From Octopus vulgaris (Eukaryota): a stretch of 64,000 nt of DNA. The stretch covers positions 111,910,001 to 111,974,000 of the forward strand of contig OX597823.1 of the NCBI GenBank assembly GCA_951406725.2, read 5' to 3'. A model generated the notes under the pieces. That model saw nothing but the letters and a program-made list of their open reading frames with translations, was not told where the DNA came from and ran no database searches. The position numbers and the translations under genes are program-made. Below, in pieces: positions 1 to 64,000 of the stretch; position 1 is the stretch's first letter; each line of letters opens with the position of its first letter.

Positions 1-203
1 AAGCCCCACGAGGCTCCGGCAGGGGAGGGCGATCCCTGCTGTACTCTTTTGCCACAACTTTCTCTCACTCTTTCTTCTTTTGGCCTGCTCGCTTAGCCAG
101 TGGGGTGGCGTCATTTGAAGGCTAAAACAATGCGAAGCACATTGTGACCAGCGATGCTTAGCAACATCTGATAGCCTGGTCGGTCACGGAGATCACAGTG
201 ATA
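1..203 (+). mobile_element. tRNA-derived SINE family B, body and 3' part (truncated by window edge)
   Basis: Matches reverse complement of 52741-52800 (ccacgaggctccggcagggg...gatccctgctgtactcttt) and 52965-53085 (ttggcctgctcgcttagcc...ggtcggtcacgg). Confidence 0.85.
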
Positions 204-387
204 TACATATATACATACACACACATACACACTTATATATATTGTTTAGTCATAATGATACTAACAACATGGTGTTAGAAGTCAATACACCTATGCTCTG
301 AGTGCACAGTATCTTATGGCAGAAACAGCTGTAAGCTAATGAATTACATAATCTGTTCCATTGTCATTTATAAAATTTCATATATAC

Positions 388-567
388 ACTCTTTTATTCT
401 TTTATTTTTTATTTGTTTCAGTCATTTGACTGCCATCATGCTGGTGCACCATCTCAAAGGGTTTTAGTCGAACAAATCAAACCCTAGGACTTATTTTATT
501 TTTGTAGCTTTGTACTTATTTTATCAATCACTTTCGCTGAACTGCTAAGTTACAGGGATGTAAACAC
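388..567 (-). mobile_element. SINE family A, 3' half
   Basis: Reverse complement of family A tail (tttcagtcatttgactg..catgctgg); abuts a plus-strand copy. Confidence 0.85.
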
Positions 568-910
568 TGCATGGCACCTTAGGCAAGTGTTCTCTAATAT
601 AGCCTCTGGCTAACCAAAGCCTGGTGAGTGGATTTGGTAGGTGGAAACTGAAAGAAGCCAGTCGTATGTGTGTGTGTGCATGTGCGTTTCTGCCTGTGTT
701 TGTCACTCTATTACCACTTCACAACCGATGTTAGTGTGTTTATATCCTCATAACTTAGGAGTTCAGCAAGAGAGACTGATAGAATAAGTGCTAGGCTTTA
801 AAAATAATAAGTCCTGGAGTCAATTTGTTTGACTAAAACCCTTCAAGGCAGTGCTCCAGCATGGCCACAGTCAAATGACTGAAACTAGTAAAAGAATAAA
901 AAATAAAAGA
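568..910 (+). mobile_element. SINE family A, 5'-truncated
   Basis: ctgcatggcaccttaggcaagtg...gtgctccagcatggccacagtcaaatgactgaaac plus A-rich tail. Confidence 0.9.
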
Positions 911-968
911 ATATATATACATATATGTATATGTATGTATATGTATGTATTTATATATATGTATATAT

Positions 969-1004
<36 letters not shown>

Positions 1005-2289
1005 ACATACACACATATAGAAAAAAGGGAGAGAAAGAGAGAGAGACTCGGGAGACAGAGAAGATAAGGAACAAGCTTGGCTAATCAGAAAATATGAGAC
1101 GTTTATAGCTATCACTATAGATTGTCCACTCTTGTTTTCATCCACCACCACCAGCCACCAGCCACCACCACCAATCAACATCTTGTCTACAACCAGGCAG
1201 CACCTCCATCAACACACAGTCATTTACATCTCCTTCATCACAGCAGCAGCAGCAGCAGCAGCAGTAGCAGCAGCAGCAGCTTTCTCTTCATCTGACTGTC
1301 CATAAAAAGTCCATCAATTGAAGATAAAAACACAACTGAAAAGCTTGTGAAACCCTTAGATTTTCACACAGAATTACAACTTCTTTCCGACAACATATTG
1401 AGGATGATAAATGCCATTCTGAAAGTGGAAGAAGGAAATAAAGAAAGAGAGAAATTTTGAAGGAGACTCTTGAATAAAAGTTGGTAAACTTACCTAACTT
1501 TGCTTGGAAAGTTCAGCTCCCTTTTTCAAATGGTTGTTTTTCTCAACAACCCTTAGAAAATGTGGTTTTGTGAAATATTGTAAACTTTGCATTTTGGCTT
1601 TCTGAAAACATGTTAGATATGATACAATGTCTCATAAGATGACAGTTGGAATGTCTTGGGTTTAAAGTGGGAGTGAGAGATAGAGAGAGAAATAGGGGAA
1701 TGTGTGAGTGTGTATTTACGTGTTGGTATATATGTGTAAGTGTGAGTATATATTACATGGATGTTTTTGTATACATTATATAGACAATTCGATGAGAAAT
1801 ATCTACATAAAAGACATGAATGACTTGTTTAAAGAGAAACAAAGAGAGAGAAGAAGTGATGAGTGAAACAGGAAAACAGAATGGAAGAAAGCGTGAGAGA
1901 AAGACATAAGACAATGTCTTGTATCTATGTGCCTATGTACGCGTGAGTATGTGTGTGGTGTTCATGCAGTGCCTGTGTGTCTGTATGGATCCTGTTAGCT
2001 TTTCAGCAATGCTTGAATCTATTTGTATGCCCGAGTTTAATTGTATATGTGTGTGTGTGTGTGTGTGCATTTGTATGTATGTGTGTGTCCGTGAATGTCT
2101 ATTTTTAAGCATACATGGGTGAGTTTTTCTGCTTATATTTTCTGTTGTTATTCAGCCTCAGTTTTGGTGAAAAGTAATACAATATATATACATACATACA
2201 TATATATATATATGTATATACATATATATATATACACATACATATATATACATACATATATATACATATATATACATACATATATATAC

Positions 2290-2363
<74 letters not shown>

Positions 2364-2454
2364 CTTTGAAAGTCCCTCCTAGCGTGTGGCATTTATGTAT
2401 AATAATGCCCTCTATATAATATAAAAATATATATATATATGTATATTATATATA

Positions 2455-2602
2455 TCCTGTTTTTTCTCACATTCCTTTCTGCTGAAAAGCATAGGCTCAA
2501 AACATAAAAGACTTTCTCACCTTCCCACACATTAAACAAATACACCTGTTTGTTGTTTATACACCTGTCTTTGTCTTTTTTTTATTTTTGTAAATTCCAA
2601 CT
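2455..2602 (+). mobile_element. Short hammerhead-bearing element in (TA)n, decayed copy
   Basis: 2475-2510 cttt-ctgctga-a-aagc-atag-gctc-aaaac-ata-aaag; homologous to 45690-45866 and 59740-59921. Confidence 0.7.
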
Positions 2603-2612
2603 ATATATATAT

Positions 2613-2665
<53 letters not shown>

Positions 2666-2724
2666 TACATATACAAATACATACATACCTACTACAAATA
2701 TGTATATATATATATATATATATA

Positions 2725-3434
2725 CAGGGTGTGACAGGTAAATTGTCGCCATTTTATATTTTTTATTTCACGCATGCACATCGTTTGTTTTTGATTTTGT
2801 TGACTACACAGGATAGTAGGGTCAGTTGGGCACCGTCTGTGGCAAAAACAGCTCCATTACACGATTCATTCTGCCAGAAATTTGGAAATGACATGCTCTA
2901 CTACTTGGCATTCATACTGGAAACACCGATATGAACATTTCAGAGTGCTTGGGTGTCAATATGAGAACAGTGCAATATGAGGACACTCATCTTCCCACAC
3001 AACCTCAGACTCAACATGGAGGGCTACATCGTGTTCCTGGAGGAGGTAGTGTTACTTGAAAGCCCTATGTCTGGCAACAGAACTCTGCATCATGCCACAC
3101 AAGCAGGAGAACCCAGTCATGGCTCACGGGCAATCTGTGCGACCACATCACCCCTAACATCTTGCCACCTAACTCCCCAGACTGCAAACTCCTTGACTAT
3201 TATGTGTGGGGCGCAATTGCACAGGAGACCAACAAAGCTCCTTGTATCACCAAAGATGAACTGAAGGCAATGATTATGGCAACATTTACCAACTTAAACA
3301 AGAAGACCATCCGGAAGAGTTGCAGGATATTGTGAAGTCATTTGGAGGCCATGGCTGAAGCCAGTGACGATTTTATTGAATAAATTTATTCTTTAGTATT
3401 TCAAGATATTTTTATGTAATTTCGGTAAATTACA
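2725..3434 (+). mobile_element. Tc1/mariner transposon remnant, DD37D/maT-like, internally deleted
   Basis: TA+CAGGGTG TIR-like start; in-frame WQQNSASCHTSRRTQSWL...PPNSPDCKLLDYYVWG with 37 residues between 2nd and 3rd catalytic positions; right end replaced by fold-back element. Confidence 0.85.
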
Positions 3435-4328
3435 GACTAATGGTTTCAGACTATATTTTAGCAAATAATATGATTTGCTAGGCAAAGTCTTCTTCAGCAG
3501 GTACACCTTAGATTAAACATATATACACGAGGCAATCCAGTATATGCCCCATGCTTATACATTCTAATTTTTCAAATCTACCATGCAAGTGCAGCTCCTT
3601 GTTGGCAATATATAAAAAATACCGGCTTTTCAATTCGAAAATTATCCAGAAAAAAATTATCAAAGGGTAATCAAAAATATTAGAAATTTCCATTACTAGT
3701 GGCCTAGTGTGTAAAAATTTAGTCAATGGACTATATATTATTCATATATATACAGTGTACATTTAAACATATAAGAGGCATCCATCATAGGACTCCTTGC
3801 ATGCTAGAGAGAACAGTTAAATTCCAAACCGCTATTAAGGATAATATTTCGAAGGAAATGAAAAATAAAAGCATTTATCATCTGGATAATTTTCAAATTG
3901 AAAAACCAGCATTTTTTATTTACTGCTGACAAGGAGCTGTGCTTGTGTGGTAGATTTAAAAACTTACAATGTATAAGCATGGGGTATATACTGGATTGCC
4001 TCATGTATATATGTTTAATCTAAGGTGTATCTGCTGAAGAAGACTTCGCTTAGCAAATTATTTTATTTGCTAAAAAAGTCTGAAACCATTGGTTCAGGAG
4101 TTAGATGGTAAATGTTTTTATTTTCCATTCCCTTCAAAATTTTATCCCTAATAGTGGTTTGGAATTTAACTGTTCTTTCTAGCGTGCAAGGTGTCCTATA
4201 ATGGATGCCTCTTATGTGTTTAAATGTACAGTGTATTTATATGAATAATATATAGTCCATTGACTAAATTTTTACACGCTAGGCCACTGGTAATGGAAAT
4301 ATCTAATATTTCTGATTACCCTTTGATA
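3435..4328. mobile_element. Hammerhead-bearing interleaved inverted repeat (A-B-A'-B'), PLE/retrozyme-like
   Basis: 3435-3650 is reverse complement of 3881-4094; 3655-3883 is reverse complement of 4103-4328; differences mostly transitions. Confidence 0.9.
4031..4097 (+). ncRNA. Type I hammerhead ribozyme motif with extended stem II
   Basis: ctg-CTGAAGA-agactt..ttagcaaat/atttgctaa..aagtct-GAAAC-cattg-GTT-cag; minus-strand twin ends GAAAC-catta-GTC at 3435. Confidence 0.75.
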
Positions 4329-4416
4329 TTATTAATTATTAATATATGTGTGTGTGTGTGTGTTTATATATATAAACACATATATATCTACTCATACATA
4401 CATACATACATATATA

Positions 4417-4482
<66 letters not shown>

Positions 4483-5168
4483 CATACATATATATATATA
4501 TACATAAAGTTTCCTTGTACAAAATCTCCATCACAGCTACAGAAGAAGGGACATGACCCAGGGTGTCATGTAGTGCATCAAACTTGATTGCCAAGCAAAC
4601 TTCTTAATGATACTGCTATGCTTGCACTTGTTTTTGCTGTTGCATCTGTCTCAAAATAAATTACCCTTGTTGAGGAAAAATTAACATTGAGTACAATATG
4701 AATTTTTTTCTGACATATGTGTCTATTTCCCAATAAATTAACCAATCTATTTTTCTGGAAATAAAATTTCAAAACAAAGTGACATTTGGTAATTATATAT
4801 ATGAGACTTATTTCTTTCCTTTGTATAAAATGACTAAAAGAATTAGCATAAGAAAGGGCATATGGGTGTACACCACTGCCTTAGAAACACTCGTCCAACC
4901 CATGCCAGCATAAAAATGTGAATGTAAAAATGACAATGATGATGATGTAGCTAATTTATGCATCTATAAGTAAGTGTTTGTGTGTGTGTATATGTGTGCA
5001 TATGTAAATGTATGTGTGTATATATATCGACACACACATACACACACATACACTCACACACACATGTATATGTGTGTGTATATATATAGACACACAGACA
5101 CACACATACACTCACACACATATATATGTGTGTGTATGTTTGTTTATATGTATAGCTAGATAGATAAG

Positions 5169-6350
5169 TTTCTTTATTGGCCACACAGGGTTGCACACAG
5201 ATGGGACAAGTTACAAGGTAGAGCTTTTCTTTTGGGGGATGAAAAAAACAAAAAACAAAAGAAAAAAAAGGGGGTGGCGTAGGTTTTCGATCAAGAGGGA
5301 TCGTAAAAGGGAAGAAAAGAACAAAAAAAAATTAAATAAATAAAATAAAAAATAAAAAGAATAAAAAGAAAAAAAAAAGAAAAGGAAAGGGAACAAAAGA
5401 AAAGAGAAATGAAAAAAGAAGAAAAAAGGGGAAAAAAAAGGGGAAGAGGAAAAAAAAGAACGATCAATAGGGATCGTGTATCACAGTGTTATGATATATG
5501 GTGTAAAGGGGAAAGCAAGTAAGGTTTATCCATGGGAAGAAAAGCCTACGAAAAGACCACGGTAACCTTGGTCAATATTGTTATATGTTACCACATTTGT
5601 TTGCAAGTGGGTAACCCTCTGTTTTCAATTTCTGGGTTCATAGGATTATGCTCAAGGTGGCTTCGTCATTCATACGTGCCATTCTTGCTACATTCACCCA
5701 TCTTTTTTTAAAACATTCGCTAGACAAAACTTGCCTCTCTACTCTCACTTTCCTTTTCAAGTGGTACTTGAAGAAGTTAATGAGAGATTGACCAGAGAGG
5801 AAAGTGTTTGTCTCCAATCCTTTCAGACGCGTCCACCAGATACATTCTTTCGCCATAACCACAAGGATGATGAAAATAGCTCTTCCTTCCCGTTTGAAGG
5901 AAGGAGGCGTGACAATATTGACGATGGACTCAGCTGATAAACCGACTCGTCCCACATGTGACAGCAGTTGTTCGACACAAGCCCACAGGTCAGAAATTGT
6001 TGGACACTGCACGAGTGCGTGCAGAACGGTTTCGTTGCTCTGACCACATCTCGGGCAGGTCGGCCCCGTGTTTCTCGAGCCGTGTCTGTAGAGCTTATCC
6101 CGAACAGGTAGCGCTCCTCGGTAACACTGCCAGGCCAGGGATCTCTGGAAGTTGTCCATGGGCCCTGGCCCGAAAGTCGTCCTGAACAGGCGGGTCAGGT
6201 ACTCCTCGTCGACGTCCAGGTTCGCCCCGAGCTCATCGTCGTACCTCTCCTCCACTAATCCCCTATAGAATGCTTTGGTTGTGTTGAAGTCACTCAAGGT
6301 CGACCCAGGACGGCAGAGTTGCTTGAGAGCAACGCGACACTCGCAGTGCC
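5169..6350 (-). mobile_element. Tx1-clade LINE, 5'-truncated (ORF2 C-terminus plus ~470-bp 3' UTR), inserted in (GATA)n
   Basis: zf-RVT-like peptide, T-rich 3' UTR ending aataaagaaa; GATA repeats at both junctions; 3' UTR nearly identical to 22469-22878. Confidence 0.9.
5638..6350 (-). pseudogene. LINE ORF2 C-terminal fragment (zf-RVT zinc-binding region)
   Basis: Uninterrupted frame LAWQCYRGALPVRDKLYRHG..CPRCGQSNETVLHALVQC..LW; the N-terminal part of the 414-aa ORF call is (TATC)n read-through. Confidence 0.85.
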
Positions 6351-6442
<92 letters not shown>

Positions 6443-6522
6443 GGATAGATAGATAGATAGATAGATGATAGATAGATGATAGATAGAAAGAAAGATAGAT
6501 AGATAGATAGATGGATAGATAA

Positions 6523-6580
<58 letters not shown>

Positions 6581-6663
6581 TGATAGATAGATAGATAGGT
6601 AGATAGATAGATAGATAGATAGATAGATTGATAGATAGATAGATAGATTGATAGATAGATAGG

Positions 6664-6713
<50 letters not shown>

Positions 6714-6722
6714 TAGATAGAT
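6351..6722. repeat. (GATA)n microsatellite
   Basis: Directly visible, ~370 bp. Confidence 0.98.
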
Positions 6723-7038
6723 AGGTGCTTAGACTTGTATAAATGTAATGATATGCACCTGATTCCATGTATGTGTAGAATAAAAAATACATGCACACAC
6801 ACAGCCAAACTGATATCAAATGGTTATTAGATACGCTGCTGGCTGGATTCCATCTAAGAAGTAAGCGTATAAACATACGCATGCCATAGAGACATGCACA
6901 AACTTACATAGATCTATGTCTGTCTATACACATGTAGCACACAAATGATTTCTTAGGAAGTTATAAAATTATGCACATAGAGGTATGTATTTAGATATGT
7001 GTGTTTATGTCTGTGTGTGCGTGTGTGTTTATGCATAC

Positions 7039-7086
<48 letters not shown>

Positions 7087-7093
7087 CTATATG

Positions 7094-7128
<35 letters not shown>

Positions 7129-7917
7129 TTAGATATGTGTATGTCTCTGTGTGTGTGTCTTTGAGTTTATGTATACGTGTGTATATATATATATATGTAT
7201 GTATGTGTAAATGTATATGTATATCTATATCTATCTATCAATATATGTGTGTGTGTGTGTGTATGTATTTAGATATGTGTATGTCTGTGTGTTTGTGTGT
7301 GTATTTGTGTTTATACACACACAAATGCATACTCATACATAAAGTCAGATGCACACATACACACACACATACAATTATTTACATGAATATTTTTCAAATA
7401 CGCATACCTTCACAAGCTCTACAGAATAATACACGACATACAAGCATGCCTAGAGAATCTATTATAAATTCACCTTTCCCTCTGATTCAATTCTCAAGAT
7501 TCTTTGAATTAACAGAACAGAACCGAATTCTTTGTCGTACCAATAATTACCAGGAACATAATCATTAAAATGTACATTTTACTTCCAGTTTTCCGTGTAT
7601 CAACTTCCCAGAATTCTTCAGGTTATGCTAATTTTTCTTACCGAAAATACCACCTGTCTCTTTAAAGTGTATATTATTTTGGTGAATACCATAATGAGAT
7701 GGAATATTTCCTTCATATCAGATTTCTACTGAGTTTCTTCAAAACTTATAAAAATATATCTAGACAGTACATCAAAATACTTTAATGGAATCTGAAGGTT
7801 TTCAGCTTGAAGTATTGCTTAGCAGAGGTGGATGTCATAGCGCAGAATACAACCCTGTAAATGGATGACAATTCACTCGCAGTACAAGAATGCAATTTTA
7901 TTGTCAGAAATGAACCG

Positions 7918-8764
7918 CTGTTGTTGTTGTTGTTGTTACGTTGCATCATTGTGGTGGTGGTGGTGGTGGTGGTGGTGGTGGTTGTATATTGTTATTGTTG
8001 TTGTCGTTATTGTTACTTTCTGTACAATCTCTTCATCTCAATCATCATCATCATCATTCATCAACATCATCTTCGTCGTTGTCATCATCATCGTCATCAT
8101 CATCATCATCATCACTACCTTCATCATCACAACCATCATTATCATTATCATCATCATCATCACAACCACCACCACTACCATTGCCACCATCATCACCACA
8201 ACCACCATCATCATCATTATCATCCTCATCATCATCATCCTCCTCCTCCTCCTCCTCCTCCTCATCATCATCATCATCATCATCATCATCACTACCATCA
8301 TCATCACAACTATCATTATCATCACAACCACCACCATCGCCACCATCATCACCATCACCATCAACATCATTATCATAATCATCCTCATCATCATCATCAT
8401 AATCATCCTCATCATCATCATCATCATCATCCACCTTGTCGTTATCATTGTCATCGTCATCGTTGCTGTCATTGTTGCCCCAGTCACCACTGCAACTGCT
8501 GCCATTGTCACCATCATCATCATTGTCATTATCACCATCATCACCATCATCATCCTACTCCTCCTCATCGTCCTCATCCTCCTCATCATCATCATCAACA
8601 TCATCACCTTTGTCATCTTTACCACACTCTCCTCCTTGTTATTACTATTATCATTAATATGCATACACACCCACCCACACACACAAACACAAACACAAAC
8701 ACAAACACACATGCTACAAACATGCACCAACATTTATACATTATGATGGATATTATTATTAATA

Positions 8765-8807
<43 letters not shown>

Positions 8808-8890
8808 TGCTCTATTCATTCTTGTCCTCTTCCTTCTTCTCCTCATTGTTGTTGTTGTTGTTACTAGTTGTAGTAGCAGTAGTAGTTCAT
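7918..8890. repeat. Compound trinucleotide low-complexity tract (TGT/TGG/CAT/CCT/ATT)
   Basis: Directly visible; yields spurious His/Ile/Ser/Asp-rich ORFs in many frames. Confidence 0.95.
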
Positions 8891-9037
8891 TTCATCTCTT
8901 TACATTATCAAATACCTTCATTGAAAAAAATGTGTAATACCTGAATCGTTTGATGCCTGCAGATTTATTTCAATTGTAATATTCACACACAGGCACACAT
9001 TTTCACTTCTACATACATAGAATATATACATATATGT

Positions 9038-9109
<72 letters not shown>

Positions 9110-9178
9110 TTACGTATGTATGTATGTATATATATATGTATATATATGTATATGTATATATATATATATGTATATGTA

Positions 9179-9265
<87 letters not shown>

Positions 9266-10286
9266 TCATACACATGCATACACTATATATGTAATATATA
9301 TATACATATATATGTATGTGTGTGTATGTGTGTGTGCATATGTATGTATGTATCTATACATATACATTTCTTGTTTTGGGATTCATGATCAAAAATAGGG
9401 TGGAATTGCGCAAAAAATTACACAGATCTGCAGAATGATCTGGTGGTGATGCTGGGCTTTGTATTTTTTCCATTGCTCCCATGGTTACAGAGATAATCTA
9501 CTATAATAATACTCTTTATGAATGAGAGAGGATGATGTTTATGAATGAGAAAGGAAGAGGTGATAGATGAGTAAGGAAGCAGGAGGCGATGTCATACTTG
9601 GTAGTGGGATGATGAAAATAATACGCTGAAAAAATAAATCAAACAACAGTTCAACTCTGTGTGAATATATGTGTGTGTATGTAAAAGCGGGATAAGTGAA
9701 TGTGAGTGTGTATGTGTGCATGTGTGTGTGTGTTTGTGTGAGTGTGTGCATGTGCAATGGAAGTGGGATTTTTGTGGAGTCTTTTTTTGTAGTGTTTCAG
9801 TTATTTGTTTTTCTGTTTCAGATGTGTTTTTTGTTTTGGTTTTTAAATTTTGTGTAATATTTTGCATTGATTTTGAGGTATTTAATGTTTTTCAGTTATT
9901 ATTTTTTGTTGTTTTTTGACCTTTGTAAATTTAAAAGATTTCTGACCTATTTTTTTATTTCTTTTACTTTTTGTTTTCTTTTGTATGTTCGTTTCTGTTG
10001 TGTTGCATATTTGGTTGGTTACTAAGTGGGCTTATTTTTTGATTTGGTTGAATCTTAGTTGGTTTTCTTTTTGTTGGTCTGTTCTTTTTACCGTTTTGAA
10101 AGAAAAAAAGTTATTCTAAAATTGTTTTTTAACGTAAGTGTGCCCAAACACATTGAATGCTTACACAGAGCAGGTTTTACAGTCACATCATCCAAACCGA
10201 ACCAGGTGAAACCAGGCTTAGCTGCTAGTATATATATTTTTATATAAAATATATATATATATGTATATATATTTGTATGTATGTAT

Positions 10287-10364
<78 letters not shown>

Positions 10365-10590
10365 CTTGAGGGAATATTATTCCTAACTTACAGGGAAAAT
10401 TTCAATTTTGAAATACTAAATCAAATTTCACAAAATATAATATATATATAAAAGTTAGAAAATTTACTTAATCATCGGTATATTATTGTGATTTTATTTT
10501 TTATATTTCTATTATATGTAATTTTCTAGATGGTGTAATTTTATTGTTCATTTTGAATTGATAAAAGGTGTTTTTTTTTAAATTTTTATT

Positions 10591-10657
<67 letters not shown>

Positions 10658-10665
10658 CTATGTAT

Positions 10666-10975
10666 ATCAAAATAAGCAACAAGGATATTCAGAGGTAATG
10701 CAGTACGATCGTTTCACGCAACTCTATTTAATTGAATAATTAAGCTGAAGTGAAGGCTGCATGTTCTATGTATATCTCCTTAACTCCTTGGAGATTTTAA
10801 ATAGAATTTTACTAATGCATCCACCTGTTTTAATTTAATTAAATTCTATGTCTTTGTGGAGCTGAGGATTATTCTACATTTAAATTGATGTAATAGTTGC
10901 ATTGTTCAATTAAATGGAGTTACATGAAACGATCATACTGCATTACCTCTGGATATCCTTGTTGCTTGTTTTGAT
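10666..10975. mobile_element. Fold-back element with ~75-bp arms and hammerhead motif
   Basis: 10666-10740 is reverse complement of 10901-10975; plus strand CTGAGGA (10862)...GAAAC-GATC-ATA-ctgca; left arm keeps GAAAC-GATC-GTA on minus strand. Confidence 0.75.
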
Positions 10976-11056
10976 TTAAATCACCTTATTTTGAAATTGT
11001 ATGGATAATACCGTACTAAATTCTAGTGCCTCAACTTAAGTACCATATTCATCTGA

Positions 11057-11151
<95 letters not shown>

Positions 11152-11237
11152 CATATGTATATACATACACACATGTATGTATATATGTGTGTGTGTGTGT
11201 GTGTAGAAGGTTGGAAAGGAACACACGAGTTGATATG

Positions 11238-11608
11238 TATAAGGAAAATAGGACAAGGTAGAAAATGCTAAAATGATTTTATCATGAAGAACATCTTAGT
11301 ACTGGTTTCAGTTTTTGCGACTTTTTTAAGCATGAAAAACTATAAAATTGTGGAAAAATTAAATGAAATGTTTTTAAAAATATTTCGATAGTTTCCAATA
11401 TTTCCATAGAAAAAAAACAGGAAAATGTCCCATGTATTTGAAAACTATGAAAATATTTTAAAAAACATTTAATTTAATTTTTCCACAACTTAATGGTTTT
11501 TCATGCTTTACTCCAAGTTGAAAAAGTTACAAAGACTGAAACCGGTACTAAAATGTTCTTCATTATAAAATCATTTTAGCATCTTCTACCTTGTCCTATT
11601 TTCCTTAT
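11238..11608. mobile_element. Fold-back element with ~165-bp arms and minimal hammerhead
   Basis: 11238-11400 is reverse complement of 11435-11608; 11516-11549 ag-TTGAAAA-agtt-acaaa-gact-GAAAC-cg-GTA-ct (other arm restores agtc/gact stem). Confidence 0.8.
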
Positions 11609-12721
11609 ATATATATATATATACACAAACACACATACATATATTATATATATGTATATGTATATGTGCTTGTATGTGAGTGTGTGTAGGCTCAGAACTG
11701 AAATTAAATGTTTCAGGATGTCACCGAACCATTCATTCTATGTCAATACTTGCTTAGGAGTAGTCACATGACAATCTCATTAGTATTTCAGTGAGTTGGG
11801 CTTTTCTCTGTTGTGAGCTCAAAACCAGTCATAGTCACAGATTAATGAGTTTATACAGGCTTAAACACTAATGATTACACCCAGAGCTACAGTTCTTTTC
11901 ACAGTGACAAAGATAGATAGAGAGATAAATAGAAAGGTGAGAAAGAGACAGACAAACAGAGACAGAGAGAGTAACAGATAAATAAACTAAGAGAAAGAGT
12001 GTAGGAGAGGAGAAAGAGAAAGATGATTGTTTTTATAAAGTATCTCCTTAAGATTTGTCATTTCTTGACTGATTTAAATCATTCTGTTTTATTTGGCCCT
12101 TGATGGTAAATGATAATCATAAGCATGTTTGTGTGTGACTGATTGCCATTATTATTTTGCATTTATTTCTTTGCTGGTACAAATTCGACAGAATATCAAA
12201 GTCTATGTCAATTCTTATTCAAAATTACTGCCATTCGCCTATTAAACTTTAAGAATACTAATCTTTATTTTTAAGTAGGTCTGAAAGATACTATAAACTA
12301 TCAGCTATTCTAATGATCCTTCTGAGTAGCTGAAAGAATTTTTTCATGTATATTCATACTGCTAACTCCTGTATATCTGCCAGATAAGATGATCTGCCTT
12401 CATTGTCAGTCTGTTTGGGATCCCACTACACCTCTTATAAGTCTTTAGATCACACTGGATTTACTCCATATAATTTCTACCTACTTTTCTACATAGCAAT
12501 ATGGCTATTTCCCTGATGGATGTAAGGAAATGGCCATAGTATTTCTTCTACTTAGTAAGGCATTAAACATTGAAAATTATAGTTTAGAAATCTCTCAACT
12601 CTGGGTTTTTACTTCCATCTAAATTTTCTACAGAAGTGCATATGGACAGCAAGATATAAACAAATCTGTTATGACTTTATGTACAAAAACAGGAGATAGG
12701 AAATGGTTCTTAAAGATCACT

Positions 12722-13110
12722 ATTTACTTACTCTTTTACTTGTTTCAGTCATTTGACTGTGGCCATGCTGGAGCACTGCCTTTAGTCGAGCAACTCGACC
12801 CTGGGACTTATTCTTTTGTAAGCCCAGTACTTATTCTATCGGTCTCTTTTGCCGAACCGCTAAGTGACGGGGACATAAACACACCAGCATCGGTTGTCAA
12901 GCAATGCTAGGGAGACAAACACACACGTATATATATATATACATATATACGACGGGCTTCTTTCAGTTTCCGTCTACCAAATCCACTCACAAGGCTTTGG
13001 TCGGCCCGAGGCTATAGTAGAAGACACCTACCCAAGGCGCCACACAGTGGGACTGAACCCAGAACCATGCGGTTGGTAGACAAGCTACTTACCACACAGC
13101 CACTCCCACT
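12722..13110 (-). mobile_element. SINE family A, full length
   Basis: Head ggagtggctgtgtggtaag, B-box-like ggttcagtccc, core cttggg(t/c)a(g/a)gtg, tail gaaacaagtaaaagagtaa on minus strand. Confidence 0.95.
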
Positions 13111-13519
13111 CCTTGCGAAATTTTTTGTTGAACTTATAATGGGAGACAAGGTTCACGATATCGGATGAATATCGCCTTCTCCCATTAAAATTGTTCTTTG
13201 TGTTGTTTCAGTCTCCAGCGGTTGAGGAAAGAAGTCTTAAGTAAAAATGCACTTCACAACCCGTTTATTTACAAGTTACACAGAATAGATGAAGTGTGTT
13301 TCTCTCAGTCTACCATCTCAAGCTGTGAGCGTCTCATTGTATCTCCGTTAACGTGGGCCCATTGCCTCTGGAGATACGACAAGCAGACAGGATTAGTGTG
13401 GAAACCCAGCCAGCGAAGTGTGTTCAGCAAGCGCTTGCAGTGAAGAAGAGATAGAATCTGCTTTGTTGGGCCCTTATTTCCAGTTTGCCATCGTGAGCCT
13501 TGTTGTGATCTTGCGCATG

Positions 13520-14720
13520 GCAAATGGATGCAGGTGAGATTTCATTCCAGTCTTGGAGATGGCAATGGCTGCTGGCGAGATCCAATATGACACTGACTGC
13601 TTGTGCCGCTACAAACTAATTGCTGACTTTTATCTTGTAGACAGCTCCTTTGTACATGGTTTTCACATTGACCTATCTCTATTTTCTTTAGTAACCACAG
13701 GATAACAGAGCTTGGAACCATTTCAAAAGCTTTCTGAAAATCAATGAATATTAGGTATATTTGCTCACTATCAGTTAAGTACTTCTCCAAGAGATATCTC
13801 TGTAGAAATAGGGCATTAGTAGTTTTTCCTGGCATAAAACTTAACTAATTCTATTCCTAATCAATTGCTCTATAACTCCATATCGTTTAGTTCAATAATG
13901 TGATGCCTCTGTGATTACCTCTATCTAGTGCATCACCTTTGCCTTCATAGCACTTGACAGTGGTACTATATGGCTCAGAAACCTGGACGTTATCAAAGAA
14001 GCTTGAGAGGCAGTTGGATGGAACTTAAACTCGCCTCCTTATGAGAGCTCAAAATCTCTCGTGGAAGCATCATCCAACCAAAGTACAAATATATGGGAAA
14101 CTACCACCTGTGTCATCTCTTGTGAAAGGTAAAAGAGTCCAGTTTGCTGGACATTGTTGTAGAGCTGAAAACGAGGCAATTTCTACTCTTCTCCTCTGGA
14201 AGCCATCTGCTCGCGATACCAGAGAGTGCACACACTCCTTCCCTGATGAAATCTCCAGGGATACAGGCATCCAGCAACAGGACCTTTGTAATGCTATGAT
14301 GGATCGTGAAGTCTGGCGTAACATAGTAAATTCCATTATCTCGACCATGGTTGAGCAATGATGATGATGACACACCACTCTTTGGGTAAGATACCTTGTT
14401 GTATTATGTGTTTGACTCTAGGGGTAATTAGTACATGCCCTACTTTGTCATATATTTCAATCATCTCAGCAGCTTTTTCTGATCTACTGAGTTCTTTCTT
14501 TGCTTTCGTATCTTTGGTCAAATTTCCAACCACACTGCAACTAATTTGATAGCTGATCCCTACATTGTGTCTACTTGAGATAAAGTCACTTTCCTCTTTC
14601 TTGTAAGAATTTTCTTCATTGAACCCATACATAATTATTGAAACAGCATGTGAGTGGCTAAATATTCCACAGACATGTACTTTTGATGTAATCCCCAGGC
14701 AGAATCTGCATGACATAACA
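13520..14720 (-). mobile_element. Decayed RTE/BovB-like LINE RT region, split by nested insertion
   Basis: AAEMIEI..IIQQGILPKEWC (to ~14370) resumes as STTVKCYEGKGDALDRGNHRGITLL (~13965), then MPGKTTNALF..IFIDFQKAFEMVP. Confidence 0.85.
13966..14369 (+). mobile_element. RTE-group LINE 3' end, 5'-truncated, nested
   Basis: YGSETWTLSKKLERQLDG..RLLMRAQNLSWKHH..VQFAGHCCR..DREVWR followed by (TGA)n tail. Confidence 0.9.
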
Positions 14721-14944
14721 TGGTGTATAGAATACTGGATATTTGAATTTGTGGTACAATTCATTTCAGAAGCTTTCTAACAGTTTCCATCTCCCCAATT
14801 TCACTCTAGGCCTTGAATCAGCTAGTGGTTATGGTATATGACACTTCTAACCAAAGATTTCACCCTGTGGAATTGAACCCAGAACCTTGTTATTGCATAA
14901 AAGACTGCTTAACCATTATCCATGGAAAGCATTAAAAGATGCTC

Positions 14945-15583
14945 TCTTTTTTACTCTTTTACTCTTTTAATTCTTTCAGTCATTTGACTGCGGCCATGCT
15001 GGAGCACCGCCTTTAGTCGAGCAAATCGACCCCGGCACTTATTCTTTGTAAGCCTAGTACTTATTTTATCGGTCTTTTTTGCTGAACCGCTAAGTTACGA
15101 GGACATAAACACACCAGCATCGGTTGTCAAGCAATGTTGGGGGTACAAACACAGACACACGAACATATACACACATACATACATACATACATACACACAT
15201 ACGTTTTTGTATTCTTATTGTTGTCACGTATTCTTATTTTGTTCGTGTACTTCGTTCGTTTTCCGTCCTCGTGTTGTATACATTCGAAGCTTTCTTCCAG
15301 GGGATCTAATGCACTTGGCTTAGATTTCCGTGGCGTGCATATCGGAGCAATCTCATTAATCAGCCGAAATTGCTAAGATGATCTGGTTCTTGACTGATGA
15401 CTGAGGGCTTCAATACATATATATGTCGGGCTTCTTTCAGTTTCCATCTACCAAATCCACTCACAAGGCATTAGTCGGCCCTAGGCTATAGTAGACGACA
15501 CTTGCCCAAGGTGCTACGCAGTGGGACTGAACCCAGAACCATGTGGTTGGTAAGCAAGCTACTTACCACATAGCCACTCCTGC
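14945..15583 (-). mobile_element. SINE family A, full length with ~210-bp insertion in its internal microsatellite
   Basis: Tail at 14945-15010, head at 15500-15583; foreign sequence at 15200-15412. Confidence 0.92.
15200..15412 (+). mobile_element. Unclassified interspersed repeat, possibly PLE-derived
   Basis: Homologous in opposite orientation to ~28620-28860 (gctttcttcca..atctaatgc..ggagcaatctca..gatgatctggttcttgactga). Confidence 0.7.
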
Positions 15584-15886
15584 TTTGTGTATTTACTTGC
15601 AGATCAATAGAGAATCTACTTCGTTAGCATTGTCTAATGAAAATGTCTGGCAATTTTAAACATTCAAAGCTGTTAGTAATTTCATAATGGCAAAAGCGTG
15701 AGGATGTTTGCATTTCTTATGCAAATGAAAGAAGGCGATTTGTGCATGTATCAAATATCCAGTACTTAGAACTTACAAATCTGTAAAATGAAATAAAATA
15801 AAATAAAATCAGTTTCTTCATTTTCAAATTGGAAAAGAAAAGAAGACTCAAATATCAGGACTATTTCTGATCATTGCTATTGAATA

Positions 15887-15919
<33 letters not shown>

Positions 15920-16647
15920 GTACATATATACATACATATACATATGTATGTGGAGGGGCCATATCTATAAGTGTATCCCTATTTATTTATCTCTCCTTCT
16001 CATTGTGTGTGTATGAATGTATATATAGTATATTAAATATTATATCTTTGTAAACATCGATTTGAAGTTGAATAAATAATAAATAGAAACCTAACAGAAA
16101 TCAAACCAAATATCTATTTCGTGTTGAGCTATCATGTAGACATACAAGTGTCTAAAATACAAACATATGTGTGCACAAATACCCCCAGATTCACACCCAT
16201 ACGTATATTCAGACACATACACAAACACACAGGGAAACACACGCGTGTACTGGTTTACATATGTACACAATTTTCTTCTCACAAGAAAGTAAATAATTGT
16301 AAATATGTGTGTGTGTGTGTATGTGAATGTGTCCCTATGTCTGTGTGTAAATGTGTCTCTCTGTGCATGTGGCGGGGAGGGACTTGGCAGTTAGGGTGTT
16401 TGACTCAAGGTTGCTTGATCAGGGGTTCAATTCTTACTCAGGTAACATATTGTTTCCTTGATTAAGTTGCATTATTTTATGGTAATCCAGTGCACTTGGC
16501 TTAATATGTGTATTAACAGCAGCTAAGGGTTATTCTTGTGATGTACTGACATCTCATTCAAAGAATGCCACGTAATCTCAATTGCCCAGACATTATGAAA
16601 ATCTGAAAAAGTTCTAGGTTCAATACTCTGTTCATTCCATTTATAAT

Positions 16648-17082
16648 ATGTGTGTGTGTGTGCGTGTCTTCTTTTTGTGCGTGTGTGTATGTGTGTGTCT
16701 GTGTGTGTGCAGGTGTATGTCCATGTGTCTGTGTGTGTGTGCATGCGTGCGTGTGTGTGTGTGTGCATGTGTGTGCGTCTGTGTGTGTGTGTGTGCATGT
16801 GTATGTGTGTGTGTGTATGCGTGTGTGTGTGTGTGTGTGCGTTTGTGTGTGCGCCTGTGTGTGTGTGTGCGTGTGTGTCTGCACGTGTATATGTGTATGT
16901 GTGTCTCTGTGTGTATGCCTGCGTGTGTGTGCCTGTGTGTGTGTGTGTGTATGCGTGTGTGTGTCTGTGTGTGCGTGCGCACGCGTGTATGTCTGTGTGT
17001 GCGTGTGTGTGTGTGTGTGTGTCTGTGTGTGCATGTGTGTGTGCGTGTGTGTCTGTGTGTCTGTGTGTGTGCATGTGTGCAC

Positions 17083-17118
<36 letters not shown>
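16648..17118. repeat. Degenerate (TG)n tract
   Basis: Directly visible, ~470 bp. Confidence 0.97.
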
Positions 17119-17120
<2 letters not shown>

Positions 17121-17722
17121 TTACATCATTATCGTCCCTATTTAATGTTCATTTTTCTACTGGCATGGGTTCACTGGATTTGACAGGAGCTGGTAAGCCA
17201 GAGGCCTGCACCTAACTCCACTGTCTGTTTTGACATGATTGCTATGGCTGAATACCTTGCCTAATTCCAACCTCCTTACAGAGTATACTGGGTGTTTTTT
17301 GGAGGAGCCAGCACCAACGAGGTCACCTGGTAACCCTACAAATCGAGAACTCTCAAGTGAGATGGGGAATATTATTGAGAGATTTATGCCAGAGAATGAA
17401 CGGTTGATTATGATAAACAGGCAGAAACAGGTGTCTGACTGTAGAGGAGATACGTGGGCATCTTCAGGCAGAAAAGAGAGAGAGGACAGATTGTGATATA
17501 TCCAGTGTACACAATTGTAAAATTATTAAATTAAAATAGCAATCTGTATATCATACTTTATATACCCTTTTACTTGTTTCAGTCATTTGACTATGGCCAT
17601 GCTGGAGCACTGTCTTTAGTCGAGCAAATATTACCATGCATACGCACAAGCATTAATGTCATGTTGAGTCTGTGGACCATCACCTGTTCATTTATGATGC
17701 GATTTTTTTATGTCTCATTCAC

Positions 17723-17825
17723 ACCCTGAGGAAATATTTAACTCACTATTTCAAGATGCAATTTTTTAATTTTTTATTTATTAATTTGTAATTGATTGAG
17801 TTAAGTATGGAAATAAATTGTAGGT
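17723..17825 (+). ncRNA. Type I hammerhead motif with ~77-nt stem II domain
   Basis: acc-CTGAGGA-a-atatttaactca...tgagttaagtat-g-GAAA-taaatt-GTA-ggt; 12-bp stem II base and 3-bp stem I. Confidence 0.65.
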
Positions 17826-17959
17826 TACAGAGAATTTTGACATGTTATTAAATTGAATTCTAATCAGTTAAAACTCTCCATTTTATTCTTATAACACACA
17901 CAGACACACACACACATATATATATATATATACATACATATATATATATATATATATAC

Positions 17960-18150
17960 ATCATCATCATCCTCATCATCATTTAGCGTCCGCTTTCCAT
18001 GCTAGCATGGGTTGGACGGTTCAACTGGGGTCTGTGAAGCCAGAAGGCTGCATCAGGCCCTGTCTGATCTGGCAGTGTTTCTACGGCTGGATGCCCTTCC
18101 TAACGCCAACCACTCTGTGAGTATAGTGGGTGCTTTTTACGTGCCACCGA
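17960..18150 (-). mobile_element. Family D short retroelement with (GAT)n tail (RTE-related)
   Basis: catcatcatttagcgtccgctttccatgctagcatggg..ctggatgcccttcctaacgccaacc. Confidence 0.85.
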
Positions 18151-18441
18151 TATATATGTAATTATGTAATTTAGATTCAGTCGAATTAGGTATTTAAATT
18201 AAGGCTCCTTGTTAGGACGAACTTATGTGCACAGTCAGACAATATTGGGTGATTATCAAACCCTACACAGAATTTTTTCCACCCGATATTCATGTAGTGT
18301 ATGCAGATGGCATGATCCAGCTTAGTGAATAAATCCACTCTTGTTTGTTCAGACATGTACTTTATATAAAGATACTTTCCAAATACTTTTGAAGAGCAGA
18401 TTCCAGGGTAGGTGAGTGAAATATAAATGCGTAACAGAGCT

Positions 18442-18584
18442 ATCATCATCATCATCATCATCATCATCGTTTAACGTCCGTTTTCCATGCTAGCATGGGT
18501 TGGAGGGTTCGACCGGGGATCTGGGAAGCCAGAAGGCTGCACCAGGCTCCAGTCTTATCTGGCAATGTTTCTACAGCTGGATGC
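18442..18584 (-). mobile_element. Family D short retroelement, 3' fragment
   Basis: Same tail sequence as 17960-18090. Confidence 0.85.
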
Positions 18585-18588
18585 TATA

Positions 18589-18994
18589 TAAGTTTCAATT
18601 CATTCTGGCTGTTTCGAGTGACTCCCTTAATTGATCAATGAAAACATTGTATTATTACAAAGAAAACCATTCTCATCAGATGGTCGCATAGACTTCAAGA
18701 AAAAAAAAACAAGTTAGATATTTAAACATATTCATATCATCGATAGAGAACAAATATTTACAATGATTCTGCTGCTAAATTTTTTGGCAGAATCTGGCAA
18801 AATATTTAGCAGTGGAATCAGTGTAAATATTTGCTCTCATTTGATTATATGAATATGTTTAGATATCTAACTTCTCCTCTATGCTTGAAGTCTATGCAGT
18901 CATCTGATGAGAACGGCTATCTTTATAATGATATAATGCTTTTGTTGATCAATTAAAGGAGTCAGTCGAAACGATCATAATGAATTGAAACTTA
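18589..18994. mobile_element. ~400-bp palindrome with hammerhead motif near each outer end
   Basis: Arms 18589-18790 and 18794-18994 with ~3-nt loop; 18901-18982 cat-CTGATGA-ga..gtc-GAAAC-GATC-ATA-atg. Confidence 0.85.
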
Positions 18995-19069
18995 AACATC
19001 TTTGTTACTCCTTTATATAGATATATAATACATATAATACATATATTTATACACACACATATACATATA

Positions 19070-19470
19070 TGGAGTGGCTGTGTGGTAAGTAGCTTGTTTA
19101 CCAACCACATGGTTCTGGGTTCAGTCCCACTGCATGGCACCTTGGGCAAGTGTCTTCTACTATAGCCTCAGGCCGACCAAAACCTTGTGAGTGGATTTGA
19201 TAGACGGAAACTGAAAGAAGCCCATCGTATATATGTATATATATGCGTATGTGTATTTGTGTGTCTGTGTTTATCCCCCTAGCATTGCTTGACAACCGAT
19301 ACTGGTGTGTTTATGTCCCTGTTACTTAGCGGTTGGGCAAAAGAGTCCGATAGAATAAGTACTGGGCTTACAAAAGAATAAGTTCCGGGGTCGAGTTGCT
19401 CGATTAAAGGCAGTGCTCCAGCATGGCCGCAGTCAAATGACAGAAACAAGTAAAAGAGTAAAAAGAGTAA
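19070..19470 (+). mobile_element. SINE family A, full length
   Basis: ggagtggctgtgtggtaag to gaaacaagtaaaagagtaaa. Confidence 0.95.
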
Positions 19471-19779
19471 ATATATATATATGTCTGTGTGTGTGTGGGG
19501 GGGGGTGCATATATATATAAAATACATGTACACAGTTGACTGGCAAAAAATGCATCTAGAATTCTGGTATTGAATTAAATTATCCAGACTACTTATTCCT
19601 ACTTCTTAATACATATTGCATAAGGAATTGAGTATGAAAGAATTCCATGTTCTAAAAATCTCAACACAATTCTTTCTGAATCAATGTTTGCCACTTCAGA
19701 ATTTGATCACTAATTATTTCTATTTCAACAATTTTTCTGGTTGGTATTTCAGACCTTGACATGTCCCATGTTCTCATAA

Positions 19780-20960
19780 ACTTCATGTCACATGTTGTGA
19801 CAGTTACAAAGATGCAATAAATTGCTCCAAGGATATTTTACATTTAAACAGTCAATAAGGGTTTTGTGAGACATTAATTTGTCCCATGCAAGCAAAAGAT
19901 TACAGAGTCTCTGAGCTGATTTCTTCAAATCTTAAAACTCCTGGCTAAAGAATGTAACTTCAAAAGTGTCATCAGAACGGTATGCAAAACTTCAAAGATA
20001 ATGTATGCTTTTGTCTCTGGAATGTTGTCTACCTATATAAGATTTAGACTACTCAAAAAAGGTTAAGTGGAAATGAAAAAATAAAACACTCTACTTGGAA
20101 ACAGAATCACAAATTAGATCATGGTACTTAGCAGAAAAGAATAAAAGCATTTATAACCATGATATTTTTATGGATACTTTTATTGCTACAAAGAAAATCA
20201 CCAAACAGGAAAAGATTTCAGCAACTGCAGTTTTGTGGAAAGTATATCTAGAAAGATGTCCATCAAGAAATGCCATTTATCACAAATGTAAGAAAAATGG
20301 TGTGTAAGTTTTCACATCACATAATACATCAAAATTATGATGTTATATAGTAGACAATGAACCAATCTCTAACACATTTATTTCTTCATCTTTGTTAAGT
20401 TTTTCAGCTTTATTGGAACATTTATCTATTGCATTCATTAATACTGTGATTAATATTCAATCAATGCAAGCTTTAATTGATAGTGGAAGCACTGACGATT
20501 TTATCCAAGCTGATATTGCCAAGTGGAATAGTTTGAACCATTAAACCATTCTGAAGCAGCATTATGAAAGCCAAGAAACAATTTGCTTCATGAATTACAG
20601 CCATATGAGAAACTGACATTTGATCTGCTTGACCAGTTGCAAATACTACAGTCACTGTTAGGTATACACAGGCATTGCCTGGATGTTACACATGGACGGA
20701 GTTTATCTCTCATCCATTCTTCTGGGGAATTTTAGGTTAATGGTTCTGAAGCACCACCAGTGTTATCAAAGTTTTCTTTTCTGAAAATTCTAATTGTTAA
20801 ACATTTTGCTTATTTAGCCCCAGATATAAAACCACTCAAAGATATTTTGTGGATGATTGCAAATTTAAAGGGCAAGAGATGGGAAATTTAATCAAAGAAG
20901 GCATCATAGAACTGTGAAATTACAATGAAGAACATAGGTTGTAATAAAAAAAAAGAATAA
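19780..20960 (+). mobile_element. Highly decayed Ty3/Gypsy gag-protease-RT remnant
   Basis: Gag-like GFVRH..KQKITESLS*FLQILKLLAKECNF and DIFMDTFI; knuckle-like CPSRNAIYHKCKKNG; protease ALIDSGSTDDFI (~20470); LIKEGIIE (~20890). Confidence 0.75.
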
Positions 20961-21199
20961 AAAATGGTGGGAATATCACATATGATGCCTTGTCATTGAT
21001 TTCTTAATCAATATCAAAACTTAAGCACTTGTGGCTGATTTTTCCAGAGCCTGTCACAGATAAGTTAATACATACTATAACATAAATACATCACAATAGA
21101 ATGGTAAATTGCATGAAGGTATGGTTATGGTATCCAAAAGTTCTCAGCAGCAAAATGTTCTAAAAATGAAAGAAGAATGCAAAATAATTAATTTACATA

Positions 21200-21585
21200 C
21201 AGGCGTAGGAGTGGCTGTGTGGTAAGTAGTTTGCTTATGAACCACATGGTTCTGGGTTCATTCCCACTGCGTGGCACCTTGGGCAAGTGTCTTCTACTAT
21301 AGCCTTGGGCCAATCAAAGCCTTGTGAGTGGATTTGGTAGACGGAAACTGAAAGAAGCCCGTCGTATATATGCATATGTTTGTGTGTCTGTGTTTGTCCC
21401 CCCAACATCATTTGACAACTGATGATGGTGTGTTTACGTCCCCGTAACTTAGTGGTTCAGCAAAAGAAGTTGATAGAATAAGTACTAGGCTTACAAAGAA
21501 TAAGTGCTGGGGTTGATTTGCTCGACTAAAGGCGGTGCTCCAGCATGGCTGCAGGCAAATGACTGAAACAAGTAAAAGAATAAAT
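21200..21585 (+). mobile_element. SINE family A, full length
   Basis: aggcgtaggagtggctgtgtgg to gaaacaagtaaaagaata. Confidence 0.95.
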
Positions 21586-22468
21586 GACTAAATGGATACA
21601 AAACAAAGTGCAAAGGTTTGGAAATTTTGGGTTTCTCTTAGAAAGATCCGGTAAAATGCTTCTACATGTATCTTTCTTACTATTACACCCACTCTCTTAT
21701 CCCAAAATGCTGGAAATTCCATCATTAAGCCAAACAAAATATGAATTCTTTGACAACTAGAGTCTTCAAGATTACCCCAAATTGTGACCTGTCCTCACTC
21801 TCTTGTTCTTAAACCAACAACATCTTTATATAATTACGGAAGTATTGTTTCTGTTTTGTCTGGAGGTATTGATCTTGACTGGACATCTCTTAACTTGTTT
21901 CTTAGCCATTAGCGATTAGTAATAACACTATTACATTGCATAGAAATATCAAGGCATGTGTAAGGTTCCTTGGTCCACCATCAAATGATTGCACAAACTC
22001 TACTATTTTGAGCTGTAGAAAACAAACATCAAGCTACCCACTCTCAGCTAGAATCACTCTAGCCATTTTCCTTTCAAATTTAGGTTGTCGCCATTAAAGT
22101 TAATACAAATAAAAGTAGATATGGAAGAGTTCTGTATCAGAAAAGGAATCTCTCTTGAAGCCATTCTGTTTGTAATGGCCCTCTGGAACATATCCTCAGC
22201 TGTATGGCCAGGTACTCTCATTAGCTGTCCTGACAGTACAAAAGTATCACTGGTGATTAAGAACCATTTGAGGTGTCAAAGAGCTGCACTTTGGCCTAAT
22301 GAGTAGTTATGCATCGTTGCATGCACAAATGACTAAACCATAACTAGGTGCCTACAACTGGTGGGATGGATTCTGGGATCATTTAGAACCAGAAAACAAA
22401 AAAATTATATTCTTCCTGTAGAGGACATTTACTCCCTGGAGCAAAGATAGGGAAAAAATGAAGATAGA

Positions 22469-22878
22469 TTTCTTTATTGGCCACACAGGGCTGCACACAG
22501 ATGGGACAAGTTACAAGGTAGAGCTTTTCTTTTGGGGGATGAAGAGAACAAAAAACAAAAGGAAAAAAAAAGGGGTGGCGTAGGTTTTCGATCAAGAGGG
22601 ATCGTAAAAGGGAAGAAAAGAACAAAAACAAAAAAAAAAATTGAATAAAATAAAAAGAATAAAAAGAAAAAAAAAAGGAAAGGAAAAGGAACAAAAGGAA
22701 AGAAATGAAAAAAGAAGAAAAAAGGGGGAAAAAAAGGGGAAGAGGAAAAAAAGAACGATCAATAGGGATCGTGTATCACAGTGTTATGATATATGGTGTA
22801 AAGGGGAAAGCAAGTAAGGTTTATCCGTGGGAAGAAAAGCCTACGAAAAAGACCACGGTAACCTTGGTCAATATTGTT
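22469..22878 (-). mobile_element. Tx1-clade LINE 3' UTR only, inserted in (GATA)n
   Basis: Near-identical to 5169-5582; flanked by agataga on the left and (GATA)n on the right. Confidence 0.9.
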
Positions 22879-22885
22879 TTAGATT

Positions 22886-22925
<40 letters not shown>

Positions 22926-23504
22926 TACAAGTGTATATATATTATTTTCAATTACAAATTTTATGACTCCCTGGAGCAGCGATAGGTAAAAATGGAGTGA
23001 TTTAAGTGGAAAGTACTGGAAGGGCCTGCATCAAAATCTGGTACTGACAGCTGTTTCAATCCATGAAATGGATGTCACGGCATACGGTTGAAAGTCCCAA
23101 CTACATCTTCTAGAAGTAGGACCAGAGAGAGAAATAGCTTATGGCTTCGCAGCACAACACTTCAATATCCTTCCAATAAACAGAGAGTGAATGAATTCAT
23201 GAAACATCTGGACAATTATTTAACTGAGTTCATAGATGAGCCTTTGTCACATCAAGAAACACACATTTGACCAGGTGTACCACGTATGAATGCAAGCATG
23301 CATGTATGTACGCATGTATGGATATCTATATGTGTGCATTGTGTGTGTATACAAGTGTGTGTTGTGTGTATGTGTCTGTGTGTGTATGCCTAAATTTATA
23401 AACATATATACATACAAGCACACAGAGACATACACACACACACATATATATAATAGATAGATAGATAGATAGATAGACAAATAGATAGATAGACAGACAG
23501 ATAA

Positions 23505-23571
<67 letters not shown>

Positions 23572-23576
23572 CACAG

Positions 23577-23608
<32 letters not shown>

Positions 23609-24255
23609 TGATAGATAGATGGATAGATTGATAGATATACAAGTGTATATATATTATTTTCAATTACAAATTTTCTGACAATCTGTTTTCTTTCAAGTTC
23701 CATGCTACGTATCTTTAGCTGTTAAAACAGGTAATCATAGGTTTTTGGAATGAAGAAGTGGTTGTTTATTAACATTTTTTTGCTGTTTATTTATTATTTG
23801 TGACTGTGTGTGCATGTGTCTCTGTTTATTTGCATATCTGTATGTGGTTGTGTGCCTGTACATCACCAGATTCACTGCCTTTTATCTCTTTACGTATCAG
23901 TCACCTCTAGCATGTCATTGCCAACATCGCCATCCTCTGCCGTTCCCATTATCGCTACCCACCCCCCATCGTCATTCCCATCTCATTCTTCACTTCCTCA
24001 TCATCATCATCATCATCGTCATCACCACCATCAGCACTGTGACTATCACCGTTAACATCACCATTCCTGTGAGTGTCACCGTCATCACTATCATCATTGT
24101 CGCTGTCATCATTATCATCACAATCATCTCTAAGCTCCATATCAATTATCATTCTCAGAACCACAACAACAACAATAGCAACAACTACACGCATATATGT
24201 GTATATATATATATATATATATACATATATATATACATATATATACATATATATC

Positions 24256-24294
<39 letters not shown>

Positions 24295-24438
24295 TTATAT
24301 ATATAAATATATATATATATATATGTGTGTGTGTATGCATATAAGTATGTGAGTATATATATATATATATGTATACATACATCTATATACATATATATAT
24401 ATATACATATACATACATACACACACACACACACTCAC

Positions 24439-24529
<91 letters not shown>

Positions 24530-24815
24530 ATATGTAGCAGTCTCAACACTGAAATTAAAAATGTACATAAAAATATTTCTGTACAAATCGGGCAGATGGG
24601 AGTTGGGGTTTTTAAGGCGACCCCATCGCCACCCAAATAGATATACCAATATTGTGTAGGTCTGGAGAGAAAAACCAATGATATTTCACACATCTTATTA
24701 GTTTAAATGATTTGATGATACAAAAGGAGAAAGGAAATGTGACATGCAAAAATATCATGAATGTGTTTGTCTGTGTGTGAGTGTCCATTTGTGTGTTTGT
24801 ATGTGCCAATATGTG

Positions 24816-24914
<99 letters not shown>

Positions 24915-25578
24915 ATATATATATATGTATGTATATGTATATATGTATGTATGTATGTATATTACATATGTACATGTGCAAGCATGAATGTGATATATAT
25001 ATATATATATATGCATATACATATATACGCACACACATGTCTATAATAGATATGTATACCTATTCATATATATATATGCATGGATATGTGCATGAATGTA
25101 TGTATGTATGAATGTGTCTATCTATTTATCTGTCTATCTTTCTATATATATATATATATTATATATTATATATAAATATATGTATATATATATATGTATG
25201 TATAGAGAGAGAGAGGAGGGGAGAGATGATGGATAGATAGTTTGACTGGTAGATAGGCAAATAAATAGACATACAGTTATATATATACATATATGGTAAT
25301 CATACAAGACAAAGTAAATTATCTTTAGGTAAAGCAAAAAAGTTCAACGTTTTGCTTTTACAGCTTTGCTACCATACTGCAATTATTCAATGACAATTAC
25401 ATTGATTTTAACTTTGCAATAACACAGGACTACCCTAGTCTTCTTCTGTTGTCTATATCTGCCTCACACATTTGATAATGATTTTCGGGATAATTGACAA
25501 TATATTCTGTATAATAGCATCTTCAACAAATGAAAAAAATCATCAAAATATGTCACCAACCTTATAACAAACACACAT

Positions 25579-25630
<52 letters not shown>

Positions 25631-25735
25631 TTGCACAAGCATGCAATCCACCCACCCACGCACATACATACACAAACAAACATAGGGGAAAAGAAGAGAT
25701 GTATGCATATGCATGTATATGTACATATACTTCAT

Positions 25736-25766
<31 letters not shown>

Positions 25767-25783
25767 ATATATACATATATATA

Positions 25784-25865
<82 letters not shown>

Positions 25866-25908
25866 TAGATAGATAGATAGATAGATATGTATATATATGT
25901 GTATATAT

Positions 25909-25940
<32 letters not shown>

Positions 25941-26060
25941 CGAATAAATACACACAATATGCATATATATTCACATATATATATATACACAAACACAGGC
26001 ATGCCTACACTCACATATATATGTTTATATATATACATATACACACACACACATACACAC

Positions 26061-26091
<31 letters not shown>

Positions 26092-26621
26092 TATATATAC
26101 ATGTGTCTTTAGGTGTGTGTGTGTGTGTTTATGCGCATTAAATCAAGACTAAAAAAAATATAAAACAAATCGTTCAATGTAGAAACACATGAATAAAGTA
26201 AGTGTGGTGGTATGTTTTAATCATTGGAGACAGCATGAAACCTTAAGTGGTATGGTTGGAGCAGAAAAAAAAAATATCAGCGAGAAAAACAAGAAGATTT
26301 GGACAGCAAAAATTAAATGGAAAACACTCGAAACTATTTTAATCAAGGTATTATATATCAGTCAGCTGTCATCATCGTTACTTTTAAGTTAAAATCTATG
26401 ACACATTTACATCATGGGTCACATCATTATCATATTTGTTTGACAGCCCATGGACCTGCTGCTTGCCTGTCTGTCTGTCTGTCTGTCTGTTTATCCATCT
26501 ATCTAACTATATCTGTCTATCTATATAGCTATCTATCTAACTAGCTATCTATCTGTCTCTCTATATATTTTCTATCTATCTATATATATATATCTATCTG
26601 TTTAAATATATATATATTAAT

Positions 26622-26679
<58 letters not shown>

Positions 26680-26732
26680 GTCTGTCTATCTATCTTTTGT
26701 CCATCTATCTATCTTCCTACCTATCTACCTAC

Positions 26733-26797
<65 letters not shown>

Positions 26798-26841
26798 CAT
26801 TTATCTATTTATCCATTTGTCCATCTACCTACCTACCAACC

Positions 26842-26934
<93 letters not shown>

Positions 26935-26939
26935 CTCTC

Positions 26940-26992
<53 letters not shown>

Positions 26993-27370
26993 ATATCTAT
27001 CTTTCTCTCTCTCTCTATCTACCTCTCTATCTATCTATCCATCTCCCTGTCAATCTATCAAGCTCACCAAATTGTGATTATACAGATATCGTCATTTCAC
27101 TTTGCCTAGAAGGACACTTATTTACTTGTTTTTTAGTTTTACCACTGTTAATGTGTATATATGTATGCATGGATTTGTATGCATGAGAGTAAGAGCATAT
27201 GCTTATATGTGAGTGTGTGTGTGAGTGTCTGTGAGTATGTCATTTTTGTGTATAATCTAGTATGAAATTAGCATCATATTTTATCATGATTTCATTTTCT
27301 ACAGAATATAAAAGATATGTCCATGTTCTCTGTTAAGAGACTCCTCATATATACATCCATATACATACCT

Positions 27371-27469
<99 letters not shown>

Positions 27470-27854
27470 TGTATATGTATATATATATATACATACATAC
27501 ATATACACATTTATAAATGTGTGTATTATATATGTGTTTACAAATATACATATATGGCTATATATATTTATATATGCATATATATATATGTAAATATATA
27601 TATGCATATATATATATGTATGCATATATACATACATATATATATATGTATATACATAATAAATAGACATACATACATACACACACACGCATATATATAT
27701 ATATATATACACACAGGTATCAAACTGTTATTATGTCAAGTTTTGCGAGAATTTATTTGTCTCTCTGTGGAATGAAATGCAGTCTCACCACAGAAATTAT
27801 ATACCTGGATAAATACCTCTTTTGCATGCACCCCCCCCACACACGCACCTCGTA

Positions 27855-27907
<53 letters not shown>

Positions 27908-28359
27908 GTATATATGTATATATATATATATATTAGACAATTACAATGTATAGAGAAATTTATACATCGGCATATTTTTATTTCTACAGTCAGTAATAGC
28001 AACATATTTGACTTAAATGTGTCCAACGCACGTTTCTCCTGCATAGACGTCTTGCATTTGCATTTGCACCCAGTTACATTTAGCCTCTTATCAGCCGATG
28101 CAACTTTTCCCTGACTAAATCAGTGGCTGTACATTGAATAAAGTTGCATAGACCAATAACCAGATGAATGTAATTGCCTTGGATATATACACTTTTTATA
28201 ATCCAGTGAAGTTAACCTAGGATTTACCCATTGAATAAAATACATTGGGATTGCTTCTCTTGGATAATCTTAATTGCTCCTTAGCACTTAATGTTGTTAG
28301 CCATAACTTGGATGACAACTGAGTGCCTGAGTGCTACCTGCCTGGATACTTTATACCTA

Positions 28360-28500
28360 TGTAGGAAGGGCATCCAGCAGTAGAAACATTGCCAGATCAA
28401 ACTGGGCCTGGTGCAGCCTTCTGGCTTCCCAGACCCCAGTTGAACCATCCAACCCATGATAGCATGGAAAGCGGATGCTAAACGATGATGATGATGATGA
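28360..28500 (+). mobile_element. Family D short retroelement, 3' part
   Basis: aggaagggcatccagc..ccaacccatgatagcatgg..aaacgatgatgatg. Confidence 0.85.
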
Positions 28501-28519
28501 TATATATATATATATATAA

Positions 28520-29045
28520 ATACAAAATGGGACAAGAACGCAAAACATCTGGACAACTAAGTGATACAAAAAAGGACAACAAAACATCCAGATAGACGAT
28601 ACAAAAAACCAATGATGAGTCTTTCGAAGCTTTCTATCCTCAGTCAAGAACCAGATCATCCTCGCAGTTTTGGCTTACTAATCTTGAGATTGCTCCAATC
28701 TGCCCAGCCCCAAGGAAAAACTAAGCTAAGAGCATTAGATTCCTTGGAAGAAAGCAACGAATGTATACAAAAACAAGGACGGAAAAACAGACAAGGGTAC
28801 ACAAATATAAATACAATAATTGCAATACAAATACGATAAAAATAATAACAATGATAACAGGATATAACAACAGGTGTCTTTCGACTGGGGTTGAATTGAA
28901 TTAAGCTGGCGCATGTGGAAATGAAGCCTTACGGCAGAGATACAAAGGTTTCACAAACACAGGGAAGAATATCGATGATGCATGCACAACGGTCAGACTC
29001 TGAAAGAGTGAGCAGTAGACCGATCAGTCACGTGAGAAAAGAAGA
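28520..29045 (-). mobile_element. Unclassified interspersed repeat between (TA)n runs, same family as 15200-15412
   Basis: Internal homology to 15200-15412; weak hammerhead-like ttga-CTGAGGA..GAAAG on minus strand at ~28610-28648. Confidence 0.6.
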
Positions 29046-29309
29046 TATATATATATATATATACACACTTGGCTATGTATTTATCATCAGTCATCTATCA
29101 AAATATCTCTCTGATGATCGCTCTGACGATGTCATTGCAACATATGTTTCACTTTCTCTGTGTATATATATGTGTGTACACCCATACATACACAAAAATG
29201 TTCACACCCAAACAAATTTGTGCATTAATAGATATTTATGCATGTGTATGCATGTAAGCTCATGCATATATAACTATGAATATATGTATATATATATATA
29301 TATATATGC

Positions 29310-29661
29310 AGGTATCGTTGCCAGAGTGGCTACCTGGCCTCTGTGCCGGTGGCACGTAAAAAACACCATTCGAGCGTGATTGTTACCAGCATCGCCTTAC
29401 TGGCACCTGCACCGGTGGCGTGTGTAAAAGATTCGAGCGAGTGATTGTTGCCAGTGCCGCCTGCCTGGACCCGTGCCGGTAGCACATAAAAGCATCCACT
29501 ACAGTCTCGGGGTGGTTGGCGTTAGGAAGGGCATCCAGCTGTAGAAACTCTGCCAGATCAAGATTGAAGCTTGGTGCAGCCATCTGGTTTGCCAGCCCTC
29601 AGTCATACGTCCAACCCATGCCAGCATGAAAAGCGGACGTTAAACGATGATGATGATGATA
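29310..29661 (+). mobile_element. Family D short retroelement with internal repeats
   Basis: Repeated ccggtggcacgtaaaa motif, ttggcgttaggaagggcatccagctg, (GAT)n tail. Confidence 0.85.
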
Positions 29662-29939
29662 TACATTCATACACATACATCTATTTATATATGTTCTTGT
29701 ATATATCAGCATGCATCCTCTATGTTGTTCAAATAAATGCCTCTGGCCACTCCAAATTATTTCTCTCAGCTCATTTTTGTTAAATTTATGCCAATCATAA
29801 ATGTGTCCTTCTTTTTTTTGTATATGTGTTTGTGTCTTTTATGTTGAAATTAAGGAAGGCCAATTACTCTGCTGATGAGATCCATTGGTGCAAAAATTTG
29901 CATCGACAGCTGTCCTCTTCTTATAAGACAATGACGATT

Positions 29940-30095
29940 TTGGCTGTGTGGTAAGAAGCTTCCTTACGAACCACATGGTTCTGGGTTCAGTCCCACTGCA
30001 TAGCACCTTGGGCAAGTGTCATCTGCTATAGCTTCGGTCCGATCAAAGCCTTGTGAGTGGATTTGGTAGACAGAAGCTGAAAGAAGCCCGTTGTA

Positions 30096-30142
<47 letters not shown>

Positions 30143-30357
30143 GTGTGTATATTGTTTGTGTGTCTGTGTTTGTCACCCCAACATCGCTTGACAACTGATG
30201 CTGGTGTGTTTACGTCCCCGTAACTTAGCGGTTCGGCAATAAGTACTAGGCTTGCAAAGAATAAGTCCTGGGGTCGATTTGCTCGACTAAAAGCGGTGCT
30301 CCAGCATGGCCACAGTCAAATGACTGAAACAGGTGAAAGAGTAAAGAGTAAAAGAGT
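29940..30357 (+). mobile_element. SINE family A, near full length
   Basis: tggctgtgtggtaag to gagtaaaagagtaaaagag. Confidence 0.93.
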
Positions 30358-31306
30358 TGTACTGATAAGATATTTCTGCATGTGTGTCAGCAGTGTGATT
30401 ATTTCGGTTAGTTAAAGAAGATGGAAATAACTCAAATTCTGTCGAGAGTTAAAATTTTTTTTATGAAAACAAACTGTTTTGTCCTTACCACAAATGACAG
30501 AAAGGTTATTTACACAGTACAACAGTTCAACAATTGGTATGAATGGGAAATTTGAGTGGGCTGGTAAGTAACATCATAAGTGTAAAATCCCACTGGAACG
30601 ATTTTGTTGATTCCAGCAGCTTTTTGGTTTAGCCATATTGTTGTCTTTCTTACCTATTGGTCTTCAGGGTACAACCAGACTTGTGCTACAACTTCTTGCT
30701 AGTGGCAAAAGAAAGCTCTACTTATACCTATTCCTTTCAAAGAGGAAACGGTGCCAAAAGATGTAATTGTTAATGGAATCCATTTTACTAGATATATGAC
30801 TGGTCATCAATAATTGAATGAATTGTGTTCATATTGCATAATTGTTTTTGCTCAAGTTTCAGTAATCCAGATTCAAGTTCTAAGTGTTCTGAGACTACCA
30901 AATATTTCTGCTACACCTTTATGATCCATTCATCCATTTTTACAGTTCACTATTCCTGAAAGGATCATTGTAGTGAAATCTCAGACACCTTCTCCATACG
31001 GTCCTATCAGAAGCAACCAGCATTAAAGATTCACAAAGTGACATAAATTATTCTATTACATATTTCAATATAACCTAAATAATTTTGATTATTTTTAAAT
31101 GAACCAAAAGTAAATTTATTCAATTAAAGTGAACTTGTTGTCTAGAAAAACAGGAATGATTTTCTTGGTCACCTCATATTTAAGAATAACTGGTTTTGGT
31201 ATGACAGAGCTAGAAATTTCCTTTTATAGAATATACAACTTGATATTCATGCAAACTGGTGCTTGATAAAAGTTAATCCCTACAAGATGATTGTGAATAA
31301 AGTAAA

Positions 31307-31590
31307 CAGCTCTTCAATATCCTCCCGAAGAACCTGAGAGACCTGCATGGGGTGGATGCAGATGTCCTTAAAATAAAGCAGGACCTCTTCCTGTCAGGTG
31401 TCCCAGATGAACCAACTTCACGGCAGGAGGTGCAGATGAGGGCAGCTGCATCGAACTCTCTCATGCACCAAATGTCAATTGCTAAAAGGCATTTGTGAAG
31501 TAAAATCATGTAGCAACACCAAATGGCAGTGCCCCAGCATGGCCACAGCTCATGAGCTGAAACTAGATGAAATGAAATGAAATAAAATAA
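31307..31590 (+). mobile_element. CR1/L2-group LINE 3' end (ORF2 C-terminus, 3' UTR, repeat tail)
   Basis: Open frame QLFNILPKNLRDLHGVDADVLKIKQDLFLSGVPDEPTSRQEVQMRAAASNSLMHQMSIAKRHL*, short UTR with hairpin and (TGAAA)n tail. Confidence 0.75.
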
Positions 31591-32859
31591 AGAGAAATGA
31601 TCTGTCATTGGCAGCAGAAATCAAACGTTTTGGATATTTATTCATCTTCAGACAAAAAAAAATATAGATACTAATATCATGGTTGAAAAATTATAGATCC
31701 TATACTTTTTTATATATAAAGAACAAATGACCAAAGCTTTGTATATTTCATGCTTCTTGGCAATCGATTTAATGTACTTCATTTGTAATCTACAAACTTT
31801 TATAAATATTTTAGGCTGGACTTGAATATTTCAAGACAAGAAGCTCCGTATTCATCCATTTTGACTTCATAGAGTTCATGTTGATATTAACAGTGTTTCT
31901 GATGTCAGTGCAATTCGTGTTACTGCTCCTACTAATGTAGCTGCTATTCAACCCTACTTTGGCTCTTGTCAAGTTGACAATAATCAAAAGGTGTTTTAGA
32001 CTAACCATAAAGCATTTCTGTTTTTAAATATCAAGGACTATACTGTCAAATGCATTTGTTTAAGATGGTAGAGTGCTATATGGGTGAGATTTCGGTGCTA
32101 TTTCAAGCAAATTGACTAACTGAATAGAGAGTGTCATCAGCCTAAGTTTTTGAACAGTTCCCTCTGGTATGCTACGTTGCAGACTTCAAAACCAAACTGA
32201 GCTGAATCCTAGACAAAAAGGTTTAGAGATCAAAAATAGTATATCTTCCACAGAGCACATTTACTTTCCGCTGTTCAAAAGTTCTAATTTTTTGTATTTC
32301 ATTCGCAATACATCTGGTTTCTTTAATGAGACAGGTCTACGAAAATGGCTCAAAGCTCAGGGCACAAAGGCAAATGGAATCATAACAGTCATCAGCCTTT
32401 CTGCAGTCTTCTTGACCCACAACAAAAAGCAGCAAAATTTCCCTCACATCTTAGTCTGCTATTTTGAAAGAAGGACACATGATTACTGTAGTACGAAATG
32501 TACACTGCTTGACAAAAAGTTGTAAGGGTCATGAATGGAATGGTTTTGCTCATTAGTCTGATCAGACAGGTTTAACCTCTGGCTGGACAACAACACAACT
32601 TGACTGTTTGAGGCTTCTATTTCACAATTCTTCACAATTTTCAAGTGTGAGTTCAAATGCACCATACAAGTATTAAGGCCCCCATTCAATTCTTTTATAA
32701 AATATGTTGATATTATATATTTAGTAATTTTATGTGATATGATTACTTAAAATAAAAAAAAATACATACATTACATACTTTTGAATTTGTTTTTGACTTC
32801 AAGTTTTTAGTGTTAGGTGTTAAATTCATTATTAGGAATGGAAGAGAATTCTTCAAATT

Positions 32860-33650
32860 TTTAATCTTCCTTTTCTTTTTTAATCAGTCTCATGGAAGGA
32901 AATGTTTGTTCACATCTGTACATCGTTCCTAAATAATAGATATAATCTGGATAAATTTTCTTAGTTCTGAAAAATATTCATGAGGGAATCTCTGCCAGAA
33001 ATTAATCATGTCAGCAGCAATTTGTAACTGATGGAAACTCTTCAAATTTCATTTCAATAATGAATTTTGTTTTCATAAGTTCCATTTGCCTTATGTAACT
33101 TACGCATTTTCAGGATTTATTTTTTTGTTAAATTTGTTACAAACCTATTTGCAGTTTAAGAAAAAAAATTACTTTCAAATAACTATTGCAATAACATGGT
33201 TTCTGATTTCAACATATTTACATAAAATTCCCCATATCCTCAGCCCGTTTACTCTGGTCTTCCAAGTGCAGAAATTATTTCAAATCTTTTCAACTGAATC
33301 ATGATGAACCTTTTTAATTTCATATTGAATGCATTGATGTCACTCGCTACACTCGGAAACAAACTGTTCTTGTCCTGTAGTTTCAAATTTAGACCAGAGC
33401 TAGCTGGTTAATTAACTAGAAATGCTAATTCAATTAATCAACTGTTATTACATAAAAGACCTCTTTGGGCAGTTCATATTTCTTTTCTAGAAAATTATTG
33501 AAATATGGTTTCAATTTAGCATCATTTATCCATATATAAATTCTTTGAAAAGGGAAATTTGTCTTCATTCTTAAGATATTTTTATCACTAAGTCATTTTA
33601 CAAATACTTGAAGACAAGGTTTAATGATTTCTTATCCATCAGAAAAGGCT
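32860..33650 (-). mobile_element. Decayed hAT (Buster/SPIN-like) transposase C-terminal half
   Basis: ELAFLVN..LNLKLQDKN..INAFNMKLK and dimerisation-domain-like NFWQRFPHEYFSELRKF..GTMYRCEQTFPSMRLIK with frameshifts. Confidence 0.75.
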
Positions 33651-33824
33651 TTCCAACACTTAAACTATGTTATAGGATATTTCTTTCATCAAACTTCGAT
33701 AATTTCTCTCAACAAATATATTTCATCTTTGATTCCTCCCTTATTACTTAGTCTTCCAAAGACTAAGAAACTTCTAAAGTTCTGTAACTAACTGCAGTAT
33801 TTTTTCTATTTTGGTCTGATTCTT

Positions 33825-34012
33825 TCGTTTCTTGTATCTATTGACTGCAGCCATGCTGGAGCACCACATTTAGTTGAACAACTTGACTCCAGGACTTATT
33901 CTTTGTAAAACCTAGTACTTATTCTATCGATCTCTTTTGCCAAACCACTAAGTTATGGGACGTAAACACACCAACATTGGTTGTCAAACGATGGTGATGG
34001 AACAAATAACAG

Positions 34013-34044
<32 letters not shown>

Positions 34045-34314
34045 GAATGTATATATATGTGTATATATATATATAATATGTATGTATATATACATATGTA
34101 TATATTATGTATGTATATTTATGTGTGTATATATATATATGTATGTATGTATATACGATGAGCTTCCTTCAGTTTCTGTCTACCAAATCCATTCATAAGG
34201 CTTTGGTCAGCCTGAGGCTATAGTAGATGACACTTGCCCAAGGTGCCATGCAGTGAGACTGAACCAGGAACCATGTGGTCGGGAAGCAAGCTTCTTACCA
34301 CATAGTCACTCCTG
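33825..34314 (-). mobile_element. SINE family A with expanded internal TA-rich repeat
   Basis: Tail ttgactgcagccatgctggagc; head ccacatagtcactcctgc. Confidence 0.9.
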
Positions 34315-34611
34315 CATTGTTATAATTGTGCATTGCTTTCAGTATTAGTATGAGTAGTTTAAAATATTGGTGTGTGCAGGGGTTCCTGCAGTTTGAGGTG
34401 TTTTAGGTGGATGTCTGCAATTTTCTATGGTCTCAAGATGTTTTTAAGACTTTAGATTCCCTTATAGCTTCTTGGGTGTTTAATGGAAGGAAGGGTTAAA
34501 ACACTTGTCTCAGGCAAAGGTAGGTATTTCTTGAAAACCAGGCAGCCATGTAGAGGCTTCCTAAATGGGCGGTACTTGTTGTTGCTGTTGTTGTTATTAC
34601 ATATCATATTC

Positions 34612-34820
34612 TAAGGCAACGAGCTGGCAGAATTATTAGCATGCCAGGCAAAATGCTTAACTATTTCATCCACAGTTACATACCGAGTTAAATTCCGCCA
34701 AGGTCGACTTTGCCTTTCATTCTTTTATGGTTGATAAATTAAGTACCAGTGAAATACTGGGTTCAATGCAATCGACTAGCTCTCTCCCCCAAAATCCAAG
34801 GCCTGTAGTAGAAAGGATTA
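34612..34820 (+). mobile_element. SINE family C (Nin/Deu-like central domain)
   Basis: gagctggcagaa..ttccgccaaggtcgactttgcctttcat..gataaattaagtaccagt..gaaaggatta. Confidence 0.85.
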
Positions 34821-36274
34821 TATATCATATTCTATTTGTTGTTGCTTTTGTAGATGATTTTGGTATGTTTTTTCCTGTTTTATTGTCACTGGTGTAGCTG
34901 TCGCATCTTTGGTTTTTGTTCCTTATTTCTGCTATTATTGTTATTAGTCTTGTAATTGTCTTTGCCCTGAGTGATGGAGGTCTTTGTAGTTTAGCCACAG
35001 GTTCAACCAGATAAGAGCAAATCAGTGATCAAAGACTTTTTAGCCAAAGTTTGAAGGCAATTATTTTGAAATATATTTTTCCCTACTTGTAATACAGTGG
35101 AGTGTGATTTGGCCCAAAACTTCGTTGCTATTTCTAGCAGGTCAAGCAATCACAAAAAATTTCTTTGATGGCCTGGAAGTAACCCTCATTGACTGTTGTT
35201 TTATTATTGTAGTCGTTGTTGTTGGTGATGGTAGTGGTGGTGGTGCTATCACCATTATTCTTGTTTTTTATTACTATTGTTTATCACTATTGTTGTATTG
35301 TTGTTGTTGTTGATGGTGGTGGTGGTGGTAGCTTTGGTAATGATTTTGTTGAGTTTTATTTCTTATTGTTGTCAAAGTCGTTGTTGTTGTTGTTGTTGTT
35401 GTTGGAATTGTAATTGCTGTTGCCACTGGTCTCACAGTTGTTGGTCATAATATCATTATTCCTGTTCTTGTTGTTGTTGTTAATCTCCAGCTTCCAACAA
35501 TTACCTCTAGTTTCAGCTCAGTTCTTCATATAATCGGTGATGTCGTCTGTTTCCTTCATGTTACACTTCATTGCACTGTACTACATCCCACACTGCAGCT
35601 AATAAGCCATCATCATCATCATCATCATTGCCGTCGTCGTCATCATCATCACCATCATCATAATCATCATCATCACCATCATCATTGTTTTGATTGTTGT
35701 CATCTTCACCATCAACACTATCATCATCATCATCATCACCATCATCATTGTTTTGATTGTTGTCATCGTCACCATCATCATCATCATTATCATTGTCCTC
35801 ATCCTCATCATCCACGCCCTCCCCATCATCCTCGCCCTCATCGGCAGCACCAGTATTATTAGACAATAAACGTATTTGTCAAATAGACTGGAACATTTTC
35901 TCAAGCTCAATATGCCATTTAGCATCACTTCCTACTTCATCTGTGACATTGGAAATATCTTCTGACAAAATCATTTTAATAATTTTTTTTCTATTTTAGC
36001 TTTTGCCCACCTCCTCCATGCAATCCTCACCATAGCCCCTTTTTTATTTCTCTCACTCCCTACCCTTCTCATTCTCACCCTTTGTTCCTCATTTCTTCCA
36101 CCTCATAACTTTCATATTATTTTTTTTATTTATTTTCACTTTTTACTTATGTTTTGATTTAAAATTTATTTTTACTTTTAACTTTCTATTTTCTGTTTCA
36201 CAATTGTCTTCATGATATATGCATTTGTATGAGAGCATACAACATGCATGAATATATATATGTGTGTGTTTGTG

Positions 36275-36369
<95 letters not shown>

Positions 36370-36443
36370 CATATATATATACACATAGACAAATGGATAC
36401 ATAGATATATATTTATGCATATATATGTAACTATATATATATG

Positions 36444-36527
<84 letters not shown>

Positions 36528-37174
36528 AGAGAGAGATAGATAGATATAGATACACATATATATATATGCACATATATACACATGCACACACACACACACT
36601 TATTTTTACGACAACCCACGCCGTCATGGAGAGGGAGCATAAAAAATGACGATGGTGATGATGATGGTGATGATGATGGTGGTGATAATGATATACATAC
36701 ATACATACATATATACACACACACATGTGCACGTGTGGACACACGCGCACACACATGCACACACCCGAACACAACCACATGTAGTATGTCTCAATTGTTA
36801 ATGCCTTTTGTGTTTTCATTTTGTCCTTTTTATTCCTAAATATTATTTGTTTGTATTTATCATTTATTTTAACCCAATGCATTTTAGTTGGGTAAATGGG
36901 AAGAAGTGACATCTTTGTATTCATTTTTTATTAAATTTCATGTAAACTTTTGCTTCTTATGTTAACATACAAAGCAAAAATTCTTATATAAAATATATTA
37001 GCACACATAATATTGATATATTTATTGCCTTATTATAGTTAATGTTGATATTGGTGATATTGTTAGAATATATAGAAAGGAAAAAGCAGAAACTATAGAC
37101 AGAAATCTCATAAACACACACTCTCATAAAAACACATATATATGTGTGAGTATATATATATATATATATATATA

Positions 37175-38410
37175 CAGGGTGTTCCCCCAAAAGTATACAC
37201 ACTTGAACAGCTGATAACTTATTTTGCTTTCATTTCTTTTTATATTTAACCCAATAGAAATAAAGAGAGACTTAATTTAAGACAAAGAACATGTCTTCTA
37301 AAGTGCTACTGGAAGTTTGAAAATGCAATCAAAGGGCAAAGACAGTTTAAGAGGGAGTTTCAAACAGATCCCACTATGTGACTGATTATCATTTGATTTC
37401 GAGATAGGTTTGGAGTAAAGAAAACTGTTAAGAATGACCCCGAGAAACGTTTTGGAAGACTATGGACAGTGATGAGCCTCTCAAAGCAAGAAAGGGTACT
37501 TAGAAACATTGTCAGAGTTCATGAAAAGGTGTGCAGTTAATGCGTCATGAAATAGAAATTTCAAAATCAAGAGTCCATTGCATTTTGAAGCATTGTCGTT
37601 GGAAATCTTACTCTTGAAGAACAGTCCTTGTCCTCAATGAAGATGATCCAGAGGGATGAATAGTGCTTTGCACAATGTATATGGCAAGATGTGTAAAAGA
37701 ACACACACTTTCTAACAATGATTTTGGGGTGATGAAGCTACTTTTAAATTAAATGGTTCAATCAAAAGCCACAGTTGCACCTACTTCATATTACAGTGGA
37801 ACATCGTTTTAATTTGCCAAGAATTACAGTATGATGTGACCTATCATTAAAAAGATTAAATGAGCCATTCTTTTGTGATGATTCTGTGACTGACCCCCAT
37901 TTACTTGAACTTGGTGCAACACTCTATCAGTCCAAACCTTTAGAGGTCTTTGAAGATGTGGAATTTTACTTCCAGCGTGATGTGGCCCCCCAACACTAAT
38001 ATAGATGTGTAAAGGCCTACATTGATGAGGTTTTGTCCAGCGAGTGAAATGGATGAAGAGGACCAGTAGAAAACATTTTGTGTTCACTGGACTTCATACC
38101 ACTAAAACTTTTTTTTTTGTGAGGATACTTAAAAGGTCCTTTTCTGAAAACTTTACATTAAACATTTTAAAGTTTACATAAAAAATCAGAAAACTGCTGA
38201 TGAATTGAAAACATCTTTTGAACAAGAATGTGCTCATGTGTGAATACAAGATGTAACCAGATGTTTGTAATTCCATTGCTTCACATTATTAGATGGGCCT
38301 GAATCAGAACGGTCATTAGTTTCTGAAGAAGAATACATACAAATATTTAATTCTGTCTGAAGATTCTATCAAAATTTGGAAATAAAATGTTTTTACTGAG
38401 CACTGATTTT
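37175..38410 (+). mobile_element. Tc1/mariner transposon remnant (DD41D-like), heavily decayed
   Basis: TA+cagggtg TIR-like start; collinear with 53280-54800 (agggagtttcaaacagat, gatgaagctacttttaaattaaatgg, gatgtttgtaattccattgct). Confidence 0.8.
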
Positions 38411-38414
38411 GTAA

Positions 38415-38808
38415 TCTCTTTACTCTTTACTATTTTACTTGTTTCAGTCATGTGACTGTGACCATGCTGGAGCATCACCTTTAGTCGAGCAAATCAACTC
38501 CAGGACTTATTCTTTGTAAGCCTAGTACTTATTCTATCTGTCTCTTTGCTGAACAACTAAGTTACAGGGATGTAAACACACCAGCATTGGTCGTCAAGCA
38601 ATGTTGGGGAGACAAACGCAGACACACATATACACACACATACATATATACGACGGGCTTCTTTCAGTTTCCATCTACCAAATCCATTCACAAGGCTTTG
38701 GTCGGCCCCAGGCTATAGTAGAAGACACTTGCCAAGGTGCCACGCAGTGGGACTGAACCCAGAACCATGTGGTTCGTAAGCAAGCTACTTACCACACAGC
38801 CACTGCTA
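38415..38808 (-). mobile_element. SINE family A, full length
   Basis: Reverse complement of family consensus. Confidence 0.95.
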
Positions 38809-38841
38809 CATTACTCATTTACCCCCCACTATATCACTATG

Positions 38842-38889
<48 letters not shown>

Positions 38890-39239
38890 CACACATATAT
38901 ATATACATACATACACACATCTGCATACACACACACACACATACTCAAGAGGAAGTAAAAGCTATGCATACTTTCACCAAATCTTTCTTCAGGTTGACCA
39001 TATTGCTTTCAGTGTTTGCATGTTAAAAGGTGGTTATGTAACCGAAGTTTGGCCTTGATCACTTGTATTTTCTTTCTCATGTTGCAGAGTAGACATGGCC
39101 CCTCTGTTGGCAGCATGCACCAAGGAGATCCAGAGATCAGTGATCCAATTTCTTCATTCTGAAGGTGTGTCAGAGACTGAAATTTATCATAGTACAATAT
39201 GTGGATGATGCTCTACTGTGTAGCAGTATGAGAGGATCA

Positions 39240-40330
39240 AGAAGTCTTAAAATGTCTGGACAAGCATGGAGAACTGGTGTGAAGATTAACAAGTTCATGT
39301 GAGAGTTCTGGCAAACTGATGAGTGACCATCAATGAAGCGGCATATTCTCTGCTAATTAGTCATGGTTCTGCATACAGAATCATCCTCAAGGTTTGCTTC
39401 CATAAAGACTGTGTGAGATGAGTGTCAAGAGAGCTTACTGAAGAGCATAAGTGCGACTCTATGGAGATCTGTTAATTCTAATTTGACCACTAAAATGATA
39501 AAAGTGAAGTTTTAGAGAGGATAGTCACAGACCTGGGTCCAGTATGTTAAGCCAGAATCCAAAAGGCAGAATATAGAGTGGAAACAATCAGAATAACTAG
39601 TTCAAAAGAAATTCAAGACTCAACCTTATGCAGAAAAAGTGATGCTTACTGTTTTTTTGGTGGGGATGCAAAATGTCCTATACTAGAATGTAACCTGGAA
39701 AAGGGGTCTACAGTCACCAGTGTAGGCTATAGGGATGTGCTGGCCAAGAAAATGAAACCAGAAATTTATGCCAAATGTCAAGGTCTGCTGTCGAAGCAAG
39801 TATTATTGTTGCATGACAAAGACAGCAAGCAGGCAGGACCATTAGCATGCTGGGTGAAATGCTTAGCGGTATTTCATCTGCCATTATGTTGTGAGTTCAA
39901 ATTCCGCCAAGGTCAACTTTGCCTGTCATCCTTTCTGGGTCGATAAATTAAGTACCAGTTATGCACTGAGGTCGATGTAATCGACTTAATTCGTTTTTCT
40001 GTCCTTGTTTGTCCACTCCGTATTTAGCCCCTTGTGGGTAGTAAAGAAATATGTATTTCGTCTGTCGTTACGTTCTGATTTCAAATTCCGCCGAGGTCAA
40101 CTTTGCCTTTCATCCTTTCGGGGTCAATAAATTAAGCACCTGTTGAGTATTGGGTTCTCTCTAAATTTCAGGCCTTTTGCCTAGAGTTGAAAGGATTATT
40201 GTTGCATGACAATGCACTGCCACAAACAGTTGCCCATACTATTGAAACCATTGAAAAAATAGTTTTGAGTTGTTTTTCTTTACCCATCAGAATTGGTCCC
40301 TCGTAAAGACCTCAGAGGCTAAGTTTGAAT
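39240..40330 (+). mobile_element. Mariner transposase remnant
   Basis: TWVQYVKPESKRQNIEWK..KKFKTQPYAEKVMLTVF..LEKGSTVTS..LLSKQVLLLHDN; split by SINE insertion. Confidence 0.85.
39820..40194 (+). mobile_element. Dimeric SINE family C with 18-bp target-site duplication
   Basis: Two ttcaaattccgcc.aggtcaactttgcct units; TSD attattgttgcatgacaa at 39802-39819 and 40195-40212. Confidence 0.9.
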
Positions 40331-40411
40331 CATTTGAGTGCTACTAAGTGTTTTCTGTACCAAGAATCACTGGATCTCATCTGTGTGTGTGTGTGTGTAA
40401 ACACACACATA

Positions 40412-40825
40412 TAGGTGCAGGAGCAGCTGTGTAGTAAGTAGCTTGTTTACCAACCACATGGTTCCAGGTTCAGTTCCACTGCATGGCACCTTGGGCAAGT
40501 GTCTTCTACTATAGCACTGGGCCGACCAAAGCCCTGTGAGTGGATTTGGTAGACGGAAACTGAAAGAAGCCCGTCGTATATATGGATATATATATGTATA
40601 TGTGTGTGCATGTATGTTTTTGTGTCTGTGTTTGTCCCCCTAGCATTGCTTGACAACCGATGCTGGTGTGTTTATGTCCCCGTCACTTTGCGGTTCGGCA
40701 AAATAGACCGATAGAATAGGTACTGGGCTTACAAAGAATAAGTCCGGGGGGTCGAGTTGCTCGACTAAAGGCGGTGCTCCAGCATGGCCGCAGTCAAATG
40801 ACTGAAACAAGTAAAAGAGTAAAAG
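40412..40825 (+). mobile_element. SINE family A, full length
   Basis: aggtgcaggagcagctgtgtag to gaaacaagtaaaagagtaaaag. Confidence 0.95.
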
Positions 40826-41705
40826 TGTATATAGACACATACTTAATCTTATGACACTGTCAACTATTTTTCTATTTACTCGGTTTAAAGTTTCGAAAGG
40901 TGTTTGAGACATCATTAGCCACAAATCTTCTCACCAACGACTTACCACCCTTACCAACAATCCCCCTCATTATTATTTCCTTCTTTTTCCGAAGCAATTC
41001 TTGCCAAAGCTATTTCTTAAATGCTCTTTTTCATAAACTTTTACATTTCTCTTGTTGCTGTCATTGTCGCTGTCATTGTTGTTGTTGTTGTTGTTGTTGT
41101 TGCTGTCGTTGTTGTTGTTGTTGTTGTTGTTTCCATTAACCACACCCTCACAAGTGTATGATTGGCAATTTACAATGTTAAGGATCAGCAGATATTTAAT
41201 GGTCTGAACTAACAGAAACCAGAGAACAGATCAGGTGGAGAGCTTTATTTTATTGATGTTTGTTTGTGTTTGTATTTTTGTTAGTGTTTTATTTCATCAT
41301 TTTTGTTTTATCCTTTATCTTTTTTTTGTTTTTCTCCAACATTGACCTTCAGTTTGTAACCAAATAATTTATTTTATCTTTTTTAAAATTTTTGCTAGAT
41401 TTTGAATTTGTCATGCACGGTTGGTTGATTTCTGGTTGGTGGATTATTCTTTTATTCATTTATTTTGTTGTTGATGTTGTTGTTATTCATTTTGTTATTT
41501 TGTTTGATGGGAAGGAGTTTCTTCTTCCTGACTGAATCTATTTCCACACCCTTACAGTGTGGAAAATAACAACCTTTGCAGCAACAACAAACAGAATTAT
41601 ACACATACACACACTCACACACGTATGCATTCAAACACATACATTACGTTCATGCATATATATATATATACATACGTACATACATATACATATATATACA
41701 TACAA

Positions 41706-41784
<79 letters not shown>

Positions 41785-41810
41785 CATACATGCATATACG
41801 TACACATATA

Positions 41811-41904
<94 letters not shown>

Positions 41905-42400
41905 GTTTGTGTATATAAGTGGGTATGCATATGCATACAATGATATATACATAAACATAAACTCCAGAGGTATATATAAATATATATACCCTTGTGTACA
42001 TGAGCTGAGTAAATATAAGCAGAATTATAAATTTGTATAGGGTGCAGCAAAAAAAACCTAATGATTCATCATTTTTGTTAGATGTTTTAGGAGCAAGCTC
42101 AGGGTACACCAGTCCAAATCATGTAACTAATGTTTTATCATGCATAGTACACTATATAAGCTAGTCTGTTTACTGCACTGTCCATGCATGAAACTCAAAG
42201 TAGCTCATGTATAACAGCTGCATTCATTAAATGCTATTTATCTCTCACTGGATCGAGTACTTTTTTGCTGTTCATATCAACGAGTGTACACTATATGTAG
42301 TACATGCATGGGTGTATGTATATGTGTGTGCGGTGAGTTTGTATATATATATATATGTATTAGTATATATGTATGTGTTTGTGAGAGTGATTGCATGTAT

Positions 42401-42439
<39 letters not shown>

Positions 42440-42689
42440 TGCGTATGTAATCATTTAATAGTCCATGTCCAATGCTGGCCTAGGTTGGGCAATTTGACAG
42501 GATTTAATGTATACAAGGACTACACCCTGTTCCAGTATATGCTGAAGCATGACCTCTGCAGCTGGTACTCACTGTTTCACAAACTACATGGCAACCTTAC
42601 TAGTGCCACCAGCATAGCTGATTACAATTGAATGCATGGTGGGTGACATGGGGCGGGGTAGAGATCAACTGTTCATGGAACCAATTGCA

Positions 42690-43339
42690 TTCATGGCTGG
42701 ATCAGAGCTGTCATTTGGACCAAAGACCATTCTGTGAAATAAATTATGTGTTTGATATACGTTGTTGAATGTACGATTGTGTATCTTTTTCTGCAAATGT
42801 AATTTTTTTATTGGTGTCTTTACTTTCCTCTACTCTGTTTTGCTCTTGATTGCTTTGTTTACTTGGTAAATACTAAACATCTTGAAAAGTAAATTCAATA
42901 ACCAGAATGAGGGCATATACAGAGATGATGGTCTGGTTGTTACTACAGGCACTAAAAGCTGTACTTTTGATAGGTTTAGAAAAGAGCTTATACTTACTAT
43001 CAAGTAACTCAGATTAAATAACACAACAGACAACCTGGCCTTAAAATCCAATTTTTTGCTCTCTCCCTCAGTTTATACAAATATGTATAAACTTTTGATA
43101 AACCTTTTGAGACTATAATATATAAACACTCTCTTTTACTCTTTTACTTGTTTCAGTCATTTGACTGCGGCCATGCTGGAGCACTGCCTTTAGTCGAGCA
43201 AATCGACCCCGGGACTTATTCTTTGTAAGCCCAGTACTTATTCTATCGGTCTTTTTTGCCAAACCGCTAAGTTACAGAGACATAAACACACCAGCATCGG
43301 TAGTCAAGCAATGTTAGGGGGAAAAACACAGACACACAA

Positions 43340-43372
<33 letters not shown>

Positions 43373-43920
43373 CATATATACGACAGGCTTCTTTCAGTTT
43401 CCGTCTACCAAATCCTCTCACAAGGCATTGGTCAGCCCAGGGCTATAACAGAAGACACTTGCCCAAGATGCCATGCAGTGGGACTGAACGCGGAACCATG
43501 TGGCTGGTTAGCAAGCTACTTACCACACAGCCACTACTGCGTCTATACTCTTAACATCCACCAAGACTTTTTAAGAATTTAGTTTAGAATATTAAGGCAA
43601 GGACCTATATCCTCTCCTTGTGCTGAGATATCTTTCATAAGGCAACACTGTTGCATCAGCGTCTTAAGAAAATCAGATTCATAGATTTGGTTAGTTTTAC
43701 ACTGCATACTAAGATCCAATTTTCTAACAGACTCTGGAATCCTGTCAGGTTCATATCCACACAAATTTCTTGAAGAACTGAAAGACTTAGATTGGAATAA
43801 AGTTCCTTAAACTGACAGGTATGTAATTCCTCAACTAGCATCAGTATAGAGCTATTTTCAATAGAATAGTCTGAAAGTAATCTACATTAGTGCTCAACAT
43901 TAGAAAACAAACCATCAAGT
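42690..43920 (+). mobile_element. Penelope-like element (PLE) reverse transcriptase/linker remnant, Naiad-like
   Basis: Collinear decayed motifs FDI..MYD, GIYRDDGLVV, DRFRKELI, NFL, KP..IIYKH[SINE]S*HPP, IGIKFLKL, HQYRAIFNR.SLKVIY. Confidence 0.75.
43129..43545 (-). mobile_element. SINE family A, full length, inside PLE remnant
   Basis: Reverse complement of family consensus. Confidence 0.95.
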
Positions 43921-44608
43921 AAACCATCTTTGCTGATGGTTAACCATTGTGCACACTGACTCAGGGACTCATACCCACTGACCCAAGATTGTTACACAAA
44001 AATAATACACAAAGTAAAAGTCAGCTTCACCAGCACAATCATGAGAAACAAAATCAAAAAATTATATCAAAATATCAGTATTCAAGCAACCTATGCAGTT
44101 CTGATCTTAAAAGAGAAAGAGAAAGCAACAGCTTTATCAAAATATATATGGGAACTTAGAGATAGCAACAATTTTACCATCAAATATTAGATTAAAGAAC
44201 TAAGCAGTCCTTACATTAATTTAAATAGAAGATGCTATTTGTGCATGGAAGAGGAGGTGAGCAAATCATACCATAAAAAATCTAAAGTGCATATGAATAT
44301 TTGTTCTGAATGTTTTGGAATAAAAATATTTATTGAAACATTAACCTCAAACACGACATCACCAACGCTACTACTGTCTCAGTTGTTACATGTAGTAACT
44401 ACATTACCTGCCCAATGGCACACACTATACAAATGTAAGATGTCCCCATTTTTTCAAGTATTGTACTATAAGATGCAGTTGCTTACTATTTCTGATGCTT
44501 TAGCATAATTTCATTTAAACCTTGCTGGAAATCCCAATACTTTACGACTGCTTGTACTACTAAAACGTGCATGGATGTGCATTTCTACACACACATTCAT
44601 AGACACAC

Positions 44609-44653
<45 letters not shown>

Positions 44654-44669
44654 TGTATGTATACATATA

Positions 44670-44850
44670 TAAAGTTAATCCAAACGAGAAAGCACAAAAA
44701 AACACAACACTCGAGGACGTGGAACAAATATAGTATTATTGGATGCTCAGGAAAGAAGGAAAGAAGGAGAGTTTAACGTTTCGAGCAGAGCTCTTCGTCG
44801 GAAACATAGGAGAAGGAAAGATCCAGAGAAGGAAAGACAGAGGAAAAAAT
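44670..44850 (-). mobile_element. Short hammerhead-bearing element in TA-rich repeat
   Basis: Minus strand 44805-44771 gttt-CCGACGA-A-gagc-tct-gctc-GAAAC-GTT-aaac; shares tagtat..atgctcaggaa with 59802-59819. Confidence 0.7.
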
Positions 44851-45449
44851 TCACATGCACACATGTATGTATATATATATATATACATACACATACATAC
44901 ATTTGTGTTGCATGTGTGTGTGTGTCCATGGGTGCATGCATGCATATGTACATGTCATAATATCTAATTCCATTGTAAAAAAGAGTGCTTATCTCTTTTA
45001 CACAATTGGCCTTAAAATTTACGAAGCTCAAGGGAAATAACTTCTGTGTAACAACTAATAAATTATTTTCCTCCCTAAAAAATGATTGCATATTGAATGA
45101 AAGATCAGGAACCACCAGAGTTTGAAGAGGGATAATGTATTGTTCATACTCATATATCATTAGCAAAATGATCCTTTGCTTACAAAATAAATATTTTTAA
45201 AGAAACAGGCGGTTGCTAAAATGTTTTGAGCCCTTATGCTTTACTAATACTAATACTGATACACAGAAACACTTCTTTATATTCTAAGCTATCACCTGTT
45301 TATAAATTGTGCTCTAATTCATACATGTATGTGTGTGATTATGTATGTGTATACGTACATAATATTAGTAGTAATGAGTACTTTTATTAGTATTTGTTTT
45401 ATTGAGAGTATATATGCAAGAATATTCTCTTACAAGAAGTAACATTGTA

Positions 45450-45493
<44 letters not shown>

Positions 45494-45520
45494 AATCTAT
45501 CTATCTATCAATCTATCTAT

Positions 45521-45689
<169 letters not shown>

Positions 45690-45866
45690 AATAGATCGTT
45701 AGCTCCTACACGCATCTCTCCTTGTTTTGTTCTGTGTATCTTTCTGTCGAAGAGCGTAGGCTCGAAATGTAAAAGACTTTTTCTATTCCTGAGCGCTATA
45801 CTAATACATTTGTTTGTTTGTACTCCACCTGCCTTCATCTTTTGTTTATTTTCATAAACTTTCCCT
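45690..45866 (+). mobile_element. ~180-bp hammerhead-bearing element in (TA)n
   Basis: 45739-45776 tcttt-CTGTCGA-A-gagc-gtag-gctc-GAAAT-GTA-aaaga; same ends as 59740-59921. Confidence 0.8.
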
Positions 45867-45933
45867 TTATATATATACATACATACATATATACATACAT
45901 ACATATATATATATACATACATACATATATATA

Positions 45934-46017
<84 letters not shown>

Positions 46018-46097
46018 CATATATATATATACATATATATATATATGTATTTATATATACATACATATATATATATACATATATATACATACATACA

Positions 46098-46160
<63 letters not shown>

Positions 46161-46298
46161 TATCATGAGTGTTAGGTTCCAAAACCCTAACAAGATCCCT
46201 TTCTCCACCACAAAACTTTGTTTACAATTTTATCATACGAAAGTAGCAAGTACATTTAATATCAATCTGTAATGCCCATTAAGTGTTTAAAGGCTCCT

Positions 46299-46360
<62 letters not shown>

Positions 46361-46499
46361 GAGAGAGAGAGACAGACAGAGAGAGACAGAGAGAGAGAGA
46401 TAAATAGACCAATAAATCAATGTATGTAGATGCATGTTTAATCATATAAATATATATGTAAAAACCTATATCTGTATGCATGTTTGTATATTTTATCGT

Positions 46500-46890
46500 G
46501 CAGGTGCAGACATGGCTATGAGGTTAGGAAGCTTGCTTTCTAGCCACATGGTTTCCGGTTCGGTGCCACTGCATGGCACCTTGGGCAAGTGACTTCTGCC
46601 ATAGCCTGGGGCTGTTCAAAGCCTTGTGAGTGGATTTGGTAGGTTGAAGTTATCGTTGTATGTGTACATGTGTGCCTACTAAGTGCTTGTGCCTCATAAC
46701 AGAGGGGGAAAAATCTACCTCATTTGGCAACGATTGGAAAGGCATTTTGGCTGTAGAAATTTGCCACATGAATACTGCTGCACATATGTATATACATCTT
46801 TTAAGAAAAAGTATTTCCACAATGGTGCTCCAGCATGACAACAGCCACATGTCTAAATTGAGTAAAAGAGTAAAAGTAAAAAAAAAAAAA
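46500..46890 (+). mobile_element. Divergent SINE family A copy with replaced middle
   Basis: Head and ggcaccttgggcaagtg at 46500-46645; tail ggtgctccagcatg..gtaaaagagtaaaag. Confidence 0.8.
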
Positions 46891-47301
46891 ATATATATAT
46901 ATATGTATGCATATATATATACATACATTTATATATATATGTATGTATGTATATATATATATATATAAAATGTTTGTGTGTATCTATATATGTATGTATA
47001 CAGAGATGGGGAAGGTAAGAGAGGGGCAGAGAGTTAGAGAAATTACAAGTGTGTTCTGAACAAACAAAAACATACGATTCAAAAGTAAGCGAAGCAAGAA
47101 ATATGTACAAAAAAATATTCTGGTGTGTATAAATAATTTATCATCTTTAAAAGAAGCAGAAGGAATAAGGCTATGAAACTGTCTAAACAAGCAGAAACTG
47201 TATGCTTATATGATGTATATACATAGAAAGAATACATATCGCTACATGTTTGTATGCACATGCTGTATGTATTCATAGGCATGGAGGTACACAGACAGAT
47301 G

Positions 47302-47333
<32 letters not shown>

Positions 47334-47363
47334 TATATATATATGCATATATATATATGTATA

Positions 47364-47459
<96 letters not shown>

Positions 47460-47521
47460 TATATATACATATATATGTGTATATATATATTTGTACTTAT
47501 AAAGTAAATCTGTGTATGTAC

Positions 47522-47556
<35 letters not shown>

Positions 47557-47596
47557 CATACATACATACATATATATATACACACATACACACACA

Positions 47597-47643
<47 letters not shown>

Positions 47644-48037
47644 ATAGATAGATAGACAGATAGATAGTCATGCAGAAATATATATCTATGTGCATGTATG
47701 AGTATGTGTATTTATGTGTATCTGCCTCTGTATTATATATTTTAAAGTATGAGAAATCTTTAATGCTGCATTTCTCAAAAAGAAAACAAAAAAGATATAT
47801 AGAAATAATAAAGATAAAAATTGAAAAGCATAGAAAAAAACAAGAACTTCAGAATAAGATATTTTGTGTTATTTTCTCTTCTCTAGTTTTTCACTCTGTT
47901 TATAGACTTGTCAAATCTTTCTAAGATTTATTTTCTGAAATGTGATAAACTATCAAATTTTCTTTGTTTTCTAATCATTTCCAATTACATTATCATTATT
48001 AGCTTCCCTCATGATATTTTTTGTTATTTTTTTCACC

Positions 48038-48070
<33 letters not shown>

Positions 48071-48152
48071 TTCTATATATATGCATATAAACATGTTCTC
48101 ATACACGTACACAGACAAGAAACATAGGCATATAAGTGCACTCTCTTTTCCA

Positions 48153-48196
<44 letters not shown>

Positions 48197-48200
48197 CATA

Positions 48201-48246
<46 letters not shown>

Positions 48247-48584
48247 ACATGTTCCCATACACGTACACAGACAAGAAACATAGGCATCTAAGTGCACGTA
48301 TACTTAAATACAAATATTCATGTGTATGCATATGTATGTGTGTGTTTACGTGTATATATAGGTGAAGGCATGATTCGTAGTTAACATGGTCTTTTTGCAA
48401 CCATGTGCGTCTCTGTTTGATACTGCTGAGCAACAACTTGGGGAAGTGCACCATGCCATAAGTGTGAGTGGCGAATATCTTTGGAGTAAAATTTGGCTGA
48501 CAGAATCTCAATGGAAGGCCAACACTATACAAATACCACATAATATATATAACAAATATATAATTATATGTGTGTGCATGTATG

Positions 48585-48666
<82 letters not shown>

Positions 48667-49391
48667 TGTATTTATATATATATACATATATGTATATATA
48701 TATATATATATATATAAATATATATACATATGTATATGTATACATATATATATATATGTACATATATATGCAGATATATATATATATACATATATATACA
48801 CACATATATATCTATGTACATATATATACACAGACACACATATATATAGATACATACATAAGTATATATGTATGTATTCTTTTATGGTTTCACTTTTTTC
48901 ATTCTTTCAGTCACTTGACGGTGGCCATACTAGAACACCACCTGAAAGTACTCATTCTGTTGGTCTTTTTTTGCTGAACCACTAAGTTACAAGGTTGTAA
49001 ACACACCAGCATCAGTTGCCAAGTGATCGTTGTGAGAGAGGTACAAACACAGATAATAAAGACAAATTCTTTAAACTATTTTTGGTGTTCCAAGCCTGAT
49101 AAATGTTTTTGATTCGGCTTGTGGGGAGAGCTATGTGACTGCAAAGTAGGTCTGATACAACAGTTTATATTTGTGGCATCTATGGAACGTTTTATTGTTT
49201 GGAGAAAAATAAAATGTTTTGGGGAAGAATGAAGTAGTAGGATAAAGAAGAGTAGATAGAGAAAGAGGAAGAGAATAAACCAAACTACATTTATATATAT
49301 ATATATATATATAAATTTAACATGGGAAGCAAAACAATAAATTGAACAATTAAATAGTTTAATCATTAAATGATAAGTTCGCACAAACAAA

Positions 49392-50710
49392 TGACAAATC
49401 TCATAAATTACAGATGTTTCAATTCTATTAATAAAAACGAGTTTTCCAAGAAAAATTAAATATCGTTTAAGTATAATGAGGTTTCATCCGATAGACATAT
49501 CTTCTTGAATATTTTACAAAAAATAACAATTGAAAGTTTTTATAACTGTTAATGCTATTCAAAAAATTGCTTTTTGAGAGAAAGCTAAATCATAAATAAA
49601 TAATCTAATTGAAATTTCGTAATATATATAATCGACTTAATTCGTCTGTCTGTCCTTGTTTGTCTCATCTGTGTTTAACCCCTTCTGTATAGTAAAGAAA
49701 TAGGTATATATTTATATAACCTGTATTTACTTTAAACTATAACTTGAATAAATTGTAAGCTTTTATGTAGATTTGAATTAATATATGAAGTAATGTTTTA
49801 CTGCAAATATATATACATGTGTATATGGAAATGTATATGCATTCTAATTGTAAATATATATACAGATGAATAAGTAAACTTCTGTATTTAAATATGCATG
49901 TATGTATATGTACATGTGTGTGTATGTATATATGCATAAATGGATAGATGTACATGTGTATATATAGATATATATAAATACGTCTATATGAATGTGTGTA
50001 TTGTGCTATGGAATCAGCTATAGAACTAGATACTAATAGATTTAAATTTAGGAATTTTCAAAATTTCAGCTAGATTATTCATTTATGATTAATCTTGCTA
50101 TCAAAAAGCGTTTTTTTTTTGTTTTGAATAGTGATAACAGGTATACAAATTTTCAATTACTCTTTGCTCTTTTACTCTTTTACTTGTTTCAGTCATTTTG
50201 ACTGCGGCCATGCTGGAGCACTGCCTTTAGTCGAGCAAATCGACCCCGGGACTTATTCTTTGGAAGCCCAGTACTTATTCTATCGGTCTCTTTTGCCAAA
50301 CCGCTAAGTGACGGGGATGTAAACACACCGGCATCGGTTGTCAAGCAATGCTAGAGGGACAAACACAGACACACAAACATACACACACACACATATATAT
50401 ATATACATATATACGACAGACTTCTTTCAGTTTCCGTCTACCAAATCCATTCACAAGGCATTGGTCAGCCCAAGGCTATAGCTGAAGACACTTGCCCAAG
50501 ATGCCACGCAGTGGGACTGAACCCAGAACCATGTGGCTGGTTAGCAAGCTACTTACCACACAGCCACTCCTGCTATTTTTCCTGATGTATTTAAGAAGAT
50601 ATACGTATCTGATGAAACCTCATTATGTTTAAACAATATTTTATCATTCTTGAAAAACTTGTTTTTATTAATGGAGTTGAAACAGCTGTACTTTATAGGA
50701 TGTGACATTA
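49392..50710. mobile_element. Fold-back element with ~230-bp arms and hammerhead; right arm split by SINE
   Basis: 49392-49622 is reverse complement of 50055-50158 joined to 50572-50710; CTGATGA (50609)-aacctcatta..taatggagtt-GAAAC-AGCT-GTA (50690). Confidence 0.8.
50160..50572 (-). mobile_element. SINE family A, full length
   Basis: Reverse complement of family consensus. Confidence 0.95.
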
Positions 50711-50789
50711 ATTGGAACCATGTTGTTGGTAAGCAAGCTACTTACCATACAGCCACTCCTGCACCTATACCCATTCATTTATTCACTTA

Positions 50790-51172
50790 TTCGTTTATTT
50801 GATTCAGTCATTTGACTGCAGCCATGCTGGAGCACTGCCTTTAATTGAACAAATCCACCCCAAGACTTATTCTTTGTAAACCTAGTACTTATTCTATCAG
50901 TCCCTTTTTATAAAACTGCTAAGCTATGAGGACGTCAACACACCAGCATCAGTAGTCAAGTGATCATGGTGGGGACAAACTTAGACACACAAACATACAC
51001 ACACACATATATCCGACGGGCTTCTTTCAGTTTCCGTCTACCAAGTCCACTCCCAAGGCTTTGGTCAGCTTAAGGCTATAATAAAAACACTTGCCCGAGG
51101 TGCCATGCAGTGGGACTGAACCGGGAACTATGTGGTGGGAAAGCAAGCTACTTTCCACACAGCCACTCTCTG
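50790..51172 (-). mobile_element. SINE family A, full length (extra head fragment at 50712-50768)
   Basis: Reverse complement of family consensus. Confidence 0.92.
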
Positions 51173-51786
51173 CTTGTTCTTTCACCCATTATAATTAGTT
51201 AGTTGTGAGGTGGAGTGAGGTGGAGTGAGAGAGAGAGAAAGAGAGAGAGAGAGGAGTGAAGAAAGAAGAGAGGAAGAAGTAGAAAAAGGTGATTAATATT
51301 AATGAACTTATGCCAAATGGTCTCGTGGTCAGCTGATGATAGAAGCAAAGAACAAGAGAAAAAGAAGACTAGAGAAAAAGAAGACAAGAGAAAAAGAGGG
51401 AGAGAGAGGTTTTAATGATGTGCGGTGGGGTGGGGAAGGAATACTTATTACATGGTTAAAAAGTTAGCTGAAATGAAAGGTAGATAGAGAGAGAAGTACA
51501 GGGGAGGGAGAGAAGGAAAGAAAGAAAGACAGGCAGATAGCAGTGGTGGTGGTGGTGGTGGTGGTGGTGTGTGTTGATAAGTAAAGTGCACAGTTCTCTT
51601 CCCCTCCTTAGCTTGTTAGAGTTCAGAATGCTAGACTTTGCCAGACTAAAATGTCCAGGAGAAAAACAAAAAAACATCATCGAAATTACAACCAATCAAA
51701 ACTTGAGCTTTTACCATAAAAACATAAATATATATATACTTGAAGATTTTGGACTTATAACATTTCAAACCCTAATAAGTTTAGAT

Positions 51787-52060
51787 GTGGAGGCACATGG
51801 CCTAGTGGTTAGAGCAGCAGACTCACGGTCGAGGGATTGTGGGTTCAAATCTCAAACTGGGCAATGTGTGTGTGTGTTTATGAGCAAAACACCTAAGCTC
51901 CACACGACCCCAGCAGATGGTAATGGGGAACTGTTATTGACTCTTTCGCCACAACTTTCTCTCACTCTTTCCTCTTGCAGGTCACCTACGATGGACTGGC
52001 ATTCCAAGGAAACCGGGAAACTGGCCCTTATGAACCAGGCATGGCTCAAGAAGGAACATA
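51787..52060 (+). mobile_element. tRNA-derived SINE, family B head with alternative 3' end
   Basis: A box tggcctagtgg, B box ggttcaaatc; body to ccacaactttctctcactcttt, then cctacgatggactggc..gaaaccggg. Confidence 0.85.
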
Positions 52061-52546
52061 AAAGAAAAGTTTAGATGGTGAAGAGACCCATGCACTTCAG
52101 CTGAAATTGAGAAAAGAATTACATGTACCATGACAGAAATTGTGAAAAGAAACTTCTTTTCTTTCTCTTCATCTTTTTCTTTTCACCCCCAACCCATTTT
52201 TTTTCTTAATAAGAACTTAATATGACTGAATTTTCAATGATGTTCATTTGTTATGATCTTCACTGAACATTTACACTTATACTACTATCCTATTCCTATG
52301 AAGCTCATTGAAATTTGTGTGAACATTTAAAGATTTGATCATTGAAACATGTTTTTCTGATATTTACCTTGTAACTTTAGACTCTCCTAAACAACTCTTC
52401 ATTTACTGATTTATACCATTGATAAGCAAAAAATCGGGGAACAAGTTTGGTATTTGAAGAAATCCATTACAAAATTTAAAAACGACTACATGTTTTAAGA
52501 TTCAGGTGCAGTTTTGAACCCCAACACAAATTCTCCTGTATTTGAG

Positions 52547-52613
<67 letters not shown>

Positions 52614-52623
52614 ATCATTTGAG

Positions 52624-52676
<53 letters not shown>

Positions 52677-52691
52677 TTTTTTTTTTTTTTT

Positions 52692-52908
52692 GTACTTGTT
52701 TCAGTCATTTGACTGCGGCCATGCTGGAGCACCGCCTTTAGAGTGGTGAAAGAGTACAGCAGGGATCACCACCATCCCCTGCCGGAGCCTCGTGGAGCTT
52801 TTAGGTGTTTTCGCTCAATAAACACACACAACGCCCGGTCTGGGAATCGAAACCGCGATCCTCCGACCGCAAGTCCGCTGCCCTAACCACTGGGCCATTG
52901 CGCCTCCA

Positions 52909-52967
<59 letters not shown>

Positions 52968-53084
52968 CGTGATCACCGTGACCGACCAGGGTATCAGATG
53001 TTGCTACACATCGCTAGTCACAATGCGCTTCGCATTGTTTTAGCCTTCAAATGACGCCACCACGCTGGCTAAGCGAGCAGGCCA

Positions 53085-53085
<1 letters not shown>
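52692..53085 (-). mobile_element. Composite SINE cluster: family B 3' part, (TA)n, family B head fused to family A tail
   Basis: Minus strand: B 3' part 53085-52965; B head 52909-52741 with A box tggcccagtgg and B box gtttcgattcc; A tail 52740-52692. Confidence 0.85.
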
Positions 53086-53126
<41 letters not shown>

Positions 53127-53132
53127 TTACAT

Positions 53133-53166
<34 letters not shown>

Positions 53167-53222
53167 CATTATATATATATACATATATATATATATATAC
53201 ATTATATATATATATATATATA

Positions 53223-53921
53223 TAACTCAAATGATGTTTTTTTTTCTTCCCAGATTAAACTCATAACAATTAATGGTGGCAGTCAGACTAAAATTCTACT
53301 GGAAGTGTGAAAATGCAGTTGAAGTGAAAAGACGGTTTAGGAGGGAGTTTCAAACAGATACACCAATGTGATTTACCATCGCTTAAATTAGAGATAAGTT
53401 TGAAGCCGATGGAACTGTTCAGAATATCCATAAGAAGCGTTCCAGAAGACCACAGACATCAACAACCCCCAACAAAGCAAGGATTGCTGGAAATGCATCC
53501 CCAAAGTCAAAAAAATCTGAGCGACAAGTGAGTCATGAGGTAGGTATTACAGAATCATCTGTTCCAACGCATTTTGAAGTGTTGTCAATGGAAAAATTAC
53601 ATCCCAAGATTAGTCCATGCTATTAGTGACGATAATCCAGACCAAAGAGTACAGTATTGCGAGTGGTACTCGGCACAATGTGTAGGAGATGCACACTTTC
53701 CAACAAAGATAGTGTGGAGTGATAAGGCCACATTCAAATTAAATTGTTCAGGCGCAGGAGTGGCTGTGTGGTAAGTAGCTTGCTAACCAACCACATGGTT
53801 CCGGGTTCAGTCCCACTGCGTGGCATCTTGGGCAAGTGTCTTCTGCTATAGCCCCGGGCCGACCAATGCCTTGTGAGTGGATTTGGTAGACAGAAACTGA
53901 AAGACGCCTGTCATATATATG

Positions 53922-53956
<35 letters not shown>

Positions 53957-54850
53957 TTGTGTGTCTGTGTTTGTCCCCCTAGCATTGCTTGACAACCGAT
54001 GCTGGTGTGTTTACGTCCCTGTAACTTAGCGGTTCGGCAAAAGAGACCGATAGAATAAGTACTGGGCTTACAAAGAATAAGTCCCGGGGTCGATTTGCTT
54101 GACTAAAGGCGGTGCTCCAGCATGGCCGCAGTCAAATGACTGAAACAAGTAAAAAAGTAAAAAAAGTTAAGTAAGTAAGTTAACCGCCACAATTGCACCT
54201 ACTGGGGACCTGAGAATCTGCATGTTATGGTGGAACACCATGTTAATTTAACACGGGTCACAATGTGGTGTGGATTATCATCAAGAGGTGTTAATTAGAC
54301 CATTCTTCTTTGACACTACTGTGACTGGTCCCATTTACTTGAAATTACTGCAACAGTTTGTCAGGCCAAACATTAGAGAAGACTTTGAAGATGAGGAGTT
54401 ATACTTTCAGCAAGATGGGGTACCCCAACACTACAGTTGTGGCATTAGATCCTTCCTTGATGAGTCCTGCCAAACAGGTGGATTGGATGGAGGGGTTTTG
54501 TTGAATACCCTCCGTGTTCACCAGACTTCACACCACTAGACATTTTTTGATGGGGATACCTAAAAGACAAAGTCAGTGCTATGAAACCTGTAATAGTCGC
54601 TGATTTGAGAGTAGCCACTGAATGAGAATGCACACAAATACCAAACAAATTTTGTGATGTTTGTAACTCCATTGCTTTGCATTGTCAGCAGTGTCTGGAA
54701 CAGAACAGATATCAGTTTGAAAACAGGTATTGATAAAACAACAAAATAATGCCTATAGATTCCATTAAATTTTGAAAATGAAATGTATTTTAATAAACAC
54801 CTACTTTACAATTATTTAAAGTGTGTATGCATTATTTTGTGAAACCCTCT
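53223..54850 (+). mobile_element. Tc1/mariner transposon remnant, DD41D (rosa/Visitor)-like, split by SINE
   Basis: HTH YWKCENAVEVKRRFRREF..IRDKFEADGTV; [12 protein letters not shown]; [18 protein letters not shown] (~41 aa spacing across one frameshift); right TIR-like aagtgtgtatgc..aaaccctc+ta. Confidence 0.9.
53750..54180 (+). mobile_element. SINE family A, full length
   Basis: aggcgcaggagtggctgtgtgg to gaaacaagtaaaaaag; interrupts transposase between KLNCS and NRHNC. Confidence 0.96.
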
Positions 54851-54921
54851 ATATATTGTGCTTACCTTGGATCGTAGGGCAACATGCTATGCTTAAGGAG
54901 ACCTATTGACTCAAGTACATC

Positions 54922-55156
54922 TGTTTCTTTATTACCCACAAGGGGCTAAACATAGAGGGGACAAACAAGGACAGACAAATGTATTAAGTCGATTACATCG
55001 ACCTCAGTGCGTAACTGGTACTTAATTTATCGACCCCGAAAGGATGAAAGGCAAAGTCGACCTCGGCGGAATTAGAACTCAGAACATAACGGGAGACGAA
55101 ATACGGCTACGCATTTCGCCCGGCGTGCTAACTGTTCTGCCAGCTCGCCGCCTTAA
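54922..55156 (-). mobile_element. SINE family C with 14-bp TSD
   Basis: TSD gactcaagtacatc at 54908-54921 and 55157-55170; head aaggcggcgagctggcagaa on minus strand. Confidence 0.9.
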
Positions 55157-55169
55157 GACTCAAGTACAT

Positions 55170-55540
55170 CAACATCAAAATAAATATCAAATGGAAATTG
55201 TACTTGTGATACCTGTACCAGTGGCACGTAAAAAGCACCATCCGAACGTGGCCAATACCAGCGCCACCTTGGCTGGCTTCCATGCTGGTCGCATGTACAA
55301 AACATCAACAGATCATGGCTACTGCCAGCCTCCCATGGCACCTGTGCTGGTGGAACGTAAAAAGCACACACTACACTCATGGAGTGGTTGGTGTTAGGAA
55401 GGGCATCCAGCTGTAGAAACACTGCCAGATCAGACTGGAGCCTGGTGCAGCCTCCTGGCTTCCCAGACCCCAGACGAACCGTCCAACTCATGCTAGCATG
55501 GAAAACAGACGTTAAACGGTGATGATGATGATGATGATGA
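55170..55540 (+). mobile_element. Family D short retroelement
   Basis: gtggcacgtaaaaagcacc repeats, ggtgttaggaagggcatccagctg, (GAT)n tail. Confidence 0.85.
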
Positions 55541-55933
55541 TATATATGTATATATGTTAATATTACATCTGTTTTGCTACACTAGCATGCATTAGGAAAA
55601 TATATTATTGGTAGCTTATTTCACATGTCTTCGAAAGAACAGAACCAATGGATGATTTGGTGATAAGGGAAATGACAACATCACTACTTGAGTGATTTTG
55701 TTTTCCAGAGAAATACAAATAGAAAGATTCACACCAATATGCATGCACACACATACATGTATGTATGTATGCATTTTATGTACATACATACATACATACA
55801 AGCATGCATACATACATGCATACATATATGTATTTATATGTATGTATATATATTTGTATATATGCATATATAAAAATATGCATATATATATATTTTTATA
55901 TATATTTACATATGTATATGTATGTGTATATGT

Positions 55934-56332
55934 AGGCGTAGGAGTGGCTGTGTGGTAAGCAGCTTGCTTACAAACCACATGGTTCCTGGTTCAGTCCCAC
56001 CTTGTGGCACCTTGGGCAGTTGTCTTCTACTATAGCCTTGGGCTGACGAAAACTTTGTGAGCGGATTTTGTAGACAGAAACTGAAAGAAGCCCATCGTGT
56101 ATATGTATATATGTATGTGTGTGCATATGTTTGTGTGTCTGTGTTTGTCCCCTCCACATCACTTGACAACCGATGCTGGTATGTTTACGACCCGATAACT
56201 TAGCGGTTTTGCAAAAGAGACCAATAGAATAAGTACTAGGCTAACAAAGAATAAGTCCTGGGGTCGATTTGCTCAACTAAAGGCTGTGCTCCAGCATGGC
56301 CACAGTCACATGACTGAAACAACTAAAAGAGT
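55934..56332 (+). mobile_element. SINE family A, full length
   Basis: aggcgtaggagtggctgtgtgg to gactgaaacaactaaaagag. Confidence 0.95.
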
Positions 56333-56839
56333 ATGTATGTATGTATGTATGCATGTATGCATGTATGTATATTTGTTATTAGTGGTGGAAGGTGTATTGG
56401 TTCAGAGAATCATTCTGTATACCTTACTTCACGTGGTTATACTGTTGAAAGACAAAATTACAGTATTCACCTTGAAAAAACCTCTCACATAGATGTATAG
56501 TACTAAAAACACACTAGTGTATAAGTAGCAGAAGGCAAGTTTCCTGCAACAGTGGTGTCATTGCCAAGATCCAGATTTCTGTGTTGTTGGATATCCTCAG
56601 TATATGACATGGTAAATCCTTCTGAAATTCCAACACAATTGGTTTATCTTCAAGAAAGGAGACCTACCACATATTTCTTAGAAATTTGCATTCTTCATCA
56701 ACATTATTGTAGGATAATCTCTGTGTCAGTGTGTGTATGCTCATGCATGTGTATGAGAGAGATAGAGATAGAGAGAGAGAGAGAGAGAGAGAGTGTGTGT
56801 ATATATATATATATATATATACACATATATATATGTGTG

Positions 56840-56874
<35 letters not shown>

Positions 56875-56883
56875 GTGCGTGTG

Positions 56884-56914
<31 letters not shown>

Positions 56915-56999
56915 ATATATATATATATACATATATACATATAGGTGTTTGTATATATATATGTATATATATATGTATGTATATACATATATGTGTTTG

Positions 57000-57032
<33 letters not shown>

Positions 57033-57120
57033 GTTTGTATATATATATGTGTATATATATACATACATATACGTATACACATATATATATACACATATAT
57101 ATACACATATACATATATAC

Positions 57121-57171
<51 letters not shown>

Positions 57172-57464
57172 CATGTGTTATGCTTCTATGTATTTATATT
57201 AAGCTTTCTCCTTCTCCTTAACTCTAAATATATGCGTGAATGTGTGAAGATACACATAAATGTAGATCCATCTGCTCCAACTTGTTTTCTTCTCCAAAAC
57301 TACTTTTCAGAATTTTTGTAAATTATAAATAGAAAAAAAAGAAAACCTGAATAAAAGCACAAAAGCACTAAGTAAAATGTTTCTACGAAATACAAAATAC
57401 TTAGAAAAATGTAAATAAAATATGGAAGGCAATAAGAAAATTGGAACCTGAGGACACAATTCCA

Positions 57465-57713
<249 letters not shown>

Positions 57714-57725
57714 GTGTGTGTATAT

Positions 57726-57763
<38 letters not shown>

Positions 57764-58258
57764 TTATGTATGTATATATTTATGTATGTAAGTATGTATG
57801 TATGTGTGTGTGTGTGTATATTTTCTTCTATAATTTACTTACTCAAACCCTTTTCAAAAATTTTCTATCTATTCTTTAGACATACATGCAAAAATAAATA
57901 AATAAGATGCAATAAATGAAATGACTATACGTACATAAAAAAAATTGCCTAAAAAATTCATTTGAATAAAACCTATAGATTAAATGTACTGGGTATATGT
58001 TGTGACAGTTGGAGGGGTGTGCCATTGTCTTGAGTGTAGAAGTTCTTACATATGTACATACATACATTGCTATATATATATATAACTTGTTGGTGCTTTC
58101 ATCACACGATGATTATTTAAATGTGAACCATTAGACACGAACATCTTCACTGCCGTTTAAGTGATAAAGTTCATCTCACACTTTCCTTTCGTGAAATAAT
58201 ACAAAAAAATGTATTGAATTGAATTCTTCTTGCCTGTCCCATTGAGAAGAACGATGAA

Positions 58259-58329
<71 letters not shown>

Positions 58330-58385
58330 TGATAGTAATAATAATAGTAATAATAATAATTATAATGATAATAATAACAATAACA
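58259..58385. repeat. (TAA)n microsatellite
   Basis: Directly visible. Confidence 0.97.
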
Positions 58386-58952
58386 AAAGTAATGTTCTAC
58401 TGTAACTAATAACACTAAATACGTAAAGAAGATAGATAAAATGGTGAAGAAAGAAGGAAAATAAGGCCAATGAGAAGGTGGGTGAAGGAGAAGAGGAATG
58501 AAATCAGTATTAAGAAGTGAAATAATTAAATAAGATACATATAGAAATGAAATTGTAAAAACCGAAAGAAATCAAAATATCTTTAAAGAAATTTTCTCAT
58601 CGAAATGTCAAAATGTCACTACCTCCACCTCATCTGCATACATACCATTGGAATCATATCACTATCTATCTATGCGTGTATATATGTGTGTGTGTGTGTA
58701 TATATCTCACTATGTTATATCGAATGAGTGTGTTCATGCGTGTGGCATACAACTTTACAGTACATTCAGCAACAATAGTAATTATACAATGGCTTGTCAA
58801 TTTTAAATTCATTCATGAACAATCGCACACACGCAACCATATATACACAATCTCACCCGGAAGAATATACACATTTATCCCCTTATATAGATTTTGGCAT
58901 TATGAATGTGTTCAGGTACATGCATTTATATGTGTGTGTGTGTGGATATGTG

Positions 58953-58984
<32 letters not shown>

Positions 58985-59001
58985 CATACATATATATATG
59001 T

Positions 59002-59032
<31 letters not shown>

Positions 59033-59701
59033 TATACATATATATAGATATGTATGTATACATATATACATATATATATACACACACATATATATATACA
59101 TATATATATATACATACATACATAAACACACAGACATAAATACGCATACATAAATATAGATATGCATTCACACATATATGTATGCACCTATGCACATGTA
59201 TGTTTGTATGTACATATATCTTGTACAAAGTTCAGAGCATTCAATTTTAAGTTAATAGAATGAATATATATTTCTAGAAAAAAAATCAAAGCTAAATTCC
59301 TTAATTCAGACAGTTTGTGCTTGCAGGTAATTTTCATACAAAATATTACTCCTTATCAGATACTCTGAGCAACAATTTATGTTAAATTTCATATCTTAAT
59401 AAAAAATATTTGAAGTCAAAAGTCTGTTTCTTATTAATTAATCAAGTGTCAAAATCAGGTGACTGATGATTTTTGACCACTTTTGTTCCAGCCATGAATA
59501 TCACATGATATTTTCAAAAAGTGTGTATCAAGAACTCTATGAACAAATGTGATTTTCCTTGTATGCAATTTTTATGTCTGTGTGATGACGGAGTTCTCAT
59601 CTAGTCGCAAGATTTTGGTTTCAGTCACTCTGAGTGACACCTTTGGGAAATGGTTTCTGCTATAGTCTCAAGCCTTGTAAATGGATTTAGTTAATAGAAA
59701 C

Positions 59702-59739
<38 letters not shown>

Positions 59740-59741
<2 letters not shown>

Positions 59742-59921
59742 GAGAGTTCATGAAAAAAACAAAAGACGAAGACAGGTGGTGTAGAAAACAAACAGATATA
59801 TTAGTATAATGCTCAGGAATTGAAAAAATCTTTTACGTTTCGAGCCTATGCTCTTCCTCAGAAAGGGACACAGAAAAAAAACAAGGAGAGAAAAAAATGT
59901 GTGTAGTGGCTACTGATCTAT
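59740..59921 (-). mobile_element. ~180-bp hammerhead-bearing element in (TA)n
   Basis: Collinear with 45690-45866 end to end; flanked by TA repeats. Confidence 0.8.
59830..59865 (-). ncRNA. Minimal type I hammerhead ribozyme motif (best preserved in window)
   Basis: cttt-CTGAGGA-A-gagc-atag-gctc-GAAAC-GTA-aaag; palindromic ACGT in place of stem III. Confidence 0.8.
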
Positions 59922-60889
59922 CATATATATATATATATGTGTGTATGCATGTGTGTGTGAGTGTGTCCATGCATGTATGTATATGTAATTTGTGTCTCCT
60001 TGTTTTGATATAATGTGACAATTGTAAATGAGTGCTATCGTCATACAAGTGGTGTTCTTTTTCTCCAATCTTCTATGAATACACATCCAGGCATGGGGAA
60101 GTATTATCTTGTTAGAAAGCAGGTTAGGGTTGGTGACAAATTATGGCATATTATCTGTAGGTAATATGTATTAATCTGACCCATGCTTGCATGGGTCAGA
60201 TTAAAGCAGGTGAGGAAATGATGGAGAGGAGGAAGAAGATAATCTTTAAATTCTAAAGCATTGTAATGTCAACTATAATATATGGCTGATAAGTACAAAG
60301 CTGTCTCACTAATTGACTTTGCGTTTATAACAGCTCCTGCTTAGGTGCAGTTAGAAATCATTCAAATTATATAAATAAACAGACACAGATTGGACAACGG
60401 TCATTGCTAGAATACTTTTCATCATAGGTCTCCTGCATCAGGGCTGACCTGAGGTAAACAGCAACAACAAAAGCAACTACAACATTCTCAATAAGAACAA
60501 TATAGAAAGAGAGTGGATACTTGTTACTATGTCAGCAAGATCAGAGCTGGCTGAAGGCTAAACAACAGACCAGACGGTTGTCACTGCTGGAATGCATTTG
60601 ATCCTAGGTCTGTTGAATCAGGATTGCTATGTGAGTGAAGAGTAAGAACCACTACAACAATAACCATTGATACAGTGCAACTCATTACATTAAACAATGC
60701 TAAAGTCAGACATTAATTTAAAGACAATAATCCTTTCACCTTTTTCTCAAAATCCAATTAAAAGCTGGTCATTTATTAACAATAAATAAAATAGTCCATC
60801 AACGAATGAATACTAGATGCAAACTAAACAAAAAAATCAAAAATTGCTACATGGTTGCTCATCAGATTAGAAATAATAAAAGGAAAATC

Positions 60890-60995
60890 ACAAAATAATA
60901 ATAATAGGCAAATTACAAAATAATAATAATAGGCAAATTACAAAATAATAATAATAGGCAAATTACAAAATAATAATAATAGGCAAATTACAAAA
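60890..60995. repeat. 25-bp minisatellite, 4.2 perfect copies
   Basis: Unit acaaaataataataataggcaaatt. Confidence 0.97.
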
Positions 60996-62609
60996 GAAAG
61001 ACACACTGAATAATGTGAATATATATTTGCATATAAATTAATTTAAATGTTGTGAAGGAATTTTTCAGGTTGTGATTATAAAAGTCATTTAGTGGAAATC
61101 TATTTAGTAAATGATGTGTTTTTGGTTAAAAGGGTAAGAAATGAAGTGAACTTCAGGTATGTATATACACAAGATGCAGTTAGGATGAAAAAATTGTCTT
61201 GTAACAGTTTTCATTTTAACATATAAACTATAGTATACACTTTGCCTGTATTAATCAGATGAGTTGACAGAGAATATAATGAATATATCAAATAGGGTAA
61301 CAAATTTCAGATCTTTTCTCCCAACAATTATTTATCTGTGCATATAATATTGTGTCCATGGTCTTTGCAAGTCCTGCAAGAGTAGCGAAATAGCTGAAGT
61401 TAATCTTGAGCAGTTTGCATGATGATTGCTTCAGGAAAAAGTTTGAAAGGAGAAAATTCCAGAAGCCAGATATTTGTGTGTGTGTGTGTGTATGTGTGAC
61501 TGACTCCAAGAACTGAGGCCTCTAGTGTAAAAGTAGATAAAGCAAACAAAATCACTTTGTCTGTCAGCCAGAGATGAGAATGGGTTGATGAGTGACTTGA
61601 TGTTAATCACTCATGTGACTTTTCTTTAGCAGTGATCCAGGATGTGTGTGTGTGTGTGTGTGTGTGTTTGTTTGTGTGTGTATGTTTGTTTGTGTGTGTA
61701 TGTTTGTGTATGTGTGTGTGTGTGTGTGTTGTAGTAGTCATCCCCCACCAGGTGTTGGATCACTATTCCATTGTGGATCTCACCTGAGCTTAATAGAGGG
61801 ATAGTCCACAAGGAAAGCAGTAGTCATGATCCGTTACAGGCCCTTAGACAAAGGTGGGAGAGAGGAAAACAGGTATACTCAAATGGAAAACCTGGTCTGA
61901 ATGTTTGCAAGACGATGGTCTTTGGTAAAGGTGATATTAAATTGGTTCAAGCATAGGAATGGGGCTCAACTATTTTCTGCCCTTGAAGGAAAGAGCAGTC
62001 TCTTTTTGATACACACTTTGCTATGTTTCAAATTGTTACAATTTTCAAATACATTACAATTGCCAAGTGGACTGTCAGTGATGTTGAAACATGGCATTTG
62101 TAACAAACTTGCAAGAACTGATGTCCTAGCTGCATGTTATTCATGTTCAGGCTTCGTATAATGATATGTCTTTGTGTTATTGAACAAGACAAGATTGGCA
62201 TATCCCTTGTGGAATCTGTTTTTCTTATATCTTTGTGGTTTTGATATAGACTACACTGTAACAGTGTTATAACACTACAAAAACGAAATTAGTAACAAAC
62301 TTACATCTCTTCTTTTTGACTTCTACAACCACCTTCACAAATCGACTGCACACACCACACTGTACCTCGCACTGTTAGTAAGAATGCGCTTTATAAGGTT
62401 TAGGACAGTTCACTTGCTATCCCACAGTGGTGTCAGTATTTCGCTACTACAGTTTTCAAAGAACTCTGTTTATGAAGCTAATGCAAGTTTGGTGTCTCTT
62501 TTCAAGTCATGTAGAAGACATCTGGATGCAAAAGGTTAGAGATGATTAAAGGATGAAATGAAGAATTAAAGGATGAATAGAGATGATTAAAGGATGAAAT
62601 CATCTGTGC

Positions 62610-62835
62610 TGAAACAACACCTTTTTTCTATGTGCTGGTGCTGCATAAACACATTCATGCTGGTGGCATGTGAAAAGCACTCAGCACTCTCTGTAAAGTG
62701 GCTGGCATTAGGAAGAGCATCCAGCCATAGAAACCACACCACAACAGACTATTGGAGTATGGAAAGCTTCCTGGCTGGCTAGCTCCATGTCAAACTGTCC
62801 ACTCCATACTAGCATTATGATGATGATGATGATGA
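62610..62835 (+). mobile_element. Family D short retroelement, diverged
   Basis: ggtggcatgtgaaaagcac, ggcattaggaagagcatccagcc, (GAT)n tail. Confidence 0.75.
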
Positions 62836-62911
62836 TTTATATGTACACACACACACACATGCAAATACACACATACAGACACACACACACACACACGTAC
62901 ATACACACACA

Positions 62912-63140
62912 GCGGCGAGCTGGCAGAAACGGTAGCAAGTCAGGTGAAATGCTTAGCGATATTTCGTCTGCCGTTACGGTCTGAGTTCAAATTCCGCCGA
63001 GGTCGACTTTGCCTTTCATCCTTTCGGGGTTGATAAATAAAGTACCAGTTACGCACTGGAGTTGATGTAATCAACTTAATCTCTTTGTCTGTCTTTGTTT
63101 GTCCTCTCTATGTTTAGCCCCTTGTGGGCAATAAAGAAAT
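62912..63140 (+). mobile_element. SINE family C
   Basis: gcggcgagctggcagaaac..gagttcaaattccgccgaggtcgactttgcctttcatcctttcgggg..aataaagaaa. Confidence 0.92.
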
Positions 63141-63209
63141 ATATACATACACACACACACACACCAGAAAACATAGTGTATTGTTACAATCAAGATAATT
63201 TCTATTATT

Positions 63210-63652
63210 AGTTTCAAATTTTGGCAAAAGGCCAGAAGTTTTAGGAAGGGTTAAGTCAATTACATTGACCCCAGTGTTCCACTGGTACTTATCACATCGA
63301 TCCTGAAATGATGAAAAGCAAAGTTGGGCTCAGCAGAATTTGAACTCAGAACACAAAGAAGGAAGAAATGCCACTGAGTGTTTTGCCAGGCAAGTTAACC
63401 CTTTCATTACCAACCCGGTCAAAACCGCCTCTGGCTCTGTAGTACAAATGTCTTGTTTTCTTAAGTTTTGAATTAAAATCTTCCACCAAACCTTAGTCAC
63501 ATTTCATGTTCCTAACACTAGCTTAATGGTAACTAAGTTATTTTACTAAATTCTTAGATATATTTAAAATTAATTGAAAGAAACACAGAGCATCTCAAAA
63601 TAAAAACAGTAACAAAAGGGTTAACCCTGATTCAGCCAAACTTGCTGTCTTA
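63210..63652 (-). mobile_element. Diverged SINE family C copy interrupted by MITE
   Basis: ctggtacttat..gatgaaaagcaaagtt..gaatttgaactcagaac on plus strand. Confidence 0.75.
63399..63620. mobile_element. piggyBac-type MITE (222 bp)
   Basis: TTAA at 63395-63398 and 63621-63624; TIRs CCCTTTCATTAC / GTAACAAAAGGG. Confidence 0.88.
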
Positions 63653-64000
63653 GTTATTTCTATTATTGAGAGAGAAATATGCAAAGTCCGATCCACCTTT
63701 AACACTGCTCACACCTTGTAACAACCACAAACATCATCACAACAACCAGCAACACCGCCGCCAACAACAACAACACTATAAGCATCAGAATTCACAACAG
63801 CAACAATAACAAAACAACAACAACAGCAACAACAACTATTAATCTCACCACCACCACCACCACCACCACCAGAGCAAAAAAAAAACATCTCTCTGTTACA
63901 AACTAAGTGAACATGTTTGTAGTTACGACACATCTCTACATCAGCATAATTGCAATTGAACCACTACTACTACTGCTACTACTACTACTACTACTACTAC

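Follow-up and report, generated by a model that had tools for sequence, protein, structure and literature searches.

The head-to-head pieces of a 470-nt repeat described here from Octopus vulgaris were probably laid down by a PLE enzyme working in trans on uncut RNA, with the left end of the locus produced by a later break; we give this reading a probability of roughly 0.68. Judged by its sequence, the 470-nt element appears to behave like a PLE insertion and to have the make-up of a non-LTR retrozyme. The locus in the window (the whole stretch of 64,000 nt that was analysed) is itself a broken example of a known architecture, and is ordinary apart from one coincidence. Taken as a whole, the family ties retrozymes to PLE machinery through the signature that insertion left, and not through phylogenetic trees or co-occurrence.

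Architecture of the locus

Two arms of one repeat, running in opposite directions, fill positions 3435–4345 of the window. Self-comparison of the window showed that 3658–3883 is the reverse complement of 4103–4328 (226 nt, 91.6%) and 3436–3650 that of 3881–4093 (215 nt, 87.9%). These two inverted pairs bear out the interleaved order, A-B-A'-B', of the original prediction. Identity between the arms is thus 88–92%, and they overlap by 3 nt at the centre (3881–3883).

The minus arm (3435–3883, minus strand) comprises one unit, from +9 to the predicted hammerhead cut. Its start 8 nt past the cut agrees with the ~8 nt proposed earlier, and it ends at G3435, the equivalent of C17, which is a non-canonical 3' end with no microsatellite flank. 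The hammerhead of this arm (3435–3513, minus strand) scores 80.7 bits and has broken stem I pairs. The plus arm (3881–4345, plus strand) is almost exactly one unit long and of mosaic ancestry. It reads through a complete type I hammerhead pattern (4018–4106, predicted cut after 4094), passes the short (S) 3'-end site of the family (4228–4259, or 134–165 nt past the cut, with the peak at 4254 and 4242), and extends to ~4345 at the long (L) 3'-end site (4322–4345, or 228–265 nt past the cut). A TG/TA/TACA microsatellite (4346–4505) adjoins this L end and is likely the insertion target.

The unit had been put at ~450 nt. Its period is instead ~470 nt, as indicated by the extent of the plus arm to ~4345 and by the spacers of 19–29 nt at the tandem junctions of 26 other arms. 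In the minus arm the unit-to-unit spacer at the L end site (3651–3657, minus strand) lies between short direct repeats and is shortened to 9 nt, either by slippage deletion or by the joining of two pieces. The arms had also been read as preserving both junctions of a circle. This stands as a description, but not as evidence for a circle, because the same junctions would be seen in any pair of overlapping fragments from a tandem array. As each strand carries a single hammerhead, and that of the minus arm is broken, the locus itself is predicted to be unable to release a monomer.

The repeat family and its two fixed 3' ends

The 470-nt repeat is scattered through the 2.8-Gb genome as several hundred copies. 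Similarity searches gave 3543 candidates, 40 of which were scored, and the mean identity of near-full copies is 90%. Exact matches to two motifs number 166 and 352 genome-wide, which correspond to roughly 440 and 1000 arm passes when corrected for decay. We mapped 318 arms in 180 non-redundant loci, counting positions from the predicted cut. Fifty of these loci came from similarity searches or the cut-site pattern and 130 from the two motif lists, each sampled by its first 100 places.

The unit is tandemly joined to itself, with 55 of the 318 arms measuring a unit or longer, and same-strand hammerhead pairs 457–495 nt apart occur three times among the 100 places listed. The family therefore contains tandem units with two same-direction hammerheads, whereas the motifs of the window locus face apart. 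The longest arm is 894 nt and none of the 318 reaches two full units, an absence that truncation alone would give. Genomic DNA is unable to distinguish a circular from a multimeric template.

The head-to-head layout had been singled out as striking. It is instead the most frequent arrangement in the family: in two overlapping motif-picked samples it was seen at 47 of 89 and 50 of 89 loci, against 0 and 1 tail-to-tail loci. It has also been published for PLEs, in which an inverted copy that is 5'-truncated is described as adjoining the 5' end, with a tail at one end (PMC8557442, PMC3846280). Head-to-head junctions are present at 100 of all 180 loci; in most of them the arms overlap, or are separated, by a few nt, and the 5' ends of the arms vary in position.

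Mapping of copy end points relative to the cut, proposed as a check of the earlier reading, did reveal fixed ends, but away from the cut. Of the 280 outer 3' ends, 226 lie at S (+134 to +165) or L (+228 to +265). End density reaches 16.7 per 1000 nt at S and 23.5 per 1000 nt at L, compared to a background of 0.9. We infer that S and L are two reverse-transcription start sites; the stretch between them forms a ~90-nt tail. A microsatellite lies within 30 nt of 162 of the 226 canonical ends but of only 11 of the 54 others. Like that of the window's minus arm, most of these 54 non-canonical ends (among the 280) lack one.

The two sites are used in a paired fashion. Of 63 head-to-head insertions with two canonical ends, 59 combine an S end with an L end (31.5 expected, p = 7e-14), or 49 of 50 when only motif-picked loci are counted; in another 36 head-to-head loci, at least one of the two ends is non-canonical. 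Loci with a single strand use either end (33 L, 31 S, 11 other). The lengths of the L arms spread over 35–626 nt, with 12 of 48 at 60–135 nt, and hence the second arm is not just a continuation from the point at which the first ended. Partial tandems with an inverted, 5'-truncated copy head to head, two fixed 3' ends, a tail on one arm and an AT-rich or microsatellite target, as would be expected of PLE activity in trans, are all found in this family. The 59 of 63 pairing sharpens the PLE rule of a tail on one end and points to PLE-type priming on uncut RNA, and it is the wide tail of ~90 nt that makes the one-short-one-long rule countable. In the literature that we searched, older Penelope tail papers aside, we found no count of this rule.

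Three raw RNA runs, bearing another organism code, gave mostly partial matches under 90% and no pile-up of ends. The matches cover ~6% of each read, and 95–99% of the matching reads run on into unlike sequence. Reads on 4202–4236 come mostly from one transcript that has constant other flanks and only ~35 nt in common with the unit, and which is either a related repeat or an exonised piece. A search of main texts found no published report of the 470-nt family in octopus or other cephalopods.

The hammerhead motif

The family has the core (CUGANGA), GAAA, NUH and three stems with an open stem I of a putative type I hammerhead. In the plus arm these take the form of a bulged stem I, the core CUGAAGA, a long two-part stem II, GAAA, and a 3-bp near-palindromic stem III (A-U, C-G and C-G around a 3-nt loop). 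The plus arm has GUU where most copies of the family have GUC, and the minus arm has one mismatch in stem III. Core and stems are present across 38 aligned segments. In a 12-row structure alignment, 95.2% of 311 cells are paired in the named hammerhead structure, compared to 24–45% in slid controls; no compensatory base changes within the 470-nt family were seen in these 12 rows.

Rfam hammerhead models gave no match at the gathering score, nor up to E 10, and the long stem II may have caused this miss. Single-strand folding failed to recover the complete hammerhead (z = −2.3 and −1.2). A weak match to the hammerhead model (22.5 bits, E 0.002) came from a sister family, and in this weak match stem I is changed yet paired, while a C-G pair of stem III is replaced by U-A.

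Self-cleavage by the family's hammerhead is a prediction. In Xenopus, 8 of 9 predicted retrozyme dimers are described as having failed to cleave (bioRxiv 10.64898/2026.07.22.740005). The minus-arm hammerhead of the window lacks the 3' strand of stem I, and hence is predicted to be unable to fold in cis.

The predicted cut and the ends of the arms

According to the original prediction, hammerhead cleavage had defined the template that was reverse transcribed. Our results do not support this. Exact motif matches that read through the cut number 166, and only one family arm stops there, the minus arm of the window. Likewise, of the 67 arms extending 5'-ward to the base just past the cut, 65 continue through it. 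A pattern for arms stopping at the cut, designed from the window locus, matched nine places where 0.06 chance matches were expected; eight are unrelated to the family and the ninth is again the window's minus arm. Given a background of 33 stray 3' ends per 37,627 nt and ~440 estimated passes, 1.15 ends within 1 nt of the cut would be expected genome-wide by chance. The pattern sees about 1/6 of true ends (motif intact in 30 of 79, times 27/64). Since it detects 27/64 of the ends among motif-intact copies, we estimate that cut ends make up less than ~4% of passes.

The 5' ends give a fainter signal. Nine fall at +1 to +10 where 4.7 were expected, at an uncorrected p of 0.046 and in an interval chosen afterwards; in the other motif sample, seven fall at +1 to +15 against 4.1 expected (p = 0.12). 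A single 5' end among 67 lies exactly at the cut in one motif sample. Overall, four arms begin exactly at +1 (loci L078, L079, L118 and L236). At L078 (1501–1504) and L079 (1517–1518), the partner arm likewise starts within 21 nt of the cut. The read-through counts and the weak excess at +1 to +10 together indicate that a small share of templates may be cut while most are uncut. As judged from read-through across the family, nearly all templates that became integrated had an uncut hammerhead.

A tentative alternative for the window locus is that the same PLE machinery primed the minus arm on the 3' end of a cut monomer and ran off near its 5' end, with a target loss of 76 nt. What speaks for it is a coincidence, namely that a single arm has its start and its end no more than 9 nt from the cut: only ~3 of 65 read-through arms run so far, and ~1 of 65 stops in a 10-nt interval, from which we estimate, on small numbers, a likelihood ratio of roughly 3–10. 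That interval, however, was chosen because of the coincidence, and no second case accompanies the 166 read-through matches, with 1.15 expected by chance. The weak 5'-end excess just past the cut would also fit, as would the four bases at 3431–3434, which are compatible with untemplated addition. Conversely, the +9 start may have been imported, as it is common to an arm with ordinary ends at another locus, and the spacer deletion in mid-arm, unique among 27 arms, may be a join. Work on a PLE of the green anole bears on both sides: a faint in vitro product was thought to be primed from the template's 3' end, but no RNA-seq reads are described there as beginning or ending at the cut (PMC11167929). 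We consider it possible, though rather doubtful, that the window holds a rare integrated cDNA of a cut monomer, a second route beside the use of two fixed sites, one per strand, by the PLE on uncut RNA. If this were true, the arm would prove from the genome itself that products of hammerhead cleavage can integrate.

The left break and mosaic ancestry

The minus arm had been described as ending at the cut, with mariner DNA resuming directly. The end at the cut was confirmed, but four bases (3431–3434) stand between the arm and the transposon. They match neither the unit nor the commonest letters of the transposon, and are either diverged transposon letters or untemplated; the left break itself is placed to ~1 nt. 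The adjoining element (2725–3430, plus strand) is a decayed DNA transposon, presumably of Tc1/mariner type by its terminal repeat and transposase-like motif, that is missing its last ~76 nt and its right terminal repeat. It has 6878 candidates in the genome, and seven other copies were aligned at the break. A piece of its protein (3108–3329) had no match in Pfam or PDB. At another locus (L136), an S end adjoins a member of this transposon family whose terminal repeat is intact, a configuration that may represent the former state of the window locus.

The centre of the locus has a history of its own. The head-to-head junction occurs exactly twice in the genome, in the window and at L030 (111555338–111555938 of the same contig), 358 kb away, and the tract around it (3872–3957) is without mismatch between the two. 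The outer ends of L030 are an ordinary S and L, they differ from those of the window, and the two loci have no common flanks. The L030 arm with the +9 start spans 9 to 242. Of 24 minority variants in the plus arm, 12 are common to the window locus and L030, where 3 were expected, and ten of these lie within the first 133 nt. These 133 nt are 97% like L030, while the last 228 nt of the plus arm are 96.5% like loci L005 and L006. L030, L005 and L006, the closest relatives of the plus arm, are on the window's contig at distances of 0.36, 0.7 and 3.2 Mb.

The common junction may reflect gene conversion or re-copying of the composite, in either direction. Because the +9 start is common to L030, it and the end at the cut may have arisen in separate events. 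With 76 nt of the transposon missing and the junction common to L030, the locus looks broken and mosaic. A segmental duplication with L030 is not supported, as only repeats align when ~20 kb on each side of L030 are compared with 48 kb around the window locus. The sole candidate for a unique shared piece (14076–14368) is a 293-nt dispersed repeat with 2995 candidates and ~94% identity among its best copies. General local hopping did not emerge from the 180 loci minus the four local ones, where one of the top 50 pairs lay within 5 Mb compared to 0.4 expected, a comparison of low power. Among the 100 head-to-head loci, the window and L030 are the only ones to share a junction at high identity, and no other re-mobilised composites were found.

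Mode of insertion

In the preferred reading, PLE activity in trans on uncut RNA, a GIY-YIG endonuclease/RT complex would cut both strands of an AT-rich or microsatellite target. Priming would then start at S for one strand and at L for the other, with uncut multimeric or circular RNA as template, and the two cDNAs would stop at variable positions and be joined 5' to 5' by microhomology. Since the plus arm ends at L, the one-S-one-L rule implies that the minus arm should have ended at S. The original minus arm would thus have run ~160 nt beyond the cut to S, with a microsatellite, until a deletion or ectopic exchange removed its end together with the last 76 nt of the transposon. Exchange with nearby copies would have reshaped the centre. 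Such an original would not be unusual, since five other arms start at most 25 nt from the cut and run over more than one unit to S or L. No clear microhomology was found at the proposed deletion, and neither an empty site nor an undeleted allele of the window locus was seen.

The pairing of S and L predicts how the head-to-head repeats of PLEs form, a step that was left open in vitro (PMC11167929). The coupling itself is not explained biochemically, because the anole PLE is described as working in vitro without a difference between strands (PMC11167929).

Comparison with known systems

For the green anole PLE Poseidon, two internal RT start sites and the cutting and extension of both strands were described in vitro; hammerhead cleavage was dispensable, and uncut RNA was the main template (PMC11167929). 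The octopus family resembles Poseidon in that start sites downstream of the hammerhead set the genomic 3' ends and the target is AT-rich. In contrast, the sites of Poseidon are close and were used equally by both strands in vitro, whereas those of the octopus family are ~90 nt apart and used one per strand (PMC11167929).

Endonuclease-bearing PLEs are described as having, like the octopus family, 5' truncation, partial tandems, microsatellite targets and a hammerhead in the repeat; they differ in that the octopus family is without an ORF and has a tail of ~90 nt rather than 30–40 nt (PMC3846280, PMC8557442). The tail on one end, called 'often' present or 'optional' in the available text of the PLE literature, is counted here for the octopus family (59 of 63).

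L1 elements undergo twin priming, in which an inverted 5' part is joined by microhomology. The octopus insertions likewise have an inverted 5' part and a putative microhomology joint, but both of their arms start at fixed sites and overlap in sequence.

In metazoan non-LTR retrozymes, cleavage and circles have been shown and mobilisation by PLEs has been proposed (PMC7229834; bioRxiv 10.64898/2026.07.22.740005). The octopus unit resembles them in being low in GC, non-coding and a few hundred nt long, with a single type I hammerhead, and in its presence as monomers or short tandems (PMC7229834; bioRxiv 10.64898/2026.07.22.740005). It differs in its size of ~470 nt, in having no two-unit arm among 318, and in occurring mostly as head-to-head pieces. 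In the available text of these two papers the insertion ends are unmapped, whereas they are mapped for the octopus family (PMC7229834; bioRxiv 10.64898/2026.07.22.740005). Conversely, cleavage and circles have been demonstrated for metazoan retrozymes, while the octopus family is known here from its sequence.

Coding content and related elements

The proposal of a non-autonomous, retrozyme-like element agrees with our results, as the family is non-coding, hammerhead-bearing and tied to PLEs, with arms that were copied separately. The unit is short and carries a single type I hammerhead, as in non-LTR retrozymes, and it lacks the ORF with RT and GIY-YIG domains of an autonomous PLE. Largely excluded, therefore, is the explanation that the unit is the pseudo-LTR of an autonomous PLE and its copies truncated stubs, even though all end rules are PLE rules and intact 781-codon RT + GIY-YIG frames exist in the genome. 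The longest open frame across three tandem copies is 57–65 codons, 396 flanks have no upstream sequence in common, and copies of the unit follow one another in tandem, with the 55 arms of at least one unit noted above. Matches to PLE proteins occur in 6 of 180 loci, none of them contiguous with an arm among those inspected, and the flanks of the 781-codon family are dissimilar to the unit. Assemblies are known to have difficulty with inverted PLE structures (PMC8557442), but an artefact fusing two repeat copies is highly improbable here, since the arms differ by 8–12%, the same junction recurs in diverged form at a second locus, 100 loci have head-to-head junctions, and contigs from a public run show many opposite-strand joints in the unit.

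A search of 30 of the 148 GIY-YIG matches and of 30 loci of the sister family revealed no partner PLE with the unit; three 781-codon copies, two of them among those 30 GIY-YIG matches, were read with wider flanks. The PLE family to which these copies belong (L180, 1745–4087; L181; L182) has an open 781-codon RT + GIY-YIG frame at many places in the genome and is apparently young. A motif scan of its flanks detected no hammerhead.

The sister family (L083:430–1021, minus strand; L265–L294) has 267 candidates and its own type I hammerhead with a palindromic stem III. It is older than the 470-nt family, occurs as tandem and head-to-head pieces with no ORF attached, and has a conserved stretch 55–125 nt past the cut. 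The motif at 55–125 nt is common to both retrozyme families. Hammerhead-like motifs of other families were noted at L074, L077, L088, L106 and L083 (downstream of 1760). Two of these carry the stem III letters of the 470-nt family, and the motif at L088 sits in a 489-nt inverted repeat.
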